DNA of 61,744 nucleotides, counting the filler, from Ionaspis alba (lineage: Eukaryota), in the NCBI GenBank assembly GCA_964255285.1. It is 4 parts of 4 records of this genome, joined end to end, with 100 filler letters (N's around TTAATTAATTAA, not from the genome) between each part and the next. Parts side by side here need not be neighbours in the genome. Positions count along the whole stretch, not along the records: positions 15,482 to 30,858 come from CAXUUL010000381.1; 3 more parts are not named here. One strand, given 5' to 3'. The position numbers and the translations under genes are program-made. Shown here piece after piece: positions 1-61,744 of the stretch. Every line of letters starts with the position of its first letter. Positions within the stretch are counted from its first letter, which is position 1. Below the pieces are notes generated by a model, which did no database searches, was not told the origin of the DNA, and saw only the letters and a list, made by a program, of their open reading frames with translations.

Positions 1-107
1 CCCATCACCCTCCTTTGTCCCGAAAGCCATCCAGCACCCAAGGTCGAAACCACAGCACAAGCCAACGCCTTACCCTCTAGACCACTAACTGTCACCCTCA
101 TTCATCC

Positions 108-3100
108 TCATCCCCCTCCAACTCCGCTTCCACCACGACTTCCACTCCTACTCCCACTACTCCTACTCCCCGTACTACTCCCCTCCCCATGTCCTGCCTC
201 CTCCCCAAGGATAATCTCCTCCAAATTCTCCCTTTCCCCACTCTGCTTGACCATCTCCCAAAACACACCTTGCTTCTTCAACAATTCCCTCGGAGAATCG
301 TATTCCACTGCCCTTCCCTCACTCATTACCAAGATCTTATCGAAATCCGCAATCGTGCTAAGCCGATGCGCAATCACAAGCAACGTGCTGTCTCCGAACT
401 CTTCCCTAATACTCCTCTGAATAAGGACATCCGTGGCCATGTCGACAGCCGAGGTCGCTTCATCCAGGACCATGATCTTCGGCCGCGAGACGATTGCACG
501 AGCGAGACAAAGCAGCTGGCGCTGTCCTTGGGACAAGTTAAGCCCGCCTTCCGAAATCTTCGAGCCCAAGCTCTGGAAGATATTCGTATTTGTATCACCA
601 CCCGCCGCACTACCACTAGCGCTCGACTCTGCAGCACTCTCATCTCGACTCTCGGGTCTGGTGCTGCGAACAAGGTGCACTCGTTCCAGGGCATCGCGCA
701 GCTCGGCATCAGTATGCTCGTGGAAAGCGTCGAGGTTCGAACGAATAGTGCCGGAGAAAAGCACCGGATCTTGGGGGATGATAGCAAGACGGCTACGCAG
801 ATCGTGTAGGTTGATGGTGGAGACATCGATACCGTCGATGAATATTATCCCTTCGCGGGCTTCGAGGAAGCGGAAGAGCGCAAGGGTGAGCGAGGATTTG
901 CCTGCGCCAGTGCGGCCAACGACTCCGACACGTTGATTCTTCTCGACAGTAAAGGAAAGGCCTTTTAGGACAGGAGGGAGGTCGGGGGCGTAGCCTGAGA
1001 CGAGGTCAGTGACTTCAAGACGGCCTTCCGTGGGCCAGGCGGCGGGCGGTGCGGAGCCGGTTTGATCTTCGATCGGGATGAGGGAGTATTCTATGACGCG
1101 CTCGGTGGCGTTCATTTCCATTTCTACTTGAGCGTAGGCGCGTAACGTCCATATGATGGCGGACGTGTATTGCAAAGCGAACGACAATGCGAAACCGGCA
1201 AGAGATGCATCAATGTCTTTCGAAGCAACAACGAGAGCGGCTACGACGATGGCGAAGCTGGCACCGATGAGGTTGAGACGGAGACCCATCCATCGATTGA
1301 ATAGCCAGATGTGCCAGAAGGCAGAGGCGTGGGCGTCGACTTTTTGGAACATCCTACCGATTAATGTGGTTAGTCATTGTTGCATGCGTCAAAAATGGAA
1401 ACGGAAACTCGCATACCTGTGGATGTATTCCTCCGTCTTGTCGAACGCCCTAATCGTTCCCACACCCGCTAACGCCGACCCGAATTGCTCAAAGATCGGA
1501 CTCTTAGCATTACTCTCGAGCCTCTTGACCTCTCTCGCTCCTGCCAAAAACCTCGACGCAACGAAAACGGCTACGCTCAGTAGAATCACAGCAAAGATGA
1601 TCATATACGGCGAGATAATGAAACCTGTAATGGTGATGCCGATCATCTGCAATAATTGGCCAAGAAGGAACCCCGTATTGGGTGCGATTCTCGAATCCAC
1701 AGCATTGAAGTCTGCTGTGAAGCGGTTGAGGACGCGGCCAAGGGGGACTGTGTCGAGCCAGCGGAGGGGAGCGCGAAGAACGGTGTAGAGGAGGTTCTGG
1801 TAGAGAATGCGGGAGGCTTTGAGGGAGATGACAAAGATGAAGAGGTGCATTGAGGAGCCGATGATAACAAGGGTGACGCTGAGGGCGACGTAGATGCCAA
1901 GATAGTACCAAATATCTCCTGGGTCGGAGTCCAAAATCCTAGGATTGATGTATACTTGAAGGGTGGGGTTCAGGTAGGAGTGGTTCTGGATGCTGGAGGC
2001 TTCGGTCTCGTAGGATCGTGTCCAGATGCTGACCCAATAGGACTAAGTCAAGTCAAGTCAGTCTCAATCCCGGCGCAGAGATAATGCCTTGTGGAAGGAA
2101 CAAGAGCCACAGAACGTCATCCTCTCTTCAATCACAAAGGTACTCCATGGAAGGGAAGTTGAGGAAAAGTAGACATACTCTGAAAAGTAACATCACCACG
2201 AAGACCGTAAAACCGCCAGTCACGAGCGGCCAAGTGGACCAACCCCCGCTCGTCTTGAAATACTCCCTGTAGACCGCCCACTTGACGCTCCCCTGCTCTC
2301 TCTTCTCATCCTCGGTGAACTTCTTTGGCTGTCCCTTACCCTTGATATCGATACCGCCATCATCGATCTTAGCAGAGCGTGTACTGCGATGACTCACCAT
2401 CTTCGAGAGCATGTTGGCGCTCTCTTCTTCGGCTTTTAGTAGATTGCCTCCCACATCTTCTTTCTCGTCGGGCACTTCTTCCTGGCTCAAGATCTTAGCC
2501 AGACTTCCGGTACGCTGCAATTCCTCCACGAAGCCTGCATGCTCCACCGTACCCTCTCCTAATTGTACTGTGTATTTGGTCTTCGGTAGACATAACGCCA
2601 CGTGATGAGTAACTAGTATCCGTGTCCTTCCGGTCCCTAGCTCGCCTGTGAGAGCGTCTTCAAATAGCTGTCGTCCTACATGAGCGTCAACGGCGCTGAA
2701 TATATCATCTAAGACCAGTATGCCAGCACGAGAGTAGAGGGCACGAGCGAACGAGACCCTCCATCTTTGACCTCCACTAAGATTGATACCATTGGCACCA
2801 ATATCGGTCAATTCGCCATCGGGTAATATCTCAAGATCCTTCTCCAGAGCGCAGACTCTCTTCACGGTGTTGTAACGACCAGAATCAAAGGGCAAGCCGA
2901 AGAGTATGTTATCTTTGATTGTTGCGTTTTCGATCCAAGGGATCTGTGCCACGAACGCAACACTAGAGTCGATGACCCAATTGCCCTTCGTGGCTAGGTG
3001 ATCAAACCTATCATTCAACGAAGGTGCTTTGGGCACTTTGATCGTGCCTGATATCTTATCCACCTCACCAAGTATGGCAGCAAGCAACAAGCTCTTGCCA

Positions 3101-5174
3101 GATCCTGTCTTTCCCGATATCACACTTAGTTGCTTCGGCGGGAATCTGATGTTGATATCTCTCAGCACGAATCGATCAGGATCATCCTCTTGGGAATCTG
3201 ATGGCCATGCTATCGATGCACTTTCAAAGGATATCGAATCAGCTGGAATGGTGCAGTCAACTTTCTCTGGCGCATTCAAGTACTCGTCGATTCTTTTGAT
3301 ACTGACAAAGCAGTCTAAGGCTTCTGTGATCATCTCCGGTACAGCGGCCAAGGTACTTTCGATGGATGAGAGAACAGCGATGGTTGTGAAAGCGATGGAA
3401 GATGACAAGTCTCCATGCAGATACGCATAGACTGCCAAAGCCATCGCTGATAGCATTATGGGACCAAAGATCCAGCAGGTAATTATTCCAGTATCAAACT
3501 TGAAAACTTTCCACTGAGTATCCAGCTCCTGTTTCCGCTTTTGTCCGATTTTGCCTTGCCACTGACGTTCCAAGGCACTGAATTTAATCTGGCGAATTCC
3601 CTGAAGAGCTTCTGTCACAATTGCCATTTTCTGGTCTCTAAGCTTCATCAGTTCTCCTTGCGCGATGTTATACCCCTTGGACACCCATGCGTTGAAGGGT
3701 ACTGAGAGAGCAAAGGTGAGCAGGCCAGCGAGTAAGGCTTTCCAGCCTATCAAGGTGTATAGAAACGTCATGCTAACAAGCAGCTTGATGACGGCTCCAG
3801 GGAAGAGAAACGCAAAGCTACAGAAGTCCGCGACACGCTTTGTGTCAACGCCGACGAGATTGATGGTGCTCTGCCGTGACTTCTGCATACTCTCATCTTC
3901 GTCACTCTCTCCATCTTTGTTGGTCCCAGTTGCTGTGTCTTCGCCGTTTGGCCCCGCACCCGCATTGATGATAGGAACATCGGCACCCTCCACAGCCGCC
4001 GCGATCCTCTCTTTTGCCTTCGAGACACCTTTGACGTCTTTCCGTCGAGTGGCTTTCATGAAGATCAGACTTGATAACATCGCGCGCATCGGGATGCCCA
4101 AATGTGCCCAGACGGAGTAGTATAGCCAGTTCTCAATGAGTGAGGTCAGACACATGAAGAAGCCGAGGCCAAAAACCCAGCCCCAAGCCTTCATGGCTAT
4201 CCGATCACCTCCTGATCGTTGCTCCAAGAGTTTTAGTAGATTGTACATAGCGAATTGTGGACCAAACTGAACAACACCAATAATTATGACGAGGACTAGC
4301 TGCTGCATCAATTCCCAGCGGAAGTTGTAGAAACATAATTTCCATAGTTTTGATTTGCCCTTGGTTTCATTGAAACGTCGTTGAAGAGAATCGGACATTG
4401 TGAAATTGGAGAGCGCTGGCAAGTCGTCAAGAGCAAGGCCCTTGTTCTTCCTTGCGAAAGCCAGCACCGCATTGGACCACGAGAAGGTGAGCCTCCCCAG
4501 GGCTGAGACTGTGTGCTCTCCATCGACAGGCTTTCTATTTCGATAAACCTCTGGTCTTCGTTGCATAGATGTGACGCCGAAGAATGCAAACAGAGCAAGC
4601 CCAAGCTGTACCACAGTGATGATGACATGGACAGTGTGGCCGCTAAGCCGAGATATCCTTGATCTGAGAAGACCATTCTCGACACTAATCGTGGCAATGA
4701 TAATAAGAGAAGACACACCGCTCCAGATACCTAGACGATACCTTTCGGCTGACTCGTGGACAAGAAACAAATTCAATGCTTGTATGGTAAGTAGAGCCTA
4801 GACTCGATGTCAGCAAGTATCCTATCAAGCTCCTTGTAGGGCCCCCTCACCCATGAGCCAGATGTGACCCAGCTCTCTATGAACAAGATATCTCCCTCAT
4901 CAGTAGTTCTAAGGACAGAAGCAGCTATGGAGACGAGGAGTCCTCCAAGAGATGCTATCAAGGCAATACTCCTTGGGATAATGGTGGAGAACTCTTCTTG
5001 ACTCTTTTCCGTAGCTGAGCCATCTTCGTCTTGGTAAAGGGCGTTGACATGCTGATAGCCGTATCCTTTCCTTCTTCCAACCTTCTTGTAGACGGCAAGC
5101 AAAGCCGGAACGGTACAAAGACCAACAGCTCCCAGACCAGCAGAGCCCAGAACAATTGTTGATTTCGAAGTCAT
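108..5174 (-). CDS. ABCC/MRP-type full-length ABC transporter (Ybt1/bile-acid-transporter-like), 4 exons: ~5174-4851, 4797-2179, 2042-1417, 1353-108
   Basis: NBD1 has Walker A GKTGSGKS, signature LSGGQ and Walker B ILVLDD. NBD2 has [16 protein letters not shown] and MVLDEATS. Two TMDs are present. GT..AG introns with CTGAC/TTGAC/CTAAC branch sites join the ORF pieces in frame. The start codon is uncertain. Confidence 0.93.
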
Positions 5175-6300
5175 GAGGAAGCTACCTATCACCCATGTAC
5201 ACCACAGTGGGTGGAACGCGCACTTGAAGCCGCGGATTTTACAAGAAATAAAATGAAATAGGAGAATTGAGGAACAATCGACGCAGGAACTCGAAGGGAA
5301 AACACAAACCTCAACCTATGACTCCTCCGCCGACTAGTAAGCAGGCCAATCTCAGCTCCGAGACGATCATCGAATGAATACAAGCATGGCACGCATCTAC
5401 GATCTGGATCTTGCAGAATCGATGCACTTCTGACTTCCACACCCGTCGGCTAAGACAGTGGGTGCATGCAGAATGAAGGTAAGAAGTAATGACGACAAGA
5501 GGAAGACCAATAAGCGCAACACAATTCTCCGTATCAAAGCACGGGTCCTACCTTTGCATTGCCTGAGATGCTCAAGCTGCTGCTTTTCCATGTGAGTCAA
5601 ACCATCTCGAGGCTTTTGTATTACTCCCATGCAGCTGCAACCGCCAGCGGTAGCGGTCTATCATTTTTGTTTGGTGGATGGTGGGGTTGGGCCGATGTTG
5701 TACAGCAGTTCTTCCCCGCCACGGACCAATCAACGGTCTGCTAAAACGGGCAGGTCGAATACGAGGAGCATGAGTCAACGATAAGAAACCTATGTCGCGA
5801 TGTGCAGCTAGCCGTCGACTCCGTCGTGTCCTTGCACGAGTCTGGTGCAAGGTATCCCCTACTGCAAAGGAGAATAAGACGAGAAATCCGAATTTTGTTA
5901 GGAGAGTTCTACAATCGTGGCGAAAATACCAATGTGTACATTCAAGGCATCATAGACGGCTGCACTTTCGGATGTTTCAGTTATCTTCAACTATTCCCTG
6001 CACTCCCCGATTTGACTCGTGTGTACCCGCTATCATTACATCCTCCATCCCGAGGACCTCCGACCATGCGTCTTCCGTACCCAACAACAGAAATAGTTGA
6101 CCTCATTATCAAAGCCGTGCCAGAGCAAAGGCAAAGTAGAAAAAAGCACACAAATAAGATTGATGGACCCTTGCATTCATCCGCCACGCCACACTGGGTA
6201 TCCCAACCGCCCACCACCGTCAGAGGCGAAAAGGAAAAGATCTTGACATCTGTCTCCGATCTCAATCTCCACCGCACCTGCATTGAACCCTGTAGATCAT

Positions 6301-7861
6301 TCAAGCAGCCACAGCTCTCTCTTCTTCTCGGCCCCGTGCCTCCCCATTGGCCTGACTGCCATGTGCCTCCTCTTCTTCCTCCTCCTCTTCATCATCATCC
6401 TGGTATTCTCTATGCGCACCAGCCGGAACCCAGAGTCCACTCTCACGATCCTTCATGGGTTGGTCTTGGCCTGCGAGATCAACACCCTCGCCTTGGTTGC
6501 GAGTACCGCGGTTTTGTTGACGGCGCTGGGATAGGTTGCGGGCACGCGTGCTAAGCTTGGATGAGACAGCCGCGTTGGCAGAAACCCAATTGGTCAATGC
6601 ATCTTCACAATCCTGGATGATGCTGTGATGGGATTAGTGATCTAATTCTGCGTTTTATGGCCTGCAGATATTGTGATTGGACGACGTACGCTTTACTAGC
6701 CTCATATCCATCATATGCATTGCGAGTCTCGCCAGGCGTGACAGGTGTATCATCGACGAGCTCCAGAAGATGTTTACCGAAGCCAGCAATGATGGCCAGC
6801 TTTTCGCTATGTTCGCGTAGAGCGTCGAATTGATAGGTGAAAGCAGCCTTGAGCTTCTCACGGGTGATGTTGGACAGCTGAGCCTCAGCGACGAGAGATT
6901 CTGCTTCAGCGCGAACAAGCTCCTGCTCGAGAACGACGATACGAGGGCTATTGGGTTCTTTGTATTTGAGCTGAGCGATTTGGTCGGTGATCTTCTGCTT
7001 GCCTATGTGTTGCACAGTTGATCAACCACTACAATCCATGAAGCTATCATCAGTCAAAACTTACGGTCTCTGCTTGGCTGAACGGAGGCTTCGATATTGC
7101 GAATGCTCTTGATGGTCACACGATACTGGTCGTAGCGATCGACAAATTGATCTTCAAGCTCGCCGATCTCGTAGATCAAAACACCCAGCTTATCGGTCAC
7201 ATCTGAAACATCATCGTCACAGCCTTCACCCCAGAGAGACAGTTGTTGCTATGCAAACTGTCAGCCGTCGTTTGTGAAACATCTGGGAATTGTGCGTACA
7301 GCAACTTCCATCCTCTCACGGCCAACGAGCTCCATACTACGCATAACATTCTTCTCCATCTTCACAAGCTGCGAGAGCTTCTTGGCAAGCTCTGGGCCGA
7401 AGGCACCAGCTGTGGATTTACGAAATGCATGACCTGCACCACCTCAAGGGAAGAAGATGTTAGCCTGTGACCTCGATGTGATTGGCACCGAAGTGTGATG
7501 ATTTATCGAAGCAATTGAGCTTCTGGACGAACGTGAAGGAGATAATCAAGGAAATTCTCAATGATTTCGACCAGAAGGGTTGGTCGTGGCAAAGAAAGCT
7601 TGTGATTGTGAGCCACCATTTGTCCCTCGCACGTAGGCGCGTGCTGAACTCTCATGAGTCCACGGCCGCAAAGGAAACAACGCGATCGGAGACATTGGAG
7701 GTGCTGTGTATCATCGCTTTCTGTGCCATCGTGAGAAACTCACCAATGCTAGCTTTGCCGAACAACCTATGTGATTTTGTGGATGATGATGGTGGAGGAG
7801 GATTCTGAATTTGCGATGCAGTTGGTGCGCGCGACTGGCGCATGGAATAGGTTCGATGCAT
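6301..7861 (-). CDS. PIL1: Eisosome BAR-domain protein Pil1/Lsp1 family (PilA-like), 5 exons
   Basis: N-terminus MHRTYSMRQSRAPTASQIQNPPPP; core AGAFGPELAKKLSQL and KLKAAFTYQFDALREHSEKLAIIAGFGKHLLELVDDTPVTPGETR; acidic C-terminal tail; canonical introns. Confidence 0.93.
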
Positions 7862-8639
7862 AATAGCGATGTGATGGAGTAGATATCAGGAGTATCGACT
7901 TTGTGGGTGAAAGTATTGCTGTATTGTTTTTCTGGTTGTAATCGTCGCTGTTCGACGTTGCGAATGGTTGGTAACGTTGTGTTTGGAAGAGAGAGGGATG
8001 GAGGAGGATCGGGAGGATGACGTTGCAGCTTATGGGGTCCTTGTTTCGGCTCAGTCGCGAAAAGCCACGCGCTGATCTTTGGAGGGTGATGTGAGTGAGG
8101 GATTGATACACAACGGAGAGATACCGATTGTGGATAGATCTTCGTACAAGTAAGTGTAAAAATGTGATACGTGATTCAAGAATATGGTGGTTTGTAGAGA
8201 GAAACAAGTCGGGGTGTTACGATTACTTTTTGTACTGTGACTCCCTACTCTGGATCTTCCGCCGTTGCTATGGTGCCATCAGCTACGGCTCCTACGTCAT
8301 TGTACATGGGAGGGCACAGCCCACGAACAAATCGACAAGTCGGGTTTCCAGTTTGTGAACATCGTCCTAACATTTACGGCAGGCTTGACAGTAGTGGTAG
8401 GGATGATGTGTGGTGGCCTAGACAACGATCATGGATGGTACGATTGACTTTCCACAACTCATGCCAGTTGCTAAAATCTGCATGTCAGTCAATTCTATTT
8501 CAACGACTATCTACATGTTATAGAAAGAACAGACATTTCGCAGTCTTCAATATCAATTTGACGGGAGTTCAGTCCGAGTGTCAAATAGAGTATAGTTTTA
8601 AACAGAACATGCTTGCAAATAGCTCAATGACGAGCAGCA

Positions 8640-9383
8640 TCACCGATCTCCCCCACAGCAATGGAATCCGCCACAGAGCCCTTGAGATTCATGCCACGGA
8701 CAGCATCCATCGCACCCAGGACAACCATAACCACCTCCCCTCAACCAAACCTCCTCATCCCCACCACCCCTCAAGCCCATTCTACCTCCCCGTCTGGCAC
8801 TGTGCATTTGCTGCATCTCTAATACATCTGAGTCCGACTCTCCCATATCAACGTCTCTTTCCCTTCTTCTGTTGTTGCTTGCTCTCCTCCCTCTTCTCCC
8901 GTCTCTACTACTCGGTCCACCTCTGCTACTCCCCTCAGTCCACCTACTTCCTTTTCCCCGTGTACTTCTCGATGACCTACCCGTGTTCGTTCCCCCCACA
9001 GACTCCGCCTCTCCTCCACCACCTAGGGTAAATTCTCTGTTTCCAGCTTCGCGATTACTCCGTCCAGCTGTTCGGCCCCTCTCTGAACCACCTCGAGGTG
9101 CCGTACCAGCATGATGGAACTCCATATCCTTTCTAAAGTGGGGACCGTTGTATATCATCATTCCGTCAGCTCCAATCCCTGGTATTTGCTGCCTCGTCCC
9201 GTCTCTGAACATACCACCATGCTGTGCACCAGCAGTACCGGGTATTCCGCCGTGAAAGACCTGTCCGACGATGTCGTCAGATTTGCCACATATGGCGCTC
9301 CAGCAGCAGCAAGTGAAGAGAGCGATACCCAGAGCGAAAAGGACGCCGAGGACGATGAGGAGGATCATGATCTGTTGGTCCAT
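8640..9383 (-). CDS. Orphan 247-aa protein: N-terminal TM helix followed by CCCW, a Gly/Arg-rich body, two LRGG motifs and a Cys-rich tail
   Basis: Uninterrupted ATG ORF with hydrophobic N-terminus IMILLIVLGVLFALGIALFTCCCW; no recognised family. Confidence 0.65.
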   Translation of the reverse strand: MDQQIMILLIVLGVLFALGIALFTCCCWSAICGKSDDIVGQVFHGGIPGTAGAQHGGMFRDGTRQQIPGIGADGMMIYNGPHFRKDMEFHHAGTAPRGGSERGRTAGRSNREAGNREFTLGGGGEAESVGGTNTGRSSRSTRGKGSRWTEGSSRGGPSSRDGRRGRRASNNRRRERDVDMGESDSDVLEMQQMHSARRGGRMGLRGGGDEEVWLRGGGYGCPGCDGCCPWHESQGLCGGFHCCGGDR

Positions 9384-9721
9384 GTTGTTCCTTATTTCGG
9401 ATTTCTGAGAGCAGGGCTAGAGGATGAAGAATCCGGCAGCAGGTACATTGGTCGGGAGCTGGCAAGTGTTGCAAAGGGGCTCAGGATGGGCAAGCTTGTG
9501 CGTCAATATGTAGAAAAGGGGAGCATACAAGAGGCTGGTCTGTGAAAAGGTGCTGAATTTGAGGCATGCATCTAACACAGCCATCTCTACCACCAAGCGG
9601 CAAAGCGGAGCAAAACTTTTCATCGATATGAGTAATACAAGCTGTTCTTGGAAAGGACTTCCCGATCTCAGTCACACCGGACCGCCTGACTCTGCCTGGC
9701 CTGTTTCACTCATCCTGTGAA

Positions 9722-9952
9722 TCACACCGGCCCTATAATTCTGTCATCCTTAAGCCTACCAGCCCAATATCGTGGACCGAAAAAGCATCTCTTCGCGAGG
9801 TCCCAAAGTGCACTTGGAAGCCCTCTCCATGAACCGTGTGGCTGACCCTTGTTGACTGTCGTGTCCCATAGGCGCCATAAAAAGAATGCAAAGAAGAGAA
9901 GCAGGAAGAGGATAGGGAGGGAGATGGCGAGAGCTAACGATGTGGAATCCAT
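9722..9952 (-). CDS. Small single-TM protein (76 aa), apparent paralog of the 10264-10434 ORF
   Basis: MDSTSLALAISLPILFLLLFFAFFLWRLW; the N-terminus closely resembles the neighbouring MDSATLAITI ORF. Confidence 0.55.
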   Translation of the reverse strand: MDSTSLALAISLPILFLLLFFAFFLWRLWDTTVNKGQPHGSWRGLPSALWDLAKRCFFGPRYWAGRLKDDRIIGPV

Positions 9953-10263
9953 GAAGAGAATGAGAAGATTGAGTTAGAGGATTATATGGCTGAGAGGTTT
10001 GAAGTAGATGTAGAGTGAGGAATATTCTCTGAAGGGTTAAGTTGTGAATTTGTGGTTTCAGAGTGTTCTCATGCCAGAAAGGGTTATTCCAAATCGACGC
10101 AAAGGAAGAATGCAGCACTCTGATCAAGCAAGCTTGATACTAAAGAGTCAGACTTATTTCCACTTGTGGTCAATCGATATTGACATCCATGTGACTCTTC
10201 CCTAGACTCTGCTAAGTCATGTCAACTCCATTTGACGCCATCTTTCCAGTCACGATACCTAGT

Positions 10264-10434
10264 CTAACAGCAGCTGCCAATCTTTGAACCACAAAGCGCG
10301 CTTACCATGCCTTTCCGATCACTCCTATGCTCTCGCTGGAAAAGGACACCCCACCAGCAGCAGACGCAGAAGAAGACAAAGACGAGGAAGAGGACGACGA
10401 TGACGATGGTGATAGCGAGGGTTGCGGAATCCAT
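10264..10434 (-). CDS. Small single-TM protein (~56 aa) with juxtamembrane CVCCWW
   Basis: ATG at 10434 gives MDSATLAITIVIVVLFLVFVFFCVCCWW. A possible 47-nt intron (10305-10259) would alter only the C-terminus. Confidence 0.55.
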   Translation of the reverse strand: MDSATLAITIVIVVLFLVFVFFCVCCWWGVLFQREHRSDRKGMVSALCGSKIGSCC

Positions 10435-10796
10435 CGTGGATCGATAAAGTGAAAAAGCCGAAACAGGAAGCGTGGTGGACAGATGTTGTATGTATTGAGC
10501 TTGCAATGAAATTCCGTGGTTTCGTTTAAGGATTTCAAAGGGTATTCCTGATATGGAGGAACGATTTCCGGAATGCGTAAAGGTTTGCAGAGGAGAAATA
10601 ACAGACCTGTAGAAGAAGATCGTTATCTGCAGAACGAAATTAGATTCATAGTGACAAATATACACGGGTTGTGAATAAAAAGTCGAGACCTGGTCCAGAT
10701 GAGTGTTTCGGAGCCGAATCATTATTTGGGAATATCTATAAGTTGTCGGTATCTGATAGAAAAGCTAAAGAAATGCAGAGTCGCGGCAAGACAGAT

Positions 10797-13015
10797 TCAC
10801 TGTATCCGCTTTTTGCCCTCTTCCAGGTGACTCAATCTCGCGTTGCTAGCTCCACGCTCATGCCGTTGGACAAACTGCCCTAGCACAGCGTCCTGCCGAA
10901 CTTTCCCCAAAGCCTCTTGATAGCCTTCTGTAGCCCAGCGTGGCGTGTTAAGCTTCGGCCAATTTACCTGCAGAATGTTATAAGTAGATATTGACATGAG
11001 AGGTCTTCGGGGAAACTCACGTAAAGCATGCCATGAATGTATATGAATCGCCAGCACCAGACCCCGACAATGCACCAAAACAAAATGAACACTCGGAGTG
11101 GCCATATCGTGCTATTCGGAAGTTGTCGAGTCAAGGTAGCGATGAAGATCATAAAACAACTTGCAGCCAATACATAAGGGATTGCCTGGACGAAAGCCGG
11201 TCTTCGGTCCGCGAACAACAGAGTGCCTCCGACATAGTTTGAGGGAAGGTAGGCGCCAAGGAAGACATCGAAACCATCCTGGCGTGGTCCATCCGCGAAG
11301 TTGTTCTTGACATACCGAGTAATGGAGTTGTTGAGATCCTGCATCATACCAGCCTTTGTCCTCTCTCCTGTGCGCGTGAAATCGGTCTTGAGAGCACCAG
11401 TTCCAGAGTAAGACTTCGACACAACATCTGCGTTGTCTGCCCAGACATTTCGGAATAACTTCTGAAAAGCCTCATCGTCGTCCGCAGATTGACCAGGTTG
11501 CAAGACGCCAACATCGGTCAATTGTCGTGTGAGTGTCCATCGACCAAGCATTGTTTGTACGACGTTGGTGCGATCTAAGCAATCCATACAGTTTGTTCGA
11601 ACCACCGCCGTTTGCTGATATCGAACCTCGACTTGACCTTGGGTATCGCCAGGCATGTCAACAGCACGGAAATAGCCACCTTGGGTCAACCCTGGCTTAA
11701 GCTGATCTAGCAGTAGTTGGGCACGATGCCACCTCAAGCCCTTGGTTTCGTTATGGAAATCGAAGTAGATGTAGTGTAGACGGTCAAATTCCTGCTTCCT
11801 TTGATTCGGTTCCACGATGCGTAATTTCTCCGGTGAGAACTGGTCTGACTGTAGCCTTTCCGAGGGCGAAGAGACCAGCATGTGCACTATTTGCTCATAG
11901 GCTTTCTTTACACGGTCTTCTCGACCTTTTTGGTTGACTAGATTGACCAAATAATTGTCTCCATAGAGTTGTATTTGCTCATGGAAATGTTTCCTTGCCG
12001 CATCGATGGCAGTCTCGACGCCTCGAATCTGCAAATCTGGTGTGTAACGTAGACTGTTGACTTCTGCCCAATATGTTGGCACACTACCCCTGGTCTGCAC
12101 GTATGACATGAGCTGAACCTCTTGACCATCAGCGCCAATTTTCCCATTCTGCATGCCAGTGCCTCCTGCAAATCCACCCAAGCCTTCATTGTTGTCGTTG
12201 AGTATGACGATCTGTTCCGTCTCGTTGTAATTGGCAACATGACCCTGATCGTCGATTCCTCTCGAGAAGTATCTTGTCCCGGCTCTATGCCTCGACCGCC
12301 TCGTTATAAGAGTGAATGTCAATGGCGTAGATTTTATTCTAGTATACTTTATCTCCATCATCCCAAACATGACTGGCAATATAAAAGCATCAATACCAGG
12401 CTGTTGATGTCCTTGATATCGATACCCAGCACTATTTCCAACTCCGTTCCTGAAGTCAATCAAATCGGACTGAACGAAACGATTCCAGTAGAACCGATCA
12501 TCTGCTCTTTTCCACAGTGGCGCCGACAAATCCGATTGTGCTTGCCTTTGAAAGCTGTTGGTGATATCGAGAGAGTAAGAAAAATACATGGGACCGGTCC
12601 TCAAAAGGGTCTTGAGAATATTATAGTATGTGTCTTCGTCTGGATCGTGGAGTGGACGCTCTCGAAGAGGTAGAAATTCAGTCGCTATAACTTTGTAGAC
12701 CATGTGGCCTTTCAATCGCCCCATAGGCTGGGCTTTGGTAATGACGATAATGTACTTGTCTTATGTCTGTCAGCGAAAGCACCTCAATCAGATCCATTCG
12801 TCTCACCTACCAAGCTTCAACTTGATCATTCCAAGTATACCAGCGATACTGGACACTCTCTTGGTGCCTAAGAGTGTGCCATCATGTAGGCGAAGATCTC
12901 CTGACGGTCTTTCAACCACCAAGGTCGGTGCTGAAGGGGTAGAAGGCGAGGTGAAGGCGTAGTGAGATGCCGAAGCATGGACGTTAATGTCCCGGAATGG
13001 AAGTAAGCTGCCCAT
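10797..13015 (-). CDS. SAC1: Phosphoinositide phosphatase Sac1, 3 exons
   Basis: Catalytic CX5R(T) motif in RTNCMDCLDRTNVVQ; RRSRHRAGTRYFSRG; SGTGALKTDFTRTG; two C-terminal TM helices. Confidence 0.96.
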
Positions 13016-13307
13016 GTTTCTCCATACGCTCACGAATACAAAGTCTGAAACACACTCAGGCTGCTGAAACTGACGCTGAAGGCTCCAGGTTCTGTAGAGG
13101 GAGCGGTTGTCTATGCGGAGCTAGGTCGCGTCCATAGTTCAGCTTTCCATTGTTGACATCTTGCACAAATTCGGTGGAAGCTTGGTTCGGGATGACGACG
13201 CGGCTATTCTTGCGCTAAGGAGTTCTAAGCGAATGTCGATTGACCGGCAAGCAACGATTTAAGTCCATTGAACATGAGCACAATTCTCATAACGAAATAA
13301 TGTCAAG

Positions 13308-15258
13308 ATGCCTTTACAATCGAAAGAGGAAGATACAGAGATCGATGGAGAAGTTGTAAGGGAAGTGGTAGCTGAGGCAGAAGCAGCGGTTTCTGGGAAG
13401 GAAACCGCTGGCGAAGAATCCGCCGATGATGGACCCGAGGATGCGAACAAGGCTACAACTGATGCCGTAGCTACGAGCTCGAAAACCAAGAAAAAGAAGT
13501 CGAAAAAGGCGAAATTGAAGAAGGCTCTTGGTGTTGGCGGCTCAAGTGCCGAAGCTGGAAGCTCAAGCAGCTCCTCAAATCCTGCTAGCAAACTCACTCC
13601 AAGCATGGTGGAGCAACTCCTGGAGATGAACCCCTCATTGAAAGGAGAGGTTGCTGGTATGGACAAAGAGAAAGCAGCGGATGCTCTCAAAAAGCTTGAC
13701 GTGGCTGATCTGCTCACTGGCATGGTCTGCAGACCGCAGTATGGTCGCAACGGCATCCCGCTGACCTCTTTCTAGTCTGTGAGTGGCAAGAACCAGAAAG
13801 ATATGGCTTCCTATAAGTTTTGGCAAACTCAGCCTGTCCCCCGCTTTGGTCAGTCCCCGGCAATATGTCCTATCTCATTGGCTGAATCTAGATAGATGAG
13901 ACTCAAAAGACCGAAGAGGGACCAATCAAGATTATTGACCCTTCAAAAGTTCGACAAGAGCCTAAGCCCATGCACGAAGGATTTGAGTGGGTCACCATGG
14001 ACTTGACGGACGAGAAGCAGGTGAGCATGTACTACATCACCCGATAAGCTGAATCTGCTGATCCGAGACTAGATTGACGAGGTGCATCAACTGCTAAGTG
14101 GACATTACGTCGAAGATCCAGATGCTTCCTTTAGATTGACATATTCAGCCTCTTTCCTGAACTGGTATGAGACCACTTTCTTACGTCCGGTGCTCATACA
14201 TCACTAAACCACGAAGGGCTCTCAAATCTCCTGGCTGGCGAAAAGAATGGCATATTGGAGTCCGGGCCAGCAAATCCCAGAAGCTTGTCGCCTTTATTTC
14301 CGGTGTCCCGGTGGCTCTACGAGTGAGGACGAATACACTCAACTGCATAGAGATCAACTTCCTCTGCATTCATAAGAAGCTCCGATCGAAGCGGTTAGCA
14401 CCTGAATTGATCGCGGAAGTCACTCGGAAGTGCTACTTGCTAGAAATCTACCAGGCCATTTACACAGGCGGAATAGTACTACCGAAACCAGTCAGCTCAT
14501 GTCGATACATGCATCGTCCTCTCGATTGGATGAAGCTTTACGAGACAGGATTTTCCGGTCTTCCAGCGAAATCTAGCCCAGCCAGACAGGTTGCGAAACA
14601 CCGTCTTCCTGATACCACATTGACTGAAGGTCTTCGACCAATGCGAAAAGAAGATGTCTCTGCCGTACAGAAACTGCTCATGCTATACCTCAAGCGGTTT
14701 GATATGGCACCAGAGTACTCTGAAGAGGAAATCGAGCACTGGCTTCTTCACAACGAGAAAATGGCTCCAGAACAAGTCATATGGACCTACGTCGTGGAGG
14801 ATCCCAACACCAAGAAAATCACCGACTTCTTCTCTTTCTATGTACTGGAATCTGCGGTCATAGGCAATCGAAAACACGGGAACATACGAGCTGCCTACTT
14901 GTTTTACTACGCAACGGAAGCAGCCTTCGAGAAGGAGGAGAAAGGGCTAAAAACACGATTGAACTCCTTGATGACCGATGCTTTGATATTGGCAAAAAGC
15001 GTATACATCCCGCCTCCGTAGTCGCTTTCTGAAATCCCAGCTGACTCATGCTTCACACAGTTTGACTTCGATGTCTTCAACGCCCTCACCCTCCTCGACA
15101 ATCCCTTGTTTCTGGAAACACAAAAGTTTGGGATTGGAGACGGCCAGCTCCACTACTACCTCTACAACTACAACGCGCTGCCTATAGCTGGTGGCGTGGA
15201 TGCGAAAAACAATGTCGATGAATCACGTCGGGGTGGGATTGGTCTTGTGATGCTTTAA
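13308..15258 (+). CDS. NMT1: Glycylpeptide N-myristoyltransferase, 6 exons
   Basis: [49 protein letters not shown] and C-terminal GIGLVML*. One intron (14165-14216) uses an AAG acceptor. Confidence 0.97.
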
Positions 15259-15381
15259 TGTGGGGGTGATGTTGACGAAAAAGGTGAACTGCTCATGAGT
15301 TGACTTGCTCGCAAAGCGATACCCCTTCAGCCATGGATGTACTGACATGTAGTTACCGCTCTAATCATCAATTTCGATTCT

Positions 15382-15481
15382 NNNNNNNNNNNNNNNNNNN
15401 NNNNNNNNNNNNNNNNNNNNNNNNNTTAATTAATTAANNNNNNNNNNNNNNNNNNNNNNNNNNNNNNNNNNNNNNNNNNNN
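15382..15481. other. Artificial scaffold spacer N44-TTAATTAATTAA-N44
   Basis: A 12-mer with stops in all six frames is centred in a 100-nt gap; identical spacers occur at 30859-30958 and 46311-46410. Confidence 0.97.
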
Positions 15482-16623
15482 GGACCATTAGCCAACAAAA
15501 TCTCATAGGTCTTCTCCACGCACAGAATAACGGCAGTGACCTTCAATTTGTATTGCAGCCCGATCAGATAGCTCAGAAACGTGGGCGTCGTCTCATCGGG
15601 GATTTTCATGCTGCGGATGCTTCCCTCCAGATCCATGTGATCGTACATCAACTCGTGAAGGCCAGATCTGTTCACTAGGTCGATCTTGCCTTTGTTCTGG
15701 GAGGTGATGTTACTGTCACCAAACAGTCCCTTCGACGAGACTCGGATGTCATACAGCCAAGTCAGCCTTGCGTGGAAATTGATGAGATAAACGGGCGGAG
15801 TTTGTGGAGCTGTAGATCTGGTGAGGTCATGTTGAATGCCCATAGATACCGAGAGAGGACCCCCAGCGTATACCCGCGTGGAAACCGAAGTCGTTATAGA
15901 GAAAACAGCCGTAGGATCTGGGGTTTCGGGGCCACGGAAAAATCTACGAGTCTTCTCTCCGAAAGACTGCGGTTGGGCTGCAAGGATAGGGTCAAGCTTG
16001 CGAGTTGTGCGCGTGAACCGGGAAGTCCTGTTAGATGGTTCCAGCGGCGGATGGAGTAGCATGCGAGCAGGTGAGAAATAGACAGGAAGACGGCATTTGA
16101 CAGTAGTATGAATGAAGGCAGAGGGGTTGTGGCCCACGACCTCAATGTAATACATCACGCTCTGTGATCTTGTCCCGCTAGTGTGTTCCCAACTGGGCGG
16201 CAGTTGATGGCCAGGCTCATGGAGAAAATTTTTGTGAGGGGTAACGGGCTTCTTATGGGTGGCTGGACGAGCCTCCGTAGGAAATTCGAACTCGAAAGGC
16301 CAGGATTGTGCTTTTGTTAGCACAGAACCGTAATGTATTGTAGTGCTGAACTCGAAAAGAGAAGCTGAGCCACGGTGAGTGGTTCTATTGTCATTGCTAC
16401 CGGTCTCGATTGTGGTTGTGAGCTCTCCCTTGAAAAGGACGGTGATGCAATCGTAAGTGTTCAAGGGGACGAAGGTCACCTCGCCGCTCACACGATCACC
16501 GTTTGTATGCAACGATCCAGGAAAATCGGGGTAATTGAGTCGTATACTAAGGCCTTTGTACGGAGCATAGTTCCAACCTTGACCTTTCAAGGCACTTTGA
16601 TAAACTTGTTGAGAGGAATGCAT
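15482..16623 (-). CDS. Arrestin-N-like domain protein, 3' end truncated at the scaffold edge
   Basis: GDRVSGEVTF...ITVLFKGELTTTI...WPFEFEFP...LPPSW pattern typical of fungal arrestin-like proteins. Confidence 0.72.
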
Positions 16624-17210
16624 TTGAGCGGGTCTTGACTGCACACAGGTGTGGTATAGAATAAGAACTTCAACAGCAGAACATGTCAAGTTTTGATGAA
16701 GATAGCATATGAAAATTGCGGTTCGCGGAATGGAAAGGGTGACATGCTAGGGGCGACATGGCAGAGGTCAAGCAAGCACAGCCGCGCTGCTGGTTATTGA
16801 CAAGCCGATCCTACTCGGATCCTGGGTGGAACACAACCAGTAACACAACCAAGAAGTCACCATGTACCTACCACGTCGTTACTATCATGCGACAGCTCAG
16901 CTCTGGGGTATATTCACAATCTTAGTGTAAATGATAACAAACTATGGAATGAGAGCCTCGAGAAATTGACGTCTAAAGCTTTGTCACTTGCCCTTCGCGT
17001 CCGGTCAAAGCCTCCCGGCTCCGCCTTGGCACTTTTATTCCTGCGCCACCTCACCGCCGGGTTCTTTTCAGCTTCTGTGGTGGCTTGGGAAGTACCACGC
17101 GACGGATATTNNNNNNNNNNNNNNNNNNNNNNNNNNNNNNNNNNNNNNNNNNNNNNNNNNNNNNNNNNNNNNNNNNNNNNNNNNNNNNNNNNNNNNNNNN
17201 NNNNNNNNNN

Positions 17211-18311
17211 TTCTGCAACTCGCTCATACCAATAACCTTGAATGGAGCTTTGATAAGACCTTCCCTGAAGAACTGGATTGCCTCCGCGGTGTCCTTACGG
17301 TTGCCGACGTACGACCCCTTGATAGTGATACACCTGATGACCGTATCGAAAACGGGAGCTTTCAGGAAGGCTCCGGCTGGTAGACCGATGGCAACGACTG
17401 TTCCGTGGGGTCGGACATACTGCATGTATTTAGGCAAGTTTAATGGAACAGGGGCAGATAATTTACCTCCGTGGCCTGCTGGAACGGCTTCTCGTTGACG
17501 GCCACTAAGATGACAGCATGTGGGCCAAGTCCATCCTCGGTACAGGCTTGGACGTCCTTTACAATGTTGTCCGAAGTGCTAAAGTCCACGAACGATTTGG
17601 CACCGAGCTTGGAAGTCATCTCCTTCTTCTCATTCCCAGCGTCGATGGCGATAATCTTCAAGCCCATGGCCTTTGCGTACTGGCAAGCAAGACTGCCGAG
17701 TCCACCTCCAGCTCCAACAATGGCCACAGTCTGGCCAGGCCGAGCATTTGATTCTTTCAATCCTTTGTAGACAGTGATACCGGCACAAAGAACAGGGGCG
17801 ATGGCGTCAAGGGGAACGTCTTTGGGTATTCTGGCAACATGTGCTGCCTTAGCAATACAGTATTGCTGGAATGTGCCGTCGACTGTGTAACCTGATAGAA
17901 GGGCTTTGGCGCAAAGGGGCTCGTCCATCTGTTGGCAGAAATCACATGCTAGGCAGGATCCGTTAAGCCACTGGTGGAGGAGCAATGTTAGCGAAGTACA
18001 ATTTGTTCATTATAGCTAGCAACTCATACCTTTACACCAGCATGGTCGCCAATCTCGACGTCCGTGACCAATTCTCCTCGAGCTACAACGACACCAGCAC
18101 CCTCATGACCCCCAACCAGAGGCAGCTTAGTCGCTAAGGGCCAGTCACCATTGACGGCATGTAAATCAGTATGACAAACTCCGGAATATTTGATATTCAC
18201 GAGAACCTCGTCTGGACCTGGCTTCGCTACTGGTATTTCCTTATAATCGATTGGTCCTCCAGTCTTCTCAATGACTTGAGCCCATTGCTTCTCAGGGATG
18301 TTTTCAGGCAT
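17211..18311 (-). CDS. ADH1: Zn-dependent alcohol dehydrogenase (ADH1/AlcA type); last codons fall in the gap 17111-17210
   Basis: [18 protein letters not shown], structural Zn cysteines (CLACDFC..C), [12 protein letters not shown] and GAGGGLG. Second intron is 17466-17420 (47 nt, GTAAAT donor). Confidence 0.96.
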
Positions 18312-19909
18312 ATTGGAGAGTATAATATATGTAAGTCGTTATGTATAGCGCTATCAGGTTAATCGATTTCGAAGATGTGGTTCGTTAATGCTGAAGAATT
18401 TGGAACAAGACACTGCTTGGAGGACTGTCGCTATATGTGCACCTTGTCATTGCATAACCCCACACTGTCAAATCAACACATGGAGGGGTCAATCCGTCCG
18501 GGGAAGCTCGAAGATCGGCAATCTCAGAGCGGGCAACTAGAGGACGCTGCAATCGTCCCGTACTAGTAAAGTCGTTCTGCTCAAAGCTCTTCCACTTGAA
18601 CCTCTGGCCCCGGCCCTCGCCGTCCTGCGGCACCATCGGAGATATGGAGAAAGTTGAGTAAGACCAACCCATAACGCTGCGAGGTTTGGGATTGTAAATA
18701 GAAAAATAGCCGATTGAATTAATCGTTCGTGCGAGAGCCCTGAGATCTGAAGAGTACGGGTGGCGGAGGAGCTTGAAAGTCTAAGCACAGCGAATCGGCA
18801 CCAATGACAGCTGTCCGGTGCAGCGGATGGCTTGTATATCCATGCCACGAGCCACCCACAAATATGCACATTGCGTGTCTCCTGGTTTGTAGCCTTGGTG
18901 TGGCATTGAAAGCGCTGCCTAGTGGTATCTGCTTGTAGCGAATCCAGGAGATGTGTGGTGGTTGTGTCGTTTGAATCCGTTTCTATCAAATNNNNNNNNN
19001 NNNNNNNNNNNNNNNNNNNNNNNNNNNNNNNNNNNNNNNNNNNNNNNNNNNNNNNNNNNNNNNNNNNNNNNNNNNNNNNNNNNNNNNNNNNAGATGTGTG
19101 GTGGTTGTGTCGTTTGAATCCGTTTCTATCAAATCAATAATGGCAGAGCCCGATGGGCTGCCGACCAGATGCAGACACAGTCCGGGAGCAATAAAACCCT
19201 GAACATCCATAACAGGGTTATGGTCATCGGGGACGATGTGTGAGTCGCCGAGGGAATCAATGTCGCGGGGTATGTTGTGGGTGTGCTGCGGGGCAAGAGA
19301 CAATGATAGCCCTTTGGACCCTGCCACGGGCTGCAAAGCATCGTCATCGGTTGTTGAGCGATGAGGGTCGGCCTCATGGAGATTTCGGATGAATGCAGTG
19401 GAATATCAAGCGCAGCACTATTGTGTGACAGCGGGTGCTGCGGAGCTATTAAAAAACCACATGGAAGTCAATGTGCAGAGGTGAAGTCTCGAGATATTGC
19501 CAAGGCGGGCCTTCCGGCTAATAGATCTGGCGTAGCTCGCTATCTTCCGGCTTCCTCAACTCATCCATGTTGCCGTAGCCGGCATCGATCGAAGGCCTAC
19601 TACGTGCCTACTACATGCCTCCACCTACGTCTTACGCGTCCGGAAGTCGACGGGAGCTGTTTGGTCTAACGTTTGCCAGTCCCCATATGGATCAAGAAGC
19701 TATTCCCCTGATAGGTTGTTGAGAATGCTCGGAAAGTATGCTGTGCTATAACTCAACCAAAACTGACCGACCTCGACTCCCCTTTAGGTTGTCTCCCAGC
19801 CGACTTTATGTAAGCAGACTCAGGACCCCCCAGCAAAGTTGCCACAAAAGCAGGGCCACTGTCGATAAAACTAAGTATATGAATTTGTTGCGGAATGTTG
19901 TGCAACGGA

Positions 19910-19914
19910 TATAA
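19910..19914 (+). promoter_or_regulatory. Upstream TATA-like element (TATAA) of the tRNA-Ile gene
   Basis: GGATATAAGG lies 38 nt upstream of the mature tRNA 5' end, a plausible TBP/TFIIIB position. Confidence 0.45.
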
Positions 19915-19962
19915 GGTGCCAGTGTCGCCGGTATTGAGAACATTTCTGGTCCCTTAGCTCAG

Positions 19963-20012
19963 GTAAATTACAAACATCTCAATTGTTTGACATATCACTA
20001 ACCAACAACCAG
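19963..20012 (+). other. Spliceosomal-type intron (50 nt) in the tRNA D-loop between positions 15 and 16
   Basis: 5' GTAAAT, branch site CACTAAC at 19996-20002, 3' CAG at 20010-20012. Removing it exactly restores a normal D-loop. Confidence 0.85.
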
Positions 20013-20035
20013 TTGGTTAGAGCGCGGTGCTAATA

Positions 20036-20054
20036 TCCTCCATATGTATTGATG
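20036..20054 (+). other. Canonical tRNA intron (19 nt) at position 37/38
   Basis: TCCTCCATATGTATTGATG starts one base 3' of the anticodon; its TATTG can pair with the anticodon-loop TAATA. Confidence 0.85.
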
Positions 20055-20104
20055 ACGCCGAGGCCGCGAGTTCGACCCTCGTAGGGACCAGTATGACCGA
20101 TATC

Positions 20105-20138
20105 TTTTTATTGCTTGTTTCCCCCTCTGTTTTTTTTT
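20105..20138 (+). terminator. Pol III oligo-T terminators of the tRNA gene
   Basis: T5 at 20105-20109 and T9 at 20130-20138, immediately downstream of the tRNA. Confidence 0.75.
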
Positions 20139-23078
20139 GTGCGCATCAGATGTGGATGGTCAGCCTCGGCAACATTATGATGGTTGGCCTACAGATTTCC
20201 TTGGCAGCAACTGGCTCTTTGAGGCCACGGCTATCCAGTCCAACGGTCGTTCCATCAAGGATAGAGGTCCGCACATCTCTCGGTATATCCATGCCCATTG
20301 GGTATGTGTGACGTTACTGCCTGTTCGAGGGGTTGTCATCTAACAACAATATACCACATATTCGTACCTAGGCAGTGCACACGTCAAACCGTCCAATTCT
20401 CCTAGTCGACGGAATGGTTGTCCAATACACCCTTTCTCAAGAATCTGCCTCGCTCGACCACCCTTGCAGTCCGCCTAACCACGATAGAGCCCCCAGCCAG
20501 AAACACACGACCTTATCGCATCCTTCAGTAGCTAAGAGACAAGACATACGTGAACGTCGTCACCCCCGGCAAAGGAATATCAGTAGATCATTCCCACCAA
20601 GGACTCCTTCCTCGCCTTCGAGTCAGCGACGTGCCATACAATTCTTTCATTTTGTTTGGCCATTGTATACAGCGCTATCTCCTAGGAGTTCCCATAGCAT
20701 GAAGTACTCGACCCATTTATCTCCATATCTTAATTGCAAAGGGTTGTCACCAAAATTGAACTTGCTGAAATCCATCGCTGATCTGCCTCTTTCTGAGCAA
20801 CTCCCACGCTTATTCAAGGAGTATGCAAAAGTACCGAGTCTGCTAAGCGTACCGCGAGTTGAGACATTCAGACGGAGATGCTTTGTGCAAATGCGCTCGG
20901 TAACCTCTCTATCAATATATGAACTGGCAAGTGGTTGCATTGCTCTGGTTGTTAATTTATGTAATCTGCTTGATGCACACATTCACGTAACCGTTCACTT
21001 CAGTACACAGAAGGTTACTTGCTGGCATCCATTGGCATGTTGCCTTCCGTCGTACATGAACAACAACATCACCGCAAAGTTTCTGAAAACCTAGCACATC
21101 TCGTCACGGCAAGTGAAAGACCTCAACCTCGTCAGCGAGCGGTTTGGCTTTTTGCTGAATCGCATAGGTTGAGTCCAGACGGAGATTGCTCGTGTTGTAA
21201 AGATATGAAATGTTTTATGATATCCAAGTGATGGTTCTCATATCACCTTCCGACCCCGTGGCCCATTTGTTTGATGTATCGAAGATAAGCAGTCATAAAT
21301 AATGAAGCAGTTCCCACAATCTCATATGCCCCAAGTGCCAATGCGTCCAGGGTTGTGGAGATTGTTGCATTCATCATTCGCTTGAGGTCAGCAGAATGAT
21401 GCGTTTTGACCAGATAGACATGTTTGCTATCTAGGAATCGGCTCTTTCTTCGTACGAAATCCTTCAACCATTGGATGTCGAATCCCAAGTCCTTTGCTTG
21501 CGTCGTTATCCATGAAAATACTACACCAGATTTCTCCTGCAGCAAATCTGTCGTTCACGCACGGTTTAATAATGCTTGCGAGGCTCATTAATTACGAGCA
21601 TTTCGAACGTCAGGTATTGGCACTAGGTTTCACTTCTAAGGGAACCATTTTGGATCTTGAAATTATGCAGAATCACGAAATAGCTTGACAACACTGTCTC
21701 TACAACACCCTAACAAATCTTGACAACACTGCACAAACCCTAAGTAGAAGAACTGCGAGACAAGAGCATTGTCGATGACCACGCTATGCTGCTAGGATTA
21801 TGGGGGCAGCATAGGCCCACTGCTGAATGTACCTAAATAATCTGATGTATCAAAAATCTACAAGGACTACACACTTAGAGGTAAACTACAAACCTGAAAG
21901 AGTAGTACGCAATGATAGCCAGTCCTCGAGCTGCATCGCTGCGTGAGTGACATTCTGGTAATTTAGAGAGCATGATTCTCGGGCTCACGAGAGATGATGC
22001 GGAGCACTCCGTTTACATGTCGAAGCCAAAAGCGAAGCGCGACAGGCATAGACAGACAGATGCCTAACAGCTGAATGCGGGGAACGTCCTACTTCACCAA
22101 GCAAGGTAACATAGATGCAGATTTCTCTGTCCCTGTCTCTTTCGACGAATTTGTCAAGTCTCCTAGCCCGGGGGTGGAGCTTAGCGCTTGACGCCAGGCG
22201 GCTACCCAAAGTCCTGGCTTGGCAAGNNNNNNNNNNNNNNNNNNNNNNNNNNNNNNNNNNNNNNNNNNNNNNNNNNNNNNNNNNNNNNNNNNNNNNNNNN
22301 NNNNNNNNNNNNNNNNNNNNNNNNNNGGGTGGAGCTTAGCGCTTGACGCCAGGCGGCTACCCAAAGTCCTGGCTTGGCAAGCATTGGCATCCACTAGAGG
22401 CTGTCTTGTCAGTGATACTTCTTTTCAAACCCTCCATTGGTGGACGGCTCTGTTAAAACGGTCAACATTGTTTGGATAAGGAAGCTGAAAAGTCAAAGTT
22501 GCACAACTAATGCTTAAGTGCTTGCACTTTCCCGGATCCTTTGGATCGGTTATAACGGCTCCTGACCAGACGCCATGACGTACTGACAACCCTAGGAAGG
22601 CACGGTGCAAAAGTTCCTCGACGCAATAATGTATCCACTTCCCCATATTCATGATTTCCGAGGAGACGATAGCCTATACCGACTTTACCGACGCGTCCCA
22701 TCCTCGTGGGTTATGCGGGGAACAAGCTTTCCTGAAGCCATGGCTTTGGATTGATTGAGCTCGATTGGATGCGGCGTTGATGGCTGTGGAAAGCCATCAA
22801 CGGACATGCCTGTTCTGTGTTATTAATGTGGAGTTTCTACTATGTTTACCGTGATACCCGTGTACCGCTTTTGATCTAAGCTGGGATAATGTTTATGCTC
22901 TATGCAGTGACGTACCAGAATAGGCAGGACCTTTCCCTTCTCCTTGCCATTCATGGAGAAGTATTGTTCTTACCTCTCTGCATCTTTGCTTTCCTCCCTC
23001 GTCCGTTGCTGAAACACGCCTGCATACTCCCTTTCATATCAAGAAACGTATCCTACTGCTTGACGAAATCTCGGTACC

Positions 23079-24449
23079 ATGGCTTCCCAACATCTAGAGA
23101 GGTTGGATACGAACAATCGTAAGAGGAATAGCAGCGAGGACTATATGGAGTCGCACTAACACCTCTCTCAGTGGAGATTGGTGCCACAGAAGCTATCCAG
23201 AGACACTTCACGAGGCATGTCATCGAGCGTCAGCCAGTCAGCCAAAGGAAGCTAGATTTCGAGCATTCGAGGTTCGTCACTCTAAAGCAATTGCCATAGG
23301 AACACATACTAATCAGGTGATAGACCGAGGTGGTTGAGGGAATGTATGGCTGAAGCTACGGGCGTCTTCTTCTACGTGTAAGATTTCTGCTACAACCCTT
23401 CATACTTGGAGCAAGTATCCTGAAATTTCTTGTCAGGTTCCCTGGCATCGCCTCTGTTGCCAGCTTTACAATCGGTTTGGAGAGCCCACTCGGTGTCACA
23501 GCTTTCGGATCTCTCTTCCAGATTGGCTGGGCGTTCGCAATTGGCATTGCTTTCGCGATTATCACCTGTGCGCCTACCAGCGGTGGACACTTCAATCCTG
23601 CCATCACCATCTGCTTTGCAATCTGGCAGGGCTTTCCGTGGAAGAAGGTCCCACACTACATCATCTCCCAGATCTTTGGTGCTTTCATCGCAGGTCTTCT
23701 TCTGATGGGCATGTACTGGCCTGAAATATCGGCCTTGACAGCTGCTACACTTAAGAAGGGTGGCCCTCTCGTTGCGAATGGTGCTCCAGCTAGCATTCTC
23801 TGCTCTTTCCCAAATCCGAATCAGACCAATCTCGGTTACTTGTTCTTGACCGAATTCTTTGTCGACAGCTTCATAGTGAGTACTATTCGCATGGCAATCT
23901 GGCGGAGCTGACAGTTTTCAAGGGAATCGTTATCTGGGCCTGCCTCGACCCCGCAAATCCCTTTGTCTCACCAGTAAGCGCACCGTTCGTCATTGGTCTA
24001 GCCTATGCAAATATGGTCTGGGGATTTGCGGGTATCACCATCTCCACCAACCTGGCTCGTGATCTTGGTACACGATTTGTCGCAGCCATCTTCTATGGTC
24101 GTGAGGCTTTTACGTACATGAACTACTCCTGGATTGCTATCTTAGTGAACGTACCGGCCACGATCTTTGCAACAGGCTTCTACGAATTCTTGATGCGGGA
24201 CAGCTTGCAGAAGATCAGCAAGGGCCATGCTGTGCATGAGGAAGGTGAAGAAGGACTTAGGAGGCATATCACGAATGTAAGCTTCTCTCATGTCTTGCAT
24301 TCACCCTAAACTTTCTGAAGTATGTCGCTCAAAGACACTGTTCCTAATTCTGCCAATAGACTGGAATGATTGAGACAGGTACTGCCAACATGTTGCAGGG
24401 CAACGGCAGTGGCTCTGATACCCTCAACGGTGGCAAGCAATACGTGTAA
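23079..24449 (+). CDS. MIP-family aquaglyceroporin (NPA/NLA), 6 exons
   Basis: SGGHFNPAIT and ISTNLARDLG, where the Asp after the second motif is the glyceroporin hallmark. Exons join via GT..AG introns from ATG 23079 (MASQHLERLDTNN) to TAA 24447-24449. Confidence 0.92.
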
Positions 24450-25309
24450 GGATACGACAGCGCTCCTGAGCTCTGAACGATGTTCAGACTTGCTGTCTAT
24501 GTAATACTTGCTATTCGATGCTTGAACGAAGTGATAGGTTGCGAGTCTTCTCAATAGACACTATTACGCAATATATCTTGCGGCACGCTATACAGCAATC
24601 GGTGACCAGTCTCAGTTTCAAACCAAAGTATGAGATTTATCTTCAGGAAATATTTCCGCAGAATATGCTGTGGGCTTGTTGTAGCCCATCGATGATTGCG
24701 GCCACAAGCGGCAAAATTCTGCCATATTTGATAACCGGTTTGCGTTATCGCTCTAGGACACTTCTTAGCTTTTCCTTCTCTAATAACCTTGTCGCAATGC
24801 AACCAGTTTCGTGGCTGTTGTTATGCTTATCAGATTTTACGTTGGCATTATTCTGCTCGATCCTCCGACCGATATAACAACTTCGCTTAACCGAAACCCC
24901 AACTCTAACAGAAGTTACTACCCGAATCGAGCCTAGCGCCAATCATCCCAACTGGCGACCGCAGCAGGGAACAAACAAAAAGTTGTTCGTCACAAGTTTC
25001 GCAGTCGAACATTCACAACTCGCACGATTCCTTTTGTCCTTTCCTTTGTCTCCTTCTCTCTTTTGCACCGCTGGCGTTTTCTACATCGCAATTCTCCAAT
25101 TCGAGTCCTGTGCGCTGTGCGTTCTGTATTTATAATTCTTTGTCCTGCGTAGAGCGTCGACAGAGTGCCGGACACTCAACTTACTTAATCGAGCGATCTG
25201 GCATTTCTGGAGCAAAGATTCGAGCCTCGTGCGTTTGGCCATCACCCTACAAATCTGCAGTAAGGGCACTTGAGGCTCTTGAGGCTCTTGACCTGCTACC
25301 GCCACCAGA

Positions 25310-27156
25310 ATGACAGCCCGAACAGAGGACTCCGGGCACCACCGCTCTGCCTCGGAATCATCCTCTTCAACCCTCAATGAAGAAGGCTCTCCGCTATTGA
25401 AGTCATTTCCTCTTTCCCCAATCACCCTTACTCCTTCTCCCGCGTCACTAGGCCAGCTTTCGGCGGCTGATCAGGCGGCCAAGCGACTTCGCTGGCGAGT
25501 GACTCTTCTTATCATTGCCTTGATCATCTGCGTTGATCTGCCCGGCATGTTGCAAAGCAACCCAATGGTGCGGATCATGGAGGATATCTTCTGTCGGAAA
25601 TATTACGCTGGAGTGGATGCTCAGGGAGTAGGGGCGCAGCGCGTCATCGAGGAAAGCTTGTGTAAAGGCGAGGTGGTGCAGGGAGAATTGGCTGGCTTTA
25701 GAGGATGGATGAGTACGCTGGATCATTTACCTGGTGAGTGATAGAAGGTCTGGTGGAATGGGATAGGGTATTGACTTGCTTGTAGGACTGTTCTTGGCGG
25801 TGCCATTCGGGATTCTGGCAGACAAGTATGGGCGGAAGTGGTTGATGGTGATGAACGTTGTTGTCATCCAGCTGAGATGTACCTGGATGTTCCTTGTCTG
25901 TGAGTCTTACGATAAAATTGACATACTACATTTGCCATTGTTTGTCTGGCTGACCTTGGCGATACCACAGGCCTTCTTCCCCACATCCTTCCAATGAAAG
26001 CAATGTGGTTCCAATCTCTCTTCTCCATTTTCGGCGGCGGCTCAATGGTGGCTACCTCCCTGATTTTCGTGATGATCTCGGATGTGACGCCAAAAGCTGA
26101 AATGTGAGTAGCGTCTTATCATCCTATCTAATGCTTACCTTAATGCTGACAAACACTAGGGCAAGCACATTCTTCCGCTTGTCCTCCGCGAACTACCTAT
26201 GCTTCCTCATCGGTCCGCCCCTCGCCGCCTGGCTGATGGCCAAGAACCCCTGGCTCCCTTTCACCCTCGGTGTCTGCCTCCAAGCCATCGCCATCCCAGT
26301 CACCCTTGCCATGCCGGAAACGCTCGGCGCACGGAAAGTCGACAAGAATGGTAGCGTCGAGTCCGATATCGACAGTGATCCTCTTGACCTTTCTGAGAAA
26401 GACCGTCCCGCGACACCCAGAACGTTGCATCTCAACCAACCTCGGAGGATCTTTGCTGCAATGAGAAAGGCTATAGCATCTTTAGCCACGGCGTCCGCTT
26501 TCCTCCTCTCTACGTGGCGCATCCCGTTTTTCCTCTCTATATACCCTTTTCGCATGCTTATGTCTGCTCTTGACTCGCTCCTGCTGCAATACATCAGCAA
26601 GCGCTACGATTGGCCCTTTAGTGCGGCGACAAATATCTATAGCGTCCTCGCTGGGGCGTCCATGCTGGTTCTTCTCTTCCTGCTACCGTGGTTGTCCTCG
26701 TTCCTGCAGAAGAAACGCGGATACACCACCAGCCGCAAAGACGTTCTACTCACAAGGCTGGGACTGACAGCTTTTGCAGCGGGTCTGCTAGTGACCGGCG
26801 TTGCTCCCAGTATTGGGGTGCTGATCACCGGATTGGTTATCGGCGCCTTGGGTAGCGGCGTCGGGAGTGCAATGAGAGCGCTGTTGACCAGTTGGGTGAA
26901 GCCCAACGAGGTTGCGAGACTCTATTCCGCTCTCAGCATAGTGGAGACAGCGGGCATGACGGCCGGCGGCCCAATTTGTGCGGGGCTATTCTCGGCTGGC
27001 ATGAACTGGGCTAAGGGTGGAGGCACTCAGATGTGGTTGGGACTGCCATGGATGGTGGTGGGTGCCATGAGCTGTATTATTGTGGTGCTAGTTTGGGTGG
27101 TTCGGTTTGGAGATAGGAAGGACGATATGGAAGATGGAAAGGAAGGGAGAGATTAG
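25310..27156 (+). CDS. MFS transporter (efflux-pump type), 4 exons
   Basis: MFS motif A GILADKYGRK; many TM helices; GT..AG introns. Confidence 0.88.
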
Positions 27157-27507
27157 ACGACGAGATGGACCAGGACGGTACAAGATGATCCCTAGAGCGT
27201 GGGATTCAGCCTGGACTTTGTGCCAGGAGATCGATCTATGTTATAGACTGAACCATATTCGCACCAGGAGCTTGGAGGAGTAAGATAAGAGACACATTTT
27301 TTTTTGGCAATTATACCCAAACTAGATAGATCCGAAATCGAATGCATCCAAAGCTTCGTTCTCTGCTTCCGCATCAAACCGAGATGTGTTTCCACGGAGG
27401 CCAAATGNNNNNNNNNNNNNNNNNNNNNNNNNNNNNNNNNNNNNNNNNNNNNNNNNNNNNNNNNNNNNNNNNNNNNNNNNNNNNNNNNNNNNNNNNNNNN
27501 NNNNNNN

Positions 27508-28506
27508 ATTCGAGCCCGCTTCCCTCCGCAATCTTGCCCACGCACTCTCTCCTTCCGCGTTGTTGGCACTAGAAGCGTCATCCATATTGCCAGCCGTAGG
27601 GCTCGCATCGTCCTGACCGCCGTAGAAATCCTCGCTCCCTCTAGACTCTGCTGGTTTCCTATTCGCAGCAGCTGCTGCAGCCCGACTCCACGCCGTGGGC
27701 TTCTGCGGTCTCGTCTCCTCCGTCTGCGTCGTTGCATCAATTGCCGAGTCCCCATCCATAGCAGACCCCGTATCCATACCCTCGCCACCAGTGGGGCTCA
27801 TATCGCTGCTGCCCTCTTCCAAATGCTTCCTATGATTTTTCCACAACTCCCCCGCACTGATCGGCCCCTGTCCCGTGATATCCCTCCCCCCATTCCTACC
27901 CATCCGCCTATCCGTCGCCTCATCCTTCACGGCCTCCATCAGCGGCTTCAACCTGTTGTCCCTCAACTCCCCCACCACACCAACACTAGCAGCATAACTC
28001 CCCACAATCGCACCACCCACCAGCATCCCAAAAACACCATACCCACACCCTCTCGAAAAATGCCAAACCCTTCTCGCAGCCTGCCCCTTCAGTGGACCAA
28101 ATTTGTCGGGTGTAAATGTCTCCTTGTTAGGTTCGAAGAATGGAAACCGCCACGTAGACCGCGTCTTGTAGGCGCGGGATAGCCCCGCTGCAAAACCAAG
28201 CGGTGGACCGTAGCTGGCGATTGAGGACGCATGCGCTGTGTGATATGCAATTGCATCTATCTCGTCGCGTGTAGGCGGGCGATCGAGGCGGGCGGCAGCG
28301 GAGGCTATGGCAACGGAGATGAGGGCAGCAAGGCGCAGTTGGGTGAAGCCGAACATGGGGCCGAAGATGGGCATGCCGCTGGGGAGTGTGGAGAGGTCTA
28401 TGATTGTATGTTCCGGGTTTGGAGAGGAGGAAGTGTCTGTGTCCGGGGGATTGGAGGAGTCGGTGTAGAAGTCGCCATCTGAGGCTGTTGCTTCGGTTAG
28501 GACCAT
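27508..28506 (-). CDS. Uncharacterised fungal membrane protein; 3' end probably in the gap 27408-27507
   Basis: Long ORF from ATG 28506 with hydrophobic segments, WRFPF motif and C-terminal SAWARLR; function not assignable. Confidence 0.7.
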
Positions 28507-28900
28507 TGTGGAGGGCGTGTAAAAGGAATTGTCTAGAGGCTGTCGACAGATGGGAGAGGATGGGGCAGGTGTATTCGAGGATATTGTGGGGAAATTCTTC
28601 GCGTCTGATGACGACAGAAGTGTTTCCACGCGCTCAACTGGGACCACCAAAAGTGTACAGCTTAGCGTAGGATACGGGTGACCAAGGGTAATCCTACACC
28701 CTCATTTTAGGGGGACCTAGTACCTAATCCGCGAGAATGACTACGGAAAGCTCTGAAGAACTCACATCCATACACCGATTAGAGAAAATGCTGCAAAGTC
28801 CGTCCCTGACCTCATGAGAAAGTGATCAAACTGGCAGGGTCTAAGTTATCACGCGATATAGTGTATACCTTGCTCTAACGATGTGATTTACTCTTCATCT

Positions 28901-30500
28901 TCAAAGCTGGAATCTCCACCTTGGATCCTCGTCTCCCAACCACTCGCCATCGCCAGAATCCCGTAGCTCGGTCCCATCCCCATACGCAGCATCTCTCCGC
29001 TTGTTTTCTCTACTCAGCACCAGCCACAAGGTACTTACGACAACCAGATTGAGCACCATGTACCCCAGAGCAAACCCGTGTCCGAGAAAGAAGCGGGGCG
29101 AACTCTCCGTTCGATACAATTGTGTGCCCAAGACGGCACCCAAGTTCCCAATGCTGATTTGCATCGCACCAGCAGTGGCGCGCTTAGTCTGACCCGAGAC
29201 ATTATTGGCAGGCCACGCTAGCACGATGGCCGTGGCGGGATAAATGCCGGAGGCGGCGAGAATGGTTCCACCGTAGGATGCAGCGGGAGAGGGAGCATTC
29301 AGGAGGACGATGTAGCCAAGGATGGCAACAGAGGAGGGGATGAGAATGAACGGAGCGCGCATGCGATAACGCTCAGAGAGGATGGCGTTCAGAACGGTTA
29401 AGCCGGTTGCTATGGTATAAGGAGGGATGGTCATGAGCTGGGCTTGTGCGGCAGTATAGCCGAGGGCGCGGATGATGGTCGGAAGGAAGAGGGAGAGCGT
29501 GTAAAGTGGCAGGGACATCGTATGGAAGGCCAAGCCATAAAGCCAACATTTGGGATCGGTCAAAGCTTTGGAGACGTTGGGCCATGTAAAGAGCTCGGTG
29601 TTGGTGGCATCGCTATCCGCTTTCAATCGCGCGTGTACGTGAGCACGTTCATCCGTGGAGAGAAATGATGCGCTGTCCGGGTAGTTGTGGATGAAAAAGT
29701 AGGCGCCGAAAGCCACGAGGACCGTGAGGATGCCTTCAAGGATGAAGATCCAGCGCCAGCCGTTGTAGCCACCGACTCCTTTCATGAAAGCAATACCCTG
29801 CAGGAAATTAGACCTAGGAGTCAGATGGAGTTCTTGTTCTCATACATAGGCCAAGATGCCGCCGAAAGCTCCTGCTAGAGAAGCTGCACTGAAGAAGAGT
29901 GCAATTCGGTAATGCTGCTCGTTTCGCTTGTACCTAGTATGTATTATCGTCTGTTGATCGCGCTCTGGTCCGCTGCTCTTAGTGAACATACCACATGGAT
30001 AAATAGAATACAATGCCAGGAAACAGCCCGGATTCTGTGGCACCGAGAAAAAATCTAACAGCCCAGAAGCCAGCTAGGTTCTGCGTGACGCCCATCAGAG
30101 TTGCGACCACTCCCCATGCTAAAGTCAATGTTGGTAACCAAGCTCGCGGCGAAGTGCGCTTGAGAATGATATTGCAAGGAATCTCAAATAGGACATAGCC
30201 GATGAAGTAAAGGGTAAGACCAGTCAAGTATTGGTTGCCGCTCATATGCAGGTCGTCGACCAAACCTTCGATGCGGGCATTGGCAACATTGCTGCGATCG
30301 AGAAAGGAAAGGAGGTATAGGAGAGTCAGGGCTGGAAGTAATCTGATGTCGAGCTTCCTAAGAAGCGCCTTTTCCTGCTTCCTATCAAGGGGTGCGAGAG
30401 ATGTGAAGGACTCTTCTGATGGGGCAGAAAGAGGTACTGTTGTCTTCTCGGGATCATGTTCTGTGAGAGAAGATGAAGCTGGAACGATTCTTTTCTCCAT
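28901..30500 (-). CDS. MFS transporter, anion:cation symporter (allantoate/nicotinate permease-like), 3 exons
   Basis: LLRKLDIRLLP, FLDRSNVANA, RFFLGATESGLFPG, GWRWIFILEG and NNVSGQTKRA. Confidence 0.93.
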
Positions 30501-30858
30501 TTCTGGAAGACCGAACCTCGGAGAGGATGATCCAGTGAAGGTCAGAGAGGAGAAGACTATGGCAGGCAGAGTCGGCAATCAACCAAAGCCCGAAGCAATC
30601 CAAAAGAGAGACTATCAGGGGTACTGCAACTGGTATTGTGTTACGCAAATATGCGCAACCAGTGGTGTATATGTAGGTAACTGCTCTCCAACCCGGCGCA
30701 GGGGCCAACCGGCAGCACGCTGTATATATATGTCCGTAGGAAACCAGACATTGCTTCTTTTCCCATACGTAGTAGCAGTCAATCACGTCAACAAATTCAA
30801 TAGACGGGAAATGAAATGGAGTGTGTCGCAATAAACAGAGCAAGCACGCCATCTTGAT

Positions 30859-30958
30859 NNNNNNNNNNNNNNNNNNNNNNNNNNNNNNNNNNNNNNNNNN
30901 NNTTAATTAATTAANNNNNNNNNNNNNNNNNNNNNNNNNNNNNNNNNNNNNNNNNNNN
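30859..30958. other. Artificial scaffold spacer
   Basis: N44-TTAATTAATTAA-N44. Confidence 0.97.
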
Positions 30959-31283
30959 GGACTCGCGCTTCGTCAAGGAACTCCGAGGCGGATCGTCCCC
31001 CGGCCATTGCTGTACTCGGCGCCATCTGACATATTGTAGAGGCGGCTAAAGTACGATTCATGTCAGAAGTACTCTTGTCCTGGTCTCAACATCTATAGTG
31101 TTCCCTACAATGGTCTTGCTAGTGAACCCTTAGGTCGATCCCGGTATATTCGCATTGCTTACTGAATGTAGTTTACTTCTTCTATCTAAAAAGCTCCAAA
31201 TTTATACTGCTGCTTGAAAAATGTGGAGGGGAGTTCTCGTCATCAACAACGCCAAAACAGACATTGCGCAACTCAAAATACTG

Positions 31284-32351
31284 TCACTTCTCTTTTGGCC
31301 TCAATCTTCTAGCCCAGAGGAACTCGTAGTCGGGCATGGCAGCTCTAACCCATCCTTCCATCTTGATTCCCATATCCTCTCCAAACTCCTCTCTCCACTT
31401 CTTTGCTTCCGCGTCGATATCAAGCCCGGCCGAGGTCTTTCCTCCCATGATGCCTGCTGAGGCCGACAGAGTAGACAGCATTCTCCTCACGATATCGTCC
31501 CCCAATTCCGCCAATTTTTCCTCGTCAGCTGGTGCCCAATTAAACTGCAACTTTGTAGAGTCCAAGCCGAGAATTTCACAGAAGCGAACAATGACTTCTG
31601 GCTCGGTCAGGATGTCGTCGGCCTCAAGGACCAACGGCCAAGTGGCGTCACCATCAGATTCGGAAGTGGTCTCGTTGAAATGTTGAACGTACCAATCGTA
31701 CAGAGTGCGGACCCAATGCAAAGTCATCATGCTCTTTTGTTGTCTGTCAGTCGTCTCCTCCTGAAGATCGCGATTGCAGCGATGGAGTGAAGGGAATGCC
31801 AGAGCTGGGTGTCTTATAAGGAAAGTCGGTTTCCATATTCGGAGGAATTCGTCTGGTAGAATTGTTTCGTTAAGGCTCGAACGTGTGGCTTCTGACCGCG
31901 GGATATCATGAGTCTGGACTGTCCATGGTGGCTCTTTGACACTGCTCTGACTCAGGGCAAATTTGGCTCTTGCAGTCGGCTCGATCATGAAAGTGACATG
32001 CTCTTTGACGAAAACGATCTTTTGTTCGGCTTTTGCTGTGCGTATCTGCTTTTCGAGCTCGTCGAAGGAGTCTTGGTAAGACTGCATCATCTGGTTCTTT
32101 TCATCCCGTGTCCAATCTGCGACAACCTTTTTTCTCAACTTCAGTTTACCTGCCAGACTTGCTGGCGGCAAGAAGAAGTAGCCTTGTTTACCGTGGACGA
32201 CGGCAGGTTGCTCATCCAATGCGAGGATTCGTACTAACAAGTTGGATGCAGTTCGTGGATAGGTTATTAGGTAGAAGCATTGCGGATCCGGTGTGCCTAC
32301 ACCCTGCTGCGTCTGGTTTCCCCCATTGTCCGGTCCTTCCATTGAATCCAT
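31284..32351 (-). CDS. Sulfotransferase-fold/P-loop-like fungal protein (355 aa, intronless)
   Basis: N-terminal LITYPRTASNLL (5'-PSB-like), FVKEH, TFLIRHPALAFPS (3'-PB-like) and LVLEADDI..PE. Confidence 0.72.
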   Translation of the reverse strand: MDSMEGPDNGGNQTQQGVGTPDPQCFYLITYPRTASNLLVRILALDEQPAVVHGKQGYFFLPPASLAGKLKLRKKVVADWTRDEKNQMMQSYQDSFDELEKQIRTAKAEQKIVFVKEHVTFMIEPTARAKFALSQSSVKEPPWTVQTHDIPRSEATRSSLNETILPDEFLRIWKPTFLIRHPALAFPSLHRCNRDLQEETTDRQQKSMMTLHWVRTLYDWYVQHFNETTSESDGDATWPLVLEADDILTEPEVIVRFCEILGLDSTKLQFNWAPADEEKLAELGDDIVRRMLSTLSASAGIMGGKTSAGLDIDAEAKKWREEFGEDMGIKMEGWVRAAMPDYEFLWARRLRPKEK

Positions 32352-32868
32352 GATCAGAGGAGAGCAATATTGCCGACTCCATCTTGAGACAGCGTGGATC
32401 CTACAGGTTTACGCTAACTGAGTAGGGAAGCTACTCAGATCCATCAGTCACGTGCTCTACATTAGCAAGCATATAATACCAAGCCCTAACTTTGCGATCC
32501 AGCTCTGAATCCTTTTGGCCCATAGCACTATTTTGACTCTATAATTGCTGCACTCTATTCCGTGTTTCTGGTCACACCTCAGTCAAGAAGTAGCATGACT
32601 ACACTACCCATGAGCGACAAGAAACGAGAAGGGAAGCCAAATAGAGGTAGAGAATGGGACGAGAATATGGCAACTATGAACGGCTCACATAGGGCTCGTT
32701 ATGACTTGCTAACCGAGGCCTCGAGTAGCATCAACATCCTCCGGACTGCTTCTTGGCGGGAATGAAATTGTGATAATCTATTAACCATTCGATGCACCTG
32801 AACCTGTGACATATTTATGGTCTAATCCATACATCGCTGCTCTCATTATGTTCCTTCTATAAGGCCTT

Positions 32869-33701
32869 CTATTTAGTCTTGGCACTCAATGGCACATCAC
32901 CTCCTGTAATCTCCGCTACAAAGTTTGGATTAGGATCATAAAGCATGACATGAAAGTGCTCTACGGCATGGATGCTCTTCAGCGATCGCCAATTCTTGAA
33001 CCAGATGACCTGGCGTACGATTAGTTCTGCGATTCAACACTTCGAAGCACAGCTTACATGATCTGAGGGAACTCGATGGCAGAAAGTCTCCTTCACATAC
33101 TGATCAATCTCCTGTCTAGCCTTCGGCGTCAAGTCATCCGTCGCTGGATCATCCTCGAGATCGAACTTGGTCCAAACAACGAGATGAACAATCTTCTCAT
33201 CGATACCATATGGCCAATCATTGTACAAGATCTTGATGTCGTCTAAGTAGGAGGTCAGCTCTGCAAGATTCAACAACATCCGTTTCGAAAGTGCTATTAT
33301 GGGATATACCAGGATCACTGAACGGTGCTTCTCCCTTCATACACACACTCTCCCATCGGAGTCGCTCTTGAAGCACAAAGTTCATCACGCTCCCGTACTG
33401 CCGTTTCAGCTTGGCATTGTATTCAAGGTAGCGCCGTAAATCAGAGGGCATGCGCTGGAACAGATCAATGCGATTGGTCTCTTACGAGCGTCAGATCAAA
33501 TTTTGACTTGACAGCAAGGGCGTCTGTAGTACTTATGCAGTGTTGCACTTCAGACCATGTCTGCCGGTGGTATTCGGCGTCTGGTGTACTGAGAATGCCG
33601 CGATCCTTGGCATTGGCGTTGATGAGGAAGTCAGGACAAGTTGTAGGCTGCTGAGATGAAGGGACGTTGACAAGCCAGTAGGGCAGAGTGGTGATGGTCA
33701 T
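32869..33701 (-). CDS. DUF3605 / GIG1-like protein, 4 exons
   Basis: Spliced product has [25 protein letters not shown] and [23 protein letters not shown]; stop TAG at 32871-32869. Confidence 0.85.
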
Positions 33702-34210
33702 GGTGAGGTAGTCAAGTAATCAAGATGCGGATGAATTGTAGCAGCACGATATGGCACCAGTATCTGAGAGTGTCGCAAGGCTTGGCCGCTTCCCACGATG
33801 AGAATGTGTAAAGACAGTGGTCCAATATGTTGAAGTTGTTCAGTAAATAGAAAGTCTATCAAGGAATGTATAGATTGAGCGAAGGAAATATCTATTGAAC
33901 GATGCGTACAATTATTGTTGAGGGAGAGGAAAATGTGGAACCGAGAGTCTGCGAAACAAGCGACTGCCATTTGTCACCTCGTGACAAGCTAAGGATCCAA
34001 GACCTTTTTGACTGACAGCATCCAGAATACCTACATCCAAACTATTCACATCGCTTAAGATTAGAAGTTTAGATAGGAACCGTTATTCTATCCGCTATTT
34101 AGGATCCCAAACTACCGAAGCGTAAACATTACTCGTATCGATCCGTACGCCTAGAGCCTTTCCTGCACCATGGGAACAACCCAAAAGGAAAAGCAGTATC
34201 ATCACAACCA

Positions 34211-35890
34211 TCAATATCTAAACATGACCACACCCGCCCGCTGTAGATCTAAATTCGTCGTCTTCTCAATCTCCTTCGCCACAGCCTGCGTCCCCAAAGC
34301 ACCCTGAACGATAGCCCTAATCCCCAACCACAGCAGATCGCGATACGAAAGCCTCATCGACTCGTTCACATCCTTGATACTGATGATCGTTTCCAAGAAG
34401 CTGAAGATCTCACTGCATTGCTTCTCCATATCAAACTGTGAGCTGTGCATCTGTTGCAACGTCCAGGGTGACCAGGCGCAGACGGGTGCTTGAGCAGTAA
34501 CGGGAAGCACGAGTGCGGGTATGCCGTTGAGAAGATGAACATTAAATCTAGCCTCGTTGGGGTTTCGAGCTTGCGACCAGGCTTGGGTGCGCCAGGGGGA
34601 GATGCCGAGGAAGAGGACGAGGAGGCGTTGCCCGTCGAAGCGGCGGTAAGGATCCGTGTCGCAGAGGGCAGAGATAGGGGAGTCTTCAGATGTCACAGAG
34701 AGTAGTTTGGGGGCCATCTCAAGGTCCGCTACAGACTTATGTTAGCAAGAGCGTGCTCGAATGGAAGCACAATTGGGGTTCTGACCTCGAAGACTCGGAT
34801 TGACGAGAGTGGCGATAGCAAAATCCTTCGATCGAGGGAGACTTGGCGCTCGACCACTTGCATACAGGTAAGGACAGAACCAGCCCTTATCAATGGCTGT
34901 CAAAGACTCCGCTGGATACTCGCCCACGAAATTCAGTTCTGCATCCACTCCTATGAGCTTGTGTTTGATGCGTGCTTGAACCGTCTTGGCATGCGCCGTC
35001 CTCGTGATCTTGATCGGTTTCTTGGGCTTGACATGATCGATGCCTTCGTCAACGACTTGCGTAGCGGCTTCCGAAAGACCCAGTTTGACCACTTCGTCCA
35101 CTATCACACTCCCAAATTCTAATGCGCTCGGGGCAATGGTGTCGACGCCGACGATGCCGAAGTGACCGGCCAGACCAAGTGCTGCATCTCGTTTTCTCAG
35201 GTTCGGGAGGGTGATGGGATTGTTGTCACCCCACGGAGACAAATATGCAGGGAGGGTAGCTGTAGATACAGCGGACTGAACGCTGGCGCGTACAACACGA
35301 CCAACGAGAGTATTGCTCACAAAACGCTTTCCCCAGTTGCTCTTCTGGTCCTCGATTGCTTGCTTTTGGCCATCCCTGGGGGCTTGAAAGGTATCTTCGC
35401 CGGGAGTAATAGCCGGTGTCGGAGGATACTGTACGGATGGAGGTGAGAAGTACTGGACGCCAGGAGAATACTGAGGAAGCGGGGTGTAGTGTGGGGTGGG
35501 AGGGAATTGAGAGGCTGGTGAGGCTTGAGAAGACCACGATGATTCTGGAGTAGGAGGAAATTGCGAGTAGGTCGGAGTATACTGTGCCTGACCCTGGCTG
35601 TCTACCTTGTGTACGCCAGAACCAGAAACTGGCCAAGGAGATTGTTGAGGTTGCTGATATTGGTATTGCTGCTTCTCTGGGAAGTAGCTGTCATGAGGCT
35701 GATGGGTAGGCATTTGGGCGGGGTTTCCATAAGGTGGAGGAACTGGTGGGCCTCCGTATTCCATATTAGGGAGCGGCTGCAACGGTGGTGGTTGGAAATA
35801 TGCCGATTGACTATTTGCATAATACAGAGCAGCTTGTCCTTGCTTCTCTTCCAGTGGAGGAACCCCAGGTTGGCTTGGATATGTAGCCAT
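34211..35890 (-). CDS. Uncharacterised protein with Pro/Gln/Tyr-rich N-terminus and globular C-terminal domain, 2 exons
   Basis: ORFs 34742-35890 and 34211-34717 are joined by a short intron with a GCTAAC branch site; motifs SPWGDNNP, GWFCPYLYASGR and GIPALVLP. Confidence 0.72.
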
Positions 35891-37154
35891 GGCTCAAGAA
35901 GGAAGAATGAATTAGAAGATGGATCATAGAGCTGGAGACCCTCTTTACTCTTATAGACCAGTCCCATTCTTGCGACTCTCTTCAGGGTGGGAGTGAAGGA
36001 GGCCCTGCCGTATGTAGGTGCGGCACGATGGTTCCAGCCCCTAAGTTGCACGGCTAAGACTTGAGGCTCGAAGACGAAGTGTGCCATGATCTTTGTGGTG
36101 GAACCAATCATTTATTGGACCACTATCATTACTAGGTACAGCCTTGCTGTTAGTCCCACATATTGGTATCTCCTGGCCCCCAGAGACATTCGGAGGGTTG
36201 CAGGTTTCGGACGTCAGCCTGATCGGGGCTGATATCTTACTGCATATGGTGGTAAGAAAGGATCGGCGAACAAGCAACTTGACATTCTGAAACCAAAAAG
36301 CCTCTTAATAATGTATCGTGTAGTGCAAGGCTACGGATAGCGGCGTCAATTGCTGGTGGTCGCTTCTAAAATAGCTCAATGTCACGAAGCTAAGCAATCC
36401 ACATCCTGCCCTGATTGGCTAAATAATGAAAATCAATTCATTTGATAACAAGGCGTCTCTGCTCAATTTGTTTGATGGATCCAACATTTTCACGCCTACT
36501 GGACTTTCGAGTCTGTATCATACGTTTATCGCGGCATGCGCCAATCATCATAATTGATGAGATATGCGAGCCATTTGGGGCAATGGACCAGGCTTTCCAA
36601 CCCAGGTCTGCCTCACGAATCGTCCATTGTGATTGTCCATCGTTACGGAGGCTTCCGTTCCCTCGTAATGTTGCTGATTACAAGGGCTCAGTATACTATA
36701 TAGAGTTATATGGAAAATGTTGCATAAATCGTCGAGTATCATGGTTTCCAGTGATGCCAACAACACAGACCAAAGGATGAAAGCAGTTTCCTATTCTCCG
36801 ATGGCCTTATTATCTCAATCTCTTCCAGAAGCACGTGTCTGTGTCGAACGTCAGATGGCCTCAATATATTGAGTAGTCTTCATGGATTCACGCTCCGAGG
36901 AATTTCCATCAACGGTACTAATCCTGTAAATTAATATGTCGGAGGCTTCTTCCAGTCCTACGGTTCGGAGTAAGGAAGAGCTATTTTCATATGACGAGGA
37001 TGGCCTTAAGAGAGGTCCTCCATATATATTTATGAGTCTTCCTTGTTGTCCAGTGCCCAGATTGCCGCCAGTCATGTTATGGAACGGCTCTGGAATCTCC
37101 TTCCTCATCGGTGTTGCAGAGTCAGGAGAGCTGTCTGGCACATTGTCGCGGCAT

Positions 37155-37498
37155 TGACCAAAACTGAACGCGTAATGTTTGTGGTGGCGCGAGTTCTGGT
37201 CGACCTCCAAGTGCGTTGGAAGGATCTGTTCGTCGAGAGCATCCGTGAGATGAGGAAAACAGATTTAATAGAGCACCGGATCCCTACCTATGCTGATGCA
37301 ATACCTAAAATCTCGAAGCCGATGCTGTATACTGGGGAAGAAATCAAATGGCAACCGAAACACATCCCCGAGATGATAGAAGCAGGCATTATCACGCAAT
37401 GTGATTCTCCCTGGGCAGCCAGGACGAGGTTTCCAAGGAAAGCGAGTGGAAATCTTCGGATGGTACATGCCTTTATACCCATCAATGATGCCACAATA
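37155..37498 (+). mobile_element. Ty3/Gypsy retrotransposon reverse-transcriptase N-terminal relic
   Basis: WKDLF..TDLIEHRIPT..EMIEAGIITQCDSPWAARTRFPRKASGNLRMVHAFIPINDATI matches the Gypsy RT start pattern (G.I..S.SPW...V.K.DG.LR...DYR.LN..T). It breaks off before the YxDD motif; no LTR seen. Confidence 0.8.
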
Positions 37499-38071
37499 GC
37501 GTGGTATGCAACGAGCGGAGACCTTAAAACTAAGTTCGCGCTTTGGTCTTCATTTGGCTTCGTCGTTCCGTGGTATCTCATCTCGACTGCTTTGGCTTTC
37601 ACCCTAACACTTGTCATCGCTGTGGGGTAAGCAATGGTAACTGTAGCATATTCGCTGGCTGGTTCACTTTTCTTCCAGGTCCTCTGTGAACTCTTGGTCT
37701 CCAGCAAGAGAGTATATGGTGTCCATAGCTCATCACGAGTACCAGGGGTTGGGAGGGCTTTGCGTTGAGCATCGTTGGGAAGATCAGGCTTTTCGAGTAC
37801 CTTGAATCTTTACTAGCTCAAAGAGCAGATATTAAGCCTCGGGCGAAGGAAAATGGGTTTCGTTAGTCAGGTCCGAAAAGGCTTGTGTTGAGCCTCAAGC
37901 TAGTCGTCTATAAATATCCAGTCAACGCAATTTGCTTCTTTGCAAACGCAAACTTTCAAGACACTTGTCTTTCTATAACTTCGTGACACAATCTCACTCT
38001 CGTAGCACTCCAACTTTTACTTGCATAGCCACAACAAAGAATTCAGCACTCGACAAACCAATTGTCTAAAA

Positions 38072-39839
38072 ATGTCAGCAACCATCATTGGAAGTGCAGG
38101 TTGGGACGATGAATACAATAGCGATTGGGGTGAGAACTTCGATGAGGCAGTGACAAAATGCCTTAGGGAGACCAGCTGGGAGCAAGTCGTAGGACTCTGT
38201 ACCAGACTTCGGGGTGGTGTCCCATGCATTATCGGCCATAAAATAAAACATGGCTCCAACAATCTTGTGAGGCTGGTCGAGTTCCACGATGGGAAGAAAT
38301 GGATCGTACGGGTCCCAATTGCCCATGATGATCCAAGATGGGCCGCAAGTCCCAGCACCAAAATCAAGGTAGAGGTAGCAACGTATAAGTACATCAAGTA
38401 AGATTCTCCACTAAAACAATGATACACGATGGCTAATCAGCACAGGGAGCACACGAGCATTCCAGTGCCCGAGATATATGCGTACAGCGCCGACGTCGAC
38501 CAAGACATCGGATCGGCCTTCATATTGCTGGAGTACCTACACGGCACGATTGCTCTCGATTTCGATCTTGACGAGGATAAGCTGAGAAAGGTGCACGAAC
38601 AGTTGGCATCCATTCAAAGCGAGCTTGCAATGCATAAATTCGACAAGATCGGAAGCCTAGTCCTTGACGATGCTGGCAACTATTCGATCGGAACGGACAT
38701 CGAAACGAACGAGGGACCATATCGTACCGCTGAAGAATACTATGGTGCAGTCAGTAACCATCGCTTCCGATACAATGCCGATCAACTCTTCTCAGACAAC
38801 CTTGTTGCGGAGCAGCTTCAACACAAGCTGTATCTGCCCCTTATATTCAACAACATGATGCCGACGCTCACCGATTGTGCTAAAGATTTGGGACCATTCT
38901 CGCTTGCGAACCTAGATCTTGGCTTCAATAATATTCTTCTCGACAGTGAACTCAATATTGTTGGGCTGATCGACTGTGACATTGTCATTGCAGCACCAAT
39001 CCATGTTGTTGCCCAAACACCCAATTTTGCGCGATTTGATAGACCACCTCCAGGCTTGAGAACCAGGGACGAAAGTGCAATGGAGGATTATGAGAAAGGT
39101 ACCCAGCGTTTTGAAGCATACATTGAAATGCTCAAAGCAGCAGAGGAGAAACTCGGGTGTGACAACGCAGTATCAGATGCCGCCACTTCAGATGCTGCTG
39201 CATTTTTCAGGGGTCTGAACCACTATGCCTTGTCAGAAGACGACTTGGAGGCTTGGCAGCAGAGCTATCTGTATATGTATTTCCGGAAAGTGAAAGGTAA
39301 TCAAAGTCTTTCATAAAATAGGGATCATCACTGACTGATTTTCAGGTCCGTCTTACGCGCAAGAATTTTCCGAATTTCGGATCTGGTCAGACGACAATGA
39401 AGACGAAGAAGGATCAGATACAAATAATGCTGACGCAGAGCACCAATCGTCAACCCATACCAAAATACAGAATGATTGGGAGCGGGGCGGCGACTGGTCT
39501 CAAAATGACGATTGGGGAACTTGGGACAATAATGACAGTTGGGGCCAGGAGGATGACTGGAGCAGGCCGAATGACGAGAACAGCCAGGCAAGTACCATGA
39601 CTGCAGAAAATGAAGGCCCTAAGAAAGAAGCGGAAGAATATGATCACGAGGACGACTCGCCGCCAAGCCGAGTACAGAAAATTACTGCTGCCAAAGACCT
39701 TGCGGCTCTGGCACGACAGATTCCCGTCACCGCCTTTTTACGAAGCAGACTTAGCGACATGGTGGAACACCTCCTGGATCTGATCATGCCGACATCATTG
39801 TTTTGGTCGCATCCCTCAAGGTCGTCCTCAATGGCCTGA
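38072..39839 (+). CDS. APH/choline-kinase-like phosphotransferase family protein with acidic Trp-repeat tail, 3 exons (introns ~38398-38445 and ~39297-39345)
   Basis: GSNNLVRLVEFHDGKKWIVRVP, EVATYKYI..HTSIPVPEIY and DLGFNNILLD..IVGLIDCD. The second GTAATC..CTGAC..CAG intron links in frame to the ORF ending at 39839. Confidence 0.78.
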
Positions 39840-40436
39840 TACTCTCAATAAGGCCAAGTACATATTCTTTTCACTCTTGCAGTCTTGACTCAAAGGAACC
39901 TGGCAACTCAGAACTCCACCTGCTAAAGTGAGAATAGAGGAGAAAAGCAGACCTGCACGATTGGGCAAGGTTACCTAGGGAATTTGCCCAAGTCGGTTGT
40001 GACACCCAATTGCTCGAGTACAGCCATCCATTCTTTGTCGCGGCAGGGTAACTGGCCCTGAGGATAACAGATAAATCATTAGTCTTTGAGAGCGTGTGCT
40101 CAGTACTGCAAATAAATTAATGCTCATATCACAGGATGAAATTGTTGGATATCAAACGCATGAAATTCGAGGCTCTGGATGATTCCATCAAAACCGCACT
40201 AAGCTAGCTCCATCTCGTAATCAAAACCACGCTATGAATTTCTAAGCCTTGGCAGCAACCTTCAACCCTCAAACACCCTCTATACCTCGCGCACATATCT
40301 TCAGTCCCCACATAACCTACTCATCGACCTCTAAGCCAACTACAACACCTCCGAGTAAAGCTTCTCAACATCTAGCAGACATCTACCATCTCCAAAAGCC
40401 CATCCTCACCACATCTACCTCGCACCACAACCAAGT

Positions 40437-41138
40437 ATGGCGAACTACCTCGCCTCCATCTTCGGCACGGAACAAGACAAAGTCAACTGCTCCTTCTACT
40501 ACAAAATCGGCGCCTGCCGTCACGGCGATCGCTGCTCACGGAAACACGTCAAACCCTCCTACTCGCAAACCATTCTCCTACCAAATCTCTACCAGAACCC
40601 AGCCTACGATCCCAAGAACAAGATGAACGCGTCGCAGCTGCAGAATCACTTTGACGCTTTTTACGAAGACTTTTGGTGCGAGATGTGCAAGTATGGCGAG
40701 ATTGAGGAGGTGGTGGTTTGTGATAACAATAATGATCGTAAGTCACACTTTCCACATTTACCTAAGCTTGTCTATGGGGGGAACTTGTGCTGACAGTTGC
40801 GAAATATAGATCTCATCGGCAACGTCTACGCACGCTTCAAATACGAAGACAGCGCGCAATCAGCTTGCGATGCGCTCAACTCCAGGTGGTATGCCGCACG
40901 CCCCATCTACTGCGAGCTCTCCCCCGTTACGGACTTCCGCGAAGCGTGCTGTCGGCTGAATAGCGGGGAAGGATGTGTTCGCGGTGGATTTTGCAATTTC
41001 ATACATCGGAAAGAACCGAGTCCGGAACTGGAGAGGGAGTTAGAGTTGGGTATGAAGAAGTGGCTGAGAGCGAGGGGGAGAGATGAGAGGAGCGCGAGTC
41101 GGAGTGCGACGCCTGAGCCGACGAGGAAGAGATATTGA
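40437..41138 (+). CDS. U2AF1: Splicing factor U2AF small subunit (U2AF35/U2AF23), 2 exons
   Basis: [40 protein letters not shown] domain; second CCCH finger [16 protein letters not shown]. Confidence 0.97.
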
Positions 41139-41668
41139 TCGAAGCATTGAAGGTGATTTGCGGACGAAGGACTCGGGAGCCTTTTCTTTAAGTTGGCTCT
41201 CGGTTTGGTGCACGGGACACCCATAGGCTGATCGCATCATCAAGCCAAAGTGGCTGGCGTTTGAGGGATCTTTTCGCAAAGAGCGCGGCGTTCCTTGCGG
41301 CGGGATATAGTCTAAAGATCTAGAATCTTCTGCAAGTGTAGATCAAGACTTTAAAATACAGAATGACAATCTCGATATTGCATAGTGAGCATTATATCAT
41401 TATCTCTATCTTTCCTCACATATCAGCACAAAGCACCGGTTCGTCTTTGTGTCCAAGATTATCCAAGCCATAACTCGCCAGCAGTCTATGCTGCGCCAGA
41501 ATCCAAGTCGAGATATCATAGTACCGTAATCCCTTTCTATCCCAACATCAATGTTCACAACTTTCTCACCCACCAACAGCAATCTCCTCACCATATACTC
41601 CCTCCCAGCTCTTCCTCAAACCATTATGAATCCTCCCGTCACAATAGTCGGCCCTACTCGGTCCACTA

Positions 41669-42032
41669 TCAAGGAAAGCTGACCTTCTCCCCATGCATAA
41701 ACCACCCATGCCTATTCAACCACAACAACACCACTATTATCACAACCAACAAGCAGATGAATCCCAGTATCGACGCGCAAAGCATAACACGGTTGCGGCG
41801 CTTTTTCTTGTGTTGGCGAGCGAGCCAGGATTCTCTGTCAGATGTTAGCTACCATACTGGTGGAGAGATAGGGAGTTATGGGGAAGACGTCGGTGGATTG
41901 GGAAACGTACGAGTGTTTGGGCTCAGGTCTTGATGACGTGGAGGACGCGGCGGGGTGGGTAGAGGCTTCTTCGTCCAGGTGCACGGCTGTGGAGAAGCGC
42001 TTCCAGAAGGCGGGGTCGCGGACGGCTGCCAT
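41669..42032 (-). CDS. Small (95 aa) C-terminally membrane-anchored protein, 2 exons (42032-41911, 41834-41669)
   Basis: MAAVRDPAFWKRFSTAVHLDEE...; intron GTACGT..GCTAAC..CAG (76 nt); exon 2 SESWLARQHKKKRRNRVMLCASILGFICLLVVIIVVLLWLNRHGWF. Confidence 0.8.
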
Positions 42033-42962
42033 TGTGTACGGATGGTGGTGATTATGGTGGCTGGAGCTAGCAGAGCTGTAGAAGAGATAGAGGTAGATGT
42101 AGTTTAGGTAAGAGTGACGCCGTGGTCCTTAGAAGAAGCGTGGAGATCGTGGTTTGGTGGTGCAATTAAATGAAAGGTCGACTCGTGAGTATCGTGTCCA
42201 ATGCCGCGTCGAGCTTCAAGCCGTGTATTAATCTTCGAATGTAAGGGAAAGACAGACTGATCGTTCTCTGGACGAGAATAGGCGCGTGTAAGGAGGGTTT
42301 AATCGAGCAGTAGAAGCAGTTGGAGCACGAAAGAGTGAAGTACCCCAGACTCTAATACCGCGAAGACAATCGGAAAGGACAGACAGGCGATATGACCGCC
42401 AACGGGAAAGAAAAGCCTGCTACTGCAGTATCAGGTCAGAAGACACACGCCGACATGCAAAGAAGAGAGCGCAAGAGGACAATTCGGAGCAAAAAAATCG
42501 ATGTTGCACAGCATATATGGAGTACATACATACATTCGACATTGGAGGCTTTTCGTGCTTGCGCGCGTGCCCAGAGTCCCCAGGGCTCAGGGGAGCAGAA
42601 GATTGCTAGAAGCGCAATTTGATAGGTCCACAATTTCGAGATTGGGGGTTCCCCCGATCTGAGCCACTCAGACGGCCCGGAGACGCTTGAGCGACATGGG
42701 CTGGTCCGTTGAAGCAGGGAAGTAATGGATGGCGCCGGTGCGAAAGTGGACGGTGGACGGATGTGGATGATTATTGCGGCTTGATTGTTTTGTTTGGTTG
42801 ATGTGCTTTCGGGGGTTGTGATTGGCGGGATAGGTGCAGAGCAGGGAGCCGGAGATTGGATTCATTTTCCGGGCTTAGCGCTCAGGGGAAAGAAGCTTTT
42901 CCCGAGTTGTAATTTCAACGTCTATCATCATTATCGTGATTATTATTGAGCGGAGAGTTGGG

Positions 42963-43412
42963 TCAAGATCCTTTCATGTGCTTGAGGACTTGCTTTTCGC
43001 TTTCTACCAAACAGTCTTCTTGCAACTTAGCCAGCTTGCTTGAGAGATTCGCAAGTTTCTCCTCCAGTCTCTTCGTCTTTTCCTCAATTTGATTGCTCTG
43101 CTGCCATATCGCATCCCTCTGGAACTCCTTTGCGCGCTTCTCCGCTGGGTGGATTGCGTGCTCGAACGATCTTGACGCCTTTTGCCACTTTTCGAAATTA
43201 ACGTTGATGGCCTTCTGTTCTCCTTCGATCATCATTTGAAGTTGACTCTGGTATAGTTGACCGGCCTTGAGGAGATTCTCTGGAGAGATCTGATCGCCAT
43301 CGTCCCCTCCGCATTGGTTTAGCAGGAACAGTGGAACGATCGACTCAAGACTGTCGGAGAGCTCGATCTTTTCTTCTTCAGGAGCAGAATCTTTACTCTG
43401 GCGCTCCCCCAT
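42963..43412 (-). CDS. Orphan HLH-like/coiled-coil protein (149 aa), paralog of the 44201 ORF
   Basis: ATG 43412 gives MGERQSKDSAPEEEK..SLESIVP..LLKAGQLYQSQL followed by a heptad-rich tail. Confidence 0.55.
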   Translation of the reverse strand: MGERQSKDSAPEEEKIELSDSLESIVPLFLLNQCGGDDGDQISPENLLKAGQLYQSQLQMMIEGEQKAINVNFEKWQKASRSFEHAIHPAEKRAKEFQRDAIWQQSNQIEEKTKRLEEKLANLSSKLAKLQEDCLVESEKQVLKHMKGS

Positions 43413-43750
43413 GACAATTGTTCTTTCACAGCTTCCACAGAAGGGCAAGATCTCTTCTTGATATTTTTCAGATGAGTTATGAAAGCCCGTCACAGATTTG
43501 GATGTCTGCAGAAGGGCTCTGTCCAAGACCCTGTAGCCCTTTTTCTATGATTGGGTTCCTTGTTTGAATGTATGGAGCACAGTCATATCCTATTGGTGAA
43601 TTGTTGTTGGCTCTGTTTGTTGTGGACCACAAGCCTTCTTTCCGCTGCCANNNNNNNNNNNNNNNNNNNNNNNNNNNNNNNNNNNNNNNNNNNNNNNNNN
43701 NNNNNNNNNNNNNNNNNNNNNNNNNNNNNNNNNNNNNNNNNNNNNNNNNN

Positions 43751-44201
43751 ATTGAGGTGTATCCTTTTCACCTTGCTCCTCTTTGTCTAACCTCTCGAAG
43801 GCATCCGCCATCGGAACGATAACCCTCATCAACTTCTTGAGGTTCATTTCCCACTCTTCAATTCTTCCCTCACTCTTGCCGATTTGATTCCTAAGACTGT
43901 CCACCGTTTCTCGCGTCTTCTCAATTCCTATCCATTCCATCCATCCTTTCCCATCCCCTCTCATGATCTGTTCTATCAAACTCTCCCGCATTACAATGCA
44001 TGCCCGTTCTCTGTCCAAGTTTGTTCGAAGCTGATCTCGGTACGCTTGGCCTGCCGTTAGAATTCTCCGTATCGGAAAGGTGGGGCCTGGACCTGCATGT
44101 TCGTGGATCAAATCTCGAGGGATAATATGAAACAATTCTTGTGTGGGCCTAGCTGGGTCTTCTTCGTCGAATTGGTGGTTATCTGAGGACTCATTGCCCA
44201 T
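43751..44201 (-). CDS. Orphan HLH-like/coiled-coil protein, running into the gap 43651-43750
   Basis: MGNESSDNHQFDEED..ELFHIIP..ILTAGQAYRDQL followed by a coiled coil. Confidence 0.55.
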
Positions 44202-44793
44202 AATGAGACGTCAATTACCTTGGCCTTCGAGGGACAAGTGAGGACTAATAATTTTAGAGTGTACGCGCTTGGGCTTCGAATATGCAGAGGATAAATGTAG
44301 CACTCCTTGCTTGAAAAGGGAGACCTTCTTATACGGTGGGTTTATCTTGTTTGATGGTTCCTTGGAGATGTTCTGTTGCTTACGTGTCATTGTGCTGGCT
44401 TTCGTTATTTGCGTTCCAGCTTGTCTTACGATTCATCGACAATCGGTTCTCCGCAACGTGTCATTCATTGCTCCTAGATGGATTCTGGGTGACGCGGAAG
44501 TTTTCAGAGCACAAGTCCTTAGCTAACGATGGCATTGACGGTCGAAGTTGTCGATCACGAACCAATCCAATCTATCATTGCTGTAATCTACCAGCGGCAC
44601 ACAAAATACAAATCGAATTGGATACAGTACGCTACACATCAAATATGTAAGAGCATGAGTTGACGAAAGAGCTCATGCTATCTACGATCTCAAGCACGCC
44701 AGTACTCTGTTCGCAATCCCAAGACTCTGTCTTTTCGTGATCTCGGTTTCGCTGAACGCTGCAAACTTCCAATTTGCTGAGGTGGATGTCTCT

Positions 44794-45186
44794 TCAGACC
44801 TGCTCCCAGTCTTCCAATACCTCGTCCACTTCCGCCTTCGCTTGCTCGCGCTGGGATTCCAAGGCCTCAAGTTTCGTGATTGCTGCATCTAGTTGGTCTT
44901 TCAGACACTGGACTTCTGCAATCGTTTGGTTGTGCCGGGAGTCCAGGACCTCAAGTTTCGTATTCGCTGCATCGAGTTGACCCTCTAGAGACTGGACTTC
45001 CGTTTTCGCTCGATCGCGCTCGCGTCTCATGGATTGTATATACGACTTCGCTGCTTCTACAACGCTACTCGACTGAGTCGGCGTTTCACTGCTGTTTCTC
45101 TGAGTACCTTGGAGTACATCGCGCTGTCTGGCCCTCTGGTTTTCTCTCATAAAGCGGATGTTGAGTGAGGTCATGTTACCGGACAT
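44794..45186 (-). CDS. Coiled-coil protein with an 84-nt (28-aa) internal repeat; possibly prematurely terminated
   Basis: EVQSLEGQLDAANTKLEVLDSR and EVQCLKDQLDAAITKLEALESQ repeats; the frame stays open 53 codons past the TGA. Confidence 0.5.
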   Translation of the reverse strand: MSGNMTSLNIRFMRENQRARQRDVLQGTQRNSSETPTQSSSVVEAAKSYIQSMRRERDRAKTEVQSLEGQLDAANTKLEVLDSRHNQTIAEVQCLKDQLDAAITKLEALESQREQAKAEVDEVLEDWEQV

Positions 45187-46310
45187 CGTGTGATGGTATT
45201 TTTGCCGGAGATGCTGCTTTGAGTGGAATTGTGGCGGTCAACCACAAGGAAGGAAAGCTGAAGCTGCTTTATATTGTGCTCTATGGGCTGGTTCGATCTA
45301 CCAGATCAGGTTTGGTCTTCACTACCCGCTTCGATTTAGTACGTGTCGTGGACAACAAGTTTGATACGTTGCCCTCCACGTCTGCCCCCATTGCTTAAAT
45401 ACGGCGTCGGACAGATACTGCCCGCCAGCAAATTCGCCGCGAGTGATTGCCATTGTCTTGTGTCGATGTTGTGCATCGAGGTCGTCATTTAGATCTGTTG
45501 TACCAGTACAGGCCTTCAATTGAAGACGTAAATATAATGTCGTCCACGCTTGTTTGTTTGCTTCAGAGAATTCGGCTTGCAATAGCAGAACCTTGACGCA
45601 AAAGACTATACACGATGTCATAGTTGAGCAATGAACTCGAAATGGTATTGTCCTGATTTTGGCTGACTGATATGTGCTAGAAAGGGAACGAAAATATGCA
45701 AGTGCTGTGTATATCTCACAATTCTTCACAACCACCTTCTTCGTCCCGTTCGTGTCATCCACCAACTCCCGAACGTCCTCGTCGCTCAAGCTCGTCTTAA
45801 GCTTGTCAATTGTCTTTGGATGGTTCTTACTGTTGGCCATAGCGTTTCATCACTATGACCGCTCGGCGGAAATAGCGCAGCTGAAGTTCAAGCTCAGTCT
45901 TGTCTGCTGCCCTAACGAGGATTATCTCGTCGTCAAAGTTGCCGAAGTCTTTCAGGCAACAATTAATGTGTCTTTCGTTGACATGTTCTCGAACATTTTT
46001 AGCCCTAAACCTATTTGATGTGTCTGATTTCTGTATGGCACAGAAAACGGCCTGCCTATCCATTATTCTGTTCCCCTTGTCCTATCTATTCACACCAAGA
46101 TCCGAGGATTCATCTCAAACCATCAAGGCTTCTCCATCGAATAATCACGCTCATACCCATCCACCTCCAGAATCTTTTCAGCATTATTGATGAGATCGCG
46201 AACACCGATACAAAGATGCGGAAAGCGGACCTACGCCAATTCAATGGACTCTATCGCAAGCGAGAGAACAGAGGTCAACTCGTCTTTAGATCTGTTTTCG
46301 GGACGCATTC

Positions 46311-46410
46311 NNNNNNNNNNNNNNNNNNNNNNNNNNNNNNNNNNNNNNNNNNNNTTAATTAATTAANNNNNNNNNNNNNNNNNNNNNNNNNNNNNNNNNN
46401 NNNNNNNNNN
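46311..46410. other. Artificial scaffold spacer
   Basis: N44-TTAATTAATTAA-N44. Confidence 0.97.
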
Positions 46411-49400
46411 GGTCTGGGGTTATGGGGCGGGATGGCGGGAGGTTTTCCTTGTCCGCAAGGGGGTCCGGCGTGGGTGTCGTGGTGGACTTGGATGGAAGGG
46501 TAGGGCTGGACTTTGGTCCGTGGGCGGACGGGATGTCCGCTGTTCCGAGGAGGCTGGTGGTGGTGGATGCGTTTTTCGGGGAGGGAAAGAGCACTCGACG
46601 GGTGGATTTGGGACTGTCATCGTCGAGGATGATGGGGATGTGCTTGGTGCCTAGAAAGCGACCGGGTGAGGATTGGATGGCTCGTTGAAGGGCGGCGATT
46701 GCAGACGCGTCGACGGCGCTGGAGGGTTTAGGTCGGCTCTGGAGACTCGTTTGGGCGCTTAGTGCTCTTTGCCTTTTCAAAGGTGGGAGTTCAGGTTCTT
46801 CTGGTCTATCGTTGTTTTGAGGGGGATCATCTGTGAGTTCATCGAGATCGTTGGACGATGAACCGCTACAAGGTGCAGTCATGGCCTCGGACTTGATGAC
46901 AATGTTGCTGGATCCATCCATGGCTGCTCCTCCGGATGTATTTCCTGCGGTATTCTTTGTCGAGGCGATGTTCTCTTTCTTCTTCTTGCCACCTCCCGTC
47001 TTCACGCTACTGATCTTGCGAGCCCCGTTTTTCTCCCAGTAGCTCCGTGGGCGCATGTTCTTGTGGTTATGCAGCCACAAACCACATGCTTAACCAACAT
47101 CAGCCGAAAATACCGAAATCCAAGAGGCACTACTTACGATTGCATAACAAGATATCCGTAAACCCCTCATCGGTTTTGAGAAGGGTCTTCTTGAATATCT
47201 TGAAAAGTTTTGTCGATCCATCCTCATTCGTCTCCAATATTTGACATCCAACAACGCCACCTTCCTCATCCGAAATCACTACAAGCTCCGCAGATCCACT
47301 ATGAGCCTTCGAGAAAGCCTTGCGCCATGTTGGTGTCTCTATTGAGCCACAATTGTCGCAGAAAGGTGGCATTTCTCCTGCCGCGATTGACGACGCTAAT
47401 TTGCTTTGAATAGCTTTCTTCCTCTTTTCGTTGTCCCAACTTCCACGAGGCTTAGAACGGGGAGCTTGCAATCCCTCAGAGCCCATCACTGCATCAGAGG
47501 CCGGATGTTGCGCTTGACCTGACCAGGTTTGCGACCGTTGAAGACTGCTCGGTCCTGGTCGGATTGGATCACTTGCCACGACAGGCTGCGCGAGGTTACC
47601 AGAAGATGCTGTTCGACCCAAAGCTCGAGTCGAATTTCTTGACTGTCGTCTTGATCGAGCTACAGCTTTCTCCTCAGTCTGCTCCTGCTGTGGTGGTGGT
47701 GGTGGCAGAAACGGTTCCGACCTCAATGTCTCTGCTAAGTCCACCCGAATAGGCTTTGCGGGGTTTTCATCTACCCTTCTCGCATACTGAGTCGCCATTT
47801 CTAGATCGAAATCATCGACTGGCCGATCTTCATTATCATCATCCTCTCCAAACAGATCATCCATTGGGCCACTCATGAAGCCGGAATCTTCGTGACGTGG
47901 TAGACTGGGAAGCCTGGGTAAAACAGGGCTAGAAGGAGGAGAAGAATTTCCGCGAATGATTGGTGGAGAAGATCCAGGTTCAGCAGGTGTACAGCCCATG
48001 CTGCAAGATCGGCTATCTTCCGGCGAAGTCATGGCGGAGTCGGGAAGTTTGGGAGGATCTTCGGACATGGTATATGGTGACCTGTATTCCGGATCACCGA
48101 CTGAGAATGACTCACGACCGAGCCGGCTCCTAGCTGCGGGTAAAAGCGGACGTGTAATCTGATTGGCCGCTCGTGGTATGGGCGTAGGCACCCTCGGTGG
48201 CTCCTCCAACGAATTTGCTGGGTTCGTCGCAGGACGTACTGCCGTTGGCTGAAATACTCGAACCGATGCAGCTGTGCTTGCAGCCACCCTCAGAGAATCG
48301 GGCTGCTTCCCAAAGTTGCTTCTTGCTGGCCAGTCTGCTTTGGTGACCTTGGCTCTTTTTTTGGCTGGACCTTCCTCGCCGCGATCCTCGTTGCTAACAT
48401 ATCCGAGATCAATCGAGTTGCTCACAGAAGATCTTCGTGCTTGGTTACCACGAGTCGAAGCTCTAGAACCGGTCCGCTCAAGACTCTGATTTGAGGCCAT
48501 CTGAGTAGTGCTGGACTGAACACTTGGAGCAGGACTGCCAGCTCGGTAAGACTCTTGTCCACAAGTACTTAGAAAGCCGTCCGTTCGTTGAAAAGAGGAT
48601 CGATCCCTTGACCCTGGACGACTATAACCTTCATTCATCAACCGCTGAACGTGTTCAATGCCCATGTCTCTTTGTGCAAGCCCAGCGGCAGGAGATTGAC
48701 TTCTACTCTGCTCAGTTCCAGAAAGAATACCAGGATTTGCCTGCAGGAAGTTTGTCCATGCTCGAGCATCGAATCCTTCCGGCATCATTTTGCTGATATC
48801 TCGGTACTTCCGCATACTCTCAATGTACTCGCTCTGAAGACAGGTCGGAACCGGGACTAGCCGAAGCTTCACTTCCAAGGTTTCTTGGGTACCGTTCGAG
48901 AATAAACCAAGTATGTTTTTGCAGACGCGACCAGTCACCACAGTTCTCGACTGGTGAGCGGGTGCTGAGGGAGTCGTCGAGGCTGATGCGAGGACCCATG
49001 AAAGCATTCCCTGACCAACTAATGGCGTTTCATATTCAGAGTAGTCGTAGGCATATACAGTATAGTCTTGGCCAAGCTTGGCAACGAGCTCTGGACTGGC
49101 TGCGACAATGGCTTGTATACATGTCTTGAGAGGGATGACTCCGATCTGTGTGGTTTCGTCAAGGAAAGCCGTACGAATGTTTATGACATGAGGCCATCGA
49201 GCGAGGCAGTTCGTTTTATTCTGGTCGTCGAAAGTGTAGAGTACTTTCACTGCCCTCAAGATGTCAGCTGTCTTGTGCCAGCCACCGGGAAATGTACACG
49301 TACACCTCATTGGCCGCACTGATATGTCACTTGATCCTTGGTCAGACGTATCATCTCTGCCACTTGGTCCAGGAGAAGACGCGGTCTGCCGGTCAAAGCC

Positions 49401-49433
49401 CCCATCGCTAGGAGCGATGAAAGGCGAGGACAT
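46411..49433 (-). CDS. AMS2: Ams2/Spt21-like GATA transcription factor, 3' end truncated at the scaffold edge
   Basis: N-terminal KVLYTFDDQNKTNCLARWP...DYTVYAYDYSEYETPLVGQGMLSW; GATA-type finger CDNCGSIETPTWRK...CN.CGLW with a long insertion. Confidence 0.88.
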
Positions 49434-49998
49434 GGCCAATGGGCGATAGTTTCCAGCAGCTGTACAGAGCTGCGGAAGGGAAATTGATGTCCAGTAAATA
49501 ATCGGGGTTCATACGCAGCCTATGAGAGTAACATATCTGGTGCGTAGAGTCAGAATACTAGCGGCGATATCCAGTCTGCTCCTGAACGAGAAGCTCGAAG
49601 CCTGTGGAGATACTAGATAGAACGAGAGGAAGGCTCAAAGATCACAAACGTGATAGATGTCTAGGATTGCCTGACGAGGCTTGTTATGTATGAATTGGAT
49701 ATGTGAGACAGTGTAAAGGAAATCCGGGAGTGCGCATGGAAAGATGGTTCCACGTACCCAGCACATACCAGCCCACTTTTAGCACCTCCACACGCGTTTC
49801 GTGGTCGCGATCCACTAAACAAAGCCGAGGCCAAATACTCTCTAGCGGCTCTTGGCTAGCTCAGCTAATCCGAAGCTTTGAAGACTCGCTTGCGCTAGAC
49901 TCTTTCGAGCAATTAGGAACTCCAATCCTTCAGCACGGCGGAAAGGCGAGAGACAACTCACACTTTTCCGCGGCCGCGCATCCCTCTTTATCTCAAAG

Positions 49999-50579
49999 AT
50001 GTCAGACGTCAAGATCCAGTGGGTGACTCATACTTGCATGACTTGGGCCACATGATTCCCAGCCGCTAATACTGCGACAGGGATCTGTTAAACAAGCCTC
50101 GCAACGAACTCACGTATGTCTACAGTTTTACTTTTTGATCTGGCCTTGCGACGCTCAAAATTTGCTGCGGTCGCACTTCTCATCCTGCTTCCTGCTTACT
50201 GAATTTTGCCACTAGAGAGTATGAGATCGCCCAGCTCGAAGAACATGAATTTACCTCCGGCCCCCTTTCTATCCTTCAGACCGCAGTTCGATCACACACC
50301 CAAGTCTTGATATCATGTCGCAACAATCGAAAACTACTCGCTAGAGTCAAAGCTTTCGATCGGCATTGCAACATGGTGCTGGAAAACGTGAAGGAGATGT
50401 GGACAGAGACACCCAAGACGGCAGGAGGGAAGAAAGGGCGACCGGTCACAAAGGATAGGTTTATTAGCAAGATGTACGACGGATTTCTGTCCTCCGCACC
50501 CCCTCGGCTGTCTTCAGTTGCTGACGTTATCAATAGGTTCTTGAGAGGGGACTCGGTCATATTGGTGTTGTTGAGCTGA
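49999..50579 (+). CDS. SMD2: Small nuclear ribonucleoprotein Sm D2, 4 exons
   Basis: [55 protein letters not shown]...[16 protein letters not shown]. Confidence 0.96.
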
Positions 50580-50670
50580 AAGTACAGTTTTCTGGCGATA
50601 CCACAAACTAGGCATGATACCAAAGGCGCTGAAAAGCCACTGATCTGATGCAGTCTCTGTGCTTCTTCCA

Positions 50671-52624
50671 TTATAGTCCACCTGCTATGCCTAAAAAGAA
50701 CTCCGCTAATCCATGAGCGCCTGGATCGGGCACTTCCTGCCAGCTTTCTCCGCCTACATATACTGTTCTGCCTAAACTTGCTTTCATACCCTTCGTCGCT
50801 GCTGCTCCTTTCTGTGCTGCCTCTGCTGCCTCTTTGACATCTCCTGTCCTTTGAAGTGTTTCGACAAACGGAGCGAGTGCATCTACCAAAGTTCGGTCTC
50901 CCACTCGTGCAGGCGTGTATTGCGCCAGAGCTCTCAAAGAGAGATCCAGCGCTTTGGCCCATATCTGTGGCGTTATCTGTGTGGGGGACGCTGGATCCTG
51001 CAGCCGCAAATTGTGTGCGAGTGAATTGAGGAATATGGCATACAATGCACCTGACGTGCCATCCATTGTGTTTTCGATCACATGGACGACGTTCGAAAAG
51101 GTGGTAAGAACGTCATCGGTTGCCTTCTTACTCTCCAACATCTGCTGCACCGCCTCCGCACCGCGTTTGAGACCTATCCCGCAATCTCCATCTCCCGCGA
51201 TACGGTCATAAGCCGTGACGTCAGATTCGGCGGCGATGACTCGTTTCAGGCCTGATTGCAAGACTTCCTCGAAAATTTTCGGATCCACTACATTTTGTCA
51301 GCCTTGCTTTGTTCTGCTTACTCTTTCGTCATGGCTTACTCCTTAGATTTCCAGGTTTTGACTCCTCTTCGGTGGACTCAATCTTCTGTTCATATGCTGG
51401 ATACTCCTGTTCCCAGGTTTCTGGACGAATTGATGCTGGCCACCCGATTGCTTCCGCTGGATGGTCGAATAACTCGAGTAGCGATTTCCCTGTTGCTGCT
51501 CCAGAGTCCACCAACTTGAGAAGTGTAATGCCAAAACCGAGACCATTTAAACTTCCATTGAAGACTCCTGAAACGGCCCTAACGGGTCTGATGCCATAAT
51601 CTTTTGTTAATTGCGTCCATGCTTCTGTTATGATAGCGCCCATCTCCAGGTTGCTCAAACCGCCGAAATTGTTTATTAGCATCACTGTTTTGTCTGATTT
51701 TTCAATCTTCACATATGCTCTGTCTTTGTCTGCCTGATCGAGCAATTGCGCGAGCATCTTTTTGATCGCGCCAGGCAGGTCTGTCTCCAATTTTTCACAT
51801 CCGGGCTCATTATGTATGCCCATCCCGATCTCCAAGGTGCCTTGAGGCAATCGCTCGAGCTCTTCCACGGCATCTTTATCCGGTCTTCCAGGTACATGAA
51901 CCCGGCTCAAGCTGACCGCAACGCTGACCACGTTCTCGGCTGCGATCTTCCCAACCTTGATAGTGTCCTCTAAGCTAGCACCCATTTCTGCCATTGCTCC
52001 GCATATCTTGAGAACAATCGCGCCTCCCGCGATGCCTCGTCGACCGACTTTGCCGCCTTTTTCTCGTCCTACCCCAACATCGTCTCCCACGACCAACATC
52101 TCGACTTTCTTGCCAAGAGCCTTGGCCTTTTCGACACCCATTCCAAAGTTCAGCACATCACCTAAGGAGTCTGTTCAGCTTTTCACCAAGGATGGCTTTT
52201 AGTCAAGGAAAACTTCATGCTTACCAGTATAGTTCATCACAAGCACCAAAACCCCCTTCGAGTCCTTTGGCAGCCGGTGAGCCAGACATGTCCGAACCTG
52301 CTCTGCTCCTGGAGATGCAAAGATTGTGCCAGCTACACAAGCCGTAAGAAGACCACGACCGACATATCCGGGCCAACCGGGCTCGTGGCCGGATCCGCCG
52401 CCACAGATGATGGAGATCTTGTCCTTGGAGGATGTAATAGAGGCAGGATTCCGATACACGATTTTATTAGGCTCATCGAAAAGCAGGGAAGGATTTGTCA
52501 GGGTCAAGGAACGGAGAGCTGTAAGAACTCCATGGTTGGGGTCATGTACGAAGTGTTTAGCTACTTGTGATCAGCAAACATTGCGAGTCGTTTGTATAAC
52601 TCATGCATCTTGAATACCAGACAT
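50671..52624 (-). CDS. DAK1: Dihydroxyacetone kinase (DhaK+DhaL), 4 exons; first coding exon only 7 nt
   Basis: MSAKHF..., GGGSGHEP, GTIFASP, VGRRGIAG, GMGIHNEPG, GDGDCG, GTSGALY, GDRTLVDAL and PDPGA. Confidence 0.95.
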
Positions 52625-53004
52625 GGTTATGTAGGACTATTTGTAATCAGGTGTTGAACAGCCTGGTCGAACCTGATTCAAAAAACATGGAATCACCATC
52701 CTCGATCTCCAGTATTTAGATATACACAGTCTTTCCTGCTATGCTCGCTGGCTTCAAGAAGAACTGCGGGGTGATCTTCGAAATTGTGGGGTAGTCCTTC
52801 TGCCCTTGCAAGGCTTGCCCGGCGGCCGACATCGCCGATGCCACAAGCCTCCGACCCAACAGAAGATCTTATCAGATACGCACATGTCAAAACCTCACGG
52901 TCAGTCAAAACGTAGCCATTCCCCGGCCGCGAGACAGAATAAAACACAGCCTGATGTACAAGTGAATCACCATCCGCGAGAAGTTGTGAAGACGGTGCCA
53001 GACG

Positions 53005-54412
53005 ATGGCAGAAGAAGCAGATGGAGAGCCGACCAAGATACCGACGATTGAGGGCGCCGTTGACAGCGACGGGGCCCACAGAATGACTAGCCCTCCCGCA
53101 ATCCCTGGTCACGAGGGCTTCGTGCAGCCTTCTTCATACTTGCGACGTCCCAGAGGTTTATCCCGACCGATGACTCCAGCTAAGCAGGAGACTGCTGTGG
53201 ATCGAGAGCAGCGCCGCGGCTTGGTAGGTATAGCCTAGTAGAGCTTTGCGACGCTGATACTGATGGTGGCGGACAGCAAAGCATTCGAGCTTTCCTCAAA
53301 GTGCGCACGAGTTATGATGTCTTGCCATTGAGCTTCCGACTTATCATCTTCGACACGAATCTTCTGGTGAACAAGAGCCTTACAATCCTGATCCAGAATG
53401 GTGAACCTCCTTATCAAGTGCATGTGAAGCAAGACTAACAGAAAATCGTGGCAGGCATTGTGTCTGCGCCGCTATGGGACTCGAAGACATCCACATTTGC
53501 TGGTCTCCTTACCACGGGGGATTACATAAATGTCATCCAGTACTATTGGCAGAATCCCGAAGCGATGAGCAGGATTGATCAATTCCGGCTGAACAGCCTG
53601 CGCGGTATACTCCGTTGCCCAGAGATCGGAGTAGCACAGATGCTGATTGATTGCAGATATCGAAAAAGCCATTGGCGTACAACCACTCGAGACTGTCTCC
53701 ATTCACCCGGGGCGGCCATTGTACGAGGCGTGTCGCCGCATGCTTGAGTCTCGTGCTAGGAGAATACCACTCGTTGACACTGACGATGAGACAAAACGAG
53801 CGATGGTAGTCAGCGTGGTCACACAATATCGTATCCTGAAGTTCGTGGCTGTCAATGTCACGGAGACGCAGCTTTTACGGAAACCCCTCAAGCAGCTCAA
53901 TCTTGGCACATACAAGAATCTCGAGATTGCCAAAATGGAGACGCCTGTGATCGAAGTCATCCACCAGCTTGTTCAATTCAACATCTCAAGTGTGCCCATT
54001 CTCAACAGTGATGGTACGTGGTCTAGTGTCACACAAATTGAGTTCCGCTAACAGATCCAGGGGTCGTGATCAACGTCTTTGAGGCTGTGGATGTTATAAC
54101 CCTCATCAAAGGCGGTATCTACGACGACCTGAACCTCAATGTCGGAGAGGCCTTGCAGAAACGCTCCGAAGTAAGCTTCCCGCATGCTCCACAGTTCGTC
54201 ATCTGCTAACACTGTTCAAGGACTTCCCTGGTATATACACCTGCTCCCTCGACGACCGCCTTGATACCATATTCGACACAATCCGCAAATCACGCGTGCA
54301 CCGCTTTGTGGTCATTGATGAGCAGAACCGGCTTGTCGGTGTTCTTACCTTGAGCGATATCCTCGAGTACATACTCTTGGAAGGCGAAGGGGACGATCAC
54401 AGGATGGAGTAA
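53005..54412 (+). CDS. SNF4: AMPK/SNF1 gamma subunit (CBS domains), 6 exons
   Basis: [59 protein letters not shown] and LTLSDILEY. Confidence 0.96.
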
Positions 54413-55003
54413 TTCTTCTCTTTAAGCTTCGGAGCACTCAGGCTTCTATAGATCTCTTTTCTACTACTTGCTTGCATTTGCGTGGTGTTATATATCCATC
54501 TCCATCCGAGCTCTGCGAGCGAGACCTCGATGGCGGAGTTAGGCGATGGTGCTATGGGGAGTGGATCTGGATACATTTAGAGGATAGCTGAAGTGGGATC
54601 GAAAGAGACCTCTATAAAAGAGCCCAATCGATGCATGCATTGCTTCTCGTTGCTCACTATAGCTTGCTGTTTCAAAAATTACTTGATTCCCCACTTTTTT
54701 TGGTGAGGCCAGGTGAAAGACAGGCGCATCGATATGGTGGAACGACCACTATGATGACCGTAGAGGGTTGTGGCAGGGACATGTGGACTGATCGTTCTTG
54801 ACAAGGTACGTCTGATTGGGACAGCGATCTGCTGAATGGCAGGAGCGCCTCTACCAAGGAGGAGGATATAATCAGAGCCCATAGTTCTATTCTCCTGATC
54901 ATCTTTCTGTAGGATATCCAGCATCCATACACGTTTGCAGCATTCACCTTACAATAGCCTACGCTCCCGGAAAAAGCAGTAGCATAAGCTTTCTAACATC
55001 ACT

Positions 55004-56487
55004 ATGCAGCATTCCAAGTCCCTCGTATCCTTCTCCGCTGCCCCCACAACTCAGGATGACCATCAAGGCCGGGTAACGCGGCGGTCATCTCTGGATACGC
55101 TGGTGATTCCGAAACGCACCCGCTTGCCCTCTCTGAAACCTCTCCCACCACCACATCTTCTTGACCACAACGACCCCACCGCTCGCACGCTGACGCCCCT
55201 CTCACTAAAAATACCACGCGAGGGCGTTTCTAAGAACAGATTCGGTCTTCCGGAGTACAAGAGAGCCCTTTCAGGTAAGCCTGTTTGGTCTTAATGCGGT
55301 TCACGTTCCCCCTGGTGAAGTTGACATTCGCGCTTTGGTGATATTTGCGTCAATGATGTCGTTTGGCGACCCCTCCGTCAACCTTTATCCCCTTGTGAAC
55401 TTCTATCACTGTCTGACACCTTGCGAGCACCGCAGACACGAGCGAGAGTACACGAAGACATTCAGACAGCCCGATCAGTCGGGGAACATCATCGGAGACG
55501 TCGAATGCTTCAATCAGAGGGTCGGTGAAGATCAGCCACGAGTATCGGCAACAGGCTTCAAAACGCAACATTCTCCAACGAACCTTTACCACATCTGGCA
55601 AGAAATCAGACAGTCTTTCCACAAGTAACAGCGGCCAAGGCAGATCATCAGAATCTGCAAAATCTTCATCTCAGGGGCAGTCGAAGACCATGGAGGAAAA
55701 CCGCAACCCAGGAACCAAACGTGGCTTCATGAGACGCACTTTCACGTCAAAGGACAAGGCCGCCCATAGCGAATCAGACACCAAGTATATACCTCAGGCC
55801 ATCCGACGAGCTCTCACAACCAAAGACAAGACCAGAGGCAACGACCCAGATGGCGTATCCTACCCTCAGGTCCTCGAACGAGCTCTGACAACAAAAGACG
55901 AGTCTCAAAGCAAGATCCTAGACACCGTATCTGCCCCACAAGCCATGCAGCTCTCAAATTCGACCGATCTCGGAGACGAGGACCCCATCATGTTCGCTCC
56001 TGCCGACAAAGATCTCGAAGCAGCCCAGCTCCAGGAGATCCACCCTGCCTCGAATCTCGCGTACGATCCGAAGGCTGGCGGACCTACCAGGACAGAAAGT
56101 CTGAGCTACCGCCGTTCCTTCCACCCTCGCCAGATCAACAGTGGTCCAGAATTGAGCGATACTGAGAACATCACCAACACGGACACTACCCACTTGAATA
56201 GCGTTGACTCGAAGAGCTCTAACTCGAAGAGCACCAACCCGAAGAGTACCAAATGGAAGTACATCAAATGGGAGAACATCAAATGGAAGAACATCAAACG
56301 GGAGAACATCAAATCGTCGATCAACTGCTGGAAGCATATCACTGTGGTGAAAGAATTCTCCGTCAGGACCGATGCTATGACTGAGGACTTCGGTACGAAG
56401 TCGGCAAAGAAGATCGGTGAGTCGGAATGGAGAAAGCTCGAATATGAAGCTGTCGTTAGCAGCAATGCAAAATTGCCCGACTACTGA
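55004..56487 (+). CDS. Low-complexity orphan protein with internal repeats, 2 exons (intron ~55275-55435)
   Basis: A GTAAGC..CTGAC..CAG intron joins the 55004 ORF in frame to the 55525-56487 ORF; four R(T/A)(F/L)T(T/S) repeats. Confidence 0.65.
56206..56310 (+). repeat. Coding 15-bp minisatellite, 7 diverging units
   Basis: gactcgaagagctct / aactcgaagagcacc / aacccgaagagtacc / aaatggaagtacatc / aaatgggagaacatc / aaatggaagaacatc / aaacgggagaacatc. Confidence 0.85.
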
Positions 56488-57031
56488 GCAGCCAGTATCA
56501 AACAGAAATAGTTCGATATTAAAGACGTGGCTCATCGTCTTATGCATAGATGGGCTTCCTCAGATATGCCAAAATTCTCTTCACCATTGACTTCTACCGT
56601 GACTGCTCGAACTCCACTACCAGTGCTTGAACCCACATAAGGATGCTACCAAGCAGCTTCTGGAACTCCGTGGCATTAATAACCAGCACCATGAGTTCGC
56701 GCCGGCTTTCGAGCGCTTCTGTCTGGTCTGCGCCGTGTTCGGCTTGTTGGCCGTTGTTGGCCGTTGTTGGCTATCCCTCTCATCCCGTAAGCATGTTGAA
56801 CTACGAAGTCCTTGGGACGTGTTTTGGGCCGGTCCTGCTCGGCAGACTTTGAGCACCTTCTTGGGCTCAAAGACTCCACTGAGGTCGTCGCGTGGTTGGC
56901 CGAGCAATGGGAGGGCATCACCGAGCAGATGTGCTCGGAGCAGCCAGTAATACGTCATCCGATGCTGTCGGCGCAATTATCTGGTATATTGTTCTAACCA
57001 TTGCAGCGTGGCAGGCTCCTTCGGCCCAGCA

Positions 57032-57633
57032 TCAGGGCTCTTTAGGCACTGATAGAAGTGAATTTTCAATCCATTTAATTTCTGACAAAGGTAGTATGCG
57101 TGCAATGACCTTTCCTTTAATCAAGGCCAATGGTAATGGCCCGTAGTCTCTCGAATCCCGCGACTCAGGTGAATTGTCTCCGGCCAACCAGCAATGGCCC
57201 TCTGGTATCTGATTCCTGTCAATCTTCACATGTTCCTGCCCCATCTTATTCTCTTCCTTACCTGCACCATCATTTGAGAACCACTTTCTGGTGAGTCTCT
57301 TAACACGAAATCGCCCGGCATACCCAATATCCGCTTCGCAGCTCCAACCCCTGGAAACATGGGGTGCTTCACACTTACGACATCCCCAACTTGCACCCCT
57401 TTCCCCCTGCGAGAAAACCTCGATACATAGATCCAATCTCCGTGCACGTTGAGCGTCGGGAGCATGGATGGTCCTGAGGTAGCATAGAGCGCGAAAACAT
57501 ACTCATGCAAAAGATGCAGGCCGAATCCGAATTTTGCTAGGTTGAATGCAAATTTGTAGACCTTTTGGGCACCAAAAACCGTAGGAACACTGGAGCTAAG
57601 AGCTCGCCTGAGAGTACTCGCAATAGAATTCAT
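57032..57633 (-). CDS. IMP1: Mitochondrial inner membrane peptidase subunit 1 (S26 family), 2 exons
   Basis: Catalytic Ser in GPSMLPTL, Lys in AAKRILGMPGD, and PEGHCWLAGDN..SRDSRDYGPLPLALIKGKV. Confidence 0.9.
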
Positions 57634-57772
57634 TCTTACAGGAAATTTTCGAGTTCATTTACAAGCAGTGACATTCAAGATGACCCCTGACATGCCAAGC
57701 AGGTCTGTGCGTAGAGCCTCCCAGAGCATTAGGATCGCCAGTTTCTCGATTATCTTGTACTCGCGCCGAACA

Positions 57773-58516
57773 ATGAAACATGTGGGAAACCTAGTCACGA
57801 CAGCAGAAGCTCTACAGAAAGTTTTCTTGCCTTCTCTACGACAGTCGAGACCATTACTATGGCAACGGCCTCATTCCTCCCCGGCACTCATCTTCCACCA
57901 GCGAAGACACCTTATATTCTCTGGTGGTCGCACAGTCAAAACAGCGTCCAGCTTCGGACCAAAAAATGGTCAGAAAGGACCGCCCCGTGATGAAGATATC
58001 CGCTCTCACGAAGTCCGAATCGTTGGGCCCACAGGGGCCTTGAAAGACCCAGAAGCTTTATACCACGTCCTGAGATCAATCGATCGCAGCAAGTCTTTCG
58101 TAATCCAAGTCTCCCCTCAAGACGGCATTGGCATTCCAGTCTGCAAAGTGATGGACAAGGAGCAGTTTCGCAAAGCCGAGAAGGCGAAGAGCAAGCCGAC
58201 TAAAAGTGTTCAATCTACGACCAAGCAGTTGGAGCTCGGGTGGGCGATCGGACCTAACGATTTGGGACATCGATTGAACAAGATGCAGCAGTTCTTGGAG
58301 GAGGGTAGAAGGGTGGAGATCGTCATATCCACGAAGAGGAGGGCGAGAAAGGTTACCGATCAGGAGGCAGAGTGGGTGCTGGGGAGGATCCGGGAGAGAA
58401 TCGGCAAGATCGACGGCGCGAAGGAGTGGAAAGCTATGGCGGGAAGCGTCGAAGAGACGGCCACGTTATATGTTGAGGGGAAGGCAAGAAAGGCTGTGGA
58501 GAAGGAGACTGGGTGA
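57773..58516 (+). CDS. Mitochondrial translation initiation factor IF3-like protein
   Basis: Arg/Ser-rich presequence-like N-terminus; PRDEDI...V.IV; PVCKVMD; KQLELGWAIGPNDLGHRLNKMQQFLEEGRRVEIVI (IF3-C pattern). Confidence 0.78.
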   Translation: MKHVGNLVTTAEALQKVFLPSLRQSRPLLWQRPHSSPALIFHQRRHLIFSGGRTVKTASSFGPKNGQKGPPRDEDIRSHEVRIVGPTGALKDPEALYHVLRSIDRSKSFVIQVSPQDGIGIPVCKVMDKEQFRKAEKAKSKPTKSVQSTTKQLELGWAIGPNDLGHRLNKMQQFLEEGRRVEIVISTKRRARKVTDQEAEWVLGRIRERIGKIDGAKEWKAMAGSVEETATLYVEGKARKAVEKETG

Positions 58517-58928
58517 AGTAGAGGGCGGCCGAGTTATTGGGGACCACGTTTGTTCTTCCTGCTCTCCGGAACGCAATGTCTTCATAGATTTCTGCAGTGT
58601 TGAGATCCTACGCAAGGGGCTCGACGAGAGCTTTTCGGACTATTACAGGGTTGATCGAAATAGCAATGCCTTTCCGAAAGCGATGTGACATCGAGTCGAA
58701 GCACTCAACATCAATATTTCATTTTCGATTTGTGGCATGGTGAGATCACGCAGAGTCAACACAGATATTCCGTAGTTCTTCATTTCGCTAGTGCACTTAG
58801 TCGCGCTAAACAAATTTCCATGACCATTTGGTACAATAGAAGTTGGTGAACTAGCATCAATCCATAATTAATCTCTCCCCTCCTTCCTCTCATTTCTCTC
58901 GTCGGGTGGCGTAGAAAGGCTTTGCAAG

Positions 58929-60469
58929 ATGTCTGCCCTCACACGATCCGTTGCGCCGTTGCTTCGGACAAGCAGACTCGCCCTCCGCCATCAAAGAGGC
59001 GCGAACCCTGTTCAGCAAGTCTTTGCACAGGATCGCAACTGTATTAGGGGATTGGCAACAGTCTTCGAGCGAACGAAGCCCCATGTAAATATCGGTACGG
59101 GGAAACGAGAATATTTGAGCTCTTTATGCGCTGATCCAGCACAGGTACCATTGGGCACGTCGATCACGGCAAGGTACTACAAAGCTTGTTCCACCCTTCT
59201 CTATACCCCATGCTGATATTGCATTCCTAGACTACCTTGACAGCTGCTATCACCAAACGTCAAGCAGAAAAAGGCTTCGCCAATTTTCTCGAGTATGGAG
59301 CAATTGACAAAGCCCCTGAAGAGCGAAAGCGCGGTATCACCATCTCCACAGCCCATATCGAGTACCAGACGGAGAAGAGGCATTACTCTCACGTCGACTG
59401 CCCTGGTCACGCCGATTACATCAAAAACATGATCACTGGTGCTTCCAACATGGATGGAGCTGTCATCGTGGTGGCGGCTTCGGACGGGCAGATGTGAGCA
59501 GGCATTGAAAATAACGGGCGTCTCTATGGTTACTGACGAGGACTAGGCCTCAGACAAGAGAACATTTGCTCCTCGCACGTCAAGTCGGAGTACAGAAGAT
59601 CGTCGTCTTCGTCAACAAGGTGGACGCCCTCGAGGACCCCGAGATGTTGGAGCTTGTGGAGATGGAAATGAGGGAGCTCCTGACTACCTATGGCTTTGAC
59701 GGAGACGAGACACCTATTGTTCTCGGATCTGCTCTCTGTGCGCTCGAAGGCAGACGGCCGGAGATCGGTGTCGAGAAAATCGACGAACTGCTCAATGCTG
59801 TTGACACTTGGATTCCTGAGCCTGTTCGCGAAACCGAGAAACCATTCTTAATGTCTGTCGAAGATGTCTTTTCTATCTCTGGTCGTGGTACTGTCGCCTC
59901 TGGCCGCGTAGAACGGGGTATATTAAGGAGAGATGCGGAAGTCGAGTTAGTAGGCAAGGTCGGCAACCCCATCAAGACCAAGGTGACGGATATCGAGACA
60001 TTCAATAAATCCTGCGATGAGTCGAGAGCTGGCGACAACTCAGGCCTGCTTCTACGAGGTGTGAAGAGAGAAGATGTTAAGCGTGGTATGGTAGTTGCGA
60101 AGCCAGGGACCACGAAGGCCCACAAGAAGTTCATGGTCTCGATGTATGTCTTGACCAAAGAAGAAGGTGGACGACACACCGGGTTCCACGACAACTATCG
60201 GCCACAGATCTTCCTCCGAACAGCCGGTAAGCCCATGCTCGACATATCCATGCATATGCACTACTAATGTCACTGTAGACGAGGCCGCCGCGCTCCACTG
60301 GCCCGAAAATACTCCTGACAAAGAAACCAAGATGGTGATGCCAGGTGACAATGTCGAGATGGTCTGCGAGCTCTACAATCCCATCGCTCTGGAAGCCGGT
60401 CAAAGATTCAATGTCCGAGAAGGGGGTCGGACTGTTGCGACAGGTCTGGTGACACAGATCATGCAATAA
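58929..60469 (+). CDS. TUF1: Mitochondrial elongation factor Tu, 5 exons
   Basis: [49 protein letters not shown] and [10 protein letters not shown], with an N-terminal presequence. Confidence 0.98.
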
Positions 60470-60943
60470 ACGTTGGTTTGATCTTCTCGTCTCAAAGTGA
60501 TTATACTCTGCTATGCATTTGTACAGCGAAGGCTCGGGGGCGCTCCGATATCTCTCCCTGCTGTACAGTACCATGTATGTAGGCTGGAAATGGACTTGAT
60601 TGGGGCATTTATCGACTCGCTATGAACTCCCCTCTCTACGTGATGATGGTGTGGTTGTGTATCATAGGAGCGAAGAGAATTGGGAGTGTGATCAATTTAA
60701 CCAAATGTGTGTTCGTGCAGAGCACTTCGAGCGTGCTCGCTGGCCGTGCTGTTACGTGTTCCGATATCTCTCTTGTTGGAAATTTCTCTCGCATTAGTGT
60801 TTCCGATCGGAGATGTACTTGAGATACCTTTGTAGCTTCTGAGAATTGACAGAAGAGTGTTTGTGTCCAATTTTCCGGCTATCATCGACGAGCGGTTCTT
60901 CACGGCATGGCGTCGAGAACAAGTCTTTTCCGTGGTCGTCACT

Positions 60944-61702
60944 TCATCCAGTGCTCGTCCCATGCACATCGTGCTCCTCATAATAGTTGACCCATCCACA
61001 CCCTAAGTCGTCTCTACGCTGCTTCACGGCTTCAACCAGAGAACAATCCTTTCCCATTCCATCCTCGTTCAACGCATGCTCAAGAATAGGCCGCCACCTT
61101 TCTGATTCTTCTACGATTCGTGTCTTCTCCACCATACCCCGTAGGTCTATCAATTGACCAAAAGCATAACTCTCCAACCCTTTCGAGATCCTCAGCACCA
61201 ATTCCCCATAGCCGTCACCTGTCTGTCCCGCTTTGACAATCCTTGCGATTTCCCCTCTCAGCAGGTTGTCGTAGACGGGGAAGTTCTTGAGTATATGGTA
61301 TACGCCATCAGTCGGAGTATTCTCTCGTCTTTCGCTTAGATCCTGAATCTCAGAGAATCCAAGCACGGTGATATCTACGTTACGTACTTCGCAGAGCAAT
61401 GAATTATGATAACGACTAAGAAATCCTTCGTTCTTCTCAATGGGCACGCCGAACTTGTACCAAGTGTGTCTTTTGAACGTGGAGCGTGCTTCTGCACGGA
61501 TTTGTCGGCATACTTGAAGCAGCGCGAAAGGTGCCAGATCCAGCTCGAGTGCAGAAGCTTTGGCTGGCTCTGGCTCTGTATCTCGCCATAGAAACTGTTT
61601 TTCTTCTGCTGGTTCAACCTGACGAAAGAGCCTTATAGGAGTTGTGGCGAAGTATAGATAATAGATCTGGAGACGAATTTCGGGAGGGAGATCTAGGAGC
61701 AT
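60944..61702 (-). CDS. F-box-like N-terminal domain protein (252 aa)
   Basis: LLDLPPEIRLQIY...ALLQVCRQIRAEA pattern common to fungal F-box-like orphan families. Confidence 0.65.
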   Translation of the reverse strand: MLLDLPPEIRLQIYYLYFATTPIRLFRQVEPAEEKQFLWRDTEPEPAKASALELDLAPFALLQVCRQIRAEARSTFKRHTWYKFGVPIEKNEGFLSRYHNSLLCEVRNVDITVLGFSEIQDLSERRENTPTDGVYHILKNFPVYDNLLRGEIARIVKAGQTGDGYGELVLRISKGLESYAFGQLIDLRGMVEKTRIVEESERWRPILEHALNEDGMGKDCSLVEAVKQRRDDLGCGWVNYYEEHDVHGTSTG

Positions 61703-61744
61703 TGTGATAATGGGCGGTAAACTTCCTATGAAGGGAAGATACCT

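Follow-up and report, generated by a model that had tools for sequence, protein, structure and literature searches.

A split tRNA-Ile(AAU) gene of Ionaspis alba with a putative spliceosomal intron in the D-loop and a canonical intron at position 37/38

The U6 snRNA genes of S. pombe and other fungi carry introns of the mRNA type (Tani and Ohshima 1989, 1991; Canzler 2016, via PMC5855946; PMC numbers refer here and below to excerpts of the papers). Up to four such introns occur per U6 gene, only the canonical splice signals are shared among them, and their presence is scattered among related fungi (PMC5855946). Spliceosomal introns have also been described in the U1, U2 and U5 snRNA genes of Rhodotorula hasegawae and in rRNA genes of ascomycetes (Takahashi 1993, 1996; Bhattacharya 2000, via PMC5855946). 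Introner-like elements, i.e. non-coding introns of <200 nt that multiply in the genomes of fungi, and intron transposition mediated by the spliceosome have been described as well (van der Burgt 2012; Collemare 2015, via PMC11146597). Textbooks and recent papers keep spliceosomal introns apart from tRNA introns, as two unrelated classes, each with its own substrates; in the excerpt of PMC12530127, the former belong to mRNAs and the remaining products of Pol II, and the latter fall to the endonuclease. In the openly accessible full-text literature, no spliceosomal intron was found described for a tRNA gene. The locus described here, from a fungus-like eukaryote, is likely to be a working nuclear tRNA-Ile(AAU) gene with introns of two unrelated kinds, one of which would be genuinely spliceosomal, in a gene transcribed by Pol III.

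The window, i.e. the whole stretch of Ionaspis alba DNA that was analysed, comprises 61,744 nucleotides. The Pfam matches in it were to eukaryotic or fungal-type genes only, namely an ABC transporter, a Sac1-type phosphatase and Ams2/SPT21. The split tRNA-Ile(AAU) gene occupies 19948-20090 on the + strand, as a body of 143 nt that includes an insert and a 37/38 intron; its parts and flanking elements, listed next, lie on the same strand. Exon 1 (19948..19962) holds the 5' strand of the acceptor stem, U8 and A9, the 5' strand of the D-stem and A14 G15, and with them the 5' two-thirds of the A box. The D-loop insert (19963-20012) is a 50-nt GT-AG sequence of spliceosomal type between nucleotides 15 and 16, with 4 equivalent registers for its boundary. 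It contains a 5' splice site GTAAAT (19963-19968), a weak hairpin (19971-19989), the branch motif CACTAAC (19996-20002), whose branch A at 20001 is 11 nt from the 3' end, and a 3' splice site CAG (20010-20012). Exon 2 (20013..20035) supplies the remainder of the D-loop, the 3' strand of the D-stem, the 5' strand of the anticodon stem and the loop up to A37, with the anticodon AAT at 20032-20034. It is separated by a canonical tRNA intron of 19 nt at 37/38 (20036..20054, ARAGORN -i) from exon 3 (20055..20090), which provides A38, the 3' strand of the anticodon stem, the variable loop, the T arm with an intact B box GTTCGACCC, the 3' strand of the acceptor stem and the discriminator A. The exons were delimited with ARAGORN, for exon 1 after deletion of the insert, and with RF00005. 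Outside the gene, a TATA-like element, TATAAG, was read from the sequence at 19910..19915 (38-33 nt 5' of the mature end); a T5 run resembling a Pol III terminator follows at 20105..20109, 15 nt 3' of the gene, and beyond it a T9 run at 20130-20138. Re-reading of the sequence returned the same coordinates and motifs for this locus as the first-pass annotation, whose other sequence-level statements were likewise all reproduced.

ARAGORN detected no tRNA in the intact locus, nor anywhere in the whole window with introns allowed, and the locus was also missed when the whole window was searched with Rfam RF00005 at the gathering threshold. After deletion of the insert 19963-20012 alone, ARAGORN called a tRNA-Ile(aat) with a 19-nt intron in the anticodon loop. 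A before-and-after comparison of this kind had been proposed in the first-pass annotation; with ARAGORN it gave nothing before the deletion and a clean Ile-AAT after it. Deletion of both introns yielded the 74-nt Ile(aat) cloverleaf that had been drawn earlier, with four paired stems, an anticodon loop of 7 nt and two G-U pairs. On a stretch of 351 nt, RF00005 aligned to 19948-20090 from end to end (model 1-71/71; 34.6 bits vs a gathering threshold of 29; E 9.8e-06), placing an insertion of 57 nt in the D-loop and one of 22 nt in the anticodon loop. The search for further tRNA genes in the window gave hits confined to the 19948-20090 locus with 44,666 single GT..AG candidate deletions, and none with 93,065 deletions of GT..AG pairs. 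The expectation that standard scanners miss such genes was borne out by the failure of ARAGORN and Rfam on the whole window, and by the failure of Rfam at E<=0.1 to find a match in three split genes from metagenomes (L008, L022 and L095, see below). Split tRNA genes escape ARAGORN and Rfam/Infernal run genome-wide, so that genes of this kind, left unrecognised, may account for isoacceptors that seem "missing" from annotated fungal genomes.

The donor and the size of the insert had been likened to those of an intron in an ADH mRNA (17466-17420). The likeness holds, and this intron (47 nt, GTAAAT) is real, since its flanking exons align unbroken to PDB chain 5yat_A between residues 260 and 261. 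A second ADH intron (18029-17971, 59 nt) was verified by alignment to 5yat_A between residues 94 and 95. With 50 nt the insert falls in the same size class as both; it has the donor hexamer GTAAAT in common with the former, and the first 8 nt, GTAAATTA, are identical. The donor has A instead of G at position 5. Taken together, the donor hexamer, a CTRAY branch, the YAG end, the length and the divergence of the intron body are as expected for a putative U2-type GT-AG intron of the short fungal type. A list of window introns chosen by the same splice motifs was kept out of the evidence as circular. Among 200,000 random inserts of 50-60 nt and the same composition, GT, AG and a branch-like motif occurred together in 0.064%. 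With the 4 registers counted, the chance amounts to ~0.3% for the window gene alone, and arithmetically it is far lower when three independent loci are included.

As stated in the first-pass annotation, the insert is free of T runs of four or more, the longest being 3. The 6-bp hairpin CAAACA/TGTTTG noted there is indeed the predicted fold, but a weak one (-4.5 kcal/mol, z -2.0), and 9 of 200 shuffles fold equally well. A self-splicing group I or group II intron was rejected because such introns have a conserved catalytic fold of hundreds of nt, whereas the insert is only 50 nt long and folds into that single hairpin. In 19850-20200, no Rfam family besides tRNA was matched at E<=1. No second copy of the insert was found in the 61.7-kb window, where the best other match was 10-13 nt.

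It could be argued that the D-loop insert is a non-canonical tRNA intron cut by the tRNA splicing endonuclease, its GT and AG being coincidental. Introns of the D arm and T arm that are removed in this way exist in Cyanidioschyzon merolae, nucleomorphs and archaea (excerpts of PMC4090602 and PMC9602550). For the present gene this is very unlikely. Neither a bulge-helix-bulge, with its two 3-nt bulges around a 4-bp helix, nor a half-motif was found at any of the seven inserts in the four split genes (window, L008, L022 and L095), in any equivalent register; for the window D-loop insert, the central helix never exceeded 2 of 4 pairs in the 4 registers and the flanking helices were incomplete. 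The two 37/38 introns (window and L008) gave an outer helix of 4/4 in the bulge-helix-bulge register, and the 19-nt intron of the window, located at the 37/38 position, also had 3 of 4 pairs in the central helix. Furthermore, the inserts fold weakly (z -2.0 to +1.0), spliceosomal signals are present in all of them, and their sizes match those of host mRNA introns. The fungal tRNA endonuclease, moreover, measures from the mature domain to 37/38.

The window belongs to a draft scaffold with 764 N, and an assembly or scaffolding artefact might have joined tRNA halves around unrelated sequence. The probability of this is close to nil, as Logan contigs of two runs cross the junctions without a single difference: one of run X1, possibly the source sample, covers 19742-20022 and one of run X2 covers 19914-20099 and with it the entire gene. 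Another X1 contig is more diverged (34 differences and 12 gap letters over 19742-20022) and likewise shows no deletion of 50 nt. Contigs of two runs, and two haplotypes, contain the locus. The contigs compared, of three runs and of DNA type, showed no joints, which has no bearing on expression. The same architecture was moreover encountered in three unrelated metagenome contigs.

These contigs were obtained with a metagenome scan that demanded only the exon motifs flanking a D-loop insert; GT and AG were not demanded, and the D-loop position of the comparison inserts was fixed by the search pattern itself. The scan gave at least 122 matches in at least 120 metagenome loci. Among the matches listed, 98 were duplicates of the 5' part of the tRNA, and 24 were others; exactly three of these 24 are eukaryote-type tRNA genes split at the D-loop site, and the insert was GT...AG in all three. 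Two are Ile-AAU genes, one combining the D-loop GT-AG insert with a 16-nt 37/38 intron (L008) and the other with a second such insert in the T-loop (L022). The third is a Thr-CGU gene (L095) with two more inserts, in the variable loop and the T-loop. The contig pieces compared were 3 kb long for L008 and L022 and 0.7 kb for L095. Across the four genes the inserts are found at 15/16 in the D-loop, 47/48 in the variable loop, and 59/60 and 60/61 in the T-loop. Their removal from L022 and L095 gave 74-nt cloverleaves of Ile-AAT and Thr-CGT, respectively (ARAGORN). The same boundaries were returned by a blind enumeration of GT-AG combinations, in which 197,627 combinations in L008 included 3 spurious three-intron "tRNAs", one with a middle exon of 4 nt; the false-positive rate is thus ~1e-5 per combination. 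As a negative control, the search pattern was run in its GT..AG form against 185,579 prokaryote genomes and viral contigs. It gave 61 matches, 60 of which were duplications of the 5' part and one a chance match without a tRNA.

All seven inserts of the four genes are 50-60 nt long and end in YAG, and in each the A of a yTnAy motif stands at a distance of 11-14 nt from the 3' AG. In the four D-loop introns the branch has the form CTAAC or CTAAT, 12-14 nt from the 3' end in L008, L022 and L095. Donors off the textbook GTRNGT were seen in intron 1 of L095 (GTATTT) and in two Ile D-loop introns (GTTAGT and GTTCGT). The mature tRNAs of L008 and L022 are identical (74/74) despite unalignable introns and different intron sets; the window tRNA departs from both at 5 of 74 positions, and C5, C28, G44, C48 and G69 are the bases specific to it. 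While 69-74 of 74 exon positions are identical, the identities of the D-loop introns (0.56-0.60) were matched by 8-42% of shuffles. By this comparison, the exons are constrained and the introns are not. It had been set beforehand as a test that GT, branch and YAG be conserved while the remainder diverges, and this was the outcome: GT, CTAAC/CTAAT and AG were present in the three comparison inserts, whose bodies were no more alike than shuffles. A conserved intron hairpin was discarded, since z was about -2 only for the D-loop introns of the window and L022 and ranged from -1.4 to +1.0 for the others. Synteny of L008, L022 and L095 with the window, sought by tblastn and blastn of the short pieces, was limited to the tRNA exons. 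The D-loop introns are possibly separate insertions at one hot spot and not orthologous.

According to the excerpt of PMC4090602, D-arm and T-arm insertions in eukaryotic tRNA genes are mostly seen in a single gene out of many synonymous ones, and the interrupted genes are presumed to be pseudogenes. The window Ile-AAT copy could be redundant, and its A box is split; it might therefore be a dead or dying copy hit by a 50-nt insertion (e.g. an introner-like or small mobile element), from which no tRNA is made. This explanation is unlikely in view of the exons, which are intact, with all stems paired, in the four split genes, and of the identity of the mature L008 and L022 sequences despite their unalignable introns. 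It also leaves the GT, the AG and the branch at 11-14 nt in all seven inserts to a coincidence of the rarity given above for a random insert. In addition, each of the four genes has retained a terminator-like T run on its 3' side, and the insert is single in the window.

A T5-6 run starts 14-28 nt 3' of each of the four split genes, whereas 1.9% of 35-nt stretches drawn at random from the window have a run of five or more T; this is suggestive of transcription by Pol III. Runs of four or more T are absent inside three of the four genes; intron 1 of L095 holds a T5 that could terminate Pol III. An element similar to the TATA-like one of the window is found at -40 in L008, but L022 (-70) and L095 (none) do not share this arrangement; it is possibly a promoter element for Pol III. 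The window insert splits the A box and sets it ~115 nt apart from the B box, so the binding of TFIIIC should weaken, and in L022 and L095 the B box is split by the T-loop introns. An alternative is that the intron is spliceosomal and the tRNA is made from a Pol II transcript, either its own or one shared with + strand open frames ~60 nt downstream, from which RNase P and RNase Z would free the tRNA after splicing. The spliceosome is normally recruited in association with Pol II, both internal Pol III boxes are damaged in L022 and L095, where the T5 of intron 1 adds to the difficulty in the latter, and a candidate + strand gene with an intron GTATGT..TCTAAC..TAG (20302-20371) lies directly behind the tRNA. 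Nevertheless, a Pol II origin is improbable given the T5-6 runs behind all four genes and the T9 run that lies beyond the tRNA and ahead of the open frame. Fission-yeast U6 is, besides, a Pol III transcript spliced by the spliceosome (PMC5855946).

The interpretation in the first-pass annotation, a spliceosomal-type plus an endonuclease-type intron in one tRNA gene, is supported by sequence and comparison, short of proof. With this arrangement, two unrelated splicing machineries must probably act on one small RNA. RNA polymerase III would transcribe the 143-nt body by means of the intact B box, the partial A box and perhaps the upstream TATA-like element, and would terminate 15 nt beyond it, at the T5 run. 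The spliceosome would read GTAAAT, CACTAAC and CAG, and the 50-nt D-loop intron would leave as a lariat, as in fission-yeast U6. The tRNA elbow, formed by D-loop and T-loop, would arise only after this removal. Since the tRNA endonuclease measures from the folded tRNA body, the 37/38 intron should be removable once the D-loop intron is out; the enzyme would then cut out the 19 nt and tRNA ligase would join the halves. We infer that the spliceosome acts before the tRNA endonuclease.

The four genes would belong to a wider class in which a tRNA gene carries one to three GT-AG introns, placed in its D-loop, variable loop or T-loop. All four insertion sites fall in loops of the folded tRNA, as expected from reverse splicing into mature RNA. 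It is conceivable, though on balance we lean against it, that spliceosomal introns routinely colonise the tRNA genes of some fungal lineages, at more than one place in the loops. Excised introns would enter the exposed loops of abundant mature tRNAs by reverse splicing, after which reverse transcription and recombination would carry them into the genes. Every copy of some isoacceptors would be split, and the spliceosome would be obligatory for the maturation of Pol III tRNA transcripts, upstream of the tRNA endonuclease. If such colonisation is routine, the current tRNA annotation of these genomes is systematically incomplete. A precursor that needs both machineries would be a substrate for studying how the spliceosome reaches a short, uncapped Pol III transcript. 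It would also bear on the order of nuclear splicing with respect to end-processing, export and endonuclease splicing (cytoplasmic in yeasts), and on how introns are gained.

Several known systems resemble this one in part. The tRNA genes of Cyanidioschyzon merolae, of cryptophyte and chlorarachniophyte nucleomorphs and of archaea likewise contain several introns per gene, in the D arm, the T arm and elsewhere (PMC4090602; PMC9602550), and according to these excerpts they are also missed by standard scanners. Those introns have bulge-helix-bulge motifs and are cut by the endonuclease, the nucleomorph ones being 3-24 nt long (PMC4090602; PMC9602550), whereas the inserts described here lack the motif, measure 50-60 nt and carry GT, branch and AG. 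The canonical 37/38 kind of tRNA intron is represented by the 19-nt intron of the window and the 16-nt intron of L008; the 50-nt insert at 15/16 is without its features. A spread like that of introners could plausibly reach any transcribed sequence and would explain several gains in one tRNA gene. However, introners form multi-copy families of similar sequence, while the insert is single in the 61.7-kb window and no likeness is seen among the four D-loop introns. The cases in U1, U2, U5 and rRNA genes are comparable as spliceosomal introns in genes for non-coding RNAs, rRNA being a non-Pol II transcript; they concern another RNA class and polymerase, and those RNAs have no second, protein-only splicing pathway. 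A further likeness is to fungal U6, where a ~50-nt GT-AG intron with a branch site also lies in the gene of a small structured non-coding RNA, in that case Pol III-transcribed (PMC5855946). The tRNA genes similarly hold several introns per gene with only splice signals in common. Splicing of S. pombe U6 was shown experimentally, whereas that of the split tRNA genes is predicted from DNA. In contrast to U6, a tRNA is not a component of the spliceosome, so that closeness to the catalytic centre cannot account for the insertion. A further difference from U6 is that the tRNA precursor also has an intron of the endonuclease type, and two splicing systems would therefore be needed for one transcript.

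The tRNA-Ile(AAU) gene on the plus strand (19948-20090) is split by two inserts. Exon 1 (15 nt, from 19948, 3' end ...TAGCTCAG) is followed by a 50-nt D-loop insert at 19963-20012. Exon 2 (23 nt) extends from TTGGTTAGAGC through the anticodon loop CTAATA and precedes a 19-nt anticodon-loop insert at 20036-20054, seen in the sequence and by ARAGORN; exon 3 (36 nt) runs to 20090, its 3' end formed by the acceptor strand and the discriminator A. ARAGORN called no tRNA in the entire window, nor in the uncut locus 19948-20090. Deletion of 19963-20012 gave tRNA-Ile(aat) with a 19-nt anticodon-loop intron, as the first-pass annotation had expected, and deletion of both inserts gave a 74-nt cloverleaf with all four stems paired (two pairs G-U). 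The gene was not matched by the Rfam tRNA model at gathering threshold in the whole-window search. When 351 nt were searched alone, model positions 1-71 of 71 were aligned with 34.6 bits (gathering threshold 29), and long insertions were put in the D-loop and anticodon loop. The split gene described in that annotation was thus confirmed by sequence, ARAGORN and Rfam. Its coordinates and motifs were found correct on re-reading, as was its statement that the D-loop insert contains no run of four or more T. The hairpin it reported (CAAACA/TGTTTG) exists, but folding showed it to be marginal and without conservation among the inserts considered below.

Logan contigs of two public sequencing runs were compared with the locus. 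A contig of run X1 was identical to the window over 19742-20022 and one of run X2 over 19914-20099, which spans the entire tRNA gene, both with zero differences. A scaffolding error at the locus is ruled out by these separately assembled contigs; since both runs come from one study and X1 is possibly the window's own source sample, they exclude such an error and do not amount to independent biology. Over 19742-20022 a second, diverged X1 haplotype departed from the window by 34 differences and 12 gap letters; it had no 50-nt deletion. Across 19300-20700, X1 yielded two contig series, one window-identical and the other with many substitutions and small indels, and the D-loop insert was kept in both; the series could represent two haplotypes, a dikaryon or mixed strains.

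An alcohol dehydrogenase (ADH) gene lies 1.6 kb upstream on the opposite strand. It has two minus-strand introns, at 18029-17971 (59 nt, GTATGA...GCTAAC...CAG) and 17466-17420 (47 nt, GTAAAT...CAG). These were verified by separate translation of the three exons and alignment to PDB chain 5yat_A, where the exons covered residues 3-94, 95-258 (two further residues reaching 260) and 261-328, with both junctions gapless. In size and in every base of the donor hexamer, the D-loop insert therefore matches a proven mRNA intron of its host. Its opening eight bases, GTAAATTA (19963-19970), are also those of the second ADH intron (17466-17459, minus strand), 2.5 kb away; an uncommon A stands at position 5 in both and the remainder is unrelated. 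The two may agree here by chance, or the agreement may go back to a shared origin. Pfam matches in long open frames of the window (ABC transporter, Sac1-type phosphatase, Ams2/SPT21) correspond to eukaryotic, fungal-type genes. The window contains 764 N in scattered runs, including 17111-17210, and an N run inside the last ADH exon makes the 3' end of that gene unreadable.

The pattern used to scan metagenome contigs joined the two exon motifs flanking the D-loop insert by a spacer of 35-65 bases of any sequence; it set the D-loop position itself and required neither GT nor AG. At least 122 matches in at least 120 loci were obtained. In 98 of the 122 matches listed the tRNA 5' part is repeated at the end of the insert; these are partial duplications beside an intact, mostly bacterial, tRNA gene. 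The other 24 among those listed comprised one assembly gap (L089), 20 matches with no tRNA over the junction once the insert alone was deleted (matches due to chance, variants of the duplications and, in L007 and L096, hairpin-like inserts), and three eukaryote-type genes split at 15/16, namely L008 (minus strand), L022 (minus) and L095 (plus), all three with GT...AG inserts. A control search of 185,579 prokaryote genomes and of viral contigs used the version of the pattern that demands GT..AG. Of its 61 matches, 60 were duplications and the remaining one, which lacked a tRNA, arose by chance. Most of the bacterial matches (L001-L120 and L121-L180; 98 of 122 listed, 60 of 61 in the control) consist of an intact gene preceded at 35-65 nt by a truncated copy of a tRNA 5' part, the expected footprint of elements integrating into tRNA genes. 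The inserts of L096 (300-357 region, minus strand) and L007, both on prokaryote-like contigs, are perfectly palindromic hairpins of 38-40 nt at the same D-loop position, without GT-AG; that of L007 adjoins an intact copy of its tRNA, and L096 may be an archaeal multi-intron tRNA.

The three related genes lie on short pieces without synteny with the window. L008, a tRNA-Ile(AAU) at 1437-1581, combines a 55-nt D-loop insert (GTTAGT...TACTAAT...CAG) with a 16-nt 37/38 intron. L022, also tRNA-Ile(AAU) (1400-1581), has a 55-nt D-loop insert (GTTCGT...GACTAAC...CAG), a 53-nt T-loop insert at 59/60 (GTAAGT...CAG) and no 37/38 intron. L095, a tRNA-Thr(CGU) at 294-543, likewise lacks a 37/38 intron and contains three GT-AG inserts: in the D-loop (309-366, 58 nt, GTATTT...CACTAAC...TAG), in the variable loop at 47/48 (400-457, 58 nt, GTACGT...TTCTGAC...CAG) and at the T-loop/stem junction 60/61 (471-530, 60 nt, GTAAGT...TTCTTAC...CAG). 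After deletion of the inserts ARAGORN returned 74-nt cloverleaves for Ile(aat), Ile(aat) and Thr(cgt), respectively. Blind enumeration of every GT..AG pair and triple returned the same boundaries, with a false-positive rate, on one L008 strand, of 3 implausible matches in 197,627 combinations.

All seven GT-AG inserts of the four genes are 50-60 nt long, begin with GT, end with YAG and contain a yTnAy motif whose A lies 11, 12, 12, 11, 14, 14 and 14 nt from the 3' end. When inserts of matching composition were drawn at random, 0.064% of 200,000 trials combined GT, AG and a motif of this kind, whose place was allowed to vary over a wider zone. The D-loop boundary of the window insert has four equivalent registers; by our own arithmetic, with these allowed for, four independent D-loop inserts carrying all signals are far beyond chance. 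L008 and L022 agree in the mature tRNA at 74/74 positions, and the window tRNA differs from both at 5/74; the intron sets of L008 and L022, which encode the same tRNA, are unlike. The three Ile D-loop introns show pairwise identities of 0.56-0.60, which 8-42% of shuffles match, and apart from the splice signals the introns are unrelated. The exons are thus held constant while the introns drift. Conserved GT, branch and AG with a diverging body, as expected under the spliceosomal reading of the first-pass annotation, were found on comparison with L008, L022 and L095, so this reading gains comparative support.

Removal by the tRNA endonuclease was evaluated by searching for a bulge-helix-bulge (outer helix, 3-nt bulge, 4-bp helix, 3-nt bulge, inner helix) in all product-equivalent registers. 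None of the seven inserts contained one: the central helix reached at most three of four pairs, never together with both flanking helices. In both 37/38 introns the outer (anticodon) helix had 4/4 and the central helix 2-3/4 pairs. As this geometry is absent in all seven, these GT-AG inserts were rejected as endonuclease introns. They fold weakly, as do both ADH introns.

A run of five or six T starts 14-28 nt past the discriminator base in all four split genes; among 35-nt stretches drawn at random from the window, just 1.9% have such a run. Three of the four lack T4 or longer inside the gene, introns included; the introns of L095 contain T4, T5 and T4, and the T5, in the first intron, should be a hindrance to Pol III. 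In the window gene the B box is intact, eight of the eleven A-box positions are kept and TATAAG is found at -38. Taken together, these sequence features point to transcription by Pol III, as for ordinary tRNA genes, which makes U6 snRNA, a Pol III product with a spliceosomal intron, the nearest precedent. Transcription by Pol II is possible, given a candidate plus-strand gene starting about 60 nt downstream of the window tRNA gene, but T5 and T9 runs lie between the two. This candidate (20137-21094), whose start is some 60 nt past the tRNA terminator, had no Pfam match; open frames 20027-20311 and 20372-21094 could be joined via a candidate intron at 20302-20371 (GTATGT..TCTAAC..TAG).

With Pol III making the precursor, the D-loop intron would be taken out by the spliceosome in the nucleus, allowing the elbow to form from the D-loop and T-loop. 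End-processing would follow, the endonuclease, whose active sites are placed by measuring from the folded body, would cut the 37/38 intron, and the halves would be joined by tRNA ligase. The endonuclease of budding and fission yeast is cytoplasmic, on mitochondria; such a location would impose this order through compartmentation. All of the insertion sites seen, four in number (15/16, 47/48, 59/60 and 60/61), are within loops of the folded tRNA. This fits gain by reverse splicing into mature tRNA, a long-proposed origin of U6 introns (PMC5855946), or by spliceosome-mediated intron transposition, described in fungi (PMC11146597), but with so few events, four or five, the pattern is no more than suggestive.

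Judging from sequence comparison, it is likely that the tRNA gene is functional and that the spliceosome removes the D-loop insert as an intron. No spliceosomal intron in a tRNA gene was found in the full-text literature searched, which takes in few subscription journals, and an older report is possible. A 2014 tRNA intron review has no word beginning "spliceosom", and it regards eukaryotic tRNA genes with an insertion in the D arm or T arm as probable pseudogenes, save in nucleomorphs and Cyanidioschyzon (PMC4090602). A 2025 paper describes the three eukaryotic intron types as "completely unrelated" and ascribes spliceosomal introns to Pol II transcripts (PMC12530127). As far as the literature searched extends, the window gene would be the first to combine the two types of intron in a single precursor. 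A 2018 U6 review lists spliceosomal introns in U6, U2, U5 and U1 snRNA and in rRNA genes, tRNA being unmentioned there (PMC5855946). Compared with these spliceosomal introns of small non-coding RNA genes, the present case appears alike in kind, with tRNA as a new host class.
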